From assembly GCA_030066775.1 (NCBI GenBank), contig JASJAY010000001.1, forward strand, positions 4,612 to 68,611: a DNA stretch of 64,000 bases. Reading direction: 5' to 3'. This stretch comes from Planctomycetota bacterium (GTDB lineage: Bacteria > Planctomycetota > PLA2 > JAEUHO01). Positions 1 through 64,000 of the stretch are shown here, piece after piece. Under the pieces are notes generated by a model. That model searched no databases, had not been told where the DNA came from, and saw only the letters and a program-made list of their open reading frames with translations. Positions within the stretch are counted from its first letter, which is position 1. Each line of letters opens with the position of its first letter. The position numbers and the translations under genes were made by a program.

Positions 1-717
1 CGAGCTCGGTGTACACGGCGTTCAGGTTCACGCGCAGCTCGCCGCCCTCGGGCGCCGGATGGGCCTGGACGCGGGCAACGAGTCCGGCGTTGCTCACGAG
101 AACGATCGGATCGGAGATGCTCGCGCCCTTGGCGACCTCGACGTCGTAGTCGCAGACGTAGCTGTGCTGGAACCCCTCCCAGGCCACGGCGCGTTGGCGC
201 GGCAGGGCCGAAAGGGACACCGCGGCCAGCGCGGTGCCCTTCTCCTCGAGCCCGGCGTCGGCGGCCGGCACGACCCGCACGTCGATCGACATCGGCGTCA
301 GCGCGTCGCGCTCGATCTTCGCGAGGTACACCCCGATCTGGTCGTGGTGGGCACGCGGGCAGCGCGCCACGAGACGGGACTCGCCGATGGTCAGGATGTC
401 GGCCCCGTCCGTCTCCTCCCACATGGCCGGGTCGACGGACTGCTTGATCAGCTCGATCAGCTCGTCGGCCGTGCCGTACGGATAGAACGGCTCCTCCGCC
501 TCGATGCCGAAGAGCGGAGACTCCTCGTTGCTCACGCCGTCGAACTCGGAGGGCGCGGTGGGACGGATCCAGTCCTGGATGCCGTGGGTCAGGGCGCCGA
601 TCTCGTACAGCCGCGTCGTGAGCGGGCCGCGGCTGCGCTCCTCGTCCGCGCCACCGGGAGGCGCGGCCATCGGCAGAAGCAGAAGGAGGGCGATGAGCAA
701 GGCGAAGTGGCGTCGCA
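1..717 (-). CDS. secreted hypothetical protein (partial; C-terminus lies beyond window start)
   Basis: Reverse-strand frame is open from position 1 to ATG at 717-715. It is absent from the ORF track because it runs off the edge. N-terminus MRRHFALLIALLLLLPMAAPPGGADEE is signal-peptide-like. G/C third-position bias holds throughout. No family recognised. Confidence 0.6.
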
Positions 718-837
718 TCGAAAGAGTCTCCAGCAGTCGGACGCCGTCCGGTCGGCGCCGCCCCTTGGACGCGATCCTACCGGGATCCGGTCCAACGGTG
801 GGGCGTCCGGACCGCCCGTCGGCTAGGCTTCGCGGCC

Positions 838-1746
838 ATGGACGCCGTGGCCAAGGCCCGCATGCAGATGCTCGGTGCCGCGCTGCTCTTCTCCACGGGC
901 GGCGCGGCGATCAAGGCGTGCGACCTCACGGGCTGGCAGGTGGCGTGCTTCCGGAGCGGGGTGGGGGCGATCGCCCTGGCGCTCTTCCTGCCCGCATCGC
1001 GGCGGCGCTGGACCTGGCGCACGGGGGTGGTGGCGGTGGCCTACGCCGCGACGCTGATCCTCTACGTGCTCGCCAACAAGCTGACCACGGCGGCGAACGC
1101 GATCTTCCTGCAGTCCACGGCGCCGCTCTACCTGCTGTTGATCGCGCCCTACCTGCTGCGCGAGCCGATCCGGCGCCGCGACCTGTTCTTCATGTGCGCC
1201 CTAGGCGTCGGGCTCGCGCTCTTCTTCGTGGGGATGGAGCCGCCGCAGAAGACGGCGCCCGATCCCTTCCTCGGCAACGTGCTCGGGGCGGCTGCGGCCG
1301 TCACGTGGGCGCTCACGGTGGCCGGGCTGCGCTGGCTCGCCCGCGCGGAGCGGCACCCCGGCGGCTCGCCGTCCGGGGCGGCGGCGGGCGCGGCCGTGGC
1401 GGGCAATGCGCTGGTCTTCCTCGTGGCCCTGCCCTTCGCCCTGCCCGTCGAGCAGTCCACCGTCACGGACTGGGTCTGGATCGCCTACCTGGGCGCGTTC
1501 CAGATCGGCCTGGCCTATCTCTTCATGACGGCGGGCGTGCGCCGCGTGCCCGCGCTCGAGGCCTCGCTGCTCCTGCTCGTGGAGCCCGTGCTCAACACTG
1601 TGTGGGCCTTCCTGGTGCACGGGGAGGTGCCGGCGCCGTGGTCCCTGGTGGGCGCGCTGGTGATCCTCGTCGCCACGGCCGTGCACGCCGTGGCGGCCGC
1701 GCGCGGGGGCTCGGAAAGGCGTCGGCAATCGGCCCCCGAGGCGTAG
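838..1746 (+). CDS. EamA/DMT-family membrane transporter
   Basis: 302-aa ORF starting at ATG 838. About ten hydrophobic helices in two EamA-like halves (LLFSTGGAAIKA..., ...ASLLLLVEPVLNTVWAFLV). Confidence 0.8.
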   Translation: MDAVAKARMQMLGAALLFSTGGAAIKACDLTGWQVACFRSGVGAIALALFLPASRRRWTWRTGVVAVAYAATLILYVLANKLTTAANAIFLQSTAPLYLLLIAPYLLREPIRRRDLFFMCALGVGLALFFVGMEPPQKTAPDPFLGNVLGAAAAVTWALTVAGLRWLARAERHPGGSPSGAAAGAAVAGNALVFLVALPFALPVEQSTVTDWVWIAYLGAFQIGLAYLFMTAGVRRVPALEASLLLLVEPVLNTVWAFLVHGEVPAPWSLVGALVILVATAVHAVAAARGGSERRRQSAPEA

Positions 1747-1775
1747 ATTCAGGCTCCCCCCAGGCAGGAGTGGTC

Positions 1776-3401
<1,626 letters not shown>

Positions 3402-3460
3402 GCCCTACGTCGAAGGCTCGGGTGGAGGGAGGCCGCACCTGCGGCTACCTTGAGGCCTCC

Positions 3461-4879
3461 ATGCGACGCGCGCTTCCCTTGCTTGTGCTCCTGCTCGTTT
3501 TCGCGGGCGGGCTGCCGGCCGCCGCCGAGGACTGGAACGACGCCAAGAGCGCGTTCAAGAAGGCGCTGCGCTCCGAGGACTGGAAGACGCGCGCCACGGC
3601 CTTCGGCGAGCTGGCCTACTACGACGGTACGAAAGCCGTCCAGGAGATCCTCAAGGTCCTCGCCAAGGAGAAGAACGAGGCCGTCGCGCTCGCGGCCGTG
3701 AAGGCCCTGGCGGCCTTCGTCACGGACGAGGCGAAGGCCGAGCTGGAGAAGCAGCTCAAGACGTCCAAGGGCCAGAAGCGGCTCTACATCATGCTCGTCC
3801 TGGAGCAGCAGCCGGGCAACCACGGCAGCTCCATCATGATGGAGTTCCTGGCGGGCGAGAAGGACCTGGCGCTCAAGTGTCAGGCGGCGCTCGTGCTGGC
3901 CAACCGACAGGTCAAGGCCGCGCTCCCGTACTTCTACAACATGTGCTTCCACAAGGACTGGCACGTGCGGTCGGCGGGGGCACGCGCGCTCGAGATCATG
4001 GCCGGCAAGAAGCCGGAGAAGCCGACGGACCCGAAGGAGAAGCCGAAGCCCTGGGTGCCCGAGTGGTATCCGAAGGACAAGGTCGTGGGCGTGCTCATCG
4101 ACGCCTTCGAGCAGGCCGATGGCGCCGAGCGTCGCGCCATGCTCTCCGCCCTCGAGCGCGTGACGAAGCAGCAGTTCGGCTGGGACGTGCCGGCTTGGCG
4201 TGCGCTCCAGAAGGGCACGCCCGTCGAGAAGATCAAGCGCAAGCCCAAGCACCCGCCGTACTTCTTCGGCGTTCCCGTCTGGGGCAAGCGCGTCGCGATC
4301 GTCACGACGATCAACCACCGCATCAGCGAGCCGCACAACTACACCGACAAGAAGCGCCTCCAGGAGCTCTGCGAGGTGCCCGGCGCGCGCAGCGTGGCCT
4401 GGCCGAAGATCAAGACCAACCGCCACTTCATGATGAAGCACATGATCCGCACGGTGCTCGACATGGAGAGCGGTACGAAGTTCAACGTCTACCTGGCCGG
4501 CCAGAAGGTCGAGTCGCTCTTCCCCAAGCTCGTCTCCGCCAACCGCAGCACGAAGAACACCGTCAGCGAGGAGCTCGAGGAGGTGAAGTCCGACGCGGGC
4601 AACGACGCCTACACGTCCCTGATGGAGGCGCTCGACCTCGGCGGGTCCAAGGACAGCGCCGCCTGGAGCAAGGGCCCGGACGAGATCCTCTACGTCTCCT
4701 GCGCGATCCCCTGGCTCGCCGAGGTGACGGATCAGCAGGTGATCGGCGCTTCGGTGGGGCTGAAGGCCCGCCGCCGGATGGTGCCGATCGTGGCCGTGGG
4801 CGTGGGGGAGCACCCCTACGAGCTGATGGAGCTCATGGCCGAGCTCACCGGCGGCCTCTACCGTTCGCTCGAGCGCTGA
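3461..4879 (+). CDS. secreted HEAT-repeat protein with C-terminal vWA-like domain (degenerate MIDAS)
   Basis: ATG 3461 within track ORF 1952..4879. Signal peptide MRRALPLLVLLLVFAGGLPAAAED. HEAT-like helices (DWKTRATAFGEL, DWHVRSAGARALE). The C-terminal half has a vWA-like layout (VAIVTT..., GNDAYTSLMEAL, VPIVAVGVGEH...LTGGLY) but lacks the DxSxS motif. Confidence 0.7.
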   Translation: MRRALPLLVLLLVFAGGLPAAAEDWNDAKSAFKKALRSEDWKTRATAFGELAYYDGTKAVQEILKVLAKEKNEAVALAAVKALAAFVTDEAKAELEKQLKTSKGQKRLYIMLVLEQQPGNHGSSIMMEFLAGEKDLALKCQAALVLANRQVKAALPYFYNMCFHKDWHVRSAGARALEIMAGKKPEKPTDPKEKPKPWVPEWYPKDKVVGVLIDAFEQADGAERRAMLSALERVTKQQFGWDVPAWRALQKGTPVEKIKRKPKHPPYFFGVPVWGKRVAIVTTINHRISEPHNYTDKKRLQELCEVPGARSVAWPKIKTNRHFMMKHMIRTVLDMESGTKFNVYLAGQKVESLFPKLVSANRSTKNTVSEELEEVKSDAGNDAYTSLMEALDLGGSKDSAAWSKGPDEILYVSCAIPWLAEVTDQQVIGASVGLKARRRMVPIVAVGVGEHPYELMELMAELTGGLYRSLER

Positions 4880-4932
4880 CGCGGACCCTCGCCCTGGTAG
4901 AATTGTGGGGTCTACGGTCTGGGAGAAGCCCC

Positions 4933-5940
4933 ATGCTGCGTACGCGCACCCTGCTCGCCCTCTTCGCCCTTCTCATCGCCCTGGCGCCCGCCGCCGTTGC
5001 CGATGACGAGGTCCAGCTCGCCACCGACGAGGAGGCCAAGGAGGCCCTCGCGGTCTTCAAGAAGGAGTACAAGGCCAAGGGCCTCAAGGGCGACGACAAG
5101 CTGATGCAGCGCGACTTCGCCATGAAGAACCTGGTGAAGACGCAGCACAAGATGATCGCCGACGAGCTCGGCAAGCTCGTCAAGAAGAACGACGAGGACA
5201 TCCGCACCCTCGCCGTGATCTACCTCGGCGAGATGCGCGGCGTGCCCGGCACGGCCGGCAAGCACATCGTTGCCGCGATGAAGAAGCACAAGAAGGACAC
5301 GATCTTCCTGATGTCGGCGCTCGACGCGGTCGGCTACCTGCGCTACCTCGGCGCCGGCGACGAGATCGTGGACCTGATGAACCACAAGGACTTCGCGCTG
5401 AAGAAGTACGCCATCCGCTCGGCCGGCTGGATCCAGGACATCCGCTTGATGCCTGCGCTCTTGAAGCTGCTCGGCATCGAGGTCAAGGCGGACAAGGGTG
5501 ACTCCGGCAAGGAAAGCGACAAGGGCGACGGCGGCAAGGAGGCGGAAGTCGAAGAGGGCTACTCCTGGGACGGCGTCGAGGTCAACTACGACACCGGCAC
5601 CCCCGGCGACCACGATCAGAAGATGGCCGAGAAGATCGGCAAGGAGCAGCTCGCCAAGAACAAGGCCGCGGCCGAGGCCAAGGCCGGCAAGAGCGGCGCG
5701 ACGGGCATGGCCGGTGCCTCGACCGGCGGCGCCGGCGGCCCCCGGACGGGCGGCGGCGCGACGAGCCGCACGCTCGAGGAGCTGGCTCCCAACATCCTCA
5801 AGGCGCTCAAGAACATGACCGGCGAGGAGTTCGAGAAGGGCCGCGAGATCAAGCTCTGGCTGCGCGTGAACGGCAAGAAGATCCGCGAGCTCGAGAAGCG
5901 CTACGACCGTCGCGAGAAGGCGCAGCGCAAGGGCGCGTAG
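4933..5940 (+). CDS. secreted HEAT/ARM-like repeat protein with Lys/Gly/Asp-rich linker
   Basis: ATG 4933 within track ORF 3877..5940. Signal peptide MLRTRTLLALFALLIALAPAAVAD. Helical repeats are followed by a low-complexity KADKGDSGKESDKGDGGKE region. Confidence 0.65.
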   Translation: MLRTRTLLALFALLIALAPAAVADDEVQLATDEEAKEALAVFKKEYKAKGLKGDDKLMQRDFAMKNLVKTQHKMIADELGKLVKKNDEDIRTLAVIYLGEMRGVPGTAGKHIVAAMKKHKKDTIFLMSALDAVGYLRYLGAGDEIVDLMNHKDFALKKYAIRSAGWIQDIRLMPALLKLLGIEVKADKGDSGKESDKGDGGKEAEVEEGYSWDGVEVNYDTGTPGDHDQKMAEKIGKEQLAKNKAAAEAKAGKSGATGMAGASTGGAGGPRTGGGATSRTLEELAPNILKALKNMTGEEFEKGREIKLWLRVNGKKIRELEKRYDRREKAQRKGA

Positions 5941-5972
5941 CCTTCACACCGCACACCAGGTCCGAATTGAAG

Positions 5973-6005
5973 CAGGCCGGCATGTACGTGCCGGCCTGTT
6001 TCGTT
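5973..6005. terminator. bidirectional intrinsic-terminator-like hairpin between convergent genes
   Basis: CAGGCCGGCA (5973-5982) pairs with TGCCGGCCTG (5989-5998), followed by TTTCGTT. It sits between the stops at 5940 (+) and 6026 (-). Confidence 0.6.
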
Positions 6006-6025
6006 ATCGGGGAAGGAGCGCGCGC

Positions 6026-7030
6026 CTACTTGTCGCGATAGGGCTTGTGGCAGCGGACGCACAGGTCCTTCACGATCGCCAGCTTCTTGTCCGAGAGGTC
6101 GCGCGATGCCTCGTCACCGTCGATGTACGCCTTGACCGAGGTCTTGAGCTCCTTGACGCCCGTGACCGAATCCGCCATCCACTTGCGGTAGTCCGCGGGA
6201 CGCTTCGACGTGTCGGCCAACGCGTGCATCTGCTCGAACTGCTCGAAGAGCTTCGTCGTCTCGTTGACGGGATCGATGTCGGGGTGCGCCGCGTCGCTCT
6301 TCCAGCCGTTCTTCTTGAGCCACTTCACGTTGTCCCAGGTGCGCGTCATGTCGACCATGCCGGCGCGGAGCCCCGTGATCTCGTGCTTCGAGGGGAAGTC
6401 CCACTCGTACGCCTCGGTCTCCTTCGCCGTGGGCAGCGCGTCATTGGCGATGGACTTGTAGAGGCCGGTGTACTTGGCGGCCGTGCCGCACCACTGGCGC
6501 ATCTCGGCCAGCGCCAGCTCGCGGCTGGCGCCGTCGAGCAGGACGCGGCCCACGGCTGCGGCCGCGGGACCGCGGTGCTTGCCGTGGAAGCAGTGCACGT
6601 AGAAGGGACCCGGCAGCTCGCGGAACGTCTTCGCGATCTGCAGCATCTGCGCCTTCGACAGTCCGCCGTAGCGGATCGGCACGTGGACGTAGCGCATCCC
6701 GAGCTTCTCGGCGAGCTCGACGTTGGGCGCCTTGCCGTCCACGGAGAGGATCGTCTTCGCGCCCATCTTGGCGACGGCTTCGAGCGCCTCGTCCGTCAGC
6801 GGCTCACCGCCAGAGAGGATGTTCTCGGAGAGCTCGAAGACGTTGTGCAGGTCCTCGCGCTCGAAGGGCTCGACCTCGGGCAGCTCCGTGCGGCCGGCCC
6901 AGTCGTAAGCGGGCGTGCTGGACGCCAGCGGGGGCGGGACGGCGCCTGCCTCGGCCACCTGCTCGCTTCCGCACCCGGTCAGCGGGAGGGCCAGGAGGGC
7001 GGCGAGAGCGAGGGGAAGCGTGCGAATCAT
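6026..7030 (-). CDS. lipoprotein fusing a Cys-based (PTP/DSP-like) phosphatase domain to a cytochrome c'-like CXXCH domain
   Basis: Track ORF 6026..7153 trimmed to ATG 7030 with GGAG upstream. Lipobox LPLTGC. P-loop HCFHGKHRG fits HCX5R. The helical C-terminal roughly 130 aa end in CVRCHKPYRDK, a CXXCH placed as in class II cytochromes c. Confidence 0.7.
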   Translation of the reverse strand: MIRTLPLALAALLALPLTGCGSEQVAEAGAVPPPLASSTPAYDWAGRTELPEVEPFEREDLHNVFELSENILSGGEPLTDEALEAVAKMGAKTILSVDGKAPNVELAEKLGMRYVHVPIRYGGLSKAQMLQIAKTFRELPGPFYVHCFHGKHRGPAAAAVGRVLLDGASRELALAEMRQWCGTAAKYTGLYKSIANDALPTAKETEAYEWDFPSKHEITGLRAGMVDMTRTWDNVKWLKKNGWKSDAAHPDIDPVNETTKLFEQFEQMHALADTSKRPADYRKWMADSVTGVKELKTSVKAYIDGDEASRDLSDKKLAIVKDLCVRCHKPYRDK

Positions 7031-7188
7031 GGGGGGAGACTCCTGCGTGCGTGCGTATGGGTGTCGTGAAACGCACACGCCGTACCACGGCCGCGGGCCC
7101 CAATTTCTGGGGCTCGGGGCAGTCGAGTGTAACGCTCGCGCTACACCGGTCACCGTTCCGGAAGGACCCCGGTGTTACCGTCCCGCGC

Positions 7189-8235
7189 GTGCGCCTCGAG
7201 GACCTCGAATACGACCTGCCGCCGGCCTTGATCGCCCAGGAGCCCCCGGCTCGCCGGGGCGACTCGCGCCTGCTCGTCCTGCCCCGCTCCGAGGGCCCGG
7301 TCCGGCACCAGGGCATCGCCGATCTAGGCACCCTGCTGAGCCCCGGCGACCTGTTGGTCGTGAACGACACCCGCGTGCTGGCAGCGCGCCTGGACGCGCG
7401 GCGCGAGACCGGCGGCCGGGTCGAGGTGCTGTTCCTCGAGCCGGTCCCGGGCCTCGAGGGCGTCTGGAGCGCGCTGCTCAAGGCCGGTGGGCGACCCCAG
7501 CCGGGGGAGCGCCTCGAGGTGGGGCTGGACGTGGGAATCCGCCTCGTGGCGCGCGGAGCGGGCGCGACCTGGCATGTGCGCCCCGAGGGCGCCACGGCCG
7601 CCGAGCTGATGGCCACGTACGGGCGCATGCCGCTACCGCCCTACATCGAGCGGAAGGCGGGCGACGAGCGAGCGACCCTGGACGAGCGCCGCTACCAGAC
7701 CGTCTACGCCGCCACGGAGGGCGCCGTTGCGGCCCCGACGGCGGGCCTGCATCTCACGGATGCGATGCTGGCGTCCCTGCGCGAGCTGGGCGTGGAGATC
7801 GCCACGGTCACGCTCCACGTCGGCCTCGGTACGTTCGAGCCCGTCCGCGTCGACGACCTCGACGAGCACGACATGCACGTCGAGCGCTTCGAGCTGCCCG
7901 CGGCCACGGTCGAGGCGGTGCGGCGGGCTCGGGCGCGCGGGGGCCGCGTCGTTGCCGTGGGGACCACCAGCGTGCGCGCGCTCGAGGCCGCGGCCGCGGA
8001 CAGCTCCGATGACCTGCCGCGGGCCGGTGCCTCGACCACCGGGCTGCTCATCCAGCCGGGCTATCGATTCCGCGTCGTGAACAGTCTGCTCACGAACTTC
8101 CACCTGCCGCGCTCCACCCTGCTCGCCCTCGTCTTCGCCTTCGCAACCCGAGCACGCGTGCTCGACGCCTATGCGGAGGCGATTCGTAGCGGCTATCGCT
8201 TCTACAGCTACGGCGACGCCATGCTGCTCCTCTGA
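7189..8235 (+). CDS. queA: S-adenosylmethionine:tRNA ribosyltransferase-isomerase
   Basis: Track ORF 7051..8235 trimmed to GTG 7189 (VRLEDLEYDLPPALIAQEP). Contains MPLPPYIERK and LLTNFHLPRSTLL, both typical of QueA. Confidence 0.9.
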   Translation: MRLEDLEYDLPPALIAQEPPARRGDSRLLVLPRSEGPVRHQGIADLGTLLSPGDLLVVNDTRVLAARLDARRETGGRVEVLFLEPVPGLEGVWSALLKAGGRPQPGERLEVGLDVGIRLVARGAGATWHVRPEGATAAELMATYGRMPLPPYIERKAGDERATLDERRYQTVYAATEGAVAAPTAGLHLTDAMLASLRELGVEIATVTLHVGLGTFEPVRVDDLDEHDMHVERFELPAATVEAVRRARARGGRVVAVGTTSVRALEAAAADSSDDLPRAGASTTGLLIQPGYRFRVVNSLLTNFHLPRSTLLALVFAFATRARVLDAYAEAIRSGYRFYSYGDAMLLL

Positions 8236-8369
8236 CCCTCTCGCTGCGCAGCCGTGCGCAGGCACCCCTCGGAATCGGCCGGGTCGTCCACAATTCGATG
8301 GTTCCGATCCTCTGTATCAATCCAGTCGATAGACTCCCGCGCGAGGGGACGGCAAGGGCAGGGCAGCGG

Positions 8370-9851
8370 ATGACGGACGTCTCCCTCGAACCGGGGCAGG
8401 CCATTGACGCGGTATGGTCGGAGCGCGCGCGCGGGCTCTCGCCCGCCCAGCAGGACGCGCTCCTCGAGCGGGCGGACGCGATCCGCAACGAGCCCGAGGG
8501 TGCCGCGTCGGCGTACGGGTGCTACCTGGCGCTGCAAGAGCGCCTCCACCTCTCTCGGCCGGCGGATGTAGAGCGCACGATCTGGCTCTTCGAGCACATG
8601 GAGGTCGCCGATCCCAGCCTCATGCTCCTCGCTCGCGCTGCCGCCGAGACGACGGCGTGCACGGAGCTCTGGTTCCAGGGGCGGCTGCGGGTCGCGCAGA
8701 TCGAGCGCGAGCAGGGCCACATCCGCGCGGCCGAGAAGCTCCTGTTCGTGCTCCTGGGGGACGTCGCGGGCCAAGACGAGCGCTGGGAGGCGCTCGTGGC
8801 GGCGAACCTGTCGCTCTGCTTGCGACACCTCAACCGCGAGGTCGAGGCGCTCGTCCTCTGCCGGCGAGCCCTGGCCGGATTCGAGCGGCTCGGCGACCGG
8901 CGTCGGGCGATCCGCGTGCGTCAGGTGGTCCAGAACATCCTCATCTCGTTCCATGACTGGCGGCGCTATGAGCGTGAGCGCGAACGGCTCGAGCGCGACA
9001 TCCCCGAGCTCGCCGAAGCGGAACGTCGTCAGGTCGACATGTCGGACCTGATGATGCGCGCCCAGGCCGCCTTCGAGCGCAACGCGTTCGACACGGCGCT
9101 CGTTCACCTCGACGAGGTCGAGGCGCGGTTCTCGCATCGTCGGACTTGGGCCCTCGTGACGCGCGCGTTCGTTCTCGCCGTGATGGGGCGTGGCAGCGAG
9201 GCCCTGGCCGTGCTCGGCGCCGACCCCGCCGAGCACGAGTACGGTCCGCAGTACTCGATTCAGAACGACACCACGCGAGTCCTCTGCGCCCTCCAGAGCC
9301 AGGCGCCCGACGAGGTCGAGAAGACGGCGACCGCGTTCCTGGATCGCCTCGAGGCGGGGACCGAACCGCCGGGCAACCGGATCACCATGCTCCTGCACGT
9401 GGCCCGTGAGCTGGGGCGCCTGGGGGAGCACGGCGCGCTCGCCAAGCGCGCCTACGACCTCGCGGCAGCCGCGATCGTCGAGCGCATCCTCGAGGTCGAT
9501 CGTTTCGCCCGCGAACGGCCTACGCTCATCGAGCTCTCGGCCGAGGAGCGCAGCACGCTCGGCGAGCTGCGTATCCGCCTGCTCGCCCGGCACGAGGAGC
9601 TCATGCGTGCCGTTGGTCGGCTGCTCTTGGAGGCGCGTGCCCGCGGGGAGCCGATGCCCTCGGAGTGGTACGGCAGCGAAGGTCTGCTCTGCGTCTGTGC
9701 CTGGTGCGGGCGCATGAAGCGCGGGGACGACGGCTGGGTGCCGGTGGGGGCGTTCATCCCCGACGACAGCACGCTGCAGCTCACGCACGACATCTGTCCC
9801 GACTGCTATCACGAGCGAGCCCAGAACGGCAACGCCACCAAGTCGTCCTGA
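8370..9851 (+). CDS. hypothetical helical-repeat (TPR-like) protein with C-terminal CxCxxC...CxxC motif
   Basis: Track ORF 8298..9851. ATG 8370 is preferred, but 8298 remains possible. Mostly alpha-helical repeats. The C-terminus reads LLCVCAWCGRMKRGDDGWVPVGAFIPDDSTLQLTHDICPDCY. Confidence 0.6.
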   Translation: MTDVSLEPGQAIDAVWSERARGLSPAQQDALLERADAIRNEPEGAASAYGCYLALQERLHLSRPADVERTIWLFEHMEVADPSLMLLARAAAETTACTELWFQGRLRVAQIEREQGHIRAAEKLLFVLLGDVAGQDERWEALVAANLSLCLRHLNREVEALVLCRRALAGFERLGDRRRAIRVRQVVQNILISFHDWRRYERERERLERDIPELAEAERRQVDMSDLMMRAQAAFERNAFDTALVHLDEVEARFSHRRTWALVTRAFVLAVMGRGSEALAVLGADPAEHEYGPQYSIQNDTTRVLCALQSQAPDEVEKTATAFLDRLEAGTEPPGNRITMLLHVARELGRLGEHGALAKRAYDLAAAAIVERILEVDRFARERPTLIELSAEERSTLGELRIRLLARHEELMRAVGRLLLEARARGEPMPSEWYGSEGLLCVCAWCGRMKRGDDGWVPVGAFIPDDSTLQLTHDICPDCYHERAQNGNATKSS

Positions 9852-9880
9852 GCCGGGCAGCGCGGCGCTACCATGCCGCC

Positions 9881-11008
9881 GTGAACGACGCCCTAGACGT
9901 CCTGAAGCGCGCCGCCGCCAAGCTCGGCTTCGAGGTCGTGGGCGTGACGTCGGCCAGGCCCGTCGAGGCGGCGCTCGCAGCACTCGAGACCTGGAGCGAG
10001 GCCGGCAACGCTGCCGCGCTTGGCTACATGACGCGCAACCCCCCGGAGCGCGCCGATCCTCGCACGTTGCTCGACGGCGTGCGCACGGTGGTCACGGTGG
10101 CCGTCAACTACCACGTCGACGTGCCCGCCTTCGAGCACGAGGCACGCTTCGGTCGCGTGGCGCGATACGCCTGGGGCCTCGACTACCACGACGTCGTGAT
10201 TCCCAGGCTGCGTCAGCTCGCTGACGAGCTCGCCGCGACCTTCGGCGGCAAGGCGCGCGCCGCCTGCGACCACTCCCCGATCCTCGAGCGCGCATTCGCC
10301 GAGCGCGCGGGCCTCGGCTTCTTCGGCAAGAACACCTGCCTGCTCCTCCCGCGCAAGGGGTCGTGGTACTTCCTCGGCGAGGTGCTCCTCGAGGCCGAGC
10401 TGCCCACGACGGACCGCGAGAGCACCGACCACTGCGGCACGTGCACCGACTGCATGCCGGCCTGTCCGACGGACGCGTTCCCCGCGCCCTACGTGCTGGA
10501 TGCACGCCGCTGCATCTCGTACCTGACCATCGAGCACAAGGGCTCCATCCCGCACGACCTGCGTCCGTTGATGGGGGCCTGGGTCTTCGGCTGCGACGAC
10601 TGCCAGGACGTCTGCCCGTTCAACCGCTTCGCCAGCGAAGCCACCTGGCCCGAACTCCATCCCGATCGCGGTGTCGGTCAACGGCTCGACCTCGCCGATG
10701 TGCTCGCCATCGAGACCGACGACGCTTTCCGCGCGCGCTTCCGGAACACCCCGCTCTTGCGTCCCAAGCGTCGGGGCTTGCTCCGGAACGCCGCGATCGC
10801 AGCACGCAACGTCGAAGCCACAGCTGCCATCCCGGCCTTGCGCGCCCGCCTCAGTGATCCAGAGCCGCTGCTTCGCGAGGCGGCCCTATGGGCGCTCGAG
10901 GGACTGACGCCGGACGAAGTCCGAAATCATGCGGATATGCTTCGATCGGACGAAGACGGGGCTGTTGTGGCCGAGGCCGCCCGGATCCTGGGTGGGGGAG
11001 CGGCCTGA
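9881..11008 (+). CDS. queG: epoxyqueuosine reductase
   Basis: GTG 9881 within track ORF 9665..11008. Two 4Fe-4S motifs (CGTCTDCMPACP, CDDCQDVCPFN). C-terminal HEAT-like repeats are typical of QueG. Confidence 0.9.
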   Translation: MNDALDVLKRAAAKLGFEVVGVTSARPVEAALAALETWSEAGNAAALGYMTRNPPERADPRTLLDGVRTVVTVAVNYHVDVPAFEHEARFGRVARYAWGLDYHDVVIPRLRQLADELAATFGGKARAACDHSPILERAFAERAGLGFFGKNTCLLLPRKGSWYFLGEVLLEAELPTTDRESTDHCGTCTDCMPACPTDAFPAPYVLDARRCISYLTIEHKGSIPHDLRPLMGAWVFGCDDCQDVCPFNRFASEATWPELHPDRGVGQRLDLADVLAIETDDAFRARFRNTPLLRPKRRGLLRNAAIAARNVEATAAIPALRARLSDPEPLLREAALWALEGLTPDEVRNHADMLRSDEDGAVVAEAARILGGGAA

Positions 11009-11077
11009 GCCGCCCTCACGGGAATCCGTCCGCCTCACGCCCCTCCTGAGTAGACTTTGCGTCCCCATCTCTAGCGT

Positions 11078-11155
11078 CGGGGCGTGGCGCAGATTTGGTA
11101 GCGCGCCTGAATGGGGTTCAGGAGGTCGCTGGTTCGAGTCCAGTCGCCCCGACCA
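11078..11155 (+). tRNA. tRNA-Pro (anticodon GGG), CCA encoded
   Basis: Hand-folded cloverleaf. Acceptor CGGGGCG/CGCCCCG; D arm GCGC-AGATTTGGTA-GCGC. Anticodon arm CCTGA-ATGGGGT-TCAGG with GGG at 11113-11115. T arm GCTGG-TTCGAGT-CCAGT, discriminator A, then CCA. Confidence 0.9.
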
Positions 11156-11171
11156 TTTCCCTTCTCCCTCC
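11144..11171 (+). repeat. direct repeat copy A (tRNA-Pro 3' end plus 16 nt)
   Basis: TCGCCCCGACCATTTCCCTTCTCCCTCC matches 14619-14646 at 27 of 28 positions, with the first 22 identical. Confidence 0.85.
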
Positions 11172-11422
11172 ACAACGGCACCCGATGAGTGACCTACGTG
11201 GATCGCTGCGACCGGGTTGGGTGGATAGCCTGCGACAGTGAGCTGCTTGCGCGCCGCCCGTCCCTCTTCCAAGTCAGTGGCGCCCAGGACGTCCTTGATG
11301 CACGACAGGGGGCCCTGTCCTTCAGGCGGAAGAGCAAGACACATCCGGAGCGGATGCCCGCTGAGAGTCCCACGACGGTCCGCAGGGGGATCCAACGGGT
11401 CGACGTAGTACGATCGCCTTCG

Positions 11423-14400
11423 ATGAACCTGGCTCGATCGCCGCGCGACCTCGCCACGCCTCGCAATGGCTTGCAGCGGTGGCACGGAGCCGTGGGCGCC
11501 GTTCTGTTCCTGGCGTACGTGCTGGTCCCTTCCGCAGCGCCGGCGAAACCTGACGAGGTCTTCGACGCGAACGGGTTGGTGGCGCGGTACACGTTCGAGG
11601 AAGGAACGGGATCCACGCTCCAGGATCACAGCGGAAAGGCGCATCACGGGCGCATCCGAGGCGCGACCTGGGTCGACACGCCCATGGGCGGCGCACTGCA
11701 GTTCAACGGTCGGGATGCCGTGACCGACCTGGGCCGGCCCCGCGGTCTCAACCTGGATGGTGACCTGACCATCGAGGTGTGGCTGCGGGCGTCCCTCGCC
11801 ACGATGAAACGCGGCACACAGCCCTTGATCTTCGGCATGAACGCCGGCCCAACGAAGACCCGCAACTACAACCTGCGGATCGATCACAAGCAACGCCTCC
11901 GGTTCGAGTGGGGCGACGGAGAGGCCGGGAGCTTCGTATCGACCTCCGCTGGGTTTCTGAACGGAGCCTGGCGCTACGTCGCCGTGGTCGTCGACTCGGG
12001 TAGCGGCGTGCACATGTTCGTCGACGGCAGCCTCGTGCACACGCAACGGGCCTCGATGCCGATCGTGGCGCGTCCGCCGCAGAACGTGACGATCGGGGGC
12101 TGGGGGCCGGGCTACTTCCAGGGGGAGATCGCCGAGCTCAGGCTCTTCAACCGCGCCCTGTCGACGGGCGAGATCCGGAAGCACGCGGGCCTCGAACCCG
12201 ACTCGGTCAAGGCGGCCCTGCGGCTGCATCCCTCCCACGACGTCCGCGGCAAGCGGGTGCACTGCGACGTGTTCGTAGAGTCAGGCGCTGCGCGGAATCC
12301 GTGGCTCGAGATCCGGCTCACAGACGCGCGCTCCGGTCGAGCGCTGGCGTCGACGAAGCGGAAGCTGGGAGCGCGGGGGAAGTCGGTCTCCCACTCGTGG
12401 CAGCGCGTGTCCATCCCGGCCGACATCCCGGCAGAGGGGATCGTGCGGGCGGAAGCGAGGTTGCTCGACGGACGGAGGAAGGAACTGGCGCGCGCCGGGG
12501 TCATCCGGGAGCTCGCGCCGGGCTGGCTGACGGCCGGGGTCGGCGTGTCGAACGAAGTCCCGCCTCCCTGGACCCCTTGTGTGACTCGCAAACAGAAGGG
12601 GCAGGTCACGGTCGACGTGTGGGGCCGGAAGCACCGCTTCGGTCGCGGCCCCCTGCTGGAATCCCTGACGAGCGGTGGTGCAGAGCTGCTGGCTGGGCCC
12701 ATTCGTCTGCCGGCGGCAGCGGGCGGTCGCGCCTTGCGGTGGAAGTGGAGCCCCCCGAAGCTCGTGGACTCCGAGGCGCGTCGGGTGGTCATCCGGCAGA
12801 GCGCTGTGGCCGGCGGCCTCCGTCTCACCTTGGACACGCAGCTCGAGTACGACGGCCTGTTGTGGACCGAAGCGCGACTCAGTACGCGCCGGGCCATCGA
12901 GATCGATCGGCTGGCCCTTGAGATCCCCCTGCCGGCCGATCAGGCAACGCTGCTCAACGTCTGGCGGGATCGAACCGCGTACGCGGGCCTCCTGAAGACG
13001 GATTTCGCCCACGCGTTCGCGCCGCTCCTGTGGATCGGGAACGAGCAGCGAGGACTGAGCTTCTGCGCCGAGTCGGATCAACACTGGGCGCCGGCCGACC
13101 CGGATCGTGCCCTCGAGGTCCAGCGCGTCGGCGACGAGACCCGACTGCGACTCAACTTCGTCACGCGGCCCAGCAGGCTGGCACCGGGTCGGCCCTGGAC
13201 GTATGCCTTCGGACTGCAGGGAACGCCCGTGCGTCCGATCGTCAAGAGCTACTGGGACCTTCGCGTCCACCGGATGCCCGTGTACAGCCGCGAGCTGGAG
13301 TGGCCCAAGCGGACGATCGGCGACACGCCGGCGCTCCAGCACTACGCCGAGCGTGGCGCCCGCGCCCTGATCGCCTGGGAATGGTGCGACACGTTCTCGT
13401 ACATGCTGCCGGTCGGGCGCGAGGAGTCCTTCCGCGCGCTTGTAGCCGCAATGGATGCACGCAGCCTGAAGGTGCTGCCGTACTCCATCGGGTTTCTCCT
13501 GAGTGATCGCGCACCAGAGTTCGACGGCTGGTCCGATGAGTTCCTACGTAAACCGCGGAGAGAGTTTCCCAGTCTCGGACCCGTCCTTCAGGACATCCCG
13601 CAGTCGATGTACTTCACGTGCCCCAACGGCCTCTGGAAGGACTTCGCCGTTGCGATGGCGGCGCGCTGCATGCAGGAGTATGGAGCCGGCGGCGTCTACC
13701 TGGACACGACCACGAGGCCGTTCGCCTGCCAGAACGGGTGTCACGGCTGTGGGTACACTGCGCCGGACGGCCGGCGCGTATCGACCTACCCGGTGCGAGG
13801 GGCGCGTGAGCTCATGAGGCGACTGCGCACGGCGGTCAAGGCATGCGATGCCGACGGGATTGTCGACGTGCATCCGTTCGACTGCTTGAACGTGCCCGCC
13901 CTGGCATACGCCGACGGCATGTGGATCGGCGAGCATCTGAGGCGCGTACCTCACAAGATCGACGCGCTGCCCCTCGACCGCTTCCGAACCGAGATCCTTG
14001 GACGCAACCTCGGGATCCCCTCCGACCTGCTCTACTACCGGCTGGCCGACTACGAGGCCTGCCTCGCCCTCGCGCTGCTGCACGACGTGCCGGTTCGCAG
14101 CGAGAAGGACGCCGATATCGACATTCTGGCGCAGGTCTACCGCATTCGGGACGCGTTCGGCTGTCGGGAGTCAGAGTTCATCGGGTACTGGGAGGTCGGC
14201 GACCGCATCCGCGTGTCCGGTCGGGACTGCCACGCGAGCCTGTGGAAGCATCCGAAACAGGGCGTGCTGGTCGTGATCTCGAACCTCTCGAGAGAAGAAG
14301 CGAACCTCGAGATCACGTTCGACCTTGCCGCCCTGGGCATCGGCTCAGGCGTCTCGGCCTACGACGAACGTCACGGCAAGCCGCTACCTATCAAGGGCGG

Positions 14401-14461
14401 CACCATCCGGTTGGCCCTACCCTCGCAGCAGTGGACGCTCGTGCGGATTCCACGCCGTTGA
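11423..14461 (+). CDS. LamG (concanavalin-A-like lectin) domain protein with large C-terminal glycoside-hydrolase-like domain
   Basis: Track ORF 11189..14461 trimmed to ATG 11423. N-terminal hydrophobic anchor AVGAVLFLAYVLVPSAAPA. LamG_3-like signature (LNGAWRYVAVVVDSGSGVHMFVDGSLV...GEIAELRLFNRALSTGEI). From memory, the C-terminal roughly 600 aa resemble DUF4091/GH123-type putative glycosidases. Confidence 0.65.
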   Translation: MNLARSPRDLATPRNGLQRWHGAVGAVLFLAYVLVPSAAPAKPDEVFDANGLVARYTFEEGTGSTLQDHSGKAHHGRIRGATWVDTPMGGALQFNGRDAVTDLGRPRGLNLDGDLTIEVWLRASLATMKRGTQPLIFGMNAGPTKTRNYNLRIDHKQRLRFEWGDGEAGSFVSTSAGFLNGAWRYVAVVVDSGSGVHMFVDGSLVHTQRASMPIVARPPQNVTIGGWGPGYFQGEIAELRLFNRALSTGEIRKHAGLEPDSVKAALRLHPSHDVRGKRVHCDVFVESGAARNPWLEIRLTDARSGRALASTKRKLGARGKSVSHSWQRVSIPADIPAEGIVRAEARLLDGRRKELARAGVIRELAPGWLTAGVGVSNEVPPPWTPCVTRKQKGQVTVDVWGRKHRFGRGPLLESLTSGGAELLAGPIRLPAAAGGRALRWKWSPPKLVDSEARRVVIRQSAVAGGLRLTLDTQLEYDGLLWTEARLSTRRAIEIDRLALEIPLPADQATLLNVWRDRTAYAGLLKTDFAHAFAPLLWIGNEQRGLSFCAESDQHWAPADPDRALEVQRVGDETRLRLNFVTRPSRLAPGRPWTYAFGLQGTPVRPIVKSYWDLRVHRMPVYSRELEWPKRTIGDTPALQHYAERGARALIAWEWCDTFSYMLPVGREESFRALVAAMDARSLKVLPYSIGFLLSDRAPEFDGWSDEFLRKPRREFPSLGPVLQDIPQSMYFTCPNGLWKDFAVAMAARCMQEYGAGGVYLDTTTRPFACQNGCHGCGYTAPDGRRVSTYPVRGARELMRRLRTAVKACDADGIVDVHPFDCLNVPALAYADGMWIGEHLRRVPHKIDALPLDRFRTEILGRNLGIPSDLLYYRLADYEACLALALLHDVPVRSEKDADIDILAQVYRIRDAFGCRESEFIGYWEVGDRIRVSGRDCHASLWKHPKQGVLVVISNLSREEANLEITFDLAALGIGSGVSAYDERHGKPLPIKGGTIRLALPSQQWTLVRIPRR

Positions 14462-14618
14462 GCAGACGACTGCACTTCCGGGGGGCCTTGCCGCTGTACG
14501 TGGCCGCACGGCCTCCACGGCGGGATCCCGGAGGCGTGCGCGGAGCTGGAGGCTGCAGACGCCTACATCTCCAGCCTCACCGCCCACGAGACGGGTCGCG
14601 GATATGTACCGACTCGGC

Positions 14619-14646
14619 TCGCCCCGACCATTTCCCTTCTTCCTCC
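14619..14646 (+). repeat. direct repeat copy B (orphan tRNA-Pro 3' end)
   Basis: TCGCCCCGACCATTTCCCTTCTTCCTCC. Weaker similarity continues downstream (CCCGATGAGYGA) after an insertion of about 25 nt relative to copy A. Confidence 0.85.
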
Positions 14647-14702
14647 GTCACGGAAGGCTCCCTGAGCTTGTCGAAGGGCCCGATGAGCGATCGCCAGGGA
14701 GC

Positions 14703-15221
14703 GTGCCGTTGTCGACGCTGGAGCTAGGAGTCCGCGCCGCGGTCGTCGAGGATGCGGATGGCATCGCCCGCGTCGCCGCATCCGACGGGACCCAAACCAG
14801 GACCGAGATCCTTCCTCTGATCCGGACCGAGCTCGAGGAGATCGCAAGCGGCAAGCTGCATCGCTACACGTGCGTAGCCGAGGTCGATGGGACGATCGTG
14901 GGCTACGGTCGCTGCGCGGGCGACGACACGTTCACCAAGGGGTTCCCCCAGTTGCCCGATGGTTGGTACCTGTCCGGCGTCCTGGTGCTGCCGTCCAGTC
15001 GCCGTCGAGGCGTCGGCAGAGCGCTAACGCAGCACCGCATGGAGTGGCTACGCGAGCGCACCGAGATCGTCTACTTCCTCACGTCGGAGACCAACGTGCC
15101 CTCTGTGGCGCTCCACTCGGAGTTCGGCTTCGTGGAGATCCAGCGCGGCATTCCGCCCAAGACCGGGGACACACGCGGGATTCCGAGATGCCTCTTCCGA
15201 GCTCGGTTCAGCGACTCCTAG
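14703..15221 (+). CDS. GNAT-family N-acetyltransferase
   Basis: GTG 14703 within track ORF 14325..15221; the start is uncertain. Acetyl-CoA-binding-like motif VLPSSRRRGVGRALT. The stop overlaps the convergent lipoprotein gene by 4 nt. Confidence 0.7.
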   Translation: MPLSTLELGVRAAVVEDADGIARVAASDGTQTRTEILPLIRTELEEIASGKLHRYTCVAEVDGTIVGYGRCAGDDTFTKGFPQLPDGWYLSGVLVLPSSRRRGVGRALTQHRMEWLRERTEIVYFLTSETNVPSVALHSEFGFVEIQRGIPPKTGDTRGIPRCLFRARFSDS

Positions 15222-17029
15222 AAGCCGCCGTCTGCGTTGAAGCGGGCCAGGAACATGCCGTCATCTGCCGCGGGGCGGAGCGTGGTCTCGTTCGCCTCGC
15301 CCGCCCCGAAAGTCGAGTCACGACTGTACGCCTGGAAACCCAGCACGATGCACGAGCCGTCTGCGACAGCTGCGATGCCGAGGCCAGGTGAACCCAGCTC
15401 GCCCGCTGCGGTCTTGGCCCAGCTCAGCGTGCCGTCCGCCTTGTAGCGCGCCACGAGCAATCCGGTCGAACCGAACTGCGTAAGCGTGGTCGCGTTGGCC
15501 TCGCCCGCTCCGAAGATCGGGCTGCGAGCAAAGCTGCCTGTGACGACGCATGAGCCGTCCGCATGGGCAGCGATATCGAACCCGTTGCTCCTGCCATCCG
15601 TACCACCGTGGGTCTTCGCCCAGCGCAACGTGCCGTCCGCCCCGTACGAAGCGACGAACATGCTGGTCGAGGGCTGCGGGGAGAGTACGGAACCTCCCTT
15701 GACTGACGTGAGTGTGGTCTCGTTGGCCTCGCCCGCGCCGAAAGTGGCCGTGTCCTCGAACAAGCCGGTCACCACACACGACCCGTCCGCACGGGTTGCG
15801 ATGCCTTGGCCGTGGGCGTTCCCCGGGCTGCTTACGGCCCGTGCCCAGGTCAGCGTCCCGTCCACGCCGTAATGCGCTACGAAGAAGGCAGCGGCGAGCA
15901 CTTGGCCCCCTTGTGTCAGTGTCGTCTCGTTGGTCTCGCCTACGCCGAAGGTCACGCTGCCCGAGAATCCTCCCGTCACAACGCACGAGCCATCCGCGTT
16001 GGCTGCGATGTCCCGCCCGTAGCCTGTGCTGGTCAGCTCCCCAGGGCGCGCGGAGCCGGCGGCCTTGGCCCAAGTCAGCGTGCCGTCAGCGCCGTAGCGC
16101 GCGACGAAGCAGTCGCTGTAGCCCAAGGGGGTGATCGTCGTCTCGTTGATCTCTCCGACCCCGAAGGTCTCCGGCCTCCGCAGGATGCCCGTCACGACGC
16201 ACGAGCCGTCCGCGTACGTGGCGACGCCCTCGATGAAGCCGCCCTCCCGCTTGAGCCAGCGCAGCGTACCGTTCGCGTCGTAGCGCGCCACGAACGTGAG
16301 GCCCGCCAAGATGTACGAGCCGTCCGCGAAGGCGGCGATGCACTTGCCGCCGCCCTCCGCGATCTTGGCCCAGGTCAGCGTTCCGTCCGCGCCGTAGCGC
16401 GCAACGAAGGGACCGGTGTCGAGCGTGGTCTCGTTCGCCTCGCCGATTCCAAGAGTCTGGCCGCCCGAGACCGTGCCCGTGACGAGGCACGAGCCGTCGG
16501 GGAGGGCTGCGACGTCCTCGCCCGCGGTAATGCCGGGATAGCTCGTGCCACCCGCCAGCTTGGCCCAAGCTACGTTGCGAACCTCGACGCGACCTGGCGC
16601 GGTGGCCGTCACCCGGGTGTTCGTGCCATCCCAGGTCGTGCCCACGATGGTGTAGACCCCCTCCTTGGTGGTGGCCTGGGGCGTCAGATTCAGCGACAGC
16701 TGCTGGGTGATTCCGTCCATCTCATCCCGGGGGCCGCTGGTCGCGCAGCCGAGCGGGTCGATGCGCGTCTCATCACAGTCGAGATCCGCCGTGATCCAGG
16801 TGACAGCGGCATCGTCGGGGTCGTCGTCCGCGTACTCGATGGCGATGGTCGTGCTTGCGCCCCGACTCAGGACGACGTCCCTCGACGGCTCCGTGATCGT
16901 GAGGGTGGGGGGGGTGTTGATCAGCACGCCCGTGGGGGCCAGATCGCTACCCCCGCCGGAGGCGCCACAGCCGGCCAGCAAGAGGAGAACGGCAGCGCTC
17001 AACACGCCCACGACGAACCACGTACGCAT
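15218..17029 (-). CDS. lipoprotein with tandem SBBP-type beta-propeller repeats
   Basis: Track ORF 15218..17071 trimmed to ATG 17029 with GGAGG 6 nt upstream. Lipobox LLLAGCG. About eight repeats of DGSxxVTGxF...FGxGExNETTLT...FVARYxADGTLxWAK. Confidence 0.8.
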   Translation of the reverse strand: MRTWFVVGVLSAAVLLLLAGCGASGGGSDLAPTGVLINTPPTLTITEPSRDVVLSRGASTTIAIEYADDDPDDAAVTWITADLDCDETRIDPLGCATSGPRDEMDGITQQLSLNLTPQATTKEGVYTIVGTTWDGTNTRVTATAPGRVEVRNVAWAKLAGGTSYPGITAGEDVAALPDGSCLVTGTVSGGQTLGIGEANETTLDTGPFVARYGADGTLTWAKIAEGGGKCIAAFADGSYILAGLTFVARYDANGTLRWLKREGGFIEGVATYADGSCVVTGILRRPETFGVGEINETTITPLGYSDCFVARYGADGTLTWAKAAGSARPGELTSTGYGRDIAANADGSCVVTGGFSGSVTFGVGETNETTLTQGGQVLAAAFFVAHYGVDGTLTWARAVSSPGNAHGQGIATRADGSCVVTGLFEDTATFGAGEANETTLTSVKGGSVLSPQPSTSMFVASYGADGTLRWAKTHGGTDGRSNGFDIAAHADGSCVVTGSFARSPIFGAGEANATTLTQFGSTGLLVARYKADGTLSWAKTAAGELGSPGLGIAAVADGSCIVLGFQAYSRDSTFGAGEANETTLRPAADDGMFLARFNADGGF

Positions 17030-17265
17030 TGGAACCTCCGTGCGAGAGACCGCGATCCCGTTGCCGGGCACCCGGGCTCACGAAGGGAATGCGTAAGGCG
17101 CGCCTGGACCATCGCGAGTTCGAGGGGATTTCCACGCAGGCCCACGGAGCGGGGCCTGAGGGGGCGCAGACGCCAGTCGTCCCGACCGGTGACGGCGTCG
17201 TGGCCCGGCAGGACACTCCCGCAGTCCCTCCCGCTCATGCGGCCGCTGCATCAAGGGCGGGATGG

Positions 17266-20200
17266 CTACCGCCTGCCGTCTTCGTCCTGTCCGGCGCTCT
17301 GCTCGGCATGCCGACGCGCGTGGACCACCTCGCGCGCCTTCTTCACGAGGTCTCGCGCGAGAGCCTCCACGTCGCCGGCCGGCCCTTTGACCTCAAAGGC
17401 TCCGATCTCCTCGCCGTTCAGCCAGACGAACCCCTTCACGGTCGCTGTGCCGTCGGCCGCGGCGTACGTGCCCGTCAGCTCGTAGGCCTCCGGCATCTCT
17501 GCGACGTCCACGAAGACGAGAGGCGCAATGCCCCGGGCCGACGCTTGCTCGCGCAGCACTGCGTTGGTCGCCGTCACCAGCGCATGCACGACGCGCGTTC
17601 GGCGATCGGTGAAGGTCGGGCGGACGAACACGGGCTTCTCGAGCTGCAGCGGGATGTCCTTGCGAAGCTCGGCTGGTACGCGACCGATGTCGAAGGACGA
17701 TCCGCCATACGGTGTCGCGATCCACGGCCGCTGGATCCCTCCGACGTCACGGGCGAGCTGCGGAACCCGGTCCGCGGCGAACCCGAAGAGACCCTGCACG
17801 TCGACGAACTCGTCCTCGCGGAGCGCCCCGCCGCGCATGCCCAGCAAGAGGGAGTAGGTGAGCAGCCCCTGGCCGTAGCGACTGGCCTCGAAGGAGAGGC
17901 TGTCCGCCGCGCAACCGGCCAAGACGAACATGCCCGTGCGGTCCTTCACCCGGTCGAGCGCACGCACCTGGCTGCTTGGCACGCTTCGGGACTCGGTCAG
18001 CTTCTCGATCACGCGCCCTGCGGCGCACGTATCCAGGATCAAGACCTGCCGGTCCCTGGCGGGGATGGCCTTGATGAGCTCGGTCATCTCACCGCTGGAA
18101 AGCGAAGCCTGCCGGCGGACCACGGGATCGGTCAGGTCGGCGCTGGCTGCCTCGGCGAGGAGGTAGTGGAAGTCCTCGTCCACACCGGCGCGACTCACGC
18201 CGTGCCCGGCCAGGTACACGACGAGCACGTCGTCGGGCCTCGCGGCGCGCGCCCACCGGAAGGCGTCGACGAGGGCTTGGCGCGTGGGTCGGGTCGTGCC
18301 TTCAGCACCCGACGTGCTGAGCACCCGAACGTGTGTGCGCTCCTCACCGAACAATGACCGGGCGCTCAGCTTCAGCGCGCGCGCGAAGTCCTCGGCGTCC
18401 TTGGCGGCGTATCGAAGGTCGATCGCGTCTCCGCGGTAGTCCGAGACGCCGCACACGATCGCCCAGAGCTGTGGCGGCGTCGACGACGTAGCACCGGGCG
18501 CCTTCCAGGGCTTCCGCCCGCCCCGGGGGCTGGAGAGGTACCCATCCTTGTTCCAGGCCACGACTTCGATCGTGTTCAGGCCCCCGGGCTTGATCGATGG
18601 GTGCTTGCGCAGGTCCACGGCAACCGATGCTTGCTTCGCGTCGGCGTTGAAGCCGGCGCCGCGTGCGTCCGCCTCGATCTCCTTCCCGTTGATCAGCACG
18701 CGAACGGCACCGATGCCTCCGCCGCGGTTCGTGAGATCCACGACAAGGAGGCCGTCGTCCCCGGGCGGCTCGAACTGGACGCTTGGGTAGAGGTCCACCC
18801 GATCTGCGGCGCTGACCTTGCGGAGGGGCTCGGTGCTATACCCGGCGTGCTTCGCCCAGAGTCCTGGGTCGTACGCGCGCTTCTTGAGCTGGGCGAGGTC
18901 CACGGTCTCGAAGCCGATGACCCAATGGAGCCCTTCGACATCGCCGCCATTGCTGGCGTCGTATCGACCGTCGCGATCGAAAACCGCCCAGGTGCCGTCC
19001 CGGAACACTACGCGGACGCAGAGCTCGCGGCCGGAAGCGACGTCCCAGAGTCGAACGGTATCGTCGCGCGCCGAGGAGATCGCGCGTTTCTCGTCGCGGG
19101 TGAACGCCACGCTGTAGACCTCGTTCACGTGTCCGCGAAAGCGCTGGAGCTCGCGGCCGCTCTCGAAGTCCCAGAGGATCACGTCATCGTTGTAATTCGC
19201 CGTGAGCAGACGCTTCCCGTCCCGGGAGAATACCGCGTCCAGCGTTCCCGCGAGCCCGTCCAGGGTCCGAACTTCGCGGCCGCTTGCGAGCTCCCACACG
19301 CGGCCCGTGTCGTCGTCGGGGCACACGACGTGCCCGCCATCGGGCGTGAAGAATGCCGAGAGCAGCCGCTGATCCTTGCTCGGAATGGTCAGCACCTCGT
19401 CGCCGGTATCGGTCTTCCGTAGGCGCACGACGCCATCCCGACAAGCGGTCATCACGATCGAACCATCCGCTGAGAACCCCATCGCTCGGAGGTGGCGGGC
19501 GTGCCCATCGAACACGCGCACCTGCTTTCCGGTCGCGACCTCCCAGAGGCGGGCCGTGTTGTCACGGGCGTTCACGCTTGCGGTGAGGATGTACTTCTCA
19601 TCCGGCGAGAACCGTCCGTTCGGAACACCGGTCGTCGGGCCGCTGCGGCGCGGAGCGGCGAAGCTCTTGATCTCGCGCCCCGTCCTCGCGTCGAGGATGC
19701 GCGGGATGTCCCCGCCACCGGTCAGCAGGCGGGAGCCGTCCGCAGAGAACGTCCCCCATGAGACGTAGTCGTCTCCCTCGAAGGTCCAGAGGGGCAAACC
19801 GCTGGACACCTCCCACAACTGCGCCGTACCGCTGCACGTCACGACGGAAGCGCCGTCCGGCGAGACGGTGATGGAGTTGGCCCCTCGCAACTTGCCGCCG
19901 AAGGTGCGAACGAGACTCCCTGTCGCGCGCTCCCAGAGATGCGCAACGGGGAACGAGCCGGTCGCGAAGTGCTTACCGTCGGGCGAGAAGGCCGCCGATA
20001 GCGTGGGGATGGTCGGCGCCTTCACGAGGACGCGTCCCGTGGCGACGTCGAAGATCCGTGCGACGCTCCAGGACGTCGTCAACGCCTGGCTGCCGTCCTT
20101 CGAGAAGGCCACGGCTTTGATCCCGGCGCGCATCTCCATCTCCCGGCCCACGGGCGTGCCCGCGAGCTGTCGGATCTCGCGTCCGGTCGCCACGTCCCAC

Positions 20201-20901
20201 AGGCGCGCCGTCTTGTCCCGAGAGCCAGTCAAGAGCTGCGTACCGTCAGGCGAAACCGCCACGGATTGGATCCAGGCTTCGTGGCCTTCGAACGTGCGGA
20301 CGATGCGGCCGGTGGCGGATTCGATCAGCCATGCGACCTTGTATGAGCCGCCGATGAAGTGCGCCCCGTCGGGCGTCATCGCCACGCAAACGGCCTGGCT
20401 TGGCGTATCGAAGCGCCGCACTTCGCGCCCCGTTTCGATCTCCCAGAATCGGGCGGTCTTGTCCTTGGAGACGGTCAGCGCATGCACGCCGTCCGGTGTG
20501 AAGGCTCCGGCTCGCACACGCTCCTCGTGTCCCTCGAAGCGAAGAAGCTCGCGGCCGGAGGCTGTGTCCCAGATGCGGGCCGTTCCGTCGTACGAGCACG
20601 TCAAGACTCGCGACGCGTCGGGCGAGAACACCGCCTCGCCGACGCGGCTCTCGTGGCCCAGGAACCAGCGGATCTCGCGCCCTGTCGCGACCTCCCAGAG
20701 GCGCGCGGAACTATCGGTTCCGCCGGCCGTGAGCAGATAGCGTCCATCGGGTGAGAACATCACGGAGTCGTTCTCGCCGCTATGCCCCAACTGCACGGTC
20801 AGAACGGCTCTCGCGCCCTCGTCCGGGCCTTGCTCCTCATCCCCCGCCCACACGGGCGCGGTCGCCAGGAGGATCAGCATCCACCTCGATACCCTCGACA
20901 T
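17266..20901 (-). CDS. exported WD40-repeat / Ig-like / caspase-like (peptidase C14) multidomain protein
   Basis: 1211-aa ORF. Signal peptide MSRVSRWMLILLATAPVWAGD. About 14 WD40 units (SPDG...TARLWD/E). The caspase catalytic dyad sits in YLAGHG and LILDTCAAG. Confidence 0.85.
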   Translation of the reverse strand: MSRVSRWMLILLATAPVWAGDEEQGPDEGARAVLTVQLGHSGENDSVMFSPDGRYLLTAGGTDSSARLWEVATGREIRWFLGHESRVGEAVFSPDASRVLTCSYDGTARIWDTASGRELLRFEGHEERVRAGAFTPDGVHALTVSKDKTARFWEIETGREVRRFDTPSQAVCVAMTPDGAHFIGGSYKVAWLIESATGRIVRTFEGHEAWIQSVAVSPDGTQLLTGSRDKTARLWDVATGREIRQLAGTPVGREMEMRAGIKAVAFSKDGSQALTTSWSVARIFDVATGRVLVKAPTIPTLSAAFSPDGKHFATGSFPVAHLWERATGSLVRTFGGKLRGANSITVSPDGASVVTCSGTAQLWEVSSGLPLWTFEGDDYVSWGTFSADGSRLLTGGGDIPRILDARTGREIKSFAAPRRSGPTTGVPNGRFSPDEKYILTASVNARDNTARLWEVATGKQVRVFDGHARHLRAMGFSADGSIVMTACRDGVVRLRKTDTGDEVLTIPSKDQRLLSAFFTPDGGHVVCPDDDTGRVWELASGREVRTLDGLAGTLDAVFSRDGKRLLTANYNDDVILWDFESGRELQRFRGHVNEVYSVAFTRDEKRAISSARDDTVRLWDVASGRELCVRVVFRDGTWAVFDRDGRYDASNGGDVEGLHWVIGFETVDLAQLKKRAYDPGLWAKHAGYSTEPLRKVSAADRVDLYPSVQFEPPGDDGLLVVDLTNRGGGIGAVRVLINGKEIEADARGAGFNADAKQASVAVDLRKHPSIKPGGLNTIEVVAWNKDGYLSSPRGGRKPWKAPGATSSTPPQLWAIVCGVSDYRGDAIDLRYAAKDAEDFARALKLSARSLFGEERTHVRVLSTSGAEGTTRPTRQALVDAFRWARAARPDDVLVVYLAGHGVSRAGVDEDFHYLLAEAASADLTDPVVRRQASLSSGEMTELIKAIPARDRQVLILDTCAAGRVIEKLTESRSVPSSQVRALDRVKDRTGMFVLAGCAADSLSFEASRYGQGLLTYSLLLGMRGGALREDEFVDVQGLFGFAADRVPQLARDVGGIQRPWIATPYGGSSFDIGRVPAELRKDIPLQLEKPVFVRPTFTDRRTRVVHALVTATNAVLREQASARGIAPLVFVDVAEMPEAYELTGTYAAADGTATVKGFVWLNGEEIGAFEVKGPAGDVEALARDLVKKAREVVHARRHAEQSAGQDEDGRR

Positions 20902-21032
20902 CAGGGGGCGATGCTACTCGCCTGAAGGAGCGTCCGTCCAGCCTGCCGATCCCTCTGGTCGGCGGGCTGGCACAGTTGACGTGAGCGCCGAGGCGGGGTT
21001 TCCTCATCCGTTCGTGAGCAAGGGGAGGTCAC

Positions 21033-21551
21033 GTGATCCGCCGTCTGACACCCGGAGACGCACACGCCTTCTTTCGCCTGCGACTCCTCGGCCTCGAGAT
21101 GCACCCGGAAGCGTTCGCGACCGGGGCGGACGCTTGGCGAGAGGCGACACCTGCGCAGGTCGAGGCCACGCTGACCTCGGAGGGCTCGTCTCGAGACAGG
21201 TTCGTGCTCGGGGCGTTCGTCGCCGATGAGCTGGCGGGTCTGCTCGGATTCAGGCGCGAGAGACGGCCGTCCGTTCGGCACAAGGGCAGTCTCTGGGGCT
21301 TCTTCGTTCACCCGGATCACCGCCGAAAGGGCCTCGGTACGGGTCTTCTCCGTGCGGCGCTCGACGAGGTGGCTGCGCAGGGCGGCGTGTCCTTCGTCCG
21401 ACTCGTCGTGACCGCGGGCGACGACGACGCGGCTCGCGTGTTCAGGGCTCAGGGCTTCGAGCCCTATGGCCGGGAGATCGGGGGCCTGCGTTCCGGCAAC
21501 GTGTTCTTCGATCAGGAGTTCATGCGCCGGGACCTGGAAGACGGAGGCTGA
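21033..21551 (+). CDS. GNAT-family N-acetyltransferase
   Basis: 172-aa ORF with GTG start after AGGGGAGG. Motif HPDHRRKGLGTGLLRAAL. Confidence 0.8.
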   Translation: MIRRLTPGDAHAFFRLRLLGLEMHPEAFATGADAWREATPAQVEATLTSEGSSRDRFVLGAFVADELAGLLGFRRERRPSVRHKGSLWGFFVHPDHRRKGLGTGLLRAALDEVAAQGGVSFVRLVVTAGDDDAARVFRAQGFEPYGREIGGLRSGNVFFDQEFMRRDLEDGG

Positions 21552-21778
21552 CCCGCTACTTGTCCGCACGCGCGACGGCGAGTCTGCTTCTGCGCGCAGG
21601 ATCCCGCAACGATGCAGTGCGTTACGATGGTCCCGCCTTGCCACGAATCGGTATGCTCCAGATGCCTGGGCATCTGGATCGGTTGTGCGTGTCGCAGGGT
21701 GGCTGCACGTCGGGTGCAGAGCGATCCCCGTCGTGGTGCACTGGCACGCGACTCGGTGCTCAGGACGGGAGGTTCGGC

Positions 21779-22336
21779 ATGACCCATCGGTTCCCCTGCC
21801 CCGTAGCCACGATCTTCTCGCGACGCGTGCGTCCCGGCTTCGAGGCGCGCTACGAGGAGTGGATGTCGGGCATCGTCGGAGCCACCAACGCGTTCCCTGG
21901 AAGCCAGGGCACGACCGTGCTGCGCCCATCTGCCAGTCGCCCGGAGTACCTCGCGATCGTCCAGTTCGACGCCCCGCGCAACCTCGAGCGCTGGATGGAG
22001 TCAGAGGATCGCGCGGCATGGCTGGGGAAGCTCGAGGACATCACGCTCGAGTCGGAGGAGATCTCCTCGATGACCGGCATGGAGCGCTGGTTCACGCTGC
22101 CGGACCGCGCCGTCTCGCAAGCGCCGCCGAAGCACAAGATGGCCGTGGTGATCTTCCTGGGCATCTATCCGTTGATCATGCTCATCGGGGCGCTGCTGCA
22201 GCCGATCGTCGGGCACTGGCCCGTGGCGCCGCGCATCCTCGCGTCGCTGGTGATCACGATTCCGCTCATGACGTGGATCGTGATGCCGTTGCTCACGCGC
22301 CTGTTCTTCGGCTGGCTCTATCCGGAGCCCACCTAG
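21779..22336 (+). CDS. ABM (antibiotic-biosynthesis-monooxygenase-like) domain protein with C-terminal membrane segment
   Basis: Track ORF 21560..22336 trimmed to ATG 21779 after GGGAGG. Ferredoxin-like ABM N-terminal domain (ATIFSRRVRPGFEARYEEWM...NLERWMESEDRAAWL) followed by two TM helices. Confidence 0.7.
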   Translation: MTHRFPCPVATIFSRRVRPGFEARYEEWMSGIVGATNAFPGSQGTTVLRPSASRPEYLAIVQFDAPRNLERWMESEDRAAWLGKLEDITLESEEISSMTGMERWFTLPDRAVSQAPPKHKMAVVIFLGIYPLIMLIGALLQPIVGHWPVAPRILASLVITIPLMTWIVMPLLTRLFFGWLYPEPT

Positions 22337-22345
22337 GCCCGGGCT

Positions 22346-23263
22346 TCAGGCGAACGCACCCGCCATGGCGCGCAGACCGGAGAGCGCATCCGCCCAGAGA
22401 CGCCCCGCGTGCGCGGAGCCGGGGTCCAGGCTCTCGATCTCGTCCAGCCACCGCACGCCTTCGTAGACAACGCGTAGGAACAGGACGGCGTCGAACGAAC
22501 GCCGCAGCGTGTCGCGATCGGTGACGCCCCCGAACGCGGAGAGGTACGCGTCGATGACGGCCGCCTTGCGTACAGCGTCGGTCCAGCACGAGTCGAGCAA
22601 TCGGTCACACGCGAAGAAGGGATGGCCGACGACGACGTCGCTCCAATCGAGCAGCGTCGGGCCGCTGTCGGACACCAGGACGTTCTCCGGAACGATGTCG
22701 CGATGCACGAGCGTGTCGGGCACCGGATCGGCCGTAAGCGTTGCGCACGCCTCCTCGATCCGCGGTGTGAGGGACCGAAGCGCATCGCACACGTCCCGTT
22801 CGAGTTCACGAAATGCGGCTGTGAACAGACCCTGGATCGCCGTGAAGAGGTGGTCCCCGGAGAGATCGCGGCAGCGGAGCATGCGCCACTCCTCCGTGTG
22901 CGGTGTCTCCGACACCTGGAGCTCGCCGAGTCGGCGCACGGCAGTGCACCAGAGCTCCGTGGGATCCTCCACGCGCAGGGGGCGCCCGGCGTCGCGCGTA
23001 AGGCTCCAGCCGTGTGCTTCGTCGAGGGCAACTACGACGGCGATGTCCGCGGAGCGCCGCTCCGCAAGGCGGCGGAGGACCGAAGCCTCCGAGGGGCCGT
23101 GACTCTGGTCCTCCTTGAAGTACCAGCGAGCGTCGCCGTCTTCGAGGCAGGCAAGCCAGGACCGCGGGGCGGCGCCGGCGCGGGTCACGTGTACGGCGGC
23201 CGGCGCGAGTGCGGCTCGCACCCACGCCTCCGCGCCTTCCGGCCAGTCGGTCGTCGTGCTCAC
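22346..23263 (-). CDS. aminoglycoside/choline-kinase-like phosphotransferase (APH family)
   Basis: Track ORF 22346..23380. GTG 23263 is preferred because it avoids overlap with the upstream gene. Kinase motifs HRDIVPENVLV and LLDWSD. Confidence 0.7.
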   Translation of the reverse strand: MSTTTDWPEGAEAWVRAALAPAAVHVTRAGAAPRSWLACLEDGDARWYFKEDQSHGPSEASVLRRLAERRSADIAVVVALDEAHGWSLTRDAGRPLRVEDPTELWCTAVRRLGELQVSETPHTEEWRMLRCRDLSGDHLFTAIQGLFTAAFRELERDVCDALRSLTPRIEEACATLTADPVPDTLVHRDIVPENVLVSDSGPTLLDWSDVVVGHPFFACDRLLDSCWTDAVRKAAVIDAYLSAFGGVTDRDTLRRSFDAVLFLRVVYEGVRWLDEIESLDPGSAHAGRLWADALSGLRAMAGAFA

Positions 23264-23322
23264 GTTCCGCCCCTCGGTCGTCCAACCCGTCGATGATTGC
23301 ACGGCGGGGGCCGCATGGCTCC

Positions 23323-23814
23323 TCACGACCGTGACAGCGGGACCACCTCGCAGTTCTCGAAGGCGAGATGGCCGGGCCACCGGAGGCGGAGCCTCCCGTT
23401 CATGATGCCCGTCGTCCGCATGCCCTCGATGACGCTCAGGTCGGGCGGCACCACCTCACGCACCGTCCTGGTGGCCGACTCGCAGCCGAGTACGACCACG
23501 GCGTCGTGGTTCTTCGCCCGCTTCTGGAGCTTCCTGCGCCGGCGCGCGGTCCACATGCACATGAACCACGTGTGGGGGAGGCGGTTGCGGAAGATGTCGG
23601 TGCGCACACCCTCCTTGGCGAGGCGGTCTTGCAGCGTCTTCAGGTACGCCTCGAATGGTGCGGACTTGACCCAGCTCCTGAAGAACCGCAGGAACGGCCG
23701 CTTCTCTCGTATGGCCACCGTGACGGCCGGGCACAGGTTGCACGGAACGATGAGAGCGGAACGGATGCCTGAGAGCGTCGCAGTGACATCCAGGTCTTCG
23801 AAGTGAACGGGCAT
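23323..23814 (-). CDS. Cys-containing hypothetical protein
   Basis: 163-aa ORF with good G/C third-position bias. Contains CNLCP, MCMW and LGCES cysteines. No family recognised. Confidence 0.5.
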   Translation of the reverse strand: MPVHFEDLDVTATLSGIRSALIVPCNLCPAVTVAIREKRPFLRFFRSWVKSAPFEAYLKTLQDRLAKEGVRTDIFRNRLPHTWFMCMWTARRRRKLQKRAKNHDAVVVLGCESATRTVREVVPPDLSVIEGMRTTGIMNGRLRLRWPGHLAFENCEVVPLSRS

Positions 23815-24071
23815 GGGTCCATCCCCTTTCGGTCGGTCAGCGCTCGGTCCCCCCTGGGCTCAACGTGTCGGGGCGCCGATGCACGGGCACTGGGATGGGT
23901 ACCAGCGATTTTCGCGCCGCACGGATCGAGCCGCCGACGCGCAGTCCGCCCCAGCGGGATGGCCGCCGGGCTGTCGGGTCGGAGTGGGAATCCCCACCGT
24001 CGTGGGTGCTCCTCCCCAACGCGCGCGGCGGGTGTCAGCACCGGTACGCCTTCGGCGGCGATGCGTCGGGC

Positions 24072-24614
24072 TTACGGGCGACGCTCTTCGATGACGCGAC
24101 CGGGGCTACGGAAGGCCGCGGCGCCCTCGGTTCCTCTGCGGCCGAACATCACGGCTTCGATCACTGGGGCCGAGACGGCATTGCCCGATCCCCATTCGAC
24201 GATGACGTTGGCGCCGAGACCACCGGTCATGTCCTTCTGCGAAACGATGACGGTCGTCGTATCCAGGGGCCCGAGTGCACGCGCGTCCTGCAAGTACTCG
24301 CGGAGGAACTTGCCGTCGTTGTCGTAGTACCGCGCGGACGTGATGGTGATCGACTGCTTCGGGTCCGTGTTGCGGATGCTCACATTGACGGCGAACGCGT
24401 ACCGCTTCTTGCCCTTGCCCTTGCCGAACCCGAACTCCGAGTAGACGGGGACGTAGACGACCTGGCCATAGGCCAGGTCACTCGGCGTCAGCGAATCCCG
24501 GGAGACCGGCGAGCCGCCGTACACGGCCGCGGACGCCGACGGGAGCGCCGAGTCACCGCATCCGGTGAGCACGAGTGCTAGCGCGAGCACGACGAGTCGA
24601 TCGATCCTGGTCAT
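24072..24614 (-). CDS. DUF3124-family lipoprotein
   Basis: 180-aa ORF. Lipobox VLTGCG. The VVYVPVYSEF...NVSIRNTDP...ARYYDNDGK pattern is recalled from DUF3124. Confidence 0.7.
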   Translation of the reverse strand: MTRIDRLVVLALALVLTGCGDSALPSASAAVYGGSPVSRDSLTPSDLAYGQVVYVPVYSEFGFGKGKGKKRYAFAVNVSIRNTDPKQSITITSARYYDNDGKFLREYLQDARALGPLDTTTVIVSQKDMTGGLGANVIVEWGSGNAVSAPVIEAVMFGRRGTEGAAAFRSPGRVIEERRP

Positions 24615-24782
24615 GCGGACCTCCCAGATCAGGGCGTACCGTCATGGCGGACGGCCCGCCGTGGGCCAACGCTACCACCACGGCCTCGCTGACCGGAGGG
24701 GGCCCCGGGGATCGAAGGGCTTTCTGGCGGGCGACGCACAGCCCGGGCGCTCGCTCGAGCCCCTGCGCGTAGACTCCGTGCC

Positions 24783-25337
24783 ATGTCCCGCGTGCGCGTG
24801 TATCTCGCCAGCTCCGTCGACGGCTACATCGCCGGGCCCGGCCACAGCATCGATTGGCTGAACGAGGACCATGGCACGCCGTCGAGCCCGCCGGCGGCCG
24901 AGGGCGTGCTCGGCTTCCATGACTTCATGGCGCAGGTGGGTTGCATGCTCATGGGACGCCACACGTACGACCTGCTCGTGCGACTCGATGCGGACTGGCA
25001 CTACGGCGACACGCCCGTGCACGTCACCACGCGGCGACCTCTCGAGCGGGTGCTCGCCGACACCGTGCGGCCGGTCGCGGGCGACATCGAAACGCTGGTC
25101 GCCGATGCCAAGGAGATCGCCGGCTCTCGCGACGTCTACCTCGATGGGGGTGACCTCGTTCGTCAGGGGCTGGATGCAGGGCTCGTCGACGAGCTGACGA
25201 TCACCTGGATCCCCGTGCTGCTGGGCGCAGGCGTTCCGCTCTTCCAGGGACTCCAGAACCGATTCGACCTCGCCTTCACGGCCCACCACGACCATGGCAA
25301 CGGCCTCTTGCAGGTGACGATGCAGAGGCGGGGCTGA
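24783..25337 (+). CDS. dihydrofolate-reductase-like (RibD C-terminal domain) family protein
   Basis: 184-aa ORF. MSRVRVYLASSVDGYIAGPGHSIDWL is typical of the RibD_C/DHFR-like family. Confidence 0.8.
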   Translation: MSRVRVYLASSVDGYIAGPGHSIDWLNEDHGTPSSPPAAEGVLGFHDFMAQVGCMLMGRHTYDLLVRLDADWHYGDTPVHVTTRRPLERVLADTVRPVAGDIETLVADAKEIAGSRDVYLDGGDLVRQGLDAGLVDELTITWIPVLLGAGVPLFQGLQNRFDLAFTAHHDHGNGLLQVTMQRRG

Positions 25338-25348
25338 CAAGCGCGGCG

Positions 25349-25810
25349 CTAGGCCTCGACATAGGCGGCGATGTTGCCGGCCTGGATGTCCCAGCCCTCC
25401 ATGTTCGCGCGCAGCACCTCGTGTCGCTTCGAATCGGGAAACTGCAGGAAGCCCGACTCCGTGATGGTGAGCCGTGTGCCACGCTCGGTCGGCTCGAGCC
25501 GGAACGCCGTGATGATCTTCGCGTCGCTGTCGTATGCCGTGTCCGGGTCCACGGCACTCGGGGGCCAGGAGAAGGCGAACAGGCGCTCGGGCTCCATCCG
25601 TTCGGTCACCGAGATCCACTGCATGTCCTCGTGGCCCGGGTACGTGATGTGCCCGGTGGTCGTCGCGCCGACCTCGAACGGGTTGTCGAGGTGGACGCGA
25701 AACCACTGCCCGAACGCCTCGTGGTCCGTGAGGGCCCGCCAGACCCGCGCGACCGGTGCGGCGAGCTCGACGACCTTCTCGATCCGGTCCGGGTCTTCGT
25801 GTGTGCTCAC
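25349..25810 (-). CDS. SRPBCC/AHSA1-like domain protein
   Basis: Track ORF 25349..26056 trimmed to GTG 25810 with AGGAGG upstream. VELAAPVARVWRALTDHEAFGQWF is typical of Aha1/START-like proteins. Confidence 0.75.
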   Translation of the reverse strand: MSTHEDPDRIEKVVELAAPVARVWRALTDHEAFGQWFRVHLDNPFEVGATTTGHITYPGHEDMQWISVTERMEPERLFAFSWPPSAVDPDTAYDSDAKIITAFRLEPTERGTRLTITESGFLQFPDSKRHEVLRANMEGWDIQAGNIAAYVEA

Positions 25811-25946
25811 CTCGCAGCCTCCTGATGGCAACCACCCTAGACGTCGTCCTCGTGAAATGCAGCCGCTCGGTTGCATTCCGTGCGTGTGTTCGAGGAGGTA
25901 CCCTGGGGGGGCTCCTTTGGGCCCGCCTCGTCGCCGGAGGTCCGAC

Positions 25947-26999
25947 ATGAACAAGCTCACCACCAGCCTCGTGGCACTCGCGCTCGTGGCCCTGGTGCAC
26001 GTCCCCTCCGCGGCGGACGAGTCCAAGCAGCCCGAGCGGGAGGGCGCATCGGCCAAGGAAGAGAAGGCGAAGCCGGCGTGGCCCGATCACGTTGCCGCCC
26101 TGGGCTTGCGCTGCGCGTACTACAAGAACGGCCGGATCCACGTGAACGTGCTCGGCACGCCGGAAGGCGAGCCGATCACCAAGCCACCCGAGAAGGAGTG
26201 GCAGGACTTCAAGCCCTCGTGGTCGAAGACGGGCGACATGCTGATCTTCTTCCGTCGCGTGAAGAACGACCCTGTCGTGACCAAGTGGAAGACCGCGATC
26301 TGCGTCATCAAGACCGACGGGACGGGCTTCCATCAGCTGAGCGACGGCACTCACACGGACTTCAACCAGACGTGGACGCGCGACGGCACGAACACGCCCG
26401 TCTGGAACCGGCACAACGACACGGAGACGGGCTTCATCGTCATGGCCAGCAAGGTGGGCAACAAGCCGGGCCAGGAGGTCGCCCTCACCGACGCGGCGTA
26501 CCACAACTGGGTCTACACGTGCCTGAAGGACGGCCGCATGCTGGTCATGTCCGTGCATCCGTCACAGGGCTGGGGGTACTTCCTGATGACGCCCAAGGTC
26601 GGCGGTGGGGGCCGTTACGAACGCATCGACTGTGCCGGGATGGACAAGCTGGGCTTCCTGGATCGGATCAGCCTCTCGCCGAGCGAGGACAAGGTCTGCT
26701 TCGAGCACCAGCTCGGGCACAAGCACAACCCGATGAACCGCGCGCTGTTCGTCGCGGACTTCGACGTGAAGACGCGCAAGATGACGAACATCAAGGCGTT
26801 CGCGAACGAGCACCGCAAGCCCGGCTGGTTCGCCTATCCGCGTTGGACCAAGGGCGCACAGCGAATCGTGTATCACGCCCACGAGAAGGGCGGAACCTCA
26901 CTGCGCCTGTACACGCTCAGTGACGGAACGACGGTCAAGGCCTCCGTCGACCCCAAGGCGGACTATCGGTATCCCCACGGTGAGGGGATGCCCAAGTAG
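25947..26999 (+). CDS. secreted protein, possible PD40/TolB-like beta-propeller
   Basis: ATG 25947 after GGAGG, within track ORF 25371..26999. Signal peptide MNKLTTSLVALALVALVHVPSAAD. Propeller-like strands; the function assignment is weak. Confidence 0.6.
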   Translation: MNKLTTSLVALALVALVHVPSAADESKQPEREGASAKEEKAKPAWPDHVAALGLRCAYYKNGRIHVNVLGTPEGEPITKPPEKEWQDFKPSWSKTGDMLIFFRRVKNDPVVTKWKTAICVIKTDGTGFHQLSDGTHTDFNQTWTRDGTNTPVWNRHNDTETGFIVMASKVGNKPGQEVALTDAAYHNWVYTCLKDGRMLVMSVHPSQGWGYFLMTPKVGGGGRYERIDCAGMDKLGFLDRISLSPSEDKVCFEHQLGHKHNPMNRALFVADFDVKTRKMTNIKAFANEHRKPGWFAYPRWTKGAQRIVYHAHEKGGTSLRLYTLSDGTTVKASVDPKADYRYPHGEGMPK

Positions 27000-27023
27000 G
27001 CGCTTGGCAACACGCGATGCGAT

Positions 27024-27389
27024 CTACGGGTGCCAGTAGAAGCGCTCGTTGACGATCTTGTTGTCCTTCCAGACGGCGCGCGCGATCTGCGCCGTGAACA
27101 CTTCCTTCCCCTCGGTGGTTACGTAGTGGAACGTGCACTCCTGGAAGGTCGTGTTGCCGCCCACGCCGAGGGACTGGACCTCGTAGCCCTTGAACTCCTT
27201 GACCATCGCGAGCCAGTTCTTCTCGCGCTCGATGTTGGCTTCGAGGCCGACGCAGGGCGTCTCGAGGTTCTCCTGCATCTCGACCGAGTCGTCGTAGAAC
27301 TCGTACATCGCCTCGATGATCTTGCCCTCGCGGATCCACTGGCAGAGGTCCTCGAGCCGCTTCATCAGCTGCTGTTCCTGATCCGTCAT
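27024..27389 (-). CDS. SnoaL-like (NTF2 superfamily) protein
   Basis: Track ORF 27024..27638 trimmed to ATG 27389. 121-aa cone-fold-like sequence (IIEAMYEFYDDSVEMQEN...VWKDNKIVNERFYW). Confidence 0.7.
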   Translation of the reverse strand: MTDQEQQLMKRLEDLCQWIREGKIIEAMYEFYDDSVEMQENLETPCVGLEANIEREKNWLAMVKEFKGYEVQSLGVGGNTTFQECTFHYVTTEGKEVFTAQIARAVWKDNKIVNERFYWHP

Positions 27390-27561
27390 GGGTCGTCCTT
27401 TCTGGTGCGCCCTGGCTGCCGCCGCGAAGGGGAGGCAGGAGGCAACCCGCATCGGCGGTGGTGCTGGAGGGCGGAGGGTACGAGGGGACGTAGCGCGCCC
27501 TTGGCGTTGTCGGACTGCGTGACCAGGTCCAATGGCCTCCCCGAGCGGAGGATCCGCGACG

Positions 27562-27978
27562 CTAGAACAGGTGCTCGCCGTCTCGAGCGGCAGCTTGCCG
27601 GACCCAGTCGACGAACTGCTCTTCGTCGATCGCGTCATCCTCGTGGATGTGGAAGTACCTCACCTCCGCGTGCTTGGAGGCAACGGGAGGAAGCGGGCGA
27701 AGCGCTCCGCCGTTCAGGAAGGACACCTTGATGTACTTGGTGAGGCAGTTGAATCCCAGGAACCAGCCTCGTCCCTCGACCCCGTAGAAAGGGGTGTTCC
27801 AGCGCACGGCCTTCATGACTTCGGGCACGGTGTTCACGACGAGCGCGTCGAGGCGGCGGCCGACGGCGCGCTTCCAGCCCGGCATGGCGGCGATGTAGGC
27901 CTGCACGGGCACGTCGCCGTCAGCCTTCGCGATCTGCGGGTTGCCGCCCGACAGGAGCTTCGTCTTCTTCGCCGCCAT
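27562..27978 (-). CDS. DUF1801 (YdhG-like) domain protein
   Basis: 138-aa ORF. AYIAAMPGWKRAVGRRLDALV...RWNTPFYG is typical of DUF1801. Confidence 0.75.
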   Translation of the reverse strand: MAAKKTKLLSGGNPQIAKADGDVPVQAYIAAMPGWKRAVGRRLDALVVNTVPEVMKAVRWNTPFYGVEGRGWFLGFNCLTKYIKVSFLNGGALRPLPPVASKHAEVRYFHIHEDDAIDEEQFVDWVRQAAARDGEHLF

Positions 27979-28012
27979 GCGACGGAGTGTACGTCCGCGA
28001 CGCGATGGGCGT

Positions 28013-28732
28013 CTAGCGACCCGGCCCGCGCGGGGGGCCGCCGCCTGGCGGCCCGGCGGTGGCCTCGGTGATCGCCTGCGCGTCCGTCGCGGACATGAAG
28101 CTCGAGAGCGTCTCGGTGAAGGTGGCGCTGACCTTGGCGATCTGCTCGCCGACCTCCTCGCGACTCAAGCCCGCCTCACGGCCGGAGCGCAGGATCTTGC
28201 GCGTCTCCTGCATGCGAACGGCCATGGCGTCCTCGAGCTTCTTGCGCTGCTCGTCATCGAGTTCGACGCCCAGCTCACCCAGCGTGCGGTCGAGGCGGCC
28301 GCTCATGCGGTTGCGCATGCGGGCGCCCATGGCGTCCTCGACGAGCCGGTCGACGCGCTTTTTCAGGGCGTCACCGGCCTCGCCCTCGGCGTCGGCCACG
28401 AGGTCACTGGCAAGGCCGCCGGCCCCCTTGGCATCCGTGTCGGGCGTCGTGGGGTCGTCGGCTCCGGGCGCCTTCCGCCGCTGCTCGAGTGCGTCCAGGC
28501 GGGACTCGATGTCGCGCACCCGCTGCCACAGATCCGAGCTGTCGAGCGAGCCTTGAAGCGGGGGCTCGCGATCCTCGAGCGCTGCGACGCGCCGCGCCAG
28601 ATCACCGTCGTCGTCCGCGACTGGCGTCACGAGCGGAGCGGGCTCGCTGTCACTGGCGACGAGGACGTGATAGATGCCCAGCCCGCCCGCCATGAGACCG
28701 ACGAGGAGCAGGACCTGCATGCTGTTGCCCAT
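28013..28732 (-). CDS. membrane-anchored coiled-coil hypothetical protein
   Basis: 239-aa ORF. One N-terminal TM helix (VLLLVGLMAGGLGIYHVLV), then an acidic and helical region with a Pro/Gly-rich end. Confidence 0.55.
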   Translation of the reverse strand: MGNSMQVLLLVGLMAGGLGIYHVLVASDSEPAPLVTPVADDDGDLARRVAALEDREPPLQGSLDSSDLWQRVRDIESRLDALEQRRKAPGADDPTTPDTDAKGAGGLASDLVADAEGEAGDALKKRVDRLVEDAMGARMRNRMSGRLDRTLGELGVELDDEQRKKLEDAMAVRMQETRKILRSGREAGLSREEVGEQIAKVSATFTETLSSFMSATDAQAITEATAGPPGGGPPRGPGR

Positions 28733-28847
28733 GGGATCTCCCGTACTCAGGTATGGGAGATTGAACCCGGTGCGGCGCGGTGGGGTCGCCCCGGGCGATG
28801 AGTTCCCCGCTCATCTGCGCGGGCCCGACCGAACCCCACCGCCCCAA

Positions 28848-30961
<2,114 letters not shown>

Positions 30962-30965
<4 letters not shown>

Positions 30966-31873
30966 GGCGCTCCGCCCAGGAGGCCTTGCGCCCGCGCCGC
31001 GCGCTCGACATAGCTCCAGTCCTCGGCCTTGGCCGGGAGATAGGTGGTGCAGCGGTTCGCGCGCAGGATCGCCGCGTGCTCCGGATTCCCCATGCTGAGC
31101 TCGAGGAATGCGTTGGTGAGACGCATGATGACGTGACGCGGCATCGTGCGCTGGACGGTCCACACGTAGTCGGCGTAGGGGGGCGTCTCGGCGAGCACGG
31201 TGACGTGCTGCGCGGACAGCTCGCCGGAGTCGAACTTCGCCTGCACGATCTGGGCGTTCGCGACGCCGATGTCGACGCGCCCGCTCTTGACCCACTCGAT
31301 CGTGTTGTCGTGTGTGCCCGAGAACTCCACGGAAGCGAAGAAGGCCTCCGGCACGATCTTGTCGTCCTCTTCGAGGAAGAAGAGCGGCATGATGTAGCCC
31401 GACGTCGAGAGCTCGTCGTTGAAGGCAATGCGCTTGCCCTCGTAGTCGGTCACGGATGCGCCCGCGCCCTCCGTGCGGACGATGTACGCACTCGTGAATC
31501 GCGCGTCCGTGTCCCGTGTGACGAGCGGCTCGGCCCCGGCGCGTTCGCGGGCCTGGACGAAGGTGGCGCCGCCCAACCAGGCCATGTCGATCTCGCCGCT
31601 GACGAAGCGATCCAGGATGTCGGTGTAGTTCTTCCCGGTCACCAGGTCGAACTTCAGGTCCGTCGACGCCTCGAGGTGTGCGAGGAGCGCGCCGTAGCGT
31701 TTCGCCAGCGCATCCTGGTCCTGGTCGGGGAGCACGCCCACCCGGAGTACGCCGGTCGGCTCGCGCTCGATCGCCCCCTCGCGCAGCTGCCACAGCTCGA
31801 AGCCGGAGATCCCCAGGCCCACGAGGGCGAGGAGGACCAGCAGGCGAATACCGCGCGGCATCGAGGCGATCAC
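30962..31873 (-). CDS. PhnD-like periplasmic substrate-binding domain protein
   Basis: 303-aa ORF with GTG 31873 after GGGAGGA; ATG 31861 is the alternative. LRVGVLPDQD...YTDILDRFVSGEIDMAWLG resembles the PhnD/ABC phosphonate-type SBP fold. Confidence 0.75.
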
Positions 31874-32009
31874 GCCATGCTTCCTCCCGAACTCCCACTT
31901 GATCTTCGCCGGGAGCGCACGAGGCGCAAGGAGCGATCGGCGATCGAGCGCCGGCGTACAAGGACCCCCGCGAGGTGGTAGAAATCACGCAACCGAAGGG
32001 AGCGAGACG

Positions 32010-32528
32010 ATGAACTGGACCGCGCTGCTCAAGAGCGAGTTGGAGGAGACCTTCCGCGCGACCGAGGGGCTGATGGACCTCGTCGACGAGGACAAGCTCG
32101 ATTGGGTGCCCGAGACGGGCGAGAACTGGATGCCGACACGCCAACTGCTGCGCCACCTGACGAACGCGTGCGGCTGGTGCGCCGAGAACTTCGTCGAGGA
32201 TCGCTGGGCCGCGATCATGGCAGGCGACGGCAGCGACGCGCCGCCCTCGGACGTGCAGAGCGTGGCCGAGGCAAAGGCAGAGCTCGCGAAGGACAAGGCG
32301 CGCGCGCTCGCGACCGTCGAGAAGGCGGGGGAAGAGGCGCTCGCCTCGAAGATGCTCGCCGCGCCCTGGGATCCCACCGAGCGGCCCCTCGGGCAGCACG
32401 TGCTCCAGATGATCGGGCATCTGAACACGCACAAGGCGCAGCTCTTCTACTACCTCAAGCTGCAGGGCAAGCCCGTCAACACCTTCACGATGTGGGGCAT
32501 CCCGGAGCCGCAGGCGGACGCGACGTAG
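32010..32528 (+). CDS. DinB-family protein
   Basis: ATG 32010 after GAAGGGAG, within track ORF 31899..32528. Four-helix DinB pattern with conserved His residues (LRHLTNA..., MIGHLNTHKAQL). Confidence 0.75.
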   Translation: MNWTALLKSELEETFRATEGLMDLVDEDKLDWVPETGENWMPTRQLLRHLTNACGWCAENFVEDRWAAIMAGDGSDAPPSDVQSVAEAKAELAKDKARALATVEKAGEEALASKMLAAPWDPTERPLGQHVLQMIGHLNTHKAQLFYYLKLQGKPVNTFTMWGIPEPQADAT

Positions 32529-32554
32529 CGCGTCCTGCGGGTTCGGAGGGGCCG

Positions 32555-33016
32555 ATGATCGACGCGATCCTCGAGACGCTACGAACGAACAACCGGATCA
32601 ACCTGATGCTCTTCGATGCGATCGACGACGAGGGCATGCAGTGCACGCTGTCGAAGCGCGGTGGGCGCAACGTCTTGCGCCAGTTCGCGCACATGCACGA
32701 TGTGCGCCGCATGCAGCTCGATTCGCGCGGACGGAAGCTGGGCATCGAGCTGCGGAAGTTCCCCGCCAAGGAGCCCATCGTGCGCAAGGACGTGCGCGAT
32801 GCCCTGGAGGCCTCGCAGCAAGCGCTCGAGCAGTTCTTCCGCGCGATGGAGACAGGCGAGGCGCGCTGCTTCAAGAAGGGGCCGGTGACCTACCTGGCCT
32901 ACTTCGTGGCGCATGACGCCCACCACCGCGGCAACATCCTGCTGACGTTGAAGGAACACGGCCGGGCCGTGCACAAGGACCTGCGCTACGGCATCTGGGA
33001 TTGGGATCGCCGCTAA
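32555..33016 (+). CDS. DinB-family protein (second, tandem)
   Basis: ATG 32555 after GGAGGGG, within track ORF 32102..33016. Motifs FAHMHDVRR and VAHDAHHRGNI. Confidence 0.7.
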   Translation: MIDAILETLRTNNRINLMLFDAIDDEGMQCTLSKRGGRNVLRQFAHMHDVRRMQLDSRGRKLGIELRKFPAKEPIVRKDVRDALEASQQALEQFFRAMETGEARCFKKGPVTYLAYFVAHDAHHRGNILLTLKEHGRAVHKDLRYGIWDWDRR

Positions 33017-33031
33017 GCCCGGCGGTGCGCG

Positions 33032-35209
33032 TCAGCGCGTGAGTACCGCCCGGTCGAACACCAGGGGGTTGGACGTGTCGTACACGTACACGGCGTCGAA
33101 CCGCGTGTCCGGCGCGAACAGCCGGTGCGTGACGGGATCGTAGTCCGCCGCGCGCGGTGAGATCGGGTTCGGTCCGACGCCCACATCGATGGACGAGAGG
33201 ACCGTTCGGTTGCCCGTCGTGAGGTCGATGCCCGTCACGTCGACGTTGGTCGTGGGGGAGCTGGCGTTGGCGACCTGGTCGCGGAGCAGCAGCACGCGGT
33301 TGTTGGCCGCGTCGAGATGGATCGCGGAACCGCCGGGAAAGGTGCCGGTCCCCAAGGTGCTGTCGGTCACCACGGTGCGAACGCCCGTCGTCCGATTTAC
33401 GGCGTAGAGCGTCCGCGGGAAGCCGTTGTCCAGCACCAGAATCCGGTTGCTCGCGAGGTCCAGCGTCATCGCGTTCGGCACGCTGAAGGCCGGACCGAAG
33501 CCGCCACTGTTGTCGGACAGCGTCGTGCGGTTCCCGGTGGTCGGGTCGATCTCGACGATGTGATCCTGGTTGCTGCTGATCAAGAGCACCGTGCCGTCGA
33601 CTGGATCGAAGAGGAGGTCCATGGCCGACGGGATCGACGGGCCTGCGCCGCGCGCGCCGGCCTGCGAGATCAGCGACCGGTCGCCGTCGTTCAAGTCCAC
33701 CGCATAGAGCGCCTCGGTGTCCCAGTCGTAGATGAAGAGCCGGCGTCCGGCGGCGTCGATCGCGATCGGGCCGAACCCGCCGAAGATCGGGCCGCTCCGC
33801 ACCCCGGGGCCCGAGAAGAGCAGACGCTCGCCGTTGACGGGGTTGATCCGCAAGATCTGCGCGTTGAGGCTCGTATCGCGGATCATCGCGAAGAGGGCGC
33901 CGGTGAGGGGATCGTAGGCGACGTCACCCGGGAAGCGGTCGGTCAGGTCCACGCCCACGCCGATGCGATCGTCGAATACGAGCGAGCGGTTGCCCGTCCC
34001 GAGCGCGATGTCGAAGACCTTGTGCTCTTCGTCGCATGCATAGATGCGACCCGCCGTGCCGTGGTTCTCGACATCGACCACACGGTCGAACTCGGGTCCG
34101 GTGCCGACGCTGTCGCTCGAGAGGGTCGTGCGGTTGCCGGTCGTCACGTCGACGCCGACGATCCGCCGCGTGCCCTCGTCACCGACGACGAGCTGGGCAC
34201 CGTCCATGACGATCCCCGTCAGGGTCTGGAAGTCGTCGCCTGCCCCGGTGTTGTCGTCCGAGATGATCGTGCGCGCCCCCGTCGTGAGGTTGACGGAGTA
34301 GACGGCATTCCGGTCGTTCACGTACGCCGTGTTGCCCAGGAAGTCCGCGACGAGCTCGCGCGGGCCGATGAAGAAATCGTCGCCGGATCCCGCGCCGCCG
34401 TTGCTGCTCACGTCCGTGCGGTTTCCGTTGTCCGGATCGAACGAGATGAGCCCGTTGAACCCCTCGTCGGCCACCAGGACGGTGTCGGTCTGCGGGTCGT
34501 AGGTAAGCGCCATGGGATCGTTGAAGTTCGGCGGCCCCGTGCCGACGCTGCTGCTCGCGACGATGGTGCGTGCGCCCGTGGCCAGCGTGACCTCCATGAC
34601 GCGACGCGCGCCCGGCGAGCCCTGCGCGCCCTCGACGATGAAGGCACGTCCGTTCGGTAGGTCCAGGACGACGCCTTCCGGATCGACGAAGTCGGGTCCG
34701 GCGCCGACGCCGCCTCCGGAGAGGAGCGTGCGGTGGCCGGTGGCGAGGGCGATGGCGGCGAGCGTCTGCAGGCGCGCATCGATGTAGTAGAGGCGCCCGC
34801 TGGCGTCATCCAGGGCGAGCTCTCGCACGAAGAGGGGGTATTGCCCGACGCTCAGGACCTGCACGACGACGTGGGCGGTCAGGACCGCGCCGCCCGGCTG
34901 GAGGACGTCGACGGGCAGCACGTTGAGGCCCGGCGCCAGTGCGACGTCGGCCTCCCACGTGGCGAATCCGTCGCCCGATGTCGCAACGACGCCATCGACA
35001 CGAACGCCGTCCACCTGCGAAGCATCCGGCGCGGTGCCGCGGATTCGGATCGTGGTCTGATCCGTGATGCCGGTGGGGCCCGGGAACACGACACGGACGA
35101 GGGTGTTCTCGGAGATGGCGTCGTCGCCGCCGCCGCCTCCACCGCCGCACCCCACGGGCAGGCACAGGAGCAACCCACTCACGATCAAGACAGCTCGAAG
35201 GGACCTCAT
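33032..35209 (-). CDS. lipoprotein with about 11 tandem beta-propeller-type repeats
   Basis: 725-aa ORF. Lipobox LPVGCGGGGGG. N-terminal Ig-like region, then repeats of roughly 50 aa built around TGxRTxxSxxxxGxGPxF. Confidence 0.8.
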   Translation of the reverse strand: MRSLRAVLIVSGLLLCLPVGCGGGGGGGDDAISENTLVRVVFPGPTGITDQTTIRIRGTAPDASQVDGVRVDGVVATSGDGFATWEADVALAPGLNVLPVDVLQPGGAVLTAHVVVQVLSVGQYPLFVRELALDDASGRLYYIDARLQTLAAIALATGHRTLLSGGGVGAGPDFVDPEGVVLDLPNGRAFIVEGAQGSPGARRVMEVTLATGARTIVASSSVGTGPPNFNDPMALTYDPQTDTVLVADEGFNGLISFDPDNGNRTDVSSNGGAGSGDDFFIGPRELVADFLGNTAYVNDRNAVYSVNLTTGARTIISDDNTGAGDDFQTLTGIVMDGAQLVVGDEGTRRIVGVDVTTGNRTTLSSDSVGTGPEFDRVVDVENHGTAGRIYACDEEHKVFDIALGTGNRSLVFDDRIGVGVDLTDRFPGDVAYDPLTGALFAMIRDTSLNAQILRINPVNGERLLFSGPGVRSGPIFGGFGPIAIDAAGRRLFIYDWDTEALYAVDLNDGDRSLISQAGARGAGPSIPSAMDLLFDPVDGTVLLISSNQDHIVEIDPTTGNRTTLSDNSGGFGPAFSVPNAMTLDLASNRILVLDNGFPRTLYAVNRTTGVRTVVTDSTLGTGTFPGGSAIHLDAANNRVLLLRDQVANASSPTTNVDVTGIDLTTGNRTVLSSIDVGVGPNPISPRAADYDPVTHRLFAPDTRFDAVYVYDTSNPLVFDRAVLTR

Positions 35210-35275
35210 GCGACAGCCTCCGTATCCAACCCGTGCATTATGCCGGGTTGGCGGATGCCTGTCGCGTGCCCCGGA

Positions 35276-37372
35276 TCAGGACGCCCCGTCCAGCGCGGCC
35301 CGTACGTGGCTCGACAGCTGCGTGGGGCTGAAGGGCTTCTGGAGCAGCTGGATCGCGGGGTCCAGCTTGCCCTTGTCGTTCAGCGCCTCGAACGGGTAGC
35401 CGGACATGTAGAGCACCCGCAGGTCGGGGCGCTTGGTGCGCAGGCGCTCGGCGAGCTCGGTGCCCCGCATGCCCGGCAGGACGACGTCGGTCAGCAACAG
35501 ATCGATGCGGCTCGGGTCCGCCATGGCGATCGCGAGGCCCGCGTCGGGGTCCTTGGCCGCGAGGACGCGGTAGCCGCATACCTGCAGGATCTCGACGGTC
35601 AGGTTGCGCACGGAAGCGTTGTCCTCGACGAGCAGCACGGTCTCGGGCCCGCGGGAGAGTGCGCGCTCGGCCGGCTGGGGCTCCGAGGCGGCGTGATCGA
35701 CGGAGGTGCGCGGCAGGAAGATGACGAACGACGAGCCCTGGCCCTCTGTGCTGTTCACACGAATCGTGCCGTTGCTCTGCTTGACGATGCCGTAGACGGT
35801 GGCGAGGCCGAGCCCTGTCCCGTCAGCGGGGTCCTTCGTCGAGAAGAACGGCTCGAAGATGAAGTCGAGGACGTGGGCCGGGATGCCACTGCCCCGGTCG
35901 GCGACCTCGAGGCGTACGAAGGCGTCGCCGTCGAGCTCGGACTTGAGGTCGTCGACCAAGTCCGCCCGGGCGACGTTTCGCGTCGAGATGCGCAGGACGC
36001 CGCCGTTCGGCATCGCATCGCGGGCGTTCACGGCGAGGTTCACGATGATCTGCTCGACCTGGCCGGCATCGACGAACACGGGGTGCAGGTCGTCCGCCAG
36101 CCGGGTGCGAAGCTCGATGTCCTCGCCCAGGAGCAGCTGGAGCATCTTGACGAGGTCCTTGACCGCGTGGCTCAGGTCCAGGACGACCGGCTTCAGGACC
36201 TGCTTCCGGCTGAACGCCAGGAGCTGTTGCGTCAGCTGGCCGGCGCGCTCACCGCTGCGCAGGATCTCGCGCGCGTAGGTCGCAACCGGGCTCTCCTCGT
36301 CCACGGCAGCCAGGCTGAGCTCGGCATAGCCGCAGATGGCCGTGAGCACGTTGTTGAAGTCGTGGGCGACGCCGCCGGCGAGACGCCCAATGGCGCCCAG
36401 TCGATCCGCCTGGCGTAGCGCATCGGAGAGCTCGCGCGCGCGTCTGCGCGAGCGCTCGATCTCGCGCTCGGCGTGCTCGACGTTGAACCGCGCCTGCATC
36501 TCCGCGATCTTGCGCGTGCGCTCCTTGTCGAAGTCGCGCTCCTGCTGCTCGGTCAGACGACGCAGGGCCTCGAGGGCTTCAGGCAAGTTCCCGCGTGCCT
36601 CTTCGAAGTTGGCGAGCAGCCGATGGGCCTGCAGGAGATGGTCCTCGAGGTCGTGCTTTTCGAGCAGCTCGAGACCCGGACGAAGCGTGGCCTCGACCTG
36701 GTCGAGCTCGCCCATCGTGAAGTGCAGCTGCGCGATGTTCAGGAGCGCACTGGCAACGCCGCGCTCGTCGCCGAGCTCCCGCTTGAGCTCGAGCGCTTCC
36801 TCCCACGGCGCGAAGGCGTTCTTGGGATTGCCGAGATCGTGATGGATCGCGCCCAGGTTGATCAGCGCGACGCTCAGGGCGCGCGTCATCCCATGCTGCC
36901 GCGCAACGCCGATCACCTCCTCGATCTGCGCGCGCGCGTTCTCGTACTCACCTTTCTTGATGAGCGCCATGGCGAGGCTGTTCTTCGCCGTCGTCAGCGT
37001 ATCCGTGTCGAGGCGTTCGGCGCGGGCCACGGCCTTCTCGAGATACCGCGTCGCCTCGCCGGTGTTGCCCCACATCCCATGGGCCACGCCGACGCAGCAC
37101 TCTACGCGCGTTGCGGCTACGTCATCGACGCCGCTGTAGTAGGAGAGGGCGTCGAGCAGCGAGTGCAGCGCCCGGCGGCTATGCCCCCGTCGCAGGTGGC
37201 TTCGCCCGAGAACGAAGGACGCAGCGGCACGCGCTTCACCGTGTGCGTCCTCGCCGGCGAGGGCGAGCCCTTCTGTCGCAAGCTCTCCCGCGCGCTGGGG
37301 ATCTGCTTGCAGCAGGGAGCTGGCCTCGTCGATGGCGGGCCACGCCGGGCTCGAAGCTCGATCCGCCTGCAT
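35276..37372 (-). CDS. TPR-repeat hybrid sensor histidine kinase/response regulator
   Basis: Track ORF 35276..37441 begins at a TTG. ATG 37372 is preferred (GGAGA 4 nt upstream); ATG 37387 is the alternative. TPR region, H-box AGGVAHDFNNVL, HATPase domain, and receiver motif LLLTDVVLPGM. Confidence 0.8.
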   Translation of the reverse strand: MQADRASSPAWPAIDEASSLLQADPQRAGELATEGLALAGEDAHGEARAAASFVLGRSHLRRGHSRRALHSLLDALSYYSGVDDVAATRVECCVGVAHGMWGNTGEATRYLEKAVARAERLDTDTLTTAKNSLAMALIKKGEYENARAQIEEVIGVARQHGMTRALSVALINLGAIHHDLGNPKNAFAPWEEALELKRELGDERGVASALLNIAQLHFTMGELDQVEATLRPGLELLEKHDLEDHLLQAHRLLANFEEARGNLPEALEALRRLTEQQERDFDKERTRKIAEMQARFNVEHAEREIERSRRRARELSDALRQADRLGAIGRLAGGVAHDFNNVLTAICGYAELSLAAVDEESPVATYAREILRSGERAGQLTQQLLAFSRKQVLKPVVLDLSHAVKDLVKMLQLLLGEDIELRTRLADDLHPVFVDAGQVEQIIVNLAVNARDAMPNGGVLRISTRNVARADLVDDLKSELDGDAFVRLEVADRGSGIPAHVLDFIFEPFFSTKDPADGTGLGLATVYGIVKQSNGTIRVNSTEGQGSSFVIFLPRTSVDHAASEPQPAERALSRGPETVLLVEDNASVRNLTVEILQVCGYRVLAAKDPDAGLAIAMADPSRIDLLLTDVVLPGMRGTELAERLRTKRPDLRVLYMSGYPFEALNDKGKLDPAIQLLQKPFSPTQLSSHVRAALDGAS

Positions 37373-37501
37373 GCCGTCTCCACACATTCCGATCAGCACA
37401 CCCAATCGAACCCGGCACGCCCCCTCGAGCGCAAACCGCAATTAACAATGTCCAAATCCTCGGTGGCCGGCGCGCAGGGACGGACGTCGCAGGCAGTCGA
37501 T

Positions 37502-38494
37502 TCAGGCGGTGTGCGCTCGGTCGACCCGCAGGCCGGGGAGATTCTGGTCGTACGTGAACGCGAGCCGGATCCCCGCCTCGAGCGGCGGCGTGTCCGTCAC
37601 GATGTGGGGGAAGGTGATGCCCGAGTCGTAGTCGCCTAGGGCGTGATTGCCGTGGACTTCGACCGCCGTCGCAATAACCAGGTGCTCCCCCGCCGCGGGC
37701 GCGCGAGGCAAGGTGACGGTCGTGGGCTTGAAGGCGTCCGCCGCCCGCGCCGTCGCGGCCGAGAGCTCGAACAGGGTACCCAGCTCGACCCTGTCGCGGC
37801 GCGGATCCGCCGGGTCGACCTCCGCGCTGGGATTCGCGAGGCACGCGCGCAGCGTGATGCGCGCCGGGACGAGCACCGTGTCGTCCGAGAGCTGGCGTAG
37901 GAGATTGCGCGTGACGGCCACCTGGGGCTCGTTGGTCAAGGCGCGCTGCATGGTCTCGACCAGCAGGATGTCCACGACGGGATTCGCGGGCGCGGTCCAG
38001 GCCGCGGCGTCGGCTTGCACCATGTGCTGGACGTACGGCGCGAGCTCGAGCTGATCGACGAGTCGCTGGACGCTCTGGATCGATGCCGCGTGCACGTCGA
38101 GCAGCGTGAAGCGGAGCGTGTCGGGCGCGAACCGCGTCGTGAGGGGGAGCGCGAGCGTCGCGAACGGACCGCACCCTGCGTAGAGGACGTGCACGGGGCG
38201 ATCACCGCAGCGTGTCCGCAGGTCCTCGATCGCTGCCGTGAGACCGAGCAGATAGGCGCGCGTACGCGCGAGGTCGAGCAGGCAGCGTCCCGCATCCACG
38301 GGGGAGAGCGCCGTGCCCGTCGGAAGGTGCGTGGGCTCCTTTGCATCGTCGGCAGCCGAGATCCGCGTGGCTTCGTCCAGCAGGACGTGGAGCCGGTTGG
38401 CTGCGGTGAACGTGTCGCCGGGCGTGCTGTCTGGATCCAGCAGCACCCCCGTGAGCTCACGGAAGGTCTCGTGGTTGAGGGAGGCGCTGCCCAT
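37502..38494 (-). CDS. hypothetical protein, possible class I methyltransferase-like fold
   Basis: 330-aa ORF. VHVLYAGCGPFATLALPL resembles a degenerate SAM motif I. The function is not established. Confidence 0.5.
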   Translation of the reverse strand: MGSASLNHETFRELTGVLLDPDSTPGDTFTAANRLHVLLDEATRISAADDAKEPTHLPTGTALSPVDAGRCLLDLARTRAYLLGLTAAIEDLRTRCGDRPVHVLYAGCGPFATLALPLTTRFAPDTLRFTLLDVHAASIQSVQRLVDQLELAPYVQHMVQADAAAWTAPANPVVDILLVETMQRALTNEPQVAVTRNLLRQLSDDTVLVPARITLRACLANPSAEVDPADPRRDRVELGTLFELSAATARAADAFKPTTVTLPRAPAAGEHLVIATAVEVHGNHALGDYDSGITFPHIVTDTPPLEAGIRLAFTYDQNLPGLRVDRAHTA

Positions 38495-38509
38495 CGATGT
38501 AGGCAGACG

Positions 38510-39949
38510 CTAGAGCTCCTTCGACTTGAGCACGAGCATCTTCTCGACCTGCATGTCGGCGATCGTGTAGCCGATGCCACCGATGCCCAGCCCGGACTCG
38601 CGCAGGCCGGCGAAGGGCATGCCGTCGACCCGGAAGGCGGTGTGGTCGCCGACCATGACGGCCGAGGCGGCGACGCGGCGGTAGACCCGCAGCGCCGTGT
38701 CCATGTCCTGCGTGAAGACGGCCGCCTGGAACGCCACCGGCAAGGCGTTGGCCTGCTCGATGGCGGCGTCGAGATCGTCGTAGGGGTAGACGCACACGAC
38801 CGGGCCGAAGACCTCCTCCGTGCTGACCTTGGCATCGGCCGGCGGATCGAAGAGCACGGTGCAGGGGTAGCACGTCTCGGAGAGCGGGTCGCCGCCCGCC
38901 AGGCGCTCGGCGCCCGCCTCGACGGCATCCTCGACCCACTCGTGCACGCGCGTCACCTCACGCGGTCGGATCAGCGGGCCCACCTCGGTCTCGGCGCTCG
39001 TGGGATCCCCGATGACCTGCGCGCGTGCCGCGTCGGCCAGCCGCTCGGCGAAGGTGCGCGCGATCTCCCGGTGCGCGTAGACGCGCTGGACGGATACGCA
39101 GACCTGGCCGGCGTGATAGAAGCCGCCCTTGGCTGCGGCGGGCACCGCCGCGTCGAGGTCCGCGTCGGCGGCGAGGAAGAGTGGCGCCACGCCGCCGTGC
39201 TCCAGCGCGCACCGTGTGCCGGGCGCCAGCTTGCTGCGCAGCATCCAGCCCACGCGGGCGCTGCCGATGAACGTGAAGAACGCAACGCGCGGATCGGTGA
39301 CGAGCGCTTCGGCGGACGCGTGCGAGTCGGTGAGCAGCACCTGGCACCACGCCGGCGGCAGGCCAGCCTCGCGGAACAGCTCGGCCAGGCGGATGCACGA
39401 GAGCGGCGTGTCCTCCGCGGGCTTCACGATCACCGGGCAGCCGGCGGCCACCGCCGCCGCCACCTGGTGCACGATCAGGTTCAGCGGGTGGTTGAACGCA
39501 CTCACCGCGACCACCGGCCCGATCGGCTCGCGCTGGGTAAGAGCGATTCGGCCGGCGCCGGCGGGCGTGCCGCCCATGGGGATCACGTCGCCTTGCTCGG
39601 TACGGATCACCTCGATGCAGAGGTGGATGCCGTCGATGGCGCGCGCGACCTCGACGCGCGAGTCGATCAGCGGCTTTCCGCCTTCGCGCGCGGCCTGCAC
39701 GGCGAGCGCTTCCTGCTCGGCCTCCATCAGGGCGGCCGTGCGCTTCAAGATGGCGATGCGCTCATGGAGCGGGAGCCAACCGTCACGGTCTGCATGTGTC
39801 GCGGCCGCGACGGCCAGGGCCTCGTCGACGTGGGTTGCGTCGCCCACGGGCAGCTCGGCGATGACGCTGCCGTCGTAGGGAGCCGTCACCGTCGTCGTGC
39901 CGGCCGGCGGTCGGTCGCTCTCGATCATCAGCCGGGCATCGCTCTGCAT
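38510..39949 (-). CDS. NAD(P)-dependent aldehyde dehydrogenase family protein
   Basis: Track ORF 38510..40993 trimmed to ATG 39949 after GGAGA. ALEHGGVAP (an ELGG-type variant) and FYHAGQVCVSVQR (catalytic Cys region). Confidence 0.85.
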   Translation of the reverse strand: MQSDARLMIESDRPPAGTTTVTAPYDGSVIAELPVGDATHVDEALAVAAATHADRDGWLPLHERIAILKRTAALMEAEQEALAVQAAREGGKPLIDSRVEVARAIDGIHLCIEVIRTEQGDVIPMGGTPAGAGRIALTQREPIGPVVAVSAFNHPLNLIVHQVAAAVAAGCPVIVKPAEDTPLSCIRLAELFREAGLPPAWCQVLLTDSHASAEALVTDPRVAFFTFIGSARVGWMLRSKLAPGTRCALEHGGVAPLFLAADADLDAAVPAAAKGGFYHAGQVCVSVQRVYAHREIARTFAERLADAARAQVIGDPTSAETEVGPLIRPREVTRVHEWVEDAVEAGAERLAGGDPLSETCYPCTVLFDPPADAKVSTEEVFGPVVCVYPYDDLDAAIEQANALPVAFQAAVFTQDMDTALRVYRRVAASAVMVGDHTAFRVDGMPFAGLRESGLGIGGIGYTIADMQVEKMLVLKSKEL

Positions 39950-39963
39950 GGTCGTCTCCGGGG

Positions 39964-41613
39964 CTAGAGCTGCTGGGTGATCTCGCCGAGGCGTTCGGTG
40001 AGCAGCGTGTTCTCGCGGTAGTCGATCGGGACCACGACCAGGCTCGGGCCGGGCTCGTTGAATGCGGCTTCCAGGGTGTCCCGAAGCTCCGCGCTCTTCG
40101 TGACACAGTGTCCGCTCCAGCCGAAGGCCTCGGCCAGCTTCGTCCAGCTCGGGTTGCCGAACGCGAGGTCGGTGTGGCGGTCGAACTCGTTGTCCTGCTT
40201 CCACGCGATCAGGCCGTAGCCGCCGTCTTCCCAGACCATCACGGTGATGTTGCTGTCGAGGCGGCGCGCGGTCTCCATCTCCTGCACGTTCATCAGGAAG
40301 CCGCCGTCGCCGGCGATGGCCAGCACGCGCCGATCGGGGTGGACCAGGCCGGCGGCGATGGCGCCCGGAAGCGCGAAGCCCATCGAGCAGAACCCGTTGG
40401 GGATCAGGCAGGTATTGGGCTCGTGGCAGTGGTAGTGGCGCGCGATCCACATCTTGTGTGCGCCGACGTCGGAGAGCAGCACGTCCTTCGGGCCCAGGAC
40501 CTGGCGCGCGTCCCAGAGGGCCTTCTGCGGCCGGATGAAGCCGTCCGTGTCGTCGTTCGCGTGCGTCGCGAGGTCTTCGCCCATGCGGCGGCGCATCTCG
40601 GCCTGGTAGCCGAGGTCGAGATCGAGCGGGGTGGTCTCGAGGCGCTCGTTGAAGGCCCACAGCGTGTGCTGGAGCTCGCCGATGAGCTCGACCTGCGGGT
40701 TGTAGTACTCGTCGATCTCGGCCGGGAGGAAGTCGGCGTGGATGATCGGCTTGTCGCCGTCCGCGTTCCACAGCCGCGGGTGGTACTCGACCATGTCGAA
40801 GCCGAGGGTGATCACGAGGTCGGACTCGTCGATCACCACGGCGGGCAGGTCCTTGGAGCCGAGGCCGATCGTGTAGAGGCACTGGGGCGCGTCCATGTCG
40901 ACCACGCCCTTCGCCATGAAGGTGCTGATGACGCCGATGCCGGTGCGCTCGACGAACGCGCGCAGCTGCGGGCCGGCGTCCTTCCGGATGCACCCGTTAC
41001 CGGCGAGGATCACGGGGCGCTTCGCGGCGGCGAGCATCGCCATCGCCTGGTCGATGATCTTGTCGTCCGGCACGTAGCGCCGGAACCGACGTACGGGCAT
41101 CGGCTCGGCGTCGGTCTCGTGCTTGGCCACGTCCTCGGGCAGCTCGATGTGCACGGCGCCGGGCTTCTCCGTGCGCGCGAGCCGCACGGCCTTGCGCAGG
41201 ATCTCGGGGATCGTGTCCGCGTTCACGATCGTGGTCGCCCACTTCGTGACGGGCCGGAACATGGAGACCACGTCCATGATCTGGTGCGACTCCTTGTGTA
41301 GCCGCTCGGTCGAGCCCTGGCCCGTGATCACGAGCATGGGGGCGAGGTCCATGTTCGCGTCGGCGACGCCCGTGATCAGGTTCGTGGCGCCGGGGCCGAG
41401 GGTGCCGAGGCACACCGCCGGATTGCCCGTCAGGCGGCCGTAGACCTCCGCCATGAACGCCGCGCCCTGCTCGTGGCGGGTGAGCACGAAGCGGATCGAG
41501 TCCGACTGCTCGAGCGACATCATGAAGTCGGCGTTCTCTTCGCCCGGGACGCCGAACACGTACTCGATGCCCTCGGCTTCCAGGCAGCGCACGATCAGGT
41601 CGGAGGCCTTCAT
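39964..41613 (-). CDS. thiamine-diphosphate enzyme of the acetolactate-synthase (AlsS-like) family
   Basis: Track ORF 39964..41736 trimmed to ATG 41613 after GAGGAG. The N-terminus IEYVFGVPGEEN...RHEQGAAFMAEVYGRLTG...GPGATNL and the TPP motif AIAGDGGFLMN fit the family. Confidence 0.85.
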   Translation of the reverse strand: MKASDLIVRCLEAEGIEYVFGVPGEENADFMMSLEQSDSIRFVLTRHEQGAAFMAEVYGRLTGNPAVCLGTLGPGATNLITGVADANMDLAPMLVITGQGSTERLHKESHQIMDVVSMFRPVTKWATTIVNADTIPEILRKAVRLARTEKPGAVHIELPEDVAKHETDAEPMPVRRFRRYVPDDKIIDQAMAMLAAAKRPVILAGNGCIRKDAGPQLRAFVERTGIGVISTFMAKGVVDMDAPQCLYTIGLGSKDLPAVVIDESDLVITLGFDMVEYHPRLWNADGDKPIIHADFLPAEIDEYYNPQVELIGELQHTLWAFNERLETTPLDLDLGYQAEMRRRMGEDLATHANDDTDGFIRPQKALWDARQVLGPKDVLLSDVGAHKMWIARHYHCHEPNTCLIPNGFCSMGFALPGAIAAGLVHPDRRVLAIAGDGGFLMNVQEMETARRLDSNITVMVWEDGGYGLIAWKQDNEFDRHTDLAFGNPSWTKLAEAFGWSGHCVTKSAELRDTLEAAFNEPGPSLVVVPIDYRENTLLTERLGEITQQL

Positions 41614-41832
41614 CCGATGCTCCTCGGGGGGGCCATGATGGGGGCCGGCGAGTGCCTCACAAGCCCTTCCGCTGCCGTCCCGACGCCGCCCGGGAGGCCC
41701 ACGTTTCAGGGATTCGCCCCGCGAACGCCCCTCCAAGTTGAGACCGCGTTAAGAGATCGACCCCCCGGCGTGGCGCCGCCGCGGGGGTTCCCTACGGTCC
41801 ACCTGACGAGAGAGAGTGGTGAGGTCCGGTCC

Positions 41833-43791
41833 ATGGCGCTGCCCGCACGCCCCGTGCACAAGCTGTTCAGCTCCGGGAGCGTTGCGCTCGTCGGGTGGCG
41901 GGCCGAGGACGGCTGGCCGCTCGACTTCGTGTCGCCCAGCCTCCGAGACATCCTCGGGTTCGGCGCGGACGACCTGCTGAGCCAGGGCACCGGCCTCGAG
42001 AAGCTCGTCCATCCGAGCGATCTCGACGACCTCCGCGAGGCACACCGCGTGCACGTCGCGAGCTCGGCCGAGCGCTTCGATCCCGCCGACTTCCGGCTGA
42101 AGACCGCCGAGGGGCAGTGGCGGTGGGTGCACGCCTCGCTGACCATCGAGCGCGATGCCGAGGGCGGGGCGGCGCGTCTCTTTGGCTATCTGCTCGACGT
42201 GACGGATCGCAAGCGCGCGGAGACCGCGCTCGAGCGCCAGCGCCAGCGACTCGAGCTCGTGATCCAGGGGACGCGCCTCGGGATGTGGGACTGGAACCCC
42301 CAGACGAACGACGTGATGTTCAACGAGACGTGGGCGCAGATGCTGGGCTACGAGCTCAGCGAGATCACGCCGTCGCTCGAGGAGTGGGAGAGCCGCGTCC
42401 ACCCGGACGACCTGGCCGCCTGCTACGAGGACATCACGGCGCACATGGAAGGGCGCGTCCCGTTCTACGAGAACGTGCATCGGATGCGCCACAAGCGCGG
42501 GCACTGGGTCTACATCCTGGACCGCGGCCAGATCATGGAGCGCGACGAGCAAGGGCGGCCGACGCGCTTCACCGGCACCCACACCGACATCACGAAGGAG
42601 AAGCTCGCCGAGCTCGAGGCCAAGGAGGCGAACGACGCCAAGAGCCTCTTCCTTGCGAACATGTCGCATGAGATCCGCACGCCGCTCAATGGCGTGCTCG
42701 GCCTGGTGCAGCTGCTCGAGAGCACCGACCTCGACGCGGAGCAGCTCGATCACCTGCGCCTGATCCGCGAGAGCGGCGAGGGGCTCCTGACCGTCATCAA
42801 CGACATCCTCGACTTCTCGAAGATCGAGGCCGGCGAGCTGACTGTCGATCCGCACAGCTTCGATCTGGAGCGCGTGGTGCGCCGCGTCGCGGACCTGCAC
42901 CGCGAGGTCGCGTTCCGCAAGGGGCTGCAGCTCCACGTCGAGGCGCGTGGCGACATCCCGGACTGGATCATCTCGGACTCGCACCGCGTGCAGCAGGTGC
43001 TCATGAACCTCGTCTCCAACGCGGTGAAGTTCACCGAGGTGGGCAGCGTCTCGATCCACGTCGATGCGCAGCCGGCGACGGCGGGCATCCATGACCTGAA
43101 GATCCAGGTACGCGACACGGGCAAGGGCATCGAGGACGCGAGCGCGATCTTCGACAGCTTCCGCCAGGAGGACGCAGGCATCTCGCGTCAGTACGGCGGC
43201 ACGGGGCTCGGCCTTGCCATTAGCCGACGGCTCGCGGACCTGCTCGGCGGGGGGCTCGACGTCGAGAGCACGCCGGGCGAGGGATCGACCTTCACCCTGT
43301 GGCTGCCGGTCGAGGTGGGGGAGCCGGTTCCGGATCGAGTCCCCGGCAGCGCGTTCGAGACCACGGATCTCGAATCCCTGCGGATCCTCGTGGCCGAGGA
43401 CAACGAGGTGAACCAGGTCGTCGCGCAGAGCGTGCTCGAGAAGCTGGGTGCGCAGGTCGACATCGCCAAGAACGGCGCCGAGGCGGTTGCCGCGGTCGAG
43501 GAGGCGACCTACGACCTCGTGCTCATGGACATGCACATGCCGGAGATGGACGGTCTCGAGGCCGCGCGCCGGCTGCGGGCGCATCCGTCGACGATCCGGC
43601 TGCCGATCATCGCCCTCTCCGCTGATGCGCTGCCCGAGACGCGTGAGGCCTGCCTCGAGGCGGGCATGAATGCGTTCATGACCAAGCCCTTCGAGGTGGA
43701 GTTGCTCAGCGAGAGCATCCAGCAGGTGCTGGCGGCGCGCGCTGCCGACGCGGCCGATCTCGCCGCCGTGCGCCGGCGCTCCGCATCCTGA
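41833..43791 (+). CDS. PAS/PAS hybrid sensor histidine kinase/response regulator
   Basis: ATG 41833 within track ORF 41473..43791. Two PAS modules, H-box [11 protein letters not shown], ATPase motifs DTGKGI and GGTGLGLAI, and receiver motif [13 protein letters not shown]. Confidence 0.85.
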
Positions 43792-43825
43792 GCCCGTCCC
43801 CGACCCATGCCGGGGCCGCCGCCGG

Positions 43826-44974
43826 TCACTCGTACCGGAAGCGTCGCACGGCCAGCCAGCCGATGGCGAGTGCGCCGAGGGCCAGCAGCAGTGTGTTGCC
43901 GACGGCGCTGGCGGGACCGGCGCGGTAGTTCACGAGCTGGTGCATCGCATCCATGGCCCAGCCCGTGGGCAAGACGGTCGCGAGGCTCTGCATCGCGGGC
44001 GAGGTGACCTCGATCGGCCACCAGCAGCCGCCGAGCGCCGCCAGGACGTTGGCGGTCAGCACGCCCAGGCCGATGGCCTGCGACGCCGTGCGCGCGATGC
44101 AGCCGAGCAGCAGGCCGAGAGACGCGCAGAAGGCGGCCCAGGCGACGAGCACGAGCGCCACCATCAGCACGTCCGGGCCCCAGTCGAGGCCGAAGATCAG
44201 GGCGCCGAAGAGCATGGCTACGGCCACCTGCACGAGTGCCAGGAGCATGCGGCCGGCCCACTTGCCGAGCACGATCTCCCCGCGCGAGATCGGGGTGGAG
44301 GCCAGTCGACGCAGCAGGCCTTGCTCGCGCTCCACGACGAGCGTGGACGTGCCCGACGTGAGGAGCACGATCATCGTGAACATCACGAGGATGCCGGGGA
44401 TCGCCTGGTCGAAGCCGGTCGGGATCCTGCGCCGCTCGCCGGCGGGCCGGCTTACGAGCGTCAGCGCACGGGGCTTCGCCGCCAGCCGCGCGAACGACGC
44501 GGGCGTCGGCTCTTCACCCGCCTCGGCCGCCGCGACGACGTCCGCGAGCAGCGTGTACACGGCGCGCACGAAGCGCACCTCGTCCAGCTGGCTCGAGAGG
44601 TCGACCTCCCGGCGCTCGAGGGAGAGCGGGGTCGGCGTGCCGCCGAGGACGCGCTCCGTAAACCCGTCCGGGATCTGCAGACGACGGCCGTGCGATGCGA
44701 ACGTCGTCTCGTCCTCGGTGCGAACGACCTCGAACCCGTTCTCGTCGAGCCGCCGCTCGAGCTCGGCCACCAGGAAGCCCGGCGAGCCCTCCGCGCGCAC
44801 GGCAAGCGGGCGCTTCGCCTCACCGCCGCTCGTGAAGCCGCCGCCGCCGATGACCGTGCCGATGAAGTAGAAGAACACGATCGGCATCACGAAGATCCAC
44901 AGCAGCGCCTCCTTGCCGCGGATCGCGTAGAGGAAGTCCTTCGTGGCGATGAAGCGGGCGCGCTCGAAGCTCAT
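43826..44974 (-). CDS. ABC-2 type transporter permease
   Basis: Track ORF 43826..45496 trimmed to ATG 44974, which overlaps the upstream stop as ATGA. Large periplasmic loop followed by five to six TM helices. Confidence 0.8.
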   Translation of the reverse strand: MSFERARFIATKDFLYAIRGKEALLWIFVMPIVFFYFIGTVIGGGGFTSGGEAKRPLAVRAEGSPGFLVAELERRLDENGFEVVRTEDETTFASHGRRLQIPDGFTERVLGGTPTPLSLERREVDLSSQLDEVRFVRAVYTLLADVVAAAEAGEEPTPASFARLAAKPRALTLVSRPAGERRRIPTGFDQAIPGILVMFTMIVLLTSGTSTLVVEREQGLLRRLASTPISRGEIVLGKWAGRMLLALVQVAVAMLFGALIFGLDWGPDVLMVALVLVAWAAFCASLGLLLGCIARTASQAIGLGVLTANVLAALGGCWWPIEVTSPAMQSLATVLPTGWAMDAMHQLVNYRAGPASAVGNTLLLALGALAIGWLAVRRFRYE

Positions 44975-46209
44975 GACGCCCTCGCAAACCGCTTCGACAG
45001 CGTGCGCGATGCGAGCGCGAACAAGAGCAGGCCAACCGCGAGCATGCCCAGCAGCGGGACCAAGAGCTCCGTGGGCGCGGTGCGTTCGAGCAAGAGGTCC
45101 TTGAGCTGCGCGACGGACCATCCGTTGGGCGTGAAGCGGCCGACGGCGGCAAGGCCCTTCGGCATCATCTCGGCGGGGAAGAAGCTGCCGCCGACCATCA
45201 AGAGCGGGAACGCGATCGCGTTGGTGAGGATCTGTCCGGCGCGCGGGGTCCGGGTGGCCATCTGGATCCAGCACATGAGCACGAGCAGCACGCCGCCCGT
45301 CACCGCGCACCAGACGACGGCCACCGGCAGCACGCGCCACGGCAGATCGAGATAGAACGTGCCGATCGCCATCAGTACGAGGGCGAGCACGCCCGCAATG
45401 ACGACGCCCGCCATCAGCTTGCCGGCGAAGAGGCCGCCGACGCCGCCCGGCGCGCTGACCGCACGGCGCAGCGTGCCCATGCTGCGTTCCCGCCACATGT
45501 CCTCGCTCAGACCCGTCGCGAAGAAGAGGAGAGCCATGAGCACGATGCCCGGCAGGAAGAGCACGGACACGTCGACGCTCGGCGCCTGTGCGTCGGTCGC
45601 CGTGTCGGCCTCCAGCACGGGCGGAAGCAGATAGCGCTCGACGCGGCGGAAGACGCCGTTCACCGCCACGCTGATGCGCGTGACCTCTTCGTCGCTCGGC
45701 GTGGCTTCGAGTCCGCCCATCTCGTCGACGATGCCGCGGATGTCATCGCCGACGATCCGCTGCATGTAGAAGACGACGTCGACGAGCACCCGGAGCGTCT
45801 CCTCGGCGATCTGGGGCAGGATCGACTGTGCGGGGTTGGTAACGAGCTCGAGCTCCGACGGCGTGTCCTCGAGGACCGCCTGTCCGAAGCCCTCGGGGAT
45901 CAAGAGCAGGGCGCTCGCCTCGCCTTCGTCGAGTCGTTTGCGACCTTCGTCCAGCGGGACGCGCTCGCTGTCGAGCACGCGCAGCTCCTCGCGCGCGAGC
46001 AGCCCCACGAAGAGCTCGCTCAAGAAGCTCCCGTCCTCGTCGGCAACGAGGAGCTTTGCGCGCGGCGGGGCCTCGCCGACGTCGCCGAACGCGAGCGTGA
46101 TGAGCGCGCCGATCAGGATCGGGATGCCCAGCCACAGCGCCAGCGCCATCGGATCCTTCGCTTGCCGCGACAGGTCCTTCGCGGCGGCGTGGAGCGCCAT
46201 GCGGCTCAC
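44971..46209 (-). CDS. ABC-2 type transporter permease
   Basis: 412-aa ORF. GTG 46209 overlaps the ATPase stop as GTGA; ATG 46200 is the alternative. Same topology as the paralogous downstream permease. Confidence 0.8.
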   Translation of the reverse strand: MSRMALHAAAKDLSRQAKDPMALALWLGIPILIGALITLAFGDVGEAPPRAKLLVADEDGSFLSELFVGLLAREELRVLDSERVPLDEGRKRLDEGEASALLLIPEGFGQAVLEDTPSELELVTNPAQSILPQIAEETLRVLVDVVFYMQRIVGDDIRGIVDEMGGLEATPSDEEVTRISVAVNGVFRRVERYLLPPVLEADTATDAQAPSVDVSVLFLPGIVLMALLFFATGLSEDMWRERSMGTLRRAVSAPGGVGGLFAGKLMAGVVIAGVLALVLMAIGTFYLDLPWRVLPVAVVWCAVTGGVLLVLMCWIQMATRTPRAGQILTNAIAFPLLMVGGSFFPAEMMPKGLAAVGRFTPNGWSVAQLKDLLLERTAPTELLVPLLGMLAVGLLLFALASRTLSKRFARAS

Positions 46210-47135
46210 TCGCGCAGCTCCTTGCCCGTCAGCTTGATGAAGAGCGTCTCGAGGCTGGGCTCGGTCAGCGTGGTCTGGCGGATCTCGCTGCCCGCTGTGG
46301 TCAGCGCATCGAAGAGCGCCGGCAGCCGAGACGAGGCGTCGCGTAGCGCAAGCCGCAACGCGTCCGGCTCCACCTGCACGACCTCGACGTCGTCCACGGC
46401 GCCGAGCGCCTGCTCCACGGCGGCCGCATCGAAGTGCCCGGTGAGCTGCAGCAGGTCCCGCTCGCCGACCTGGCCGCGCAGCTCCTCGAGGGTGCCGTTC
46501 GCGATGAGCTTGCCGCGGTCGATGATCGCGAGGCGGTCGCAGAGCTGCTCCGCCTCCTCCATGTAGTGCGTCGTGTACAGCACCGTCGTGCCGTCGGCCA
46601 CGAGCGTCTTGACCATCTCGAACAGGCGCACGCGCGACTGGGGGTCCACGCCCACCGTCGGCTCGTCGAGCAGGACGACCTTGGGCCGGTGCACGATCGC
46701 GCAGCCGAAGTTGATGCGGCGCTTCATGCCGCCGCTGTACTGGCTCACCGGTTCCTTGGCCCGATCCGCGAGCCCCGTCGTGGCGAGCACGTCGCGCACG
46801 CGCGTCGTCAACGTGCTGCCGCGCAGCCCGTATGCCGCACCCCAGAACCGCAGGTTCTCGGTTGCGGAGAGATCCTCATAGAGCGCCATCTCTTGGGGTA
46901 CGACGCCTAACTGCTCGCGTGCGGCGCGACGCTCCACGACCACGTCCTTGCCGAGCACGCGCACGCGGCCGGCCGTGGGCTCGAGCAGACCGGAGATGCA
47001 GCCGATCGTGGTCGATTTGCCCGCACCGTTGGGTCCAAGCAGTCCGAAGATCTCGCCGGGTGCCGCCGTGAAGCTCACGTCGTCGACGGCGACGAAGCTG
47101 CCGTAGTGCTTCTCGAGTCGCTCGACGTCGATCAC
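46206..47135 (-). CDS. ABC transporter ATP-binding protein
   Basis: 309-aa ORF with GTG start after GGGGAGGG. Walker A GPNGAGKST, signature YSGGMKRR, Walker B VVLLDEP. Confidence 0.9.
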   Translation of the reverse strand: MIDVERLEKHYGSFVAVDDVSFTAAPGEIFGLLGPNGAGKSTTIGCISGLLEPTAGRVRVLGKDVVVERRAAREQLGVVPQEMALYEDLSATENLRFWGAAYGLRGSTLTTRVRDVLATTGLADRAKEPVSQYSGGMKRRINFGCAIVHRPKVVLLDEPTVGVDPQSRVRLFEMVKTLVADGTTVLYTTHYMEEAEQLCDRLAIIDRGKLIANGTLEELRGQVGERDLLQLTGHFDAAAVEQALGAVDDVEVVQVEPDALRLALRDASSRLPALFDALTTAGSEIRQTTLTEPSLETLFIKLTGKELRE

Positions 47136-47342
47136 CGTCGGCCCTCCCCGTGGCGCCTGGATCCTCGTTCGAACGAGAGCCTAGCAAAGCCCGAGAGCGC
47201 CGACCGTCCGGAATGACCGAACTCGTTTGCTCCATGGCGTCACGCGCTTGATCCGTTCATGCAGCAGCGCTAAGGTCGGCGCCCCGCGACATCGGGATGG
47301 GGGCTTTGATGTCGCAGTGCACGGGTTCGAGGGAGGGTCGTC

Positions 47343-48734
<1,392 letters not shown>

Positions 48735-49016
48735 TCCGACCGCGACCCGTTGTGTCCGGCCATTCGAGCCCACGCGGCAAGGTTCTGTTTCGAGATGCGG
48801 GCTAGGTGAAATTACGCAAAACGCGTGTAAGCACGCGGTCTGTGGAAACCCCATGGAGAAGCCTGCGGAGTCGCGTGGGCATTTGCGTTCCCACCAAGTG
48901 TTCCTGGGTTCCCAAAGTCGGAACCCCAACGCGCGAACGAGGTTGTGTGCACTGTGCACGAGCAATCCACAATTTGGGTGGGGTGTGTCGTGCTCACATG
49001 AGTCGCGTGCGCATTG

Positions 49017-49033
49017 TGCACAAGCGAAGTGCA
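49017..49033 (+). promoter_or_regulatory. candidate enhancer (UAS): TGCAC-N7-GTGCA inverted repeat
   Basis: TGCACAAGCGAAGTGCA is a perfect 5+5 inverted repeat with the 17-bp geometry of NtrC-type sites. It lies about 90 bp upstream of the -24 element. Nearby are tandem GTGCAC hexamers (48947-48952, 48954-48959) and AAGTGCR copies (49027, 49044, 49093). An A7 tract (49088-49094) sits between the UAS and the promoter. Confidence 0.45.
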
Positions 49034-49113
49034 TCGGGGCGCAAAGTGCGTGAAAACGTGGTTAACGGTCGATTGGCGGCCGCTCTCAAAAAAAGTGCGA
49101 AGTGGAGGAGCAT

Positions 49114-49129
49114 TGGTCCAGCCGTTGCT
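49114..49129 (+). promoter_or_regulatory. candidate sigma-54 (-24/-12) promoter
   Basis: TGGTCCAGCCGTTGCT has GG at 49115-49116 and GC at 49127-49128, the exact spacing of TGGCACG-N4-TTGCW. The -12 box TTGCT matches consensus. The -24 flank TGGTCC is imperfect. Confidence 0.55.
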
Positions 49130-49139
49130 CTCTACCTCC

Positions 49140-50437
49140 CGTCCGAAACGGACAACGATCTTTGACAGCACTGGCGATCGGACGAGACGACTAGTTGTGC
49201 ACCGATGAGTGGCGGTGCCGGGCAGCGGGCCCGGGATCTGCTGCTGCGCAACGGCGGGAAGTCGTGGATCGAGCGCACTTGTCAGACCCGACGCGCGCTG
49301 ACGAAGCGAAGGGGCAGCAATGTCCTGGAGCGGAAGCGGAGCGCGGACGTGATGACAAGGCGGAGCTGGTGGCAACACCGGCGCCCGGCGTGAACCACAT
49401 CCAATTCGTTGGCCTTCCTTTCCGCCGTAGCGGACGGAGCATCGTCTGCTGAAAGGTGAGAAACCTCACGAGAGCTGGGGGTCCGGAGACGGACCACCCG
49501 ACTCGCTCGAGCCCGAGACCCTGAGACCCGGATGGATAGGGACGTCACCCCATCCAAGGGTGCGAGGGGAGGCTCCGCGACCAAAGCGCGGGCCAGGTCG
49601 AGCGGGAGCACGCTCTGGAGAGGAACGGAACCTCAAGACGGGATCGGCGGCCGGAGCCGACGGGGGCTTGCCCCTGGACGCCCCGGTGCTGAACGGACTC
49701 GCCGCGGGAACAAGGCCCTGAAGGCGACTGCCGGCTAAAGCTCCACACCTCCGGGTGGCGGGGCGGCAGCTGGCGGCAACGGCAAGAGGGCAGGGACTCC
49801 GAGAGGAGCACCCATCGCGGTCGAGGGGAACCCCGTGAAGAGTGAAGCCCATGGGCGCTCCAGCGCGCTTGACGTGCTGGGAGGCGTGCGGTGCCGAAAG
49901 GTGCCGGGGGCCGCAAGGCCTAGTGGTGTACGCCGCGAAGGAGGTAGCCAAACCTCGCACGTGGCACGCGACGGCGGAGGGATCCGCCGTCATGACGCGG
50001 GACCACCGCGCTGACACTGTGCCGTAGGGCAGACAAAGTCCAGGAGAGGAAGCGAGGCTCCGAGCCCGGAGCGTGGCGCAAGCCGCGTGAACGGGGACGG
50101 GTCACGCCGACTCGCGAATGTCGTCCTCTGAAGGGGCGCGAAAGCGCATGGAGGGTCGCTCGAAGGCTTCGGCCGACGGGCAGCTCCACGATCGAAGACC
50201 CGAAGGGCGTTGAACGTCGAACGGGTAGGGCGGAACCCATAGCCGTCCTAGAGCGTGGAGCGTGTGTCCTCGAAGTGCCGCGGAACCCCATGAGAGGCAG
50301 CGAAGCCGGGCCGCAAGGTCCGGGGGAGCAGACACTGCGACTCGAAAACCTCTGGAGGACCGGAACAACTGGTCATCGACTCCGTCGTCAGGCTTCATCG
50401 GCCCGGGGCGTGGGCAACCACGCTCCGGGCTCTTTTC
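49140..50437 (+). ncRNA. candidate large structured RNA of unknown family (boundaries approximate)
   Basis: No credible ORF in the interval. Perfect helices are capped by GAGA (49480-49495), CTTG (49663-49674), GCAA (49909-49920), GCAA (50072-50087), GAAA (50136-50147), TTCG (50165-50174) and GCAA (50306-50323). The 3' end is terminator-like. The 5' end is inferred from the sigma-54 promoter. Confidence 0.4.
50401..50437 (+). terminator. intrinsic-terminator-like hairpin at the end of the candidate RNA
   Basis: GCCCGGGGCGTGG-GCAA-CCACGCTCCGGGC forms a 13-bp stem with one G-T pair, followed by TCTTTTC. Confidence 0.5.
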
Positions 50438-50506
50438 AATTGTGGACGCATCCGAGATCGAAACGCGCATGGATGCGGTACCGATGGGTGAGCACCATTG
50501 GCGATA

Positions 50507-50536
50507 GGGCGCCCACAAGGGGCGCCCCCTACTACC
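50507..50536. repeat. 30-nt palindromic element, left copy of an inverted pair
   Basis: GGGCGCCCACAAGGGGCGCCCCCTACTACC contains the local hairpin GGGCGCCC-ACAAG-GGGCGCCC. It is the reverse complement of 50634-50663 at 28 of 30 positions. Confidence 0.7.
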
Positions 50537-50633
50537 ACATGTCATCGCGGTGGGGGGCACCACGCCGACGTCCAACGCGCCGATCGTCGTGAACGGCACG
50601 ACACACTTTCGTCGGCCATGCGTGATCGCGGGC

Positions 50634-50663
50634 GGTAGTAGGGGGCGGCCCTTGTGGCCGCCC
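50634..50663. repeat. 30-nt palindromic element, right copy of an inverted pair
   Basis: GGTAGTAGGGGGCGGCCCTTGTGGCCGCCC contains the local hairpin GGGCGGCC-CTTGT-GGCCGCCC. Confidence 0.7.
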
Positions 50664-50751
50664 TGGCGCCATGGGTGGCCTGCAACCCCGGGTTCCCATA
50701 CGCGTTTCGTCGGGTTGATGTTCGATCCACAGTGGCGTGGATCAACGCGCC

Positions 50752-51783
50752 CTACACGATGCCGAGGTCTTCGGACTCGTCCTTGTAGGCGCGACGCATG
50801 AGGGAGGTGACGACCTCGAGGGGCTCCTTGCCCTCGTTGATGACGAGGTACATCTCCTCGGTGATCGGACCCACGAGACCGTGCTTGTGGATGAGATCGC
50901 GGATTGCGCCCACGCTCTTCGCACCCTCGGCGACCTGCTGCATGCTGGCCATGATGTCCGTGACCTGCTCGCCGCGTCCGATGCGCTCGCCGAAGGTGCG
51001 GTTGCGGCTGGCCTTCGAGTAGCAGGTCGTCATCAGGTCGCCCAGACCGCTGAGTCCGAAGAAGGTCTCGCGCTTGCCGCCGAGCGCGACGCCGAGTCGC
51101 GCCATCTCGAGCAGCCCGCGGGAGACCAACGCCGCCTTCGCGTTGACCCCCAGGCGCATGCCGTCGCACATGCCGGCCGCCAGCGCGATGACGTTCTTGA
51201 GCACGCCGCCGAGCTCGACGCCGATGAGGTCGGGATTCGAGTAGGCGCGGAACGCATCGCCGGAGAGCGTCGCCTGGATGCGTCGCGAGAGATCGAGCGA
51301 GGCGCTCGACACGACCGTGGCCGCCGGCTTGCCCTCCGCAATCTCGCGCGCGATGTTCGGACCGGACAGGACCGCGATCGTGTGCTTCGGTCCGGCCACC
51401 TCCGCGAGCACCTGGGTCGGACGCATCAGCGTGCCCTGCTCGAGGCCCTTCGAGACGCTCACGATCGGCAGGTCCTCGGGGACGCTCTGCGCATGCTGCG
51501 CCCACACGTCGCGCAGGAACGTGGTGGGCACCGCCGAGATCAGCAGGTCCGCGCCGTCGACCAGGTCGGTGAAGCGGCTGCAGACCCGCACACCCTCGGG
51601 TAGGTCGAAGCCGGGGAGGTAGCGCGGGTTGTGCCGGCTCTCCTCCATCAGCGCCGCGTAGTGCGCGTCGTACGACCAGATCGCGACGTCGTGGCCCGCA
51701 GCGCGGAGCAGCATCGCCAGCGCGGTGCCCCAGCCGCCGTCGCCCACGACCACGATCTTCTCGAACGGTTGGACGGCGTTCAC
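50752..51783 (-). CDS. gpsA: NAD(P)H-dependent glycerol-3-phosphate dehydrogenase
   Basis: Track ORF 50752..51912 trimmed to GTG 51783 after GGGGAGGG. Rossmann motif VVVGDGGWGTALA. Full-length GpsA-like sequence (GPNIAREIA, LKNVIALAAGM). Confidence 0.9.
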   Translation of the reverse strand: MNAVQPFEKIVVVGDGGWGTALAMLLRAAGHDVAIWSYDAHYAALMEESRHNPRYLPGFDLPEGVRVCSRFTDLVDGADLLISAVPTTFLRDVWAQHAQSVPEDLPIVSVSKGLEQGTLMRPTQVLAEVAGPKHTIAVLSGPNIAREIAEGKPAATVVSSASLDLSRRIQATLSGDAFRAYSNPDLIGVELGGVLKNVIALAAGMCDGMRLGVNAKAALVSRGLLEMARLGVALGGKRETFFGLSGLGDLMTTCYSKASRNRTFGERIGRGEQVTDIMASMQQVAEGAKSVGAIRDLIHKHGLVGPITEEMYLVINEGKEPLEVVTSLMRRAYKDESEDLGIV

Positions 51784-51811
51784 CGGCCCTCCCCGTGCGG
51801 AGCCGCGGGCG

Positions 51812-52501
51812 TCAGAGCTTCTGATCGGCGTCGCCGACCCGGCGCTCCGTGCCCCGCAGCACGCGCTGGATGTTGCTGCGATGACTCCACACGACGAAGC
51901 CCGCCATGACAAGCAAGAAGGCGAAGACGACGAAGCGTGCGTGGAAGGTGTCGGCGCCGTTGTCGAGCCAGTACGACAGCGGCATCATCACCATCGCCGC
52001 GATCGAGCCCATGCTCATGTAGCGGGTGATGCCCAGGATCATGCCCCACGCCCCGAGGCCGGCGAGGGACGAGAGCGGCGCGAGGGCCGTGACGACCCCG
52101 AACATGGTCGCGACGCCCTTGCCGCCGCGGAAGCGCAGATACGGCGTGAACACGTGGCCGAAGATCGCGGCCGTGCCGGTGATGACCTGCAGCGCGAGGC
52201 CTGTGCTCTCCGAGTCGAGCACGCGGCCGACGGCCGCGGCGGCCTCCACCGAGAAGAGCGCGACGAAGAGTCCCTTGCCGAAGTCGAGCGCGAACACGAC
52301 GACGAACATCGCGATCGAGCGCCAGCCGGACCACTGCCGGGCGCAGTTCGTGGCGCCCACGCCGCCGCTCCCGACCTTGCGCAGATCCACGCCCTTGAAC
52401 GTGCGCGCCATGATCCAGCCGAACGGAATGCCCCCGATGAGGTACGCAGCAACGGCGAGGAGGATCTCGGCGGTCGGCGTTCCCATGCTGATGAAGGCCA
52501 T
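51812..52501 (-). CDS. plsY: glycerol-3-phosphate acyltransferase PlsY
   Basis: Track ORF 51812..52651 trimmed to ATG 52501. Motifs GSGGVGATN and FRGGKGVAT. Five to six TM helices. Confidence 0.9.
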   Translation of the reverse strand: MAFISMGTPTAEILLAVAAYLIGGIPFGWIMARTFKGVDLRKVGSGGVGATNCARQWSGWRSIAMFVVVFALDFGKGLFVALFSVEAAAAVGRVLDSESTGLALQVITGTAAIFGHVFTPYLRFRGGKGVATMFGVVTALAPLSSLAGLGAWGMILGITRYMSMGSIAAMVMMPLSYWLDNGADTFHARFVVFAFLLVMAGFVVWSHRSNIQRVLRGTERRVGDADQKL

Positions 52502-52674
52502 GCGGGCTCCTGTGTCCGTCGGGGGCGGACCGTCGTCAAGATACCCCTGACGTGACCGTTCGGCAGCCTCCAGGCCCAGTGCGTGAACACGACGGCCATT
52601 CCGGCCGGCCGATGGTGCCTGACACGGCGCGACGCTAGGCTCACACGCCACCTCAGGGAAGGAGACCCCGGCCC

Positions 52675-54642
52675 ATGCCGCCCGCGCATCCGATCCGGCT
52701 CGGCGTCGACACGGGCGGCACCTTCACCGACGTCGTCTGGACGGGGCCGTCGGGGCGCGGGGTGAAGAAGCTCGCGTCCACGCCCGACGATCCGGCCCGG
52801 GCCGTGCTCGACGGCGTGGCCGCGGTCACGGGCGCGCTCCCTGCCGGTACGCCGTACACGGTGCACCACGGAACGACCGTGGGCACGAACGCCGTACTGA
52901 CGCGCGGCGGGGCGCGGGTCGTGCTGGTGACCACCCGCGGCTTCGAGGCGCTGCTCGCCGTCGGGCGTGGTCAGCGCGAGGGACTGCACCGCATGGCCCC
53001 GCGTCGCGTCGCGCCGTTGGTCGAGGTCGCGAATTGCGTGGGCGCAGAGGAGCGCATGGGCGCCGACGCGCGTCCGGTCCAGTCGCTGACGTCGGCTGCC
53101 CTCGATCGGCTCGCCGCCGCGGTTGAACGCCGCCGGCCGGAGGCGGTGGCGGTGTGCCTGCTGCATGCGCCGCGCAACGCCGCACACGAGAGGCGGATCG
53201 TGAAGCGATTGCGCGACGTGTGCCCCTACGTGTACGCATCGGCCGCGAGCTCGCCCGACCCGCGCGAGGTGGAGCGTGCGACGACCACGGTGCTCGATGC
53301 CTACGTCGCGCCGCTGGTCGCGCGCTACGTCGCGTCGCTGGCCGACGCGCTGCCGCCGGACGCGCTGACGATCCTGCGTTCCGACGGCGGTCGCATGGCC
53401 GTCACCGAGGTGCGCGCGTCGCCCGTGCGGACGCTGCTCTCCGGACCGGCGGCCGGCGTTGCGGCAGCCCGCGTCCTCGCCGCGCGACACGGCTTGCCGC
53501 GCGTGCTCACGTTCGACGTCGGCGGGACCAGCACGGACGTCGCCTGGGTCGAGGGCGGCGCGGCGCCGCTCGGCTCCGAGCTGCACGTCGGCCCCTTCGC
53601 CGCGGGCGTGCCGTCCGTGCCCATCGAGACCGTCGGGGCGGGCGGCGGGAGCGTGGTGCGCGTCGACAGCGGTGGTGCGCTTCGCGTCGGCCCCGAGAGC
53701 GCCGGGGCGGCGCCGGGTCCCGCCTGCTACGGACGCGGGGGGCCCTTCGCGTTGACCGATGCGTGGCTCCTGCTCGGACGCATCCCCGACGCGCTGCTGG
53801 GCGGCGACTTCGCGCTCGACCGCGCCGCCGCACGCCGTGCCGCGGCACGCGTCGCGAAGGCCGCGGGCCTCAGCGTGCCGGCCCTCTGCCGCGGGGCCGT
53901 CGCCGTGGCGGCGACCACCACCGCACGCGCGCTGCGCCTCGCGTCCGCCGCCCGCGGCCACGATCCGCGCGATGCGGCGCTGCTCGCCTTTGGCGGTGCG
54001 GGTCCCGTGCTGGCGTGCGACACGGCCGATCAGCTCGGCATGCGCGACGTGCTGGTGCCCACCGATCCGGGCACGTTCGCCGCATCCGGTGCGCTGGCCG
54101 CCCCGCTGCGCGCGGACGCGTCTGCGCTGGCGCCCGCGAAGGGTGGCGAGACGGCGCTCGACCGCGTCGGCAAGCGGCTACGGCGCGAGGTGGAGACGCG
54201 GCTCTTGGCCGAGGGGGCGCGCGGGCCCTTGCGCTTCGTCGAGGAGGTCGACGCGCGCTACGCGGGGCAGGCCTTCGAGGTGACGGTCGCACGCGACGGG
54301 TGGCGCGAGCGGTTCCACGACCGCCACGAGGCGCGATACGGCTTCGCCGACGCGCGCCGCCCGGTCGAGTGCGTGCGCCTGCGTGTCCGCGCGGAAGGCG
54401 ACGACCATCCGGGCGCGCGGCCCTCGGACGCGCACGTGGCCGCGCCGCGCCACGTGCGGACGCGGCGCCTTGCGCGGGATGCGAAGGGGGTCGGCACCTG
54501 TGCCCGCAGCACCTTGTCGCCGGGCGATCGCGTGCGCGGGCCCGCGCGCATCGACGAGGTGTCCGGGACGAGCTTCGTGCCTGACGGATGGAGCGCCGTG
54601 TGCCTCGGCGACGCCGCGCTGCGGATCGGGAGGACGCGATGA
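52675..54642 (+). CDS. hyuA: hydantoinase/oxoprolinase family protein, A subunit
   Basis: 655-aa ORF with ATG after GGAAGGAG. N-terminus RLGVDTGGTFTDVV is typical of hydantoinase A. Confidence 0.85.
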   Translation: MPPAHPIRLGVDTGGTFTDVVWTGPSGRGVKKLASTPDDPARAVLDGVAAVTGALPAGTPYTVHHGTTVGTNAVLTRGGARVVLVTTRGFEALLAVGRGQREGLHRMAPRRVAPLVEVANCVGAEERMGADARPVQSLTSAALDRLAAAVERRRPEAVAVCLLHAPRNAAHERRIVKRLRDVCPYVYASAASSPDPREVERATTTVLDAYVAPLVARYVASLADALPPDALTILRSDGGRMAVTEVRASPVRTLLSGPAAGVAAARVLAARHGLPRVLTFDVGGTSTDVAWVEGGAAPLGSELHVGPFAAGVPSVPIETVGAGGGSVVRVDSGGALRVGPESAGAAPGPACYGRGGPFALTDAWLLLGRIPDALLGGDFALDRAAARRAAARVAKAAGLSVPALCRGAVAVAATTTARALRLASAARGHDPRDAALLAFGGAGPVLACDTADQLGMRDVLVPTDPGTFAASGALAAPLRADASALAPAKGGETALDRVGKRLRREVETRLLAEGARGPLRFVEEVDARYAGQAFEVTVARDGWRERFHDRHEARYGFADARRPVECVRLRVRAEGDDHPGARPSDAHVAAPRHVRTRRLARDAKGVGTCARSTLSPGDRVRGPARIDEVSGTSFVPDGWSAVCLGDAALRIGRTR

Positions 54643-56210
54643 GTCGTCGCGACGACCCGGTGGCGCTGGCGCTCACGCGCGACTTGCTCGAGAGCGTGGC
54701 CGAGGAGATGGCGGCCGTGTGCATCCGCACCGCCGTGTCCCCGAACGTGAAGGACCGCCGCGACCTGAGCGCGGCCGTCTTCGATGCCAAGGGCGTGATG
54801 GTCGCCCATGCCGCGCACATCCCCGTGCACCTCGGCGCGATGCCCCTGTCCGTGCGCGCCGTGCTCGACACGTGCCCGCTCGAGCCCGGGGACGTCGCGC
54901 TCGTGAACGACCCGTACGCCGGCGGCACGCACCTGCCCGACATCACGGCCGTGCGCGCCGTCTTCGATCCCGCGACCCAACGCCGTGCGTTCCTCGTCGC
55001 GGTGCGCGCGCACCATGCCGACGTCGGCGGCGCGGTTCCCGGCTCGATGGCGCCGGCCGACGACGTGTACGCCGAGGGCCTGCGCATCCCGCCGGTCCGC
55101 TGGGTCGTGAACGAGACGCCGGATCCCGGCGTCACCTCCCTGCTGCTCTCGAACATGCGCGACGCGGACGAGCGGCGCGGGGACTTGGCCGCCCAGGCCG
55201 GCGCGCTGCGGCTCGGCGAACGCCGCTTGCGCGAGCTCGCCGCGGGCGCCGGCGGCCTCACGCGATTGGCGCGACGCGGCGCTTCGCTCGTGCGCTACGC
55301 CGGGCGGTTAGCCGCCGCGGCGCTCGAGCGATTGGCCGACGGCAGCGCGAAGGCGCGGCTCGACCTGGAGGTCGACGGCGTCGACGGCAAGCCCGCGCGC
55401 GTCGCCGTGCGACTCACCAAGCAAGGCACGCGTCTGACCGTCGACTTCAGCGGGACGACAGGGCCGGTCGGCATGGGCTTGAACGCGCCACGCGCCGTCA
55501 CCCAGAGCGCCGTCTACTACTTCGTGCGCTGCCTCTGTCCGGACGGGACACCGACGAACGACGGGCTGATGGAGCATGTCGACGTCGTGGTGCCCGACGG
55601 CTGCCTGCTGGCCGCACGCCCGCCCGCGCCGGTCGCGGGCGGCAACGTCGAGACGAGTCAGCGCGTCGTCGACGCCCTCTGGCTCGCAGCGGCGCGGCTG
55701 TGGCCGGGCCGGGTGCCCGCGCCCGGCTGCGGCACGATGTCGAACTGGACCTTCGGCCGTGCGCCCGACGGGCCGCCGATGCCCTCGTACTACGAGACGA
55801 TCCCCGGTGGGGCCGGCGGGGGTCCCGACGGGGCCGGCGCCGACGCGATCCAGCAGCACATGACGAACACGCGCGGCACGCCGGTCGAGGTGCTCGAGGC
55901 GCGCTGGCCGGTGCGCGTCGAGCGGCTGGCCCTCCGGCCGCGGAGCGGCGGAGCCGGCAAGCAGGCGGGCGGGCGCGGCGTGATCCGCGAGGTCCGCTTC
56001 CTCGAACCGGCCGTCGTCTCGCTGATGATGACGCGCCACGCCACGCCCCCGCCGGGCGTCGCCGGCGGCAAGCCCGGACGCGCGGGCCGCGTGACGCTCG
56101 TGCGCGGCGGTCGGGCCCGCCGCCTCGACCCCCGAGCGCGCGTGGACATCCGCCCCGGCGACGTGCTCCGGATCGAGACCCCGGGTGGCGGTGGTTGGGG
56201 GCGCCCTTGA
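54639..56210 (+). CDS. hyuB: hydantoinase/oxoprolinase family protein, B subunit
   Basis: Track ORF 54588..56210 trimmed to ATG 54639, which overlaps the hyuA stop as ATGA. SPNVKDRRDLSAAVFD and NDPYAGGTHLPD are typical of hydantoinase B. Confidence 0.85.
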   Translation: MSRRDDPVALALTRDLLESVAEEMAAVCIRTAVSPNVKDRRDLSAAVFDAKGVMVAHAAHIPVHLGAMPLSVRAVLDTCPLEPGDVALVNDPYAGGTHLPDITAVRAVFDPATQRRAFLVAVRAHHADVGGAVPGSMAPADDVYAEGLRIPPVRWVVNETPDPGVTSLLLSNMRDADERRGDLAAQAGALRLGERRLRELAAGAGGLTRLARRGASLVRYAGRLAAAALERLADGSAKARLDLEVDGVDGKPARVAVRLTKQGTRLTVDFSGTTGPVGMGLNAPRAVTQSAVYYFVRCLCPDGTPTNDGLMEHVDVVVPDGCLLAARPPAPVAGGNVETSQRVVDALWLAAARLWPGRVPAPGCGTMSNWTFGRAPDGPPMPSYYETIPGGAGGGPDGAGADAIQQHMTNTRGTPVEVLEARWPVRVERLALRPRSGGAGKQAGGRGVIREVRFLEPAVVSLMMTRHATPPPGVAGGKPGRAGRVTLVRGGRARRLDPRARVDIRPGDVLRIETPGGGGWGRP

Positions 56211-56285
56211 GTTGCGGGTACCCTGCGGGATCCCCGTGGAAGCAGGCGAGACGTGTCTTCTGGGGGGATCGGAGGGCCCGTTCGC

Positions 56286-57056
56286 ATGCGACCCGAGCTG
56301 CGCTGGTTGGTGATGACGATCCTGATCGTCGGCGTCCTGCTCGCCATCTCGGCGCTCGCCCTCGATCGCCCGAACGTGATCTGGAGCACGGACGGCCCGG
56401 CGTGCCCGGCGTGCCGCAGCGAGGTGGCCTTCCACGCCAACAAGTGCCAGGGCTGCGCCACGGACTTCGACTGGACGATCGCCCCCGATGACGTCAGCCC
56501 CATCTCGAACCACAGCCTGTCGCGACTCGAGGCCGACGAGCTGCGCGAGCACATCGAGCGCATCGGCGAGGACGCGGCCGCGCAGCTGATCGCGCGCAAG
56601 CTCGAGATCCCCGAGGAGCGCGCCAAGGCGTACCTCGAGTCCCTCGCGCGCGGGCGCTGCGGGTTCTGCGGCGGCACCGGCGACGACCTGGGGAGCACCC
56701 AGGAGACGAAGGACTGCCCCGTCTGCTTCGGCGACGAAAACTGCATCGCCTCCGGCGGCACGGGTCACAGCACCTGGGGCGACGAAGCCGCCGCGCGCGC
56801 CTTCGGGCGCCTCGAGCAGGAGATCCGCGCGCTCTCCCCGCGCCTGCCCAAGCCGATGCGTGCCAGCGAGCTCGAGCGCCTCGTGCGTGCGTTCCTCGCC
56901 GACCACCTCGGTACGACCCAGGCCGCCCGGCTGCCCTTCTGGCAGGACCTGATCCACGCGGAGGCGTCCGAGAACACGCCCCGCCGCGCAGCGGACGTCG
57001 GCCGCGCGCGCCTCGATCTCGTCATGACGTTCTTGCGAAACGCGGACGGCCCCTGA
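56286..57056 (+). CDS. membrane-anchored protein with zinc-ribbon and DnaJ-type CxxCxGxG motifs
   Basis: ATG 56286 (GGAGGG about 10 nt upstream) within track ORF 56253..57056. TM helix WLVMTILIVGVLLAISALAL. Cys motifs CPACRS...CQGC, CGFCGGTG and CPVCFG. Confidence 0.6.
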   Translation: MRPELRWLVMTILIVGVLLAISALALDRPNVIWSTDGPACPACRSEVAFHANKCQGCATDFDWTIAPDDVSPISNHSLSRLEADELREHIERIGEDAAAQLIARKLEIPEERAKAYLESLARGRCGFCGGTGDDLGSTQETKDCPVCFGDENCIASGGTGHSTWGDEAAARAFGRLEQEIRALSPRLPKPMRASELERLVRAFLADHLGTTQAARLPFWQDLIHAEASENTPRRAADVGRARLDLVMTFLRNADGP

Positions 57057-57151
57057 TCCGGGATTCGGTGCCCACCTCGCGCATTTGCAGTTTCCGAGGT
57101 CCCGAGGCCGGGGCACCCTGTGTGACGAGCCCGGAGGAGGGGCTCGCCCGC

Positions 57152-58555
57152 ATGCGCCGACGTCTTCCGCTCGTCGCCCTGCTCGTGGTCGTGCTCTTAG
57201 GCACGCTCGCGGCACGTCCGGCGCACGCCGCAGACGAGGTCCCGCGCGAGGCGCGGATGGCGTACCAGCAGTATCGCGCCGGCCAGGTCGAGGCCGCGCT
57301 GGCGACCAGCGAGCGGGCCGTCAAGCTGCACGAGCTCTCGTGCCCCGCATGGCGCGTGCGCGCGTGGATCCTCTCCCAGTCCGGGAACCGCCAGGGGGCG
57401 ATCGCCGCGTACGCCCGCGCCGTGCGCCTCGACCCGACCGACCCCATCTCGCAGAACAACCTGGGGGCCCTGGTGCTCGAGGTCGGTGACCTCGAGGCCG
57501 CGCTCAAGGCCTTCGAGGCGGCGCTGGCCGTACGCCCCAGCTACGCCGATGCGCTGAACAACCGCGGCGTCGTGCTCGAGCGCATGAAGCGCGCCCAGGA
57601 AGCCGAGGTGGCCTACGCCGAGGCGGCGCGCGTGGACCCGAGCCACGCGACGGCGCACAACAACCTGGGCGCGGCGCTCATGCGTCGCGGCGACCGCGCC
57701 GGGGCCGAGGCCGCGTTCCGGCGCTCGGCGGCGCTCGACCCCACGCTCGACGCCCCCGCGCTCAACCTGGCACTCCTGCAGGATCCGGCGCTCACCGATC
57801 GCGCGACCTTCGAGCGGCTCCTCGCGGCGGCCTCCATGCCGGGCGCGTCGGCCGCGCTGCGGGCGCGGGCGCTGGGCGCACGTGCCGCCCGAGCCGCCGA
57901 GGGCCAGAGCTGGGAAGAGGCGCGCCGGCTCTACCTCGAGGCGCTCGAGCTGGATCCCCGGAACGTGGACCTGCTCAACAACGTGGCCGTGGTCGAGGAC
58001 CAGCTCGGCATGGACCGCTTCGCGCTGCTGCACCTGAACGCCGCGCTCCGCATCCGTCCCGGCTTCCCCGTCGCGCGCAACAACCTCGGCATCGTCCACG
58101 TGCACCGCGGCGACCTGGCCCGCGCGAAGACCGAGTTCCTCGGCATCCTCGAGCAGGATCCCCGCTTCCACCGCGCGCACTACAACCTCGGCGTGATCTA
58201 CGTCAGCGAGGGCGACCTCACGCGCGCGCGGCAGAGCTTCCGGCAGGCTGCGCGGCTCGCACCCCGCGACGCCGCCGTTCGGTACAACCTCGCGCTGCTC
58301 GCACGCGAGTCCGGCGTCGGCATCGAGCAGGAGAAGCGCGCCTACGAGGCGGCCCTCGCGCTCGACGACACGCTGGCCGAAGCGCACCTCTCGCTCGGCG
58401 GCCTGTTGGCCGATCCCGACACGCCGCGCGAGATTCGCGACGAGGCCGCGGCGCGGCGCCATCTCCTACGCTTCCTCGAGCTCGTCCCCGCCGGCGACGA
58501 CGAAGGCCGTGCGCAAGCCAATCAATGGCTCGCGTGGTTGAACAGCCTGCGATAG
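57152..58555 (+). CDS. secreted TPR-repeat protein
   Basis: ATG 57152 within track ORF 57068..58555. Signal peptide MRRRLPLVALLVVVLLGTLAARPAHA. About ten TPR units (A..Y..A..LDP....A..NLG). Confidence 0.8.
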   Translation: MRRRLPLVALLVVVLLGTLAARPAHAADEVPREARMAYQQYRAGQVEAALATSERAVKLHELSCPAWRVRAWILSQSGNRQGAIAAYARAVRLDPTDPISQNNLGALVLEVGDLEAALKAFEAALAVRPSYADALNNRGVVLERMKRAQEAEVAYAEAARVDPSHATAHNNLGAALMRRGDRAGAEAAFRRSAALDPTLDAPALNLALLQDPALTDRATFERLLAAASMPGASAALRARALGARAARAAEGQSWEEARRLYLEALELDPRNVDLLNNVAVVEDQLGMDRFALLHLNAALRIRPGFPVARNNLGIVHVHRGDLARAKTEFLGILEQDPRFHRAHYNLGVIYVSEGDLTRARQSFRQAARLAPRDAAVRYNLALLARESGVGIEQEKRAYEAALALDDTLAEAHLSLGGLLADPDTPREIRDEAAARRHLLRFLELVPAGDDEGRAQANQWLAWLNSLR

Positions 58556-58565
58556 GGAGCGTGCC

Positions 58566-59495
58566 TCAGCGCAACGCGCGGCACATCCAGACGACGACGC
58601 CCGCCGGCTTGAAGCGCGACAGCGCCATGCGGATCGGCAGCATGTCGGGTCGCGGCGGCTCGAGCCGCACCTGGTCGTCCTGCACGTGCAGCAGGCGCAC
58701 GTGATCCTGGCCCTTGTGGTGGATCGCGACGAGGTCGCCGCTCTTGGGCTCGGCCAGGGGATCGATCAAGAGCAGGTCGCCCGCCTCGATGCGCGGGTAG
58801 GCGTCATCGCCCGAGACGCGCCAGAGGAACGCCTGCTCGTGCCACAGCGCGGGATCGACCGCGTGGTGGCCCGAGGGCTTGCCGCCGCGCGCGAGGTCGC
58901 CGTGGATCGGCAGCGTGCGCGGCCCGGCTTCCTCTTCTGTCGCGGTGTCCTCCGGGGCGTCGGTGGGGGCCTTGGCCAGCGCCGCGGGCAGCACCCGCGC
59001 GAGCATCTCGCGCTCGCGCCCGCTGGCCTCCTCCAGCACCTCGCCAGAGCGCCGCTCCGCGTCCTCCGGAGAGCGGGCCGTGCGCGCGCGCCCGAGCAGG
59101 CGTCCGAGCAGGCCGCGCTGGGCGGGGGAGAGGTCGAGGAACGACGTGGCCGCACTCACCGGTCCGCGGTGGGCCAGGTGGAAGAGCGTCGTGCTGAGCA
59201 GCCGGTCGCGGTGGCGCTGGGCGCTCTGTTCGTCGCGCTCGATCTTCTCGATCCGGCGGCGAATGGGGTCGGGGGCGCGCTCGAGGGCCGCCGCGTCCTG
59301 GAAGTGCTTCTCGCGGATCCCGAGCGCCTTGCACAGCCGGGTGATGACCGGCGAGCGCGGGGCCGGCTTGCGGCCCGACTCGATCATCGAGATGTAGGAG
59401 CCCGTGAGACCGGCCTTCTTGCCCAGGGCGTCCTGCGTCAGCCCCGCGCGCTTGCGGGCTCGCTTGAGCAGGACGGCGAACGAGAGCTGGGCCAC
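58566..59495 (-). CDS. XRE-family HTH regulator with C-terminal S24 (LexA/CI-like) domain, catalytic residues apparently substituted
   Basis: 309-aa ORF with GTG start. HTH LTQDALGKKAGLTGSYISMIESGRK. The S24-like C-terminus reads VSGDDAYPRIEAGDLLLIDP...DHVRLL, where LexA/UmuD have GDSM and TVKRL. Confidence 0.75.
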   Translation of the reverse strand: MAQLSFAVLLKRARKRAGLTQDALGKKAGLTGSYISMIESGRKPAPRSPVITRLCKALGIREKHFQDAAALERAPDPIRRRIEKIERDEQSAQRHRDRLLSTTLFHLAHRGPVSAATSFLDLSPAQRGLLGRLLGRARTARSPEDAERRSGEVLEEASGREREMLARVLPAALAKAPTDAPEDTATEEEAGPRTLPIHGDLARGGKPSGHHAVDPALWHEQAFLWRVSGDDAYPRIEAGDLLLIDPLAEPKSGDLVAIHHKGQDHVRLLHVQDDQVRLEPPRPDMLPIRMALSRFKPAGVVVWMCRALR

Positions 59496-59558
59496 GCGCG
59501 CATCCTACCCGTATCGCTGAGATATCTACCCAGATAGTTATTTCTGGATTCGGACTTG

Positions 59559-59572
59559 ACTAACTAGTTAGT
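59559..59572. promoter_or_regulatory. 14-bp perfect palindrome (candidate operator) in an AT-rich island
   Basis: ACTAACTAGTTAGT overlaps a TTGACT -35-like hexamer (59556-59561). A second palindrome AGATATCT lies at 59520-59527. TAGTTA half-sites occur at 59535-59540 and 59565-59570. Local G+C is far below the window norm. Confidence 0.5.
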
Positions 59573-59766
59573 TTTGGCAGACTGGGCGCATCGGGGTTCA
59601 ACAGCTCGTATGGTTCGGGCACCCCGGTCGTGAGTCGATCCGGTTCCCAGGATTCACGAACGCCGCAAGGCAAGATGAGTCAGGGGAGGCAAGCGGGACA
59701 GGGCGCGAGGCCGAACGGGAACGGGTCGGACGGGCCCCACACCTTGACCCAGCCGGATGCGACTCA

Positions 59767-59800
59767 GCGGAGCCCCGCGGTCTTGGCCGCGGGGCTCCGC
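59767..59800. other. perfect 14-bp-stem hairpin in a long intergenic region
   Basis: GCGGAGCCCCGCGG-TCTTGG-CCGCGGGGCTCCGC, followed on the + strand by TCGTATCT. Confidence 0.6.
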
Positions 59801-60171
59801 TCGTATCTGCGCCAAAGCCCGAACCCCATGCGAAAGAACCGGCACCCGATCCCGCCCAGAGAGACGGCGGGCGACGGTCGTCGGCGGAATGTGGCGCATT
59901 GATCGTGGCGGATTCGTACGAACGCTGCGCATCAAGGCAGGGTGAACGCGTGAAATCCCAATAAATGGGGCTTGCTGAGCAAGCCGCGGGCGACGGAAGC
60001 CGACCTGTTGGAAGGCACGGCGGCAAGGGGCACGCGATTTGGTCTAGTTGTCTCGTGAAGGGCGCGGATGCGTCCGGCACGGGACCGACGTCGCGGATGA
60101 CGGCTCCGCTTCCCGAAAGGGAAGCAACCCAGTCCGCCGGCGTGCGTCCAAGGAAGTAGAAAGCGAAACGG

Positions 60172-60600
60172 ATGGGGGCCATGGGGCGGCACACGAGCCA
60201 TCACGCACGGGCGACCGGCGTCTTCACGATCCTGATCGTGCTCCTGCTCGGCACGGGGACGGCCCTTGCCGGCGTGGGCGACTACCGCTGCGCCGACCCG
60301 AACAAGGTCTACTTCGGCAACGCCCGCCTGTTCCAGAAGCCTTGCGAGATCGACAGCGACCGGGTCTACAAGCACATCCCGGAGTACAAGGAGATCCTCG
60401 ACAAAGGCCTTACGGACAAGAGCCCCCGCTACCACTTCCTGATGCAGAAGGCCTCCGCGCGCTTCAACGACGCGGTCAAGCAGATGGCCCGCGACATGGA
60501 CCATGACCTCGTCGCTCAGAAGGGCATCGTGAAGAAGGCGAAGAAGGGGGCCAAGGACGTCCCCGACCGGACCGACGACGTCATCGCGAACCTGAAGTAG
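60172..60600 (+). CDS. small secreted hypothetical protein
   Basis: 142-aa ORF. Signal peptide ...VFTILIVLLLGTGTALAGV. Lys-rich helical mature part. Ends 12 nt before the secretin gene. Confidence 0.6.
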   Translation: MGAMGRHTSHHARATGVFTILIVLLLGTGTALAGVGDYRCADPNKVYFGNARLFQKPCEIDSDRVYKHIPEYKEILDKGLTDKSPRYHFLMQKASARFNDAVKQMARDMDHDLVAQKGIVKKAKKGAKDVPDRTDDVIANLK

Positions 60601-60612
60601 GCCTTGGGCCGG

Positions 60613-61959
60613 ATGCGACGATCCCGGTCGCTCGCCTGTTCGCTGCTCGGATCCCTGTTGATCGTCCTCGCGGGCCCGGCCGTCGCCGATGAGCCGCCCG
60701 CCACCCCCGAACCCGTGCGCGAAGCGCCAGGCGCAGTGGCCGCCTTCGACCTCCAGGACGGCACGAGCCGGGTGCTGCTGCAGCCGGAGTTTCGCGAGGC
60801 CACCCTCCTCCGCACCGACCTCCTGGCGCTGAAGCTCGAGGGGCTGCGCGTCGAGCTCGTCACGCCCGTGGCGGTCCGGCCCACGCCCTTGTTCGACAAG
60901 GCGGCGCCGAAGACCGCGCCGGCGCGCCTGCTGCTCCTGGGGCCTCCGGACGTCGTCGCACGCGCGCAGGCGCACGCGCTGCGGCTGGACGTGCCGCCGC
61001 GGATGGTCTCCGTGTCCATACTGCTCTCGGAGGTACAGCGCAGCGGGGTCGACTCCACCGGCACGAGCTTGCTCTACGACAAGGACGGCGTCGGTGATCC
61101 GAAGGGCACGCTCTTCCGCTCCTTCGAGACCGGCTTCACGCCGGACCGCTTCCTCATCTCGTCGCTCACCGGCTCGCGCCCCTTCGAGGGCACGGCCGTG
61201 CGCCTCGGCGACGGCAACGTGCTCGGCGGCGCCTGGGAGACCACGCTGCGCATGCTCGCCAAGCGCGGCGAGGCGCAGTTCCTCGCGTGGCCGAACCTGC
61301 TCTGCGCCGAGGGGCGCCCCGCGGAGATCCAGACCGTCGAGAACCTGCCGCACATCCGTCTCGAGCAGGCGGGCACCGCGCCGAACGTGCGGCTGACGAG
61401 CGAGCAGGCGGGCCTCCGCCTCGCTGTGACCGCTCTGCGCGTCGGCGCCGAGCACGCCGTGCTCGACATCGACATGTGGCTGAACGTGCCCGAGGCCCCG
61501 GAACGAGCGAGCAGCTACCCGGGCGGGCTGCAGCTCAACACGCGGCGCGTGCGCACGCGCGTGACGGTGCGCGACGGCGAGCCGCTGCTCCTGGGCGGGC
61601 TCTTCCTGCGGCGCTGGGCGCACTTGCGCAAGGGGCTGCCGCGGCTCTCGGGCATGTCGCTGGTCGACCAGCTGCTCTTCGCCGACGACAAGAACTGCGT
61701 CGACACGGAGCTCGTGCTGCTCATTCGCGGCCGCATCCGCACGCCGAGTGCGGAAGCCGTCCGGCGTGCGCGCGATGCCGGACCGGTCATCTCGCGCAAG
61801 CGCCCGGAGGATCCGTGGAGCGACCCATGGCGGGTCGCCCCGGAGCCCGAATTGGAGGAGCCCCGGGATGCACCAAGGCACCCCGGGGCTCCGAAGAGCT
61901 CTGCGGATCTGACGACGCCGCCCGCAGGCGGCGCCGCCGTCTCACCGCTGGGCGGCTGA
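60613..61959 (+). CDS. secretin-domain outer-membrane protein (type II/III secretion / pilus secretin family)
   Basis: ATG 60613 within track ORF 60604..61959. Signal peptide MRRSRSLACSLLGSLLIVLAGPAVA. C-terminal secretin signature (VSVSILLSEVQRSG..., VRDGEPLLLGGL, GLPRLSGMSLVDQLF, ELVLLIRGRI). Confidence 0.75.
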   Translation: MRRSRSLACSLLGSLLIVLAGPAVADEPPATPEPVREAPGAVAAFDLQDGTSRVLLQPEFREATLLRTDLLALKLEGLRVELVTPVAVRPTPLFDKAAPKTAPARLLLLGPPDVVARAQAHALRLDVPPRMVSVSILLSEVQRSGVDSTGTSLLYDKDGVGDPKGTLFRSFETGFTPDRFLISSLTGSRPFEGTAVRLGDGNVLGGAWETTLRMLAKRGEAQFLAWPNLLCAEGRPAEIQTVENLPHIRLEQAGTAPNVRLTSEQAGLRLAVTALRVGAEHAVLDIDMWLNVPEAPERASSYPGGLQLNTRRVRTRVTVRDGEPLLLGGLFLRRWAHLRKGLPRLSGMSLVDQLLFADDKNCVDTELVLLIRGRIRTPSAEAVRRARDAGPVISRKRPEDPWSDPWRVAPEPELEEPRDAPRHPGAPKSSADLTTPPAGGAAVSPLGG

Positions 61960-61960
61960 G

Positions 61961-64000
61961 CTACTCGCCACCGCGGTCGCCGCCACCACCACGGTCGCCG
62001 CCGCCACCGCCGTCACGGTCGCCGCCACGCCGGCGCGGACGCCGGTCGCCGCGATCGCCGCCACGGCCTCCGCGTCCACCGCGGTCGCCGCCGCGGCCTC
62101 CACGTCCGCCGCGATCGCCGCCGCGTCCGCCGCGCGGACCGCGCCCGCCACCGCCACGCGGACCGCGTCCGCCGCCGCCACGCGGCCGGCCTTCGCCCTC
62201 ACCGCGGGAGCGGCCTTCGCCGTCCTCGGGCACGCCTCCGGCCGGCACGGGCGCCGAAGCGTCCTCGCCGAGCTCGATCAGCGCCTGGCGCCGGGACAGC
62301 TTCACGCGGCCCGACTCGTCGATGTTGATGACCTTGACCTTGTGGAACTCGCCCATCTTGACGACGTCGTCGACCGAGCCGACGTAGCCGTCGGCCAGCT
62401 CGCTGACGTGGCACAGGCCGTCGAGGCCCGGGATGATCTCGAGGAACGCGCCGAAGTCGCGGATCGAGGTCACCTTGCCGTCGTAGATCTTGCCGAGCGT
62501 GGCCTCTGCGGTGCAGAGCTCCACCTGCTCGCGGGCCGCGAGCGCGGCATCCGCCTGGGTGGCGAAGATCTTCACGATGCCCTCGTCGTTGACCTCGACG
62601 GTGGCGCCCGTCTCCTCCTGGATGCGACGGATGTTCTTGCCGCCGGGGCCGATCAGCGCACCGATCTTGTCGGGGTTGATCTGCACCATCTCCACGCGCG
62701 GCGCGTGGCGGTTGTACTCCGCACGCGGACGCGGGATGGCCTTGAGCATCTCCCGGAGGATGTAGATCCGACCCTCGCGGGCCTGCTCGAGCGCGCGGCT
62801 GAGGAGCTCCGCCGTGACGCCGCTCATCTTGATGTCCATCTGCAGCGCGGTGATGCCGTTCTGCGTACCGGCCACCTTGAAGTCCATGTCGCCGGCATGG
62901 TCCTCGTCACCGAGGATGTCCGACAGCACGACCTGGTTGTCACCGTCGTCGACGAGACCCATGGCGATGCCGGCCACGGGACGCACGATCTGCACGCCCG
63001 CGTCCATGAGCGACAGGGTGTTGCCGCAGACCGAGGCCATCGAGGACGAGCCGTTCGACATCAGCACGTCGCTCACGACGCGCAGCGTGTACGGGAACTC
63101 CTGCATCGCCGGGAGCACCGGCAAGAGCGAACGCTCGGCCAGAGCACCGTGACCCACCTCGCGGCGCGACGGGCCGCGGATCGGCCGCGTCTCGCCCACG
63201 CACATGGGGGGGAAGTTGTAGTGAAGGTAGTACTTCTTTGTGTAGCTCTGCGCCGAGAGGCCGTCGACGAGCTTCTCGTCGAGCCCGGTGCCGAGCGTGG
63301 TCGTCACGAGCGCCTGCGTCTCGCCGCGCGTGAAGAGCGCCGAGCCGTGGGCACGGGGCAGGAGCCCCACCTCGACCGTGATGTCGCGCACCTTGTCGGG
63401 TGCACGTCCGTCGATGCGCGTGCCGGAGAGCACCGCCTTGCGGACGATCTCCTTCTCCAGCTTGCCGAAGGCGTCGCCGACCTGGCCCTTGGTGAGCCCG
63501 GCCTTCTCGTCCTCCTCGGTCGCGACCAACGCCTCGCGCGCGTCGTTGAGCACGGCGCGCTTGGCGGCGTTGCGCTCGAGCTTGGTCACGCTCTTGATCG
63601 CCGTCTCGAAGGCGTCGTAGTAGCCCTCGCGGACGACGTCGACGTGCGACTCGTCCTTCTCGGGCGGGGTGTACTCGGGGCGCGTCCAGCCGACCTTCTC
63701 GCGCAGCTCTTCGATGCCGGCGCAGATGTTCTTGATCACCTCGTGGGCGAACTCGAGCGCCGCGACGACGACCTCTTCGCTGACCTCGTTGGCGCCCGCC
63801 TCGACCATCGTGACGGCGTTCTTCGTGCCGGCCACGACCATGTCGAGGTGCGAGTTGGCCATGGTCTCGTTGTCGGGGAAGGCGACGAACTCACCATCGA
63901 CCAGACCCACGCGCACGGCCCCGATGGGGCCGAGGAACGGCAGGTTGCTGAGCGAGACCGCGGCGCTCGCGCCGTTGACGCTGAGCACGTCGGGGTCGTT
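61961..64000 (-). CDS. pnp: polyribonucleotide nucleotidyltransferase (PNPase), N-terminus beyond window end, with C-terminal RGG-repeat tail
   Basis: The frame stays open to position 64000. RNase PH-like domains, a KH domain (IGPGGKNIRRIQEETG) and an S1 domain (GKVTSIRDFGAFLEI) are present. They are followed by about 85 aa of GRGG/DRGG repeats. Confidence 0.9.
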   Translation of the reverse strand, partial: NDPDVLSVNGASAAVSLSNLPFLGPIGAVRVGLVDGEFVAFPDNETMANSHLDMVVAGTKNAVTMVEAGANEVSEEVVVAALEFAHEVIKNICAGIEELREKVGWTRPEYTPPEKDESHVDVVREGYYDAFETAIKSVTKLERNAAKRAVLNDAREALVATEEDEKAGLTKGQVGDAFGKLEKEIVRKAVLSGTRIDGRAPDKVRDITVEVGLLPRAHGSALFTRGETQALVTTTLGTGLDEKLVDGLSAQSYTKKYYLHYNFPPMCVGETRPIRGPSRREVGHGALAERSLLPVLPAMQEFPYTLRVVSDVLMSNGSSSMASVCGNTLSLMDAGVQIVRPVAGIAMGLVDDGDNQVVLSDILGDEDHAGDMDFKVAGTQNGITALQMDIKMSGVTAELLSRALEQAREGRIYILREMLKAIPRPRAEYNRHAPRVEMVQINPDKIGALIGPGGKNIRRIQEETGATVEVNDEGIVKIFATQADAALAAREQVELCTAEATLGKIYDGKVTSIRDFGAFLEIIPGLDGLCHVSELADGYVGSVDDVVKMGEFHKVKVINIDESGRVKLSRRQALIELGEDASAPVPAGGVPEDGEGRSRGEGEGRPRGGGGRGPRGGGGRGPRGGRGGDRGGRGGRGGDRGGRGGRGGDRGDRRPRRRGGDRDGGGGGDRGGGGDRGGE

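Follow-up and report, generated by a model that had tools for sequence, protein, structure and literature searches.

A probable tail-to-tail pair of GTAG-tagged REPs inserted between gpsA and a convergent terminator in a Planctomycetota lineage

The inverted hairpin pair at 50507–50663 of the window (the whole 64-kb stretch of DNA that was analysed) was assigned, with a probability of roughly 0.8, to two GTAG-tagged REPs, which form a tail-to-tail heterodimer within a ~291-nt imperfect palindrome, the whole being a lineage-specific insertion into the space that separates the gpsA stop codon from a terminator. A REP/REPIN-type element had been proposed by an earlier sequence-only reading. The REP part of that proposal stood, on the definition of a REP, on membership of a multi-copy family, and on RAYT linkage of that family elsewhere, and the term "REPIN-like" held for the architecture only: two inverted REPs, separated by a spacer, which together can fold into a single long hairpin.

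Anatomy and setting of the pair

The G+C content of the window was 69%. Judging by GpsA homologues, the window comes from a Planctomycetota lineage that has not been cultured (the contig of one relative bears the label Planctomycetota_JAEUHO01); the closest GpsA relatives were fragments, 91–98% identical, on contigs of ~1.5 kb. A stretch of 2 kb is flanked by a sigma-54 activator gene and gpsA, and the codon-position G+C signal was absent over it (48735–50751). The REP pair is located in the convergent spacer, which is bounded by the terminator at 50400–50431 on one side and the gpsA stop codon on the other. The features of the locus are as follows.

47343–48734, + strand: sigma-54 activator gene (Pfam Sigma54_activat and HTH_8)
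50400–50431, + strand: intrinsic terminator, consisting of a 14-bp stem and a subsequent CTTTT, that belongs to the upstream structured-RNA gene (terminator scan; conserved)
50441–50506, no strand: outer left flank of the palindromic block, pairing imperfectly with 50664–50731 (~65% identity)
50507–50527, − strand: probable left REP hairpin, GGGCGCCC-ACAAG-GGGCGCCC in + strand letters (fold and direct reading)
50529–50536, − strand: tag of the left REP, CTACTACC in + strand letters (direct reading and scan for TAG plus hairpin)
50537–50633, no strand: 97-nt spacer between the GTAG ends, with small local hairpins
50634–50641, + strand: tag of the right REP, GGTAGTAG, with GTAG at 50635–50638 and 50638–50641, the latter 1 nt from the hairpin foot
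50643–50663, + strand: probable right REP hairpin, GGGCGGCC-CTTGT-GGCCGCCC (single-stranded DNA fold of −11.9 kcal/mol)
50664–50731, no strand: outer right flank of the palindromic block, pairing imperfectly with 50441–50506
50752–51783, − strand: gpsA, NAD(P)H glycerol-3-phosphate dehydrogenase, stop codon at 50752–50754 (translation, Pfam, and homologues)

The arms described in the sequence-only reading, 50507–50536 (GGGCGCCCACAAGGGGCGCCCCCTACTACC) and 50634–50663, were confirmed to be reverse-complementary at 28 of 30 positions across a distance of 97 nt, and no match arose in any of 100 dinucleotide-preserving shuffles of the window. The 8-bp hairpin claimed for each arm was found in both, with a perfect stem and a 5-nt loop; as single-stranded DNA, each arm folded at about −12 kcal/mol (−11.9 to −12.0; z = −3.7 to −4.5). 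The two mismatches between the arms fall on stem positions 6 and 16, which are paired with each other, and the change is from C:G to G:C, i.e., the compensatory swap that had been reported. The further hairpins ascribed to the spacer were likewise present (CCGACG at 50565–50570 with CGTCGG at 50610–50615, and GTCGTG at 50586–50591 with CACGAC at 50597–50602); these are short, and over its full 97 nt the spacer was not significantly palindromic (inner halves, z = −0.3).

Two features had gone unnoticed earlier. One was the GTAG that each hairpin has 1 nt from its foot, at 50638–50641 on the + strand and, as CTAC at 50529–50532, on the − strand. Read on the − strand, the left unit is GTAG-G-GGGCGCCC-CTTGT-GGGCGCCC, and its tag holds GTAG twice, in overlap, at distances of 1 nt and 4 nt from the hairpin foot. 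The GTAG ends of both units face the spacer. The other was the outward extension of the inverted symmetry, which was found by local alignment of the left half with the reverse-complemented right half (50441–50536 against 50634–50731). The pairing of the outer flanks reached z = 6.6, a score that none of 2000 shuffles attained, and the whole block is an imperfect palindrome of ~291 nt (50441–50731). The 30-nt cores were 93% identical (28/30), versus ~56% for the flanking arms (P ~8e-6). The retention of the cores while the flanks diverged points to a constraint on the tag and the hairpin. As RNA, 50480–50700 folded with both arms paired (−131.7 kcal/mol, z = −5.65).

A REP is a GC-rich stem-loop preceded by GTAG (PMC8266576, PMC3733652) and has been defined operationally as GTAG or GTGG placed 0–2 nt 5′ of a fully paired, GC-footed stem of 7–20 bp with a loop of 2–5 nt (PMC6006769). 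Both hairpins have GTAG 1 nt from the foot, and both stems consist of 8/8 Watson–Crick pairs with a GGGC foot and a 5-nt loop. The pair is also extragenic, as is characteristic of REPs, lying 88 nt beyond the gpsA stop codon and beyond the terminator of the convergent RNA gene. Dimers with their GTAG ends inside are called tail-to-tail (TT), and those with different stems heterodimers; the spacers of TT dimers tend to vary, within 20–100 bp, and sometimes contain small stem-loops, and REPs favour sites between convergent or co-directional genes (PMC3733652). The spacer length, the small stem-loops, and the convergent site of the pair all fit this description.

The hairpin family and its transposases

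The hairpin family was scanned with the pattern GGGCGSCCACAAGGGSCGCCC, using one genome per species, and at least 119 genome stretches matched. The matches listed came from Acidobacteriota, Chloroflexota/Dehalococcoidia, Alphaproteobacteria, Planctomycetota, Bacteroidota (Saprospiraceae and Prevotellaceae), and Clostridiales/Flavonifractor; the same hairpin, usually CTAC-tagged, was thus present in at least six phyla. Single MAGs often contributed several loci among the matches listed, and the family is multi-copy within genomes. The tagged 25-mer was also present in 35 IMG/VR contigs. The hairpin was followed by CTAC in 103 of 132 instances among the matches listed, and the exact hairpin of the right REP of the window occurred in at least 75 family instances. 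Near the matches were sister hairpins that share the GGG...CCC foot and the CTTGT loop and have other self-complementary middles (GGGCAACC, GGGCGACC, GGGCGGGG, and GGGCAGGC).

The arrangement of the tags varied. GTAG abuts the hairpin foot in ~96% of family members among the matches listed, versus 1 nt away in the window, and the exact variant of the window, ACAAGGGSCGCCCCCTACTAC, with its extra G and duplicated TAG (GTAGTAG), had 0 matches in JGI metagenomes. In the fetched loci, pairs with GTAG outward were commoner (62) than pairs with GTAG inward (32). Inward, i.e., tail-to-tail, pairs with ~100–140 nt between the tags were found elsewhere (106–138 nt seen). The text search of the literature for the hairpin sequences gave chance matches only, and the sequences were absent from the supplements of PMC3733652. 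Rfam searches at gathering and permissive thresholds (the window, 48700–50800, and relatives) gave nothing relevant, which places the pair outside the described RNA families.

In the search pattern, both variable stem positions were left free (S = G or C independently), and the matches listed showed, free of ascertainment, that it is the pairing within the hairpin, and not the long duplex, that this REP type conserves: of 132 instances, 130 were complementary at these two positions (75 G/C, 55 C/G, and 2 mismatched). The claim that the local hairpins had been preserved rather than the long duplex was thereby upheld. In 64 further members with other stems, pairs 5–8 varied between GC, AT, and CG and were 83–88% Watson–Crick (among the matches listed). 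Neighbouring inverted hairpins within 150 nt of each other had different stems in 40 of 41 pairs among the matches listed, and the GGGCGCCC/GGGCGGCC combination of the window recurred at four loci (L032, L035, L039, and L110). The compensatory pattern is a family-wide rule and no peculiarity of this locus. In a short-REP system, recognition by the transposase depends on the loop sequence and on a stem without breaks, and cleavage on GTAG (PMC8266576), and heterodimers have been proposed to evade the SbcCD-type cleavage to which long perfect palindromes are subject (PMC3733652).

A Y1 transposase gene (RAYT, TnpA-REP) was located beside these hairpins in 5 of the 119 eight-kilobase stretches listed. 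The ORF at 4219–4725 of locus L002 scored 81.9 bits (cutoff 80) against the NCBIfam model NF047646, "REP-associated tyrosine transposase", and also matched Pfam Y1_Tnp; its homologues in L118, L070, L051, and L041 were 34–41% identical. The RAYT genes are flanked by REP arrays, and in three of the loci (L118, L041, and L070) REPs were found inside the gene. TnpA-REP subclass 2.4 is characterised by a foot of three G-C pairs, in-frame REPs in tnpA, and a scattered phyletic distribution (PMC6006769). The RAYTs and REPs described here may be likened to this subclass, by resemblance and not by formal profile classification.

Within the window itself, no RAYT-like ORF was detected (tblastn, E ≤ 10), and a RAYT consensus, used as an approximate query, gave no tblastn match. 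The 64-kb window contained two copies of the REP and no others, a point that the sequence-only reading had likewise missed; no family members were found in 81 kb from 12 related planctomycete loci, and no second copy of the doublet was found in the window, in JGI metagenomes, or in the 119 family loci listed. The flanks and spacer of the block had no match within these 119 loci, which therefore hold no evidence that the 291-nt block is itself a repeated unit. It was also considered whether the pair could be a deleted REPtron, with the spacer as the remnant of a RAYT gene. This candidate was not favoured: the nearest REPs at the five RAYT loci were mostly in the same orientation, not tail-to-tail, and the 97-nt spacer was unmatched in the 119 family loci listed.

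The lone pair could instead be a solitary relic, in which an error of replication or repair at the locus gave a REP, acquired once, its inverted duplicate; the DNA would now be inert, with no transposase acting on it. This explanation was judged rather unlikely, although several observations agree with it: there is one pair and no RAYT in the window, the family is absent from the 81 kb of relatives, and the flanks have decayed to ~56% identity. Moreover, both arms share the extra G and GTAGTAG, which 96% of the family members lack (among the matches listed), as would be expected if one arm had been copied from the other. Against it, the cores match at 28/30 positions and differ by a compensatory pair despite the flank decay (P ~8e-6), which indicates continuing constraint or homogenisation by other copies.

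A lone copy of another kind is also conceivable, namely that the pair was acquired horizontally from this phylum-crossing REP type by a planctomycete lineage that is otherwise devoid of the family; this was considered improbable. If it were true, and if the genome contained neither a RAYT nor other copies, the locus would represent a REP transfer between lineages caught in the act. REPIN-RAYT systems are generally viewed as vertically inherited, and a lone horizontal copy would run against this view. In that case, its position would let it serve as a natural insulator that separates gpsA from the sigma-54-dependent 1.3-kb structured RNA.

The gpsA–terminator junction and the adjoining RNA gene

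The region to the left of the pair and through the terminator (49113–50445) is conserved in relatives. The conserved terminator is separated from the gpsA stop codon by a gap of ~12 nt in L123, ~45 nt in L124 and L125, and ~310 nt in the window. The palindrome (50441–50731) starts right after the T-run of the terminator, ends 20 nt before the stop codon, and nearly fills the gap. Because the three relatives L123, L124, and L125 have only 12–45 nt at this site, the pair with its block was interpreted as an insertion in this lineage, and the locus offers a comparison of insertion and empty site for a REP dimer in Planctomycetota. In L122, the gap was ~300 nt and was filled by unrelated 26-nt inverted repeats (96% complementary, 140 nt apart). 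Given these repeats, the gpsA–terminator spacer seems to tolerate palindromic insertions repeatedly.

L120 was also considered as an empty site. Its identity to the window over gpsA is 94% and is lost exactly at the stop codon, 45 nt before its end; its 45-nt tail had no match in the window, which made this locus uninformative.

Given the long, imperfectly inverted arms (50441–50536 and 50634–50731), the MITE-like size of the block, its absence from the relatives, and the different inverted-repeat pair of L122 at the same site, the block could have been moved as a MITE by a DDE-type transposase acting on terminal inverted repeats of ~96 nt, the REP-like hairpins being incidental. This was considered very unlikely: terminal inverted repeats with a target-site duplication would be expected, and no duplication was visible at 50441/50731, where the left flank ends in TTCAAT and the right flank begins with GTGGCG. 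The missing duplication is compatible with Y1-type transposition, and proves nothing. A second copy of the arms was absent from JGI metagenomes and from the 119 family loci listed, and the best-kept part of the arms is not the termini; it is the GTAG-hairpin core of a RAYT-linked family.

The sequence-only reading had offered paired bidirectional terminators between convergent transcription units as the other explanation; the hairpins would then have evolved in place to terminate the convergent gpsA and RNA-gene transcripts. The pair does lie between convergent transcription units, both hairpins are stable and GC-rich, and a strong RNA fold was obtained for the whole region on each strand (−129 to −132 kcal/mol, z ~ −5.7 and −6.0). 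The explanation was nevertheless not supported and was judged very unlikely. The hairpins lack T-runs, being followed by CCTACTACC on one strand and by TGGCGCC (right) or TATCGCC (left) on the other, and the terminator scan flagged only 50400–50431 in this spacer. The pair is absent downstream of gpsA in L120 (over 45 nt only), L121, L123, L124, and L125, while the terminator at 50400–50431 is kept in L122–L125 with compensatory changes (e.g., CGTGG/CCACG versus CACGG/CCGTG). The same hairpins are found elsewhere in clusters, inside ORFs, and beside transposase genes, which is not how terminators behave.

The stretch at 49113–50440 (+ strand), which adjoins the REP pair, is an apparently undescribed, conserved structured RNA of ~1.3 kb and is more unusual than the pair itself. 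It was 78% identical to L123, L126, and L127 over 1.2–1.35 kb and 65–71% identical to L124, L125, and L122; the GpsA proteins of L123, L124/L125, and L122 were only 72–75% identical to that of the window. Remoter homologues of the RNA were found in L163 to L166 (nhmmer, E = 1e-113 to 1e-173). A sigma-54 activator gene is just upstream of the RNA in L165 and L166, and other genes lie between the RNA and gpsA in L163/L164 and L166.

The RNAalifold consensus of six sequences contained 377 pairs, 111 of them with compensatory double changes, and 95% of the cells were canonical. As a control, the partner columns were slid by 1–3 positions, which gave 39–43% canonical cells and 11–26 pairs with double changes. 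The minimum free energy z-scores of the structured RNA were −3.5 to −4.6. A coding reading of the 1.3-kb region, in which ORFs are called in relatives, was rejected on the lack of 3-nt periodicity (111/105/104) and the many indels of 1–2 nt. A predicted sigma-54-type promoter (TGGTCCAGCCGTTGCT) at 49114–49129 is conserved in L123 and L124, and 5 of the 10 TGTGCAC sites of the window cluster at 48946–49202 as possible enhancer sites. No match for the structured RNA was obtained with Rfam 15 in the window or the relatives, and nothing on it was found in the literature search. The REP pair marks the 3′ boundary of this previously undescribed large structured RNA gene, which is worth a study of its own.

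Proposed mobilisation and comparison with known systems

For the REP heterodimer, the following course is proposed from what is known of the family. In single-stranded DNA, each 21-nt unit would fold into a hairpin with an 8-bp stem and a 5-nt loop, and a RAYT (TnpA-REP, an HUH/Y1 enzyme) would recognise it through the loop and the intact stem. The adjacent GTAG would be needed for cleavage and strand transfer, by which the units would be excised, copied, and inserted. Mobilisation by a RAYT in this genome is presumed by analogy. Selection would act on each hairpin and its tag, and the arms would consequently differ only by a compensatory pair. The two different stems would keep the long duplex imperfect, which is the proposed protection of REP dimers from SbcCD-type nucleases.

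A role of the block at the RNA level may also be envisaged. The pair lies upstream of 50400–50431 on the gpsA strand and is therefore probably transcribed in the 3′ untranslated region of gpsA. The stable fold of the block, if transcribed there, could protect the 3′ end of the mRNA, and it could also limit how far transcription runs on, antisense, into the adjoining RNA gene.

REPINs of Pseudomonas fluorescens (Bertels & Rainey 2011, PMC3116915) likewise have two inverted REPs and a spacer and can form one long hairpin; their replication is ascribed to a single-copy RAYT (PMC3116915). By definition, the doublet of a REPIN replicates as one unit and yields many near-identical doublets, whereas the doublet, spacer, and flanks of the window were without a second copy in JGI metagenomes and the family loci listed.

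BIMEs of E. coli show the same pairing of a REP with an inverted REP of a different subtype across a linker, in extragenic, 3′-proximal positions. The E. coli REPs are longer and have a bulged stem, and the linkers of BIMEs are defined motifs, often IHF-binding. Unlike in BIMEs, no bulged stem, defined linker motif, or IHF-type feature was detected in the pair of the window.

TnpA-REP subclass 2.4 (Quentin et al. 2018, PMC6006769) has the same foot of three consecutive G-C pairs, a GT[AG]G tag, and a distribution over many scattered phyla. The REPs of this subclass are called "long" (PMC6006769), in contrast to the perfect 21-nt hairpins described here.

The REPs of Stenotrophomonas maltophilia, with their transposase TnpA-Sm (Corneloup et al. 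2021, PMC8266576), have the same perfect 8-bp stem, a short loop, and a 5′ GTAG. The recognition needs of that system (PMC8266576) match the pattern seen here, i.e., an invariant CTTGT loop, a covarying stem, and a conserved tag. It differs in its 3-nt loop of other sequence and its gammaproteobacterial group 3 RAYT (PMC8266576), and the family with the CTTGT loop is known from sequence alone.

A close match in arrangement was with the GTAG-tagged REP dimers of Di Nocera, De Gregorio & Rocco (2013, PMC3733652), which are built from the same short GC-rich stem-loops with GTAG at one end. Those dimers consist of inverted units 20–100 bp apart, include TT heterodimers with small stem-loops in the spacer, and are located at the same kind of site, between convergent genes and downstream of a coding region (PMC3733652). 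Their families comprise tens to thousands of copies (PMC3733652), compared with two copies within 64 kb in the window, and the inverted symmetry in the window extends ~66 nt outside each REP, unlike in those dimers. With its GTAG tag, its heterodimeric stems, and its site between convergent genes, all of them textbook features, the pair is a further example of this well-described class.

A large structured RNA upstream of the REP pair

A highly structured non-coding element of ~1.3 kb, supported by conservation and covariation, was located between the sigma-54 activator gene and the REP pair. Homologues were found in relatives, with 65–79% nucleotide identity to the window element; GpsA identity to the window was only 64–75% in those relatives for which GpsA is known.

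Structured RNA in the window and in relatives
Window 49113–50440, + strand: structured non-coding element
L123 5021–6352: homologue
L124 1936–2930: homologue (segment of strongest match within L124; alignment spans 1930–3330)
L122, L125, L126, L127: homologues
L163 11616–12777: homologue
L165 7155–8273: homologue
L166 10244–11193: homologue

The consensus contains 377 pairs, 111 of them with compensatory double changes, and 95% of its cells were canonical vs ~40% in slid controls. GNRA and UUCG loops are abundant, invariant single-stranded blocks (e.g. CCTCTGAAGGGGCGCGAAAGCGCATGGAGGG) occur within the element, and its 3' end is formed by the intrinsic terminator at 50400–50431. Substitutions lacked codon periodicity, and many indels were 1–2 nt long. 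The protein-coding ORFs called on the element in relatives were considered and rejected as spurious. No match to the element was obtained in Rfam 15 or in the literature search. The element is a candidate new class of large bacterial non-coding RNA.

Sigma-54-type promoter and activator gene

The following features lie 5' of the structured RNA.

47343–48734, + strand: sigma-54 activator gene, adjoining the structured RNA region
48735–49110: ~375 nt from the activator stop to the sigma-54 promoter
49114–49129: sigma-54-type promoter, TGGTCCAGCCGTTGCT, directly 5' of the structured RNA

The promoter is kept in L123 as TGGACCACTCGTTGCT and in L124 as CGGTCCACCGGTTGCT. Five of the ten TGTGCAC sites in the window fall in 48946–49202, ~250 nt around the promoter, and these clustered sites may be enhancer sites. 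The activator gene also adjoins the structured RNA in L124, L165, and L166, and its target is probably this RNA. For the N-terminal ~140 residues of the activator, no Pfam domain match was found. The G+C content of 48735–49110 is markedly lower than that of the window (~57% vs 69%), and none of the ORFs in this stretch showed a coding signal.

The gpsA-stop/terminator junction in relatives

In L122, another insertion of ~300 nt occupies the same junction between the gpsA stop codon and the terminator as the REP block of the window. It carries an inverted pair with 26-nt arms (L122 10877–10902 and 11043–11068) that are 96% complementary and separated by 140 nt. A TCGAGCTCGA palindrome lies within each arm, and the pair lacks the GTAG tag. 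Palindromic elements seem to have inserted at this junction repeatedly. Over gpsA, the L120 contig and the window share 94% identity, which breaks off exactly at the stop codon (TGA vs TAG). When L120 1500–1547 was compared with window 50707–50754, the L120 sequence past gpsA was unrelated to that of the window, and therefore very close strains differ downstream of gpsA.

REPs in predicted viral contigs and RAYT genes

Among contigs predicted to be viral (IMG/VR), 35 stretches contained the tagged 25-mer GGGCGSCCACAAGGGSCGCCCCTAC (L128–L162). In one of these, the 10,995-nt contig L151, inverted copies are located ~100 nt from each end. In other genomes, REPs were found inside RAYT ORFs, where they encode peptides such as VGAPLVGA.

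REPs inside RAYT ORFs of other genomes
L118 6053 and 6160: ORF L118 5806–6387
L041 35 and 115: ORF L041 1–330
L070 2047: ORF L070 1773–2315

The RAYT-internal REPs of these three loci resemble those reported in PMC6006769 for TnpA-REP subclass 2.4.
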